From Octopus sinensis (Eukaryota), in assembly GCF_006345805.1 (NCBI RefSeq), contig NW_021825801.1, forward strand, positions 1 through 14,537: a DNA stretch of 14,537 nt, written 5' to 3'. The position numbers were made by a program, and so were the translations under genes. Position 1 is the first letter of the stretch, and each line of letters begins with the position of its first letter. Below the pieces are notes generated by a model, which worked only from the letters and a program-made list of their open reading frames with translations, searched no databases and had not been told where the DNA came from. Shown one piece after another: positions 1 to 14,537 of this stretch.

Positions 1-2161
1 AAGATGTGAACGAGGACAGGTGAGGTCCCTCCTGAACCTCATAAACACCCTGTACATGGAGCAAGTAATACTCCAACCAACCAGGGCAGGTAACACACTG
101 GATCTCTGCTTCACAAATAATATGGATCTCATCCATAATGTGAAAGTGACACCGACACTACTCTCGGATCACAACATGGTAGAGCTGACCATGTACGGGC
201 CAAAGAGAGCACGGACATGCAGCCTACAAGAAACCCTCAGAATCTTTCCAGCTTCAACTACCATAAGGCAAACTGGAAACAAATTGAGAAAGAGATCCTC
301 AAACAAAACTGGCCTAAATGTCTCTCCTCGCCAGACATCGACGTGAAACTTCAACAATTCATGTCTGTAATGCAAGCCATATGCTACAAATGTGTCCCAG
401 AGAGAAAGGCCACTGTACACAAGAACAAAATCCCCAGAGAGAGGAAAATTTTAATGAGACAGCGTACAAAAATTTCAAATCGCCTAAACAAACAGATTGA
501 AAGCAGTGAAAAGTCCCGCCTGAAAATAAAACTGTTGGAAATTGAAAATGTCTGCAACTCTCCCGTGAAAAGGAAAGAGCACACAAAGAAGCCTGGGCTA
601 TAAACAACATAAAATCTAACCCCAGAGCTTTCTACAGGTATGCCAAAGAAACAGCTACGGTGCACTGTAGGATAGGGCCACTCCTTGAAAAGGATGGCAC
701 ACTTACAGGAAAACCAATGAGGGTAAGTGAAATACTGAATGAGCAATTCAAAAGCGTTTTCACTCCACCCCTCGGGCATTTCCAAATCACCAATCCAACT
801 GACTTCTTTACCACTGCAGATATAAAATCAGAGACGGCGACGATAAATTACATCGATATAAAGGAAGACGATGTAATAAAGGCCATAGATGAAATGAAAA
901 CAGACTCAGCTATTGGCCCCGATGGATTCCCGGCAATCCTCCTAAAAGTATGTAAGAGAGTCCTAGCAAGACCACTGCAGATCCTCTTTCAGAGCTTCCT
1001 TGCAGCTGGCAAACTTCCAAAAAAACTGAAGGAAGGTAAAATATGCCCTATTCATAAAGGAGGTAGCAGAGCAGAGGCCAAGAACTACAGACCTATCTCT
1101 CTGACCTCACACATCAGCAAGGTCATGGAACGAATAGTCAGAAGGAAACTAATCACCTTCCTTGAAGAAAATGACTTGCTGCCTGACACCCAAACTGGTT
1201 TCCGACCAGGAAGAAGCTGCTTAACTCAGCTCCTACAACACTATGACTGGGTGCTGAAACAACTGCTCAACCACTCAAATGTGGAAGTCATATATCTCGA
1301 CTTTGCAAAGGCCTTTGATAAAGTCGATCATGGAATGATATGTCACAAACTGCGTGATCTTGGCATAGTTGGAAAATTGGGAGAATGGCTTCATGACTTT
1401 CTGAAGAATAGAAGTCAGGTGGTAGCAGCCAATGGGGCCACTTCCACTAACACGCAAATAGTGAGCAGATGGATTCTCAGAACCTTCAGAACAAGAGAAC
1501 AAGAAACCATGATGGTCCTCTGGAAGACACTTGTCCTAAGCCACTTTGACTATTGCTCTCATTTATGGTCACCATCCAGCGTCAAGTTGATCACAGAACT
1601 CGAGGCGATCCATCGTAGCTACACGAAGAAGACAGCCTCTATGCAGAATGTAAGCTACTGGGAAAGACTCAAGAGATTAAAACTATATTCCTTGGAGCGT
1701 AGGCGGGAAAAATATGCCATAATATACATCTGGAAGATCCTGGAGGGACGTGTCCCGAACTTTGGCATCGAGAGTTACACAAATGCCAGAACTGGGTGCC
1801 ACTGCGTGGTGCCTAGGACTCCAAATTTGCCATCAAGATGTAGGACAAGATACTGTGATAGCGTGGGCTTCCGAGGCCCACAGCTCTTCAATATCCTCCC
1901 GAAGAACCTAAGAAATCTGCATGGGGTGGATGCAGATGTCTTTAAAATGAAACTGGATCTCCTCCTATCAGGTGTCCCAGATGAACCAACTTCACAGCAG
2001 GAGGTGCAGATGAGGGCAGCTGCATCGAACTCTCTCATGCACCAAATGGCAGTCGCTAAAAAGCTTTCGTGAAGTAAAACTGTGTAGCAACACCAAATGG
2101 CGGTGCCTCAGCATGGCCACAGCTCAATGAGCTGAAACTAAAATCAATCAATCAATCAATC
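1..2161 (+). mobile_element. Non-LTR retrotransposon (LINE, CR1/L2-group), copy 1; 5' part lies outside the window; RT core missing
   Basis: APE endonuclease C-terminal motifs PTRAGNTLDLCFT and LSDHNMV. Linker IKSNPRAFYRYA. RT motifs GPDG, PIHKGG...NYRPISLTS, QTGFRPGRSC and YLDFAKAFDKVDH. C-terminal LERRRE.YAIIYIWKILEG. Stop at 2070-2072, short 3' UTR, (AATC)n tail at about 2142-2161. Confidence 0.95.
2..2072 (+). pseudogene. Disrupted LINE ORF2 (endonuclease-reverse transcriptase)
   Basis: Stitches across ORFs 20-346, 217-603 and 546/660-2072 by two -1 frameshifts (about 200-217, and the A-run at 545-548) with no internal stop. At 1466/1467 the protein jumps in frame from ...TQIVS to RWILRTF, so GVPQG and the catalytic YADD are absent. 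Confidence 0.9.
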
Positions 2162-2226
2162 ATGTATATATATGTATATATATATATATATGTATATGTA
2201 TATATATGTATATATATATGTAATAT

Positions 2227-2257
<31 letters not shown>

Positions 2258-2352
2258 GTGTATATATATATGTATATATAAATATGTATATGTATATATA
2301 TAAATATGTATATGTATATATATAAATATGTATATGTATATATATAAATATG

Positions 2353-2421
<69 letters not shown>

Positions 2422-2605
2422 GTATATATATGTATATATTATATATATATGTATATATATATGTATGTATATATATATATATGTATTTATATATATATGT
2501 ATAAATGAAAGATCTCTGCCCTATGTGTATATATATATATGTATATGTATATATATATGTATATATATATATATGTATATAATATGTAATATATATATAT
2601 ATATA
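2162..2605. repeat. Degenerate (TA)n/(TATG)n microsatellite with a 4 x 22 bp minisatellite at 2280-2367
   Basis: Read directly. The unit AAATATGTATATGTATATATAT starts at 2280, 2302, 2324 and 2346. Interruptions are G on the + strand. Confidence 0.95.
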
Positions 2606-3710
2606 TGATTTTGATTTTGATTTTTCCAGTTTCAGCTAATGAGCTGTGGCCATGCTGGGGCACCGCCATTTGGTTTGGTACACGATTTTACCTCACGGAT
2701 GCTTTTTAGCAAACGCCATCTGATGCATGAGAGAGTTCGATGCAGCTGCCCTCATCTGCACCTCCTGCCGTGAAGTTGGTTCATCCGGGACACCTGACAG
2801 GAAGAGATCCAGTCCTACTTTAAAGACATCTGCATCCACACCATGCAGGTCCCTCAGGTTCTTCGGGAGGATATTGAAGAGCTGTGGGCCTCTGAAGCCC
2901 AGGCTATCACAATATCTTGTCCTACATCTTGATGGCAAATTTGGAGTCCTTGGTACTACGCAGTGGCGTCCGGTTCTGGCATTTGTGTGACTCTCGATGC
3001 TAAAGTCTGGGACAAGTCATTCCAGGATCTTCCAGATATATATTATGGCATATCTTTCTCGCCTACGCCCCAGGGAATAGAGCTTTAATCTCTTGAGTCT
3101 TTCCCAGTAGCTCATATGTTGCACAGAGGCTATCTTCTTCGTGTAGCTTCGTTGGATCGCCTCAAGTTCTGTGATCGACTTGACACTGGATGGTGACCAT
3201 AGCTGAGAGCAATAGTCAAAGTGGCTTAGGACAAGTGTCTTCCAGAGGACCATCATGGTTTCTTGTTCTCTTGTCTAAAGGTTCTAAGAATCCATCCAGC
3301 CAGCCCCACCGTCTACATTTCATTGCCAGTTTAGCAACATGTACATGAAAGGTTGCGTCATCACTATGTGAATTCCAAGGTCCGCACTGATTGTGCCTCT
3401 GGGATTGCTATTACTCCGGGTCCAGTTCCAGTGTATTCATTGTGTATTGCATTTAGTTTTGCATGTGATAGTATAAAGCTTGAAACTTTTCAGTATTGAA
3501 CTGCATGCTATTCTTTTCAGCCCACTTGTATATTTTGTCCAGCTCACATTGCAGGCGTTAGTGTCCTCAGGTTCTGTATTGCCTGTGAAACTTTTGTATC
3601 ATCTGCATAACTTGTGATCGTGGCTCTCTGCGTGGCTGAGGGCATGTCTGAGAGGGCCATTATGAACAGTAGTGGTCCCAAAACAGTGCCCTGCGGAACA
3701 CCGCTCACTA
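2606..3710 (-). mobile_element. CR1/L2-group LINE, copy 2; 5'-truncated; same family as copy 1
   Basis: The minus strand reads VSGVPQGTVLGPLLF (GVPQG at 3688-3702), SYADDTK (YADD at 3598-3609), GWILR and MMVLWKTLVLSHFDYCS. Premature TGA at 3017-3019, several frameshifts, stop at 2693-2695, same 3' UTR as copy 1, (AAAATC)n tail at 2606-2625. Roughly 90% identical by eye to 1467-2140. Confidence 0.95.
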
Positions 3711-3730
3711 CTTATATACCAATATATATA

Positions 3731-3820
3731 CATCCTGGCTTCCCATTTCCTGAGCGCCTATTAATAATAATACTGTAATTTCCATTGTTGTTGTTTTTTT
3801 GTTTCCCGTTTGGATTAAAA
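3731..3820 (+). repeat. Fragment of a short interspersed repeat related, in opposite orientation, to 7631-7805
   Basis: The reverse complement TATTATTAATAGGCGCTCAGGAAATGGGAAG resembles TGTATTATCAGACGCTCAGGAAAGGAAAG at 7672-7700. Both have an A/C-rich AAACAA stretch next to (TA)n. Confidence 0.5.
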
Positions 3821-3822
3821 TT

Positions 3823-3861
3823 ATATATAATATATATATACATATATATATATATACATAT

Positions 3862-3893
<32 letters not shown>

Positions 3894-4034
3894 ATATATA
3901 TATATATTATATATATATATATATACATATAATATATATACATATATATATATATAATACATATATATATATTTACATATATGTATACATACAATATATA
4001 TACATACATATATAATACATACATATATATATAC

Positions 4035-4067
<33 letters not shown>

Positions 4068-5077
4068 CATACATATATATATACATACATATATATATAC
4101 ATACATATATATATACTACATATATATATACATACATATATATATAATATATATATATCTATACCTATATATATACATATTATATATATATAACATATAT
4201 ATATATACATATATATATATACATATATATATATACATATATATAATATATATACATATAATATATACATATAGTATCTTATCAGATATGTATAAATACA
4301 TAATGTATATATACATATAATATACATATAATATATACATATATGTATATTTATACTAATCTATTTAATATACATATATGTATATATACATATATATATA
4401 TATAATATATATATATATATACATATATATCTACATATATAACATATATATATACATACATATATACATATTATACATATATACATATATATATAAAATA
4501 TCAATATATAATATACATATATATATACATCTATTAATATACAATATATATACATTTATATCTATATATACATATATATATATACTATATATATGTATAA
4601 TATATATATACATATATTATATATATACTATATATATCACATATATATACATATTATATACATATATATATATATATACATATATATATACATATAATAT
4701 ACATATATAATATACATATATATATACATATATATATACATATATATTCCTATATAACTATATATATTATTACATATATACTATCATATATATATATTAC
4801 TATATATATAATACATATATATATACATATATATATATAGATATACATATATATATATATATACATATACCTATATATATACATATATATATACATATAT
4901 ATATACTTATACATATATATATACATATATATATATATAATCCACATATATATACATATATATATATATATACATATATTATACATATATATATATATAT
5001 TAATATATATATTAATTATAACATATATATATATATACAACTATATATATATATATATATATATCAATATATTATAC

Positions 5078-5108
<31 letters not shown>

Positions 5109-5333
5109 CATATATATATCTACATTAATATATATGCATATATTATTACATAATATATACATACATATATATCCATACATATATAATATACATCAATTAT
5201 ATAAATACATATAATAATACATACATTATATATATACATAGATATATATATCAACATATATATATATACATATATATATATACAATATATATACATATAT
5301 ATATACATATATATATACATATAATATATATAC

Positions 5334-5364
<31 letters not shown>

Positions 5365-5571
5365 CATATTATATACATATATATATACATATATATATAC
5401 ATTTTTATATCACATATAATATATAATATATACAAATATATATAATATATACATATATATATACATTTTTTATATACACATATTATATATATATTATACA
5501 CATATATATATATATACATATAATATATATATATATATATATACATATATATAATACATATATATATATAC

Positions 5572-5618
<47 letters not shown>

Positions 5619-5946
5619 CATTATATATTACATCTATATCTATATACAATATACATATATATATACATATTATATATATACATATATATATATTACATAC
5701 ATATATATACATATATATATATACATACATATTATACATATATATATATCTACATATATATATATATATATTATTATATTAATATATATATATAATACAT
5801 ATATTATACTATATATATACATCTATATATAACATATATATATATACATATATATATATATACATATATATATTACCTATATATATATATACTATATATA
5901 TAGATACATATATATAATATACTAATATATATATACATACATATAC

Positions 5947-5978
<32 letters not shown>

Positions 5979-6650
5979 ACATATATTATATATATATAAT
6001 ATATATACATATATATATACATATATATATATATACAATATATTAATATACATATATATATATATACTATTATATATATATACATATATAGATATATACA
6101 TATATATATATACATTATATAATATAGACTATATTATAATATATATATATATAAATATATATATATAATATAGATATTACATATATATATATATAAATAT
6201 TATATATATAAATATATATAATATACATATATATATATAAATATATATATATATACATATAATATATATAATATATACTATATATATATATAATATATAT
6301 ATATATATATAATATAAAAATATATATAAATATATATATATTATATATATATTATATAAATATATAGATAATATATATATATATATAAATATATATATAT
6401 TATATATATAATATATATATAATATATATATATAGATATATATAATATAATATATATAATAATATATATAATATATAAATATAATATATGAATATATATA
6501 ATATATTATATATATATATAAATTATTTAATATATAATAAATATATATATAATATTATATAAATATATATATATATATTTATTATATATATATATAAATA
6601 TATAATATAGAATATATAAATATATATATATAATTATATATATAAATATT
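3823..6650. repeat. About 2.8 kb degenerate (TA)n/(TACA)n array
   Basis: Almost purely alternating TA with C interruptions on the + strand up to about 6280, then nearly pure A/T. Confidence 0.97.
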
Positions 6651-6953
6651 ATTGGTGAATTGAAGAATGAAGAAATGGAGCTGAACGCCGATTGAACAGA
6701 AAATCGTTTTATTTCATTCTACAACGTGTTTCGAAAGGCACAAATTACCAAAATCCGATGCGTTCAGCTCCATTCTCTTCAATTCACCAAAATGTTTTAA
6801 TTTCAATTATCCGCACCAACGCACGGTTTGGCAACGCCAGAGGGTTGTACCTCCAACCGTGCTGTTCACTGCTGTGATTTTTTGCTACTAAGGTTATCGG
6901 TTAAACTTTTGATTGATTAATCTACTACAAGATTATTCATCTTTCTATTTCAC
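6651..6953 (-). mobile_element. About 300 bp non-coding (TA)n-inserted element A (Penelope pLTR/retrozyme-like) with a half hammerhead and an internal inverted duplication
   Basis: Homologous at both ends to 7229-7520 (AATGAAGAAATGGAG.., CAACCGTG, TATCGGTTAA, GAT.ATTCAT). The minus strand has GAAAC-ACGTT-GTA (6732-6720) followed by AATAAA (6713-6708). Inverted repeat at 6652-6688 / 6760-6790. Confidence 0.65.
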
Positions 6954-6984
<31 letters not shown>

Positions 6985-6994
6985 AATATATATA

Positions 6995-7041
<47 letters not shown>

Positions 7042-7130
7042 GATATATATATATATATAAAATATATATATATATATATAATATAATATTATATACATAT
7101 ATATATATATAAATTATATATATATATTAC

Positions 7131-7191
<61 letters not shown>

Positions 7192-7198
7192 ATATATA

Positions 7199-7228
<30 letters not shown>
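6954..7228. repeat. (TA)n microsatellite
   Basis: Read directly. Confidence 0.97.
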
Positions 7229-7229
<1 letters not shown>

Positions 7230-7515
7230 AATGAAAGAATGGAGTCGAACGACGATTTTAACAAAATTCTTTTATTCTCGACATATGTTTCGAAGACTGC
7301 ATATTCTTAATTCGGAAGGAATAATGGGTGCCTTATGCCGCCTTCTCATCAGAAGACAAGGAACTTATGTCAGCATCATGACGAACAAAAACTATTAGAT
7401 GACTGCACAAACAAAACATACAAATTTTTCACCGAAAGCTTCAACCGTGTTTTCTGACATGAATTTGCTCCCGGATATCGGTTAACCGAATATCCATACT
7501 AGGATAATTCATTCA

Positions 7516-7520
<5 letters not shown>
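7229..7520 (-). mobile_element. About 290 bp non-coding (TA)n-inserted element B carrying a complete hammerhead motif (Penelope pLTR/retrozyme-like)
   Basis: Flanked by (TA)n on both sides, no ORF in the track, diverged homolog of element A, contains a hammerhead followed by AATAAA on the minus strand. Confidence 0.7.
7276..7356 (-). ncRNA. Type I hammerhead ribozyme motif
   Basis: Minus strand: stem I UCUU, core CUGAUGA (7352-7346), stem II GAAGGCGGCAUA, 30-nt loop, UAUGCAGUCUUC (11/12 pairs), GAAAC, AUAU, GUC, then GAGA. Stem III is the palindrome ACAUAUGU. Predicted cut between 7280 and 7279. AAUAAA at 7276-7271. Confidence 0.85.
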
Positions 7521-7554
<34 letters not shown>

Positions 7555-7557
7555 ATC

Positions 7558-7588
<31 letters not shown>

Positions 7589-7630
7589 ATATCTTATATA
7601 TATATATATTTTTATATATATATAAATATA
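7521..7630. repeat. (TA)n microsatellite
   Basis: Read directly. Confidence 0.95.
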
Positions 7631-7805
7631 TAGTAAACCAACAAAGAAGAACAAACATGAAAAAACAGCAATGTATTATCAGACGCTCAGGAAAGGAAAG
7701 GAAGATCGTTAAACGCTTCAAGCAAAGCTCATTTTCAGAAATAGAGGGAAGTTCAAGAGAAGGGAAAAGGAAGGAAGAAAATTGCCAATGATTCACATGT
7801 GTTTA
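7631..7805 (-). mobile_element. About 175 bp (TA)n-inserted element C with a degenerate minimal hammerhead
   Basis: Flanked by (TA)n. Minus strand 7742-7707 reads AUUU-CUGAAAA-U-GAGC-UUU-GCUU-GAAG-CGUUU-AACG, which is hammerhead layout with core substitutions. A related fragment lies at 3731-3820. Confidence 0.5.
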
Positions 7806-8067
7806 TTATATATATATATAATACGAGGGAATATTCAAAATTTAAGGGAAAAATTCAATTTAGAAATACTAAATCAAATTTCACAAAATATAATATATAT
7901 ATATAAATTAGAAAAAAAACCCACTTTTTATCAATTCGATAATGAAAAATTATATTATACCATTTAGAAAAATTACATCTTATAGAAAGATTAAATATAA
8001 GATAAAACATATAACAATGATTAAGTAATGTGCAAAATAGTAAATAAAGCGTACATATTTGGTAGAA

Positions 8068-8168
8068 TAACGACACATGTTTCGTGGCTATATTTAAGAA
8101 ATAATAATAATAATAATAATAATAATAGTAAAATCATTCCAATATAAATATAGCCACTCTTCAGGTTA
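8068..8168 (-). ncRNA. Type I hammerhead ribozyme motif with a microsatellite in loop II
   Basis: Minus strand: stem I UAAC, core CUGAAGA (8164-8158), stem II GUGGCUAUAUUUA, 48-nt loop containing about (UUA)9, UAAAUAUAGCCAC (13/13 Watson-Crick pairs), GAAAC, AUGU, GUC, then GUUA. Predicted cut between 8072 and 8071. Confidence 0.88.
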
Positions 8169-8299
8169 AAGATAAAAATAAAATAATTAATTAGATAAAT
8201 TAATAAATATACATGAAAAATCTTGTAAAATAGGAAATATCTTAACAAATATATTCTTGTTTAAATAAAAAAAAATAGAATAAAAAATAAGATACAATT

Positions 8300-8950
8300 A
8301 ACTAGAAGGGTCATATAGCTTAGAGGACAACTGGAAGTTTCTGCAGGATAATTTACTGGGTGCCATTGAGCAAATCTTTGTGGCTGATGTAAAGTCCCAA
8401 CTAGACTGAGGTGACATGGAGATGGAACAATGAGGGGGACAATGTTATAAAAGCAAAGATACAGGCCTGGAAAGACTGGAAAAACAGTGAAAGCAGAGCA
8501 TTATATCAGGGAGCCAGAAGGTGGGGGCTAGGCAACAGGTTTCCATAGCAAAAGGAATAGCAAAAGCTAAGAAGTTTACAGCCTGAGGATCAGAGATGTG
8601 AGGTGTTCAGGATTGCAAAGCAGTGTATCAGAGAGAATAGAGATGTGGTGGGTAAGAAATATGTTTGAATGGGTAATGGTATGATTGTGCTTAGTGACTC
8701 AAAGAAGAAAGATGCATGGAGATGCCATTATGAAAGGTTTTTAAATGTGGAGAATGATTGGGAAGAATCTTTCAGATGTCAAACCAATTGAGGGACCAGC
8801 CATCAGAGTTGATAGCAGAATAATAGATAAGGCAATTAAGGATATGAAAGCTGGGAAAGCACCTGAACCATCAGGTAACCTTGTATAGATGATTAAAATA
8901 TTCGACAGTGTGGGATACAGCATAGTCACTTGCATAGTTAATCAGGTTAG
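8300..8950 (+). mobile_element. Decayed RTE-clade LINE fragment (endonuclease-RT linker up to the start of RT)
   Basis: Piecewise translation gives VTWRWNNE (8411-8434, the RTE TWWWN motif), EVFRIAKQCIRENRDVVG, AWRCHYERFLNVEN (from 8714) and KAIKDMKAGKAPEPSG (from 8829). Multiple stops and frameshifts. Boundaries are approximate. Confidence 0.85.
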
Positions 8951-9500
8951 TTAAACATAGACACAACATATCAGTCATAGCATTTGAAAAACATATTTTG
9001 AAAATAAGTAATAAATCATAGAATAGTGAAGGAACCCTAACAAATAATTGAAAATAATAATGTTTAAGATGACACACACTATTACAACTACAGAAACAGT
9101 GAAAAAGTCACCATAAGAGAGGTAGTATTAATCAATGTAGTACACAAACCCCACTATACAGCAGCTGACCACCTGTTAGGTTCAGAATTTATTGAGAGCG
9201 GGGTCTTCAATGAAATAGAATCTGCAGAATGAATGGCAAATAAATCCACCACCACCCCACCCCGATCCCCATATTACAATCATCACCTACCTCCCACTAC
9301 CAAGTACATACAGAAATACTCACATAGCTAGATTGGCCTTCATACTGGCAAGAAAGGATAAACATCCCTCTGTGATTCATCCAATTATACAGTATCATCT
9401 GATGAAATGGATCAATGATGATGCCCACGGATAATACAGACTATACTGTACAAATCATCTGATCTGTGGAAACATACATAGCGATGTATTAAATATTTAT
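8951..9500 (+). mobile_element. Possible decayed 3' end of a Penelope-like element
   Basis: Weak peptide remnants (SI.KHI, NH, QIIENN, KVTIREVVLI..KP) recall the C-terminus of the PLE GIY-YIG endonuclease (H..H..I.E.L.I...P). A same-strand decayed hammerhead and ATTAAA follow. The segment begins where the RTE homology stops. Confidence 0.4.
9393..9486 (+). ncRNA. Decayed type I hammerhead ribozyme motif
   Basis: UAUCAU, core CUGAUGA (9399-9405), A, AUGGAUCA-AUGAU ... AUCAU-C-UGAUCUGU, G, GAAAC (9469-9473), AUAC, AUA, GCGAUG. Stem II has 13 pairs including G-U. Stems I and III are imperfect. ATTAAA at 9488-9493. Confidence 0.6.
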
Positions 9501-9671
9501 AAATTCCATCCTGGTATTTTTGCTATTATAATATTTATCTCTTATTATTTTGGTATAACCATGATGCAAACTTGAAAATCTGACTCACTAGTCAGTATCA
9601 TTAAACAGTAGCCGGCATATTGAAATAAGAGATGCACACCCCTAACATTAGCTATACGAATTTAAAAGATA

Positions 9672-10040
9672 TACTCTTTTACTCTTTTACTTGTTTCAGT
9701 CATTTGACAGTGGCCATGCTGGAGCACCGCCTTTAGTCGAGCAATCGCCCCCAGGACTTATTCTTGTAAGCCCAGTACTTATTTATCGTCTCTTTTGCCG
9801 AACCGCTAAGTGACGGGGACTTAAACACACCAGCATCGGTTTGTCAAGCAATGCTAGGGGGACAAGCACAGACACACAAACATATACACACACACTTATA
9901 TATATATATACATATATACGACAGGCTTCTTTCAGTTTCCGTCTACCAAATCCACTCACAAGGCATTGGTTGGCCTGGGGCTATAGCAGAAGACACTTGC
10001 CCAAGATGCCACGCAGTGGGACTGAACCCGGAACCATATG

Positions 10041-10042
<2 letters not shown>
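9672..10042 (-). mobile_element. tRNA-derived SINE with CORE-like body and LINE-derived 3' end; A box missing
   Basis: Minus strand: B-box-like GGTTCAGTCCC (10028-10018), CORE-like CTTGGGCAAGTG, internal (TG/TA)n, 3' end GGCGGTGCTCCAGCATGGCCAC...CTGAAAC (9731-9693) matching the LINE 3' UTRs, (GTAAAAGA)n tail. The 5' end abuts (TA)n at 10044-10071. Confidence 0.85.
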
Positions 10043-10071
<29 letters not shown>

Positions 10072-11601
10072 CCATAAAAACCATGTAGTTTATGTACTTT
10101 TTTTTTGCCAAAATAAAAATAAACTTTAGGGGGTGTATAAATTACATGAGTAGATTGTTTCCAGAATATTTTTTGAAATTGTTTTTGTTGCAAAAAGACG
10201 TACAAAACATAAACATTCATACCGGAAGATGACTCATTTCATGTCAGAAAGGGTTTTACAGAAAAAATAATGGCTTAAATATGAAGTCGACTTTTATTTA
10301 TGCTGGACAGTATAATGCTTACTTTTTCTGTATAAATTTACTAAAACCGTTTTCACTACTTTTTGAAGTCTGACATTCATGCTAGTAAACACAGTCCAGG
10401 TCATATTTTACATTGCTTGGAGTTTCTACCTATAACAATGGAGCACCATTGACATACATAATGATATGGATATTCCTTCCTGAAAAAAATGTAATGATAT
10501 GGATAATCTTGATTGTTTTTATTTATGTCTGTTTATTACTAAGCACAGTTTTAAGTTTGTTGTACTGTTTACGCCAATGTCAAACATTAGCTCTATTGCA
10601 ACATTCAAATGCATATTCAACATATTAAATTTCTCCTTCGCAGGTAATGGTAATGACAAATTTTAAAGTTTGCTTGACATTTTATAAGTATGAAAGGGAT
10701 AAAACTTTTGATAATCCGTATCAAAGGTTCTGACAAGAATAGCCGGAAAAGAATTCTGTTTATATAATCAGTTTGATTGGTCACCTCCCTCTGTTGGTTG
10801 AGTACAGTGTCATCTAAGCTGATGTTTATTGATAATTAAACTTAATTTGCAACAGTTGTTCATATTTATCAGCTTTGGTTTTGTTGGTAATTCTTCTCAA
10901 CAACTATTCTTCTGATTGTGATTTGAGAAGACATACAGCAGTATGCTAAAGATCGGGCATAATCACATACACGCAAACACACACATATACAGGTACAGAT
11001 ACATATACTTCCAGTTTCATTGAGGAAAGACGTGCTTTTTCCTTCTCCTGAAACAAACACGACAGATTGCCTAAATCGACGAAAAAATCTGCTAAAACTG
11101 AGAAAAATGTAGTACTCGTTATTTCATAATAGTCTACTATAATATATCGATTAAAAATACGTAATATATTACACTAAAAGTTAAATATAGTACATTAAGG
11201 TCAGTGACACAAGCTAGAATTACCATCGAAAAACCACGTGTGACAAATCGTACTCCATTTACTGCCACATGTAAGAAGCAAAAAAGGATTGTTTTTGGAA
11301 GAAAACTTCGTACAAGAACACGGATTTTAAATTTTACCTCTTGCAAGTAAGTATCCTAATCATTTGTTTATTTTCTTTTATCTTTGGTAATGCCGGATGA
11401 AAATTTGAGTTACGACATCGTTTTTGTTTACTTTCTGAGAATTGTCACTATAATTTCCATTGAACTTTTATCACAGCAACCTCTTCACTTTCATTCTATT
11501 TGAAAACTAGAAATCAATATGAAACCCATTTCTTTTCACTATCGTTTCTTTTTTTCACTTTATCTCTTTAGAATTATAAATCCTATTTAGAATTATAAAT
11601 T

Positions 11602-12226
11602 TTGTTTTTCATTTTCCTACACATCTTTGTTACCTGCTCCCACTCTCTCTTACATACTACCTCTTCCTCTCTCCATCCCTCACATATATTCTTTCCTTTC
11701 CCGCTCCTCCCTCCCTTCCTTTATTTCTCTTTACACCTACTTCTTTCACTCTCTCTTCCATGTTTTCCTCTTTTTCTCATCTCCCTCCTTCCCTTTCATA
11801 TCTTTCTCCTTTTCTCACTTCTCTTTCCTTTCCTTTGTCTCTCTCAACATCTACCTCTCCTCCTGTCACCTCACACTCTCCTTCATATACTTCTCATTTT
11901 CCCATTCTTCTTACTCCGTTTCTCCCTTTCCCTCACATCCTTCATCTTTTCCCGTCTCTCCCTCATTCTGTCTCCCTATCACTTCCCATCCCCTCCCTCC
12001 CTCTGTCTCTCTTTCTCTTCCCCTCCTCTACCTCACTCTCTCTTTTACTCCCGCTTCTCTACTTCCCTCTGTTTCGCTAACACCCCACACCTCCTCTCTC
12101 TTTCTTTCATATCACCCACTCTCCTTCATATCACCTCTCTCTTTCCTTCATATCTCCCTCTCTCTTTTCCTATTCCCTCCTCTGTGTTTCTTCTTTCTTA
12201 TCTCCCTCTATCCTTACTCCCCCTCT
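11602..12226. repeat. About 625 bp CT-rich polypyrimidine low-complexity tract
   Basis: Overwhelmingly C/T on the + strand with very few G and no fixed period. Confidence 0.95.
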
Positions 12227-12492
12227 GGATTTAAAGAACGAAGATGGCACCAAAGTGGGAGAAGACAAAATTGAATCTTCTGTTGCGAGCATGGATGATT
12301 GCTAGTGGCGATCCACCAAACATCATCACTGGTGCACTGATCATATATATATATGATCGGTGTCCTTATGCTTACAAAGGGAAGGTAAGCACCACAGGAA
12401 ATGTGTCAAGGCTGAAAGAAAGCGTTGCTGCTTCCTAAGGCTAAATAGGACTGTCACATTAAGTTGACAGTATACAACTACTTTATATACAT

Positions 12493-12737
12493 ATCATCAT
12501 CATCATCGTTAAAACGTCCGTTTTCCCGCTAGCACGGTTGGACGGTTTCGACCGGGTCTGGGGAGCTCGGGACTGCCCCAGGCTCCAGTCCTAGTCTGGC
12601 AGTGTTTTCTACAGCTGGATGCCCTTCCTAAACGCCAACCACTCCGCGAGTGTAGTGGGTGCTTTTTTACGTGCCACCTGCACAGGTGCCAGAGGGGGTC
12701 TGGCATCGGCCACGTTCGGATGGTGCTTTTTATGTGT
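12493..12737 (-). mobile_element. SINE or non-autonomous retroelement with RTE-related segments; 5' part missing
   Basis: (GAT)5 tail at 12493-12507 on the minus strand, preceded by GGACGTTTTAAC and a GCTAGC-centred hairpin. Contains the block GGTTGGCGTTTAGGAAGGGCATCCAGCTGTAGAAA, which I recall from RTE 5'-UTR-derived (Ceph-domain-like) SINE bodies. Internal repeat GGTGCTTTTT occurs twice. Confidence 0.7.
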
Positions 12738-12957
12738 GGGGGGGGGGCAGAAAAATATAGGGGAGCACCAGTGGGAGGGGTGGTTCAGAGAAATGATTAC
12801 AGGTTCTAGGCAAGTAGAATTTAGGATATCGAGAGAGGGGTAATGCATGTGAAATAGCGTATTGAAGAGGGGGGTTCGAAGTATACACCTATAATGGTGG
12901 TGGGAGCGACATCCGGTATAGATGGAGCAAAATATAGAGATATCCGGTATTGGTAGT

Positions 12958-12975
12958 GGGGGTGGGAGGGCGGGG
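12958..12975 (+). other. Canonical G-quadruplex motif overlapping a GC box
   Basis: GGGGG-T-GGG-A-GGG-C-GGGG: four G-runs with 1-nt loops; includes GGGCGG. Confidence 0.6.
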
Positions 12976-12985
12976 CGCACCGCGC

Positions 12986-13235
12986 ATTGGGAGATGAGGT
13001 TTTAGAGGCGGCAGAAAGAAGACAGGATTGAGATGAAATGCTTTGCGGTGGTGTGGAATAAGTTTTGTGGTGAAAGTTTTTATGCTTCAGCTAGCATTTG
13101 AGACGAAAGACAACGATAACGCTATTAATGGGGATACAATAATAATAAGGCTTGCAAAAACAATAAAAGAGGAACAGGTCGGGAACTTTGCTGATGTTTT
13201 TTCATCCTGCGGAAGCGAGTGAAGGTGAGATATAT

Positions 13236-13292
<57 letters not shown>

Positions 13293-13532
13293 CCGTGAAA
13301 ACAAGTGGAGAACCGACACCACATAGCGAGGAGAGAATTGGGAGATGAGGTTTTAGGGCGGCAGAAAGAAACAGGGTTGAATGAAATGCTTTGCGGTGGT
13401 GTGGAATAAGTTTTTTGTGAGTGAAAGTTTTTATGCTTCTCAGCTAGCATTTGAGACGAAAGACAACGATAACGCTATTAGATGGGGATACAATAATAAT
13501 AAGGCTTGCAAAAACAATGAAAGAGGAAACAG
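12986..13532 (+). repeat. About 190 bp direct duplication (12986-13177 and 13337-13532)
   Basis: Both copies run ATTGGGAGATGAGGTTTTAG...GAGACGAAAGACAACGATAACGCTATTA...AAAGAGGAA(A)CAG. They differ by about 2 substitutions and several 1-2 nt indels. Confidence 0.95.
13239..13292. repeat. (GA)n microsatellite
   Basis: Read directly; one GATA interruption. Confidence 0.97.
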
Positions 13533-13553
13533 ATATATATATATATATATATA

Positions 13554-14537
13554 TCTTATATAAAAGGCAGATTTTATCTGCCTCCCTTTGGGAGTTATAG
13601 AAATCTACAATATAGGATTTCTTCAATTACAATTTACCTAGCAGTTTTAAGAGTAGAATGCATCGGGTCATGTCAGGTCCAGTTTTTAAAATTTAAACTC
13701 CAATTAAGCAAAATTTACAGAAAACTCACATTCTGGTGTGTGTGTCAAATGCTTTTCTTAATGTGGTTTACACCACACGCACACACACAGTGTGCAACGA
13801 ATAAAATGAAAGTAAATAGCGACAGAGTGATTTGAGGAAGACTAAACTGAAAGTATTTAAACCACTACTCAAAAATAAAAAAACACAGCAAACAGAAACA
13901 AATAAATACATAACGATTTACTCCTCACACAATTTCTTCAATTAGAGTGTACCCATGATTTTTCAGAGTACTTCAGTGGGTGATGCCATAAAAAATTTCT
14001 TTCAATTTTACCACCAATTAAGACAAAATTCGAGAAAACTCAATATTTTAACATTTCACTCCGAAAGCATTGATGTACATGTGTGCGTGCGTGAGTGTGT
14101 GTGTGTGTGTGTGTTTGATGGGTTGTGCGACACAGAAAGTGTGGTGTGTAAGTGAAGTGCTTTTGTTAGTGTGTGTAAAGAGACAGACAGAGTGAAAGAC
14201 AGAAATAAGCGCGCGTAATTGAAAGTTTTCACTATGATATCATCACGTGCGAAAAAATTCGAAGGGTTTTGAACAATTGAGATACAGATGTCACGCCTGT
14301 ATTGAAACCATTGCTAAGCTGCCATAATTGCTTAATTAAGACTTTGTTTAAATTGAAAGGGGCAAATATGTGACGAGGTTGAAAAAAAATACCCCAGAAA
14401 AAAAAATGTACTGCTGGTATTTATATAATTCACTACTATTTTGCTACAATGTCGTGAAAAAGAAAAAATTTAGATATGTAAATCGAATTCGCCACCCCCT
14501 TTTCCCCATTCGCGTTTGTGTAAAAAAAAATTATTAT
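13554..14537 (+). mobile_element. Possible non-autonomous Helitron-like element (5' end only; 3' end not identified)
   Basis: Starts A|TCTTATATAAAA at the edge of a (TA)n run (Helitrons start with TC after an A), followed by subterminal hairpins. Non-coding, with internal CA/GT microsatellites. No 3' hairpin-CTRR seen, so the extent is uncertain. Confidence 0.4.
14081..14114. repeat. (GT)n microsatellite
   Basis: Read directly. Confidence 0.9.

What the first reader, a model, noticed from the sequence alone, without database searches (positions are those of the whole stretch)
7229..7520. Element B: 290-bp (TA)n-embedded element with a complete hammerhead and an adjacent poly(A) signal
Seen: UCUU-CUGAUGA-[12-bp stem, 30-nt loop]-GAAAC-AUAU-GUC-GAGA, with the palindromic stem III ACAUAUGU and AAUAAA starting 4 nt after the predicted cut. 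Established: palindromic stem III allows double-hammerhead (dimeric) cleavage in minimal type I ribozymes of satellite, PLE and retrozyme type. Inference: this is a complete monomer of a small non-coding retroelement, or a solo pLTR.
Basis: partly seen in the sequence, partly recalled or inferred. Interest (0 to 1): 0.72.

Follow-up and report, generated by a model that had tools for sequence, protein, structure and literature searches.

The report
Two-armed Penelope insertion scar with hammerhead
This 290-base piece is not a self-contained mini-element but two short ends of a much longer Penelope-type jumping gene joined head to head in a TA repeat, one end carrying a hammerhead-ribozyme motif that is predicted to cut poorly on its own; such scars are common here, and their shared end points likely record where the copying enzyme starts and stops.

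Summary
The hammerhead is real (minus strand, 7356-7276, predicted cut 7280/7279) and covaries across the family. The 'complete monomer' reading fails. [quoted passage not shown] In 138 position-ordered insertions, 80 are head-to-head two-arm scars; 78 of 80 have one arm ending at the pLTR end and one at the tail end. The 22 B-like ones have 22 different junctions, and B-like copies are scattered among long copies on a tree. Likely mechanism: both strands of a (TA)n target are primed at two internal RT start sites, and the short cDNAs are joined. Arm 5' ends pile up at one homologous site in two sister families (likely the RNA start), not at the ribozyme cut. AAUAAA overlaps stem I, is AGUAAA in many copies and is read through. 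The scan has noted such Hydra-type stubs before, in this and other genomes. Ordinary kind, new family; modest mechanistic value.

The parts
6954..7229 (.). (TA)n target, left side
   Evidence: 202 of 218 family 3' ends have (TA)4+ within 30 nt against 8.4% background
7231..7409 (-). Arm 1: 3' end (pLTR) of the Hydra-type PLE in sense, about positions -180 to 0 (0 = pLTR end)
   Evidence: same sequence follows the ORF and 3' UTR in L066, L291 and the 20 long loci
7276..7356 (-). Type I hammerhead motif: stem I 4 bp, core CUGAUGA, stem II 11 of 12 bp with 30-nt loop, GAAAC, 2-bp stem III inside the palindrome ACAUAUGU, predicted cut 7280/7279
7271..7276 (-). AAUAAA, overlapping the 3' arm of stem I, 39 nt before the pLTR end; poly(A) role not shown
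   Evidence: AATAAA 122, AGTAAA 29, other 13 of 164 motif occurrences, overlapping loci counted twice
7410..7520 (+). Arm 2: the element's 'tail' (+13 to +152, start of the 5' UTR), inverted relative to arm 1, with a 27-nt deletion between two AGC repeats
   Evidence: alignment; 0 of 2000 shuffles as good for 7410-7436; tail runs on into the ORF start in L066, L072-L099
7521..7632 (.). (TA)n target, right side

Best explanation
Element B is two short ends of a 3.5-kb protein-coding Penelope-like element with Hydra-clade motifs, the hammerhead-bearing pLTR end and the 5'-UTR tail, joined head to head in a TA repeat, and it likely arose as a one-off insertion in which both target strands were primed. 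Shown: composite anatomy; parent element with RT and C-terminal GIY-YIG; two fixed 3' end points (+4 to +9 and +143 to +153); one arm of each kind in nearly all two-arm insertions; variable inner junctions with microhomology or filler; (TA)n targets. Inferred: the endonuclease nicks both strands of (TA)n; reverse transcription starts inside the RNA at the tail end on one strand and at the pLTR end on the other (as shown in vitro for the anole element, PMC11167929); the two cDNAs stop early or run off the RNA 5' end near -200 and are joined by end joining. The hammerhead is inherited from the parent pLTR; with a 2-bp stem III it is predicted to need a second same-strand copy (tandem pLTRs) or protein help, it has no compatible partner here, and most cDNAs were copied through it uncut. 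This copy is likely inert.
For: Parent: L066 and L291 carry tail, 5' UTR, ORF (RWL, DKT, YRDD, GIY-YIG-like, CxxC, CxH), 3' UTR, pLTR; 71 protein relatives, best E 1.6e-86; motifs match the Hydra description and alignment by eye. Architecture: 80 of 138 insertions two-arm head to head, 78 of 80 with one tail end and one pLTR end; 51 of 53 in the sets not picked by a tail pattern; 37 of 38 in the sister family A. 22 B-like insertions, 22 different junction pairs; 13 distinct of 16 measurable among the closest BLAST hits. B-like copies need 21 label changes for 23 rows, shuffled mean 21.2, at least 7 forced by well-supported branches. Junctions: after dropping 2 artefact values of 80, 39 have filler, 14 are blunt or 1 nt, 25 have 2-8 nt microhomology (25 of 39 filler-free; null 17%). 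5' ends: 130 arms start in -200..-25 against 15 in -376..-201, 8 exactly at -200 (199 arms); family A 49 against 9, 6 exactly at -228 (92 arms); the two sites are the same aligned nucleotide. 136 of 158 (B) and 78 of 84 (A) arms read through the cut site. Hammerhead: 92.8% of cells paired, 7 pairs with changes on both sides, 0 of 500 shuffles, slid controls 29-47% (15 chosen copies); palindrome kept as ACAUAUGU 120, ACAUGUGU 35 (wobbles), other 9 of 164 and ACACGUGU in family A.
Against: No intact ORF in the 10 near-full copies or the 20 long loci. Pfam hits are below curated cut-offs (GIY-YIG E 0.029, RVT_1 E 0.0012). The CxCX5C linker of Hydra is absent. No tree with published Hydra proteins was built. 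Three close copies share one junction (-201/+63) and two more share another, so a little copying of composites or recurrent microhomology is possible. The tree has only 175 columns and 9 of 99 well-supported branches. My prior prediction that family A ends would pile up 30 nt after its TATA-like box (-339) failed (0 arms within 5 nt), so the 'RNA start' reading of the pile-up rests on an initiator-like CA only. A weak excess of starts just after the cut in family B (13 against 3, p 0.02 at 10 nt, 0.26 at 20 nt) was not repeated in family A (1 against 2). The priming steps are inferred, not observed.
Confidence: 0.85

Rival explanations
1. B is the monomer of a dedicated non-autonomous element (retrozyme or SINE-like) that is transcribed, cut by its hammerhead and moved as a unit.
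For: Outer termini are consistent among 23 full-length BLAST hits; five copies fall in two shared-junction groups; the preprint 10.64898/2026.07.22.740005 (part 1 of 5 read) derives retrozymes from pLTRs.
Against: Two halves in opposite orientation; 22 of 22 junctions differ; no tandem array of the B unit in 138 insertions (one locus, L196, shows a duplicated two-arm unit); no B clade; one hammerhead only; the 23 hits were selected by likeness to the query.
Confidence: 0.04
2. B is what remains of a longer inverted-repeat insertion after a later deletion of its middle (hairpin collapse, microhomology-mediated repair).
For: Microhomology at 25 of 39 filler-free junctions; the window copy has a 27-nt deletion between AGC repeats; long palindromes are unstable (general knowledge).
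Against: Sharp pile-up of 5' ends at one homologous site in two families and a cliff upstream of it, also in single-arm copies that abut (TA)n directly; half of the junctions carry filler. It cannot be excluded for this single copy.
Confidence: 0.08
3. Inverted arms arise by self-priming or fold-back on one template (as proposed in PMC3846280 from palindromes at junctions), not by priming of both target strands.
For: Some junctions sit on palindromes or hairpins: -100/-100 twice, stem III palindrome in family A, -216/-216, -232/-232, -486/-486.
Against: B-like insertions whose arms share no sequence (22 of 80) cannot be plain fold-backs; the strict one-tail rule needs two different start sites.
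Confidence: 0.15

Closest known systems
Hydra clade of C-terminal EN+ Penelope-like elements (Craig et al. 2021, PMC8557442; passages, section 11 and supplement passages read), including Hydra-1_Obim
   Same: Single RT-EN ORF, RW[L/K], DKT, no CCHH, CxxC and CxH around the EN end, hammerhead at the 3' end, (TA)n targets, inverted 5'-truncated copies, one-sided tail.
   Different: About 3.5 kb instead of under 3 kb; CxCX5C linker replaced by Asn-rich sequence; tail about 145 nt instead of 30-40; hammerhead stem II 12 bp with 30-nt loop and palindromic stem III, unlike the motif listed for Hydra-1_Obim; protein clearly a different family by eye.
PLE hammerheads with small palindromic helix III (Cervera and De la Pena 2014, PMC4209133; parts 1-2 of 4 read)
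   Same: Type I, short helix I, long helix II, palindromic helix III, mostly dispersed single motifs of truncated PLEs, opposite-strand pairs 100-700 bp apart.
   Different: No unpaired base between A9 and G10.1; longer helix II and loop 2.
PAc (Poseidon, Anolis) in vitro mechanism (Frangieh et al. 2024, PMC11167929; parts 1-2 of 4 and passages read)
   Same: Two internal RT start sites defining the tail, both target strands cut and extended, AT-rich target, uncut RNA as main template.
   Different: Other clade; start sites inside the ORF there, in the 5' UTR here (tail ends 54 nt before the ATG); the pairing of one site per arm and the fixed 5' boundary are not in the passages read.
Metazoan non-LTR retrozymes (Cervera and De la Pena 2020, PMC7229834, passages; preprint 10.64898/2026.07.22.740005, part 1 of 5)
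   Same: Size near 300 bp, low GC, type I hammerhead, pLTR relation.
   Different: Those are head-to-tail repeats with a hammerhead in each unit; B is a single head-to-head composite with a variable junction.

Membership tests
Type I hammerhead (PLE type) | Core CUGANGA / GAAA / UH with helices I, II, III | tested here: met
Type I hammerhead (PLE type) | Helices kept by compensatory change | tested here: met
   6 of 12 stem II pairs and 1 palindrome pair change on both sides; stem I one-sided only; 15 chosen, related copies
Type I hammerhead (PLE type) | Match to an Rfam hammerhead model | tested here: not met
   none at E<=5
Type I hammerhead (PLE type) | Self-cleavage (monomer or dimer) | not testable with these tools
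   fold only: stem III probability 0.01-0.02; palindrome duplex -7.0 kcal/mol; window copy -9.2 against -16.1 for its best fold, typical copy -19.4 against -22.7
EN+ Penelope-like element | One ORF with RT and GIY-YIG | tested here: met
   parent copies L066, L054, L291; Pfam scores below cut-off; no intact copy seen
EN+ Penelope-like element | Partial tandem forming a pLTR, inverted 5'-truncated copy, one-sided tail | tested here: met
Hydra clade | RWK motif and DKT in place of DKG | tested here: met
   RWL and DKT
Hydra clade | C-terminal EN without CCHH, with CxxC and CxH | tested here: met
Hydra clade | CxCX5C linker before the EN | tested here: not met
   Asn-rich stretch instead; also absent in sister family A; present in relatives P0001, P0005. 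Filed therefore as Hydra-type that lost the linker
Hydra clade | (TA)n insertion and 3' hammerhead | tested here: met
Hydra clade | Placement in the clade on an RT tree with the published proteins | not tested
   only by-eye comparison with the supplement alignment
Non-LTR retrozyme | Head-to-tail repeats with a hammerhead in each unit | tested here: not met
   no array of the B unit in 138 insertions
Non-LTR retrozyme | Fixed monomer sequence amplified as a unit | tested here: not met
Non-LTR retrozyme | Unit-length linear and circular RNA | not testable with these tools
   only assembled contigs available

The most novel reading that the evidence does not exclude
The short PLE scars are strong-stop-like products: a paired reverse transcriptase primes the two strands of a (TA)n site from two different internal start sites near the RNA's 5' end (one arm each, 115 of 118 two-arm insertions in two families), and copies to a conserved RNA start 200-228 nt upstream, through an uncut hammerhead. 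The genome would then map both RT start sites and the transcription start of a PLE without any RNA data.
Probability: 0.5. Interest if true: 0.55.

Novelty: new member of a known kind. Interest (0 to 1): 0.27.

Why it matters
The element itself is a dead scar of a known kind of retrotransposon. What has some value is the family statistics: how PLEs make inverted pLTRs and one-sided tails is still open (PMC8557442, PMC11167929), and the strict one-tail-per-insertion rule plus the fixed 5' boundary in two sister families give testable coordinates for the two RT start sites and the RNA start. The read-through of the hammerhead in most copies fits the in vitro report that cleavage is not needed for insertion. 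Five literature searches turned up no paper whose read passages quantify the one-tail rule or the 5' pile-up; most subscription papers and Repbase are not searchable here.

Tried and rejected
Rfam scan: only (TA)n-driven miRNA noise, no hammerhead family. Folding of the 290-nt unit as one RNA: z -1.37. Genomic footprint of ribozyme cleavage: 1 of 199 arms starts exactly at the cut in family B, 2 of 92 at or one base before it in family A; not above expectation. TATA-based start prediction for family A failed; the CRE and initiator counts are circular (part of the search pattern), only TATA 32 of 41 is not. Untemplated G before the pile-up site: 2 of 8 (B) and 3 of 6 (A), uninformative. Sequencing runs: no RNA holder listed on record; all were contigs, so no ends, strand or level; guessed-RNA contigs follow the DNA profile. 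No contig of four runs covered 7412-7433: a hole proves nothing. Search for a second assembly copy of the locus found only repeats, so I cannot tell whether the window copy's 6 substitutions and 2 indels in 181 nt are mutations or errors; element A in the same contig has 6 indels where 13 of 18 other copies have 0-1. Cis partner: the other same-strand hammerhead (8164) could pair its stem III but its stem I arms do not fit (by eye). Terminal-inverted-repeat (MITE) reading, considered, dropped once the tail proved to be the 5' UTR. 5'-UTR structure: z -4.31 for one copy but only 1 of 42 pairs covaries in 15 copies. Two rows were in the wrong orientation and realigned. Target-site duplications not assessable in (TA)n. 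Sequence look-up of earlier findings was blank. Supplements of the bioRxiv preprint were not seen and may list invertebrate retrozyme families.

Full report
Observation. Stem II has 11 of 12 pairs; the predicted cut is 7280/7279; AAUAAA is 7276-7271. A simple type I descriptor finds it once in the window and never in 200 shuffles; Rfam has no hammerhead hit. Across 15 chosen copies from several subfamilies and a sister family, 7 of 20 pairs change on both sides (0 of 500 shuffles; slid controls 29-47% paired against 92.8%), with the caveat that related sequences inflate such counts. The stem III palindrome is kept by wobble or compensatory change, as expected for a dimer-dependent ribozyme (PMC4209133).

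What it belongs to. A search of the own genome gave 2399 first-look candidates and, among 40 scored, 23 covering the whole query and 17 in which the two halves match separately, often in opposite orientation. Exact 23-24-mers from the ribozyme, the tail and the pLTR end occur 426, 331 and 497 times, reversed controls 0. Walking upstream from the ribozyme half leads through a 3' UTR into an ORF with RT and C-terminal GIY-YIG-like domains. The other half is the start of that element's 5' UTR: in near-full copies it follows an upstream pLTR piece and runs on to the ATG, 54 nt past the tail end; in many copies it also trails the 3' pLTR as an optional tail. The unit is about 3.5 kb. The protein shows RWL, DKT, YRDD, no CCHH, CxxC and CxH, the Hydra diagnostics of PMC8557442 section 11, and resembles the Hydra alignment by eye; the CxCX5C linker is missing. 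No intact ORF was seen in 10 near-full copies. The host is probably an octopus (inference from genome size, a named relative and earlier scan notes).

Anatomy of B. With 0 at the pLTR end, 7409-7231 is positions about -180 to 0 in sense, and 7410-7520 is tail +13 to +152 in the opposite direction with a 27-nt deletion between AGC repeats.

Is it a unit? From 170 loci taken in genomic order by three patterns, 138 insertions were called: 80 head-to-head two-arm and 58 single-arm. 78 of 80 have one arm ending at the pLTR end and one at the tail end; 51 of 53 in the sets not selected on the tail. Arms range from tens of bases to over 1 kb. 22 are B-like (tail-only arm), with 22 different junction pairs. 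Among the closest BLAST hits 13 of 16 measurable junctions differ (7 of 23 lacked an anchor). On a 107-row tree B-like copies are interleaved with long copies (21 changes for 23 rows, shuffled mean 21.2; weak resolution). Junctions carry filler (39), 0-1 nt (14) or 2-8 nt microhomology (25) after dropping 2 artefacts of 80. 202 of 218 3' ends abut (TA)n. The neighbour at 6650-6953 belongs to a sister family (proteins 55% identical, tails homologous) and repeats the rule in 37 of 38 two-arm insertions.

How it likely works. PMC11167929 showed for another PLE that both target strands are cut and extended and that RT starts at two internal sites that define the tail. The one-tail rule is what priming of each strand from a different site would leave; this step is inferred. 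Arm 5' ends fall off a cliff upstream of -200 (130 against 15 arms in equal windows; 8 exactly at -200) and of -228 in family A (49 against 9; 6 exact), and these are the same aligned base in a CA-start, initiator-like context. I read this as run-off at the RNA 5' end, in line with a pLTR promoter (PMC2377424, passages); against it, my TATA-based prediction for family A failed, and an RT-blocking structure is not excluded. 136 of 158 and 78 of 84 arms pass through the ribozyme site, and starts do not pile up at the cut, so the templates were mostly uncut. In the window copy the ribozyme fold is 6.9 kcal/mol above the best fold, against 3.3 in a typical copy, because of changes that other copies and the contigs of four runs do not share; some may be assembly errors.

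AAUAAA. It overlaps the 3' arm of stem I, is AGUAAA in 29 of 164 occurrences, lies 39 nt before the pLTR end, is read through in every tail-bearing copy, and is absent beside the cut in the third hammerhead family of this window. A poly(A) role is possible but unsupported.

Verdict. Real motif, wrong unit: a two-armed scar of a new Hydra-type PLE family. Earlier scan notes, seen only after this reading was reached, describe the same kind of stub in this and other genomes. Interest 0.27.

Noticed in passing
window 6650-6953: Element A: two-arm insertion of a younger sister Hydra-type family (2901 exact matches of a 27-mer): inverted 157-nt tail plus inverted pLTR end, joined to a sense end holding only the 3' half of the hammerhead. 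Full motif has stem III ACACGUGU; tandem full-length copies 3.65 kb apart (L349, L364).
   Followed up: yes
window about 7900-8300, minus strand, core at 8164-8158: A third hammerhead family: CUGAAGA, 13-bp stem II, long (AUU)n loop, GAAAC AUGU GUC, 4-bp stem I; 1219 candidates, ends in (TA)n, inverted pieces in some copies. Parent not traced.
   Followed up: partly
L007:1101-1460: Two head-to-tail units of about 200 nt, separated by (TA)n, each with yet another hammerhead (same ACAUAUGU palindrome), directly beside a B-like copy; a better retrozyme candidate than B, or a local duplication.
   Followed up: no
L072:1975-2190 minus (5' UTR of full-length copies): A 12-bp stem between the tail and the bases before the ATG encloses a hairpin and the tail end (z -4.31); conserved but with 1 of 42 pairs covarying. 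Could position the RT start.
   Followed up: partly
window 1-2160 (+) and 2607-3700 (-): Two 3' parts of an RT-like non-LTR retrotransposon facing each other across (TA)n, 600 nt at 90% complementarity; type not tested.
   Followed up: no
L027:960-1500: Five 97-nt repeats built from the -200 region with strand switches, inside one insertion: looks like repeated template jumping at the 5' boundary.
   Followed up: no
L066:2374-4308 minus: Asn-rich in-frame stretches after the thumb and before the EN, recalling those in Adineta Penelope elements (PMC3846280), here replacing the Cys linker.
   Followed up: no
window 9680-10040: SINE-like repeat seen also in flanks of many loci (identity recalled, not tested).
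   Followed up: no
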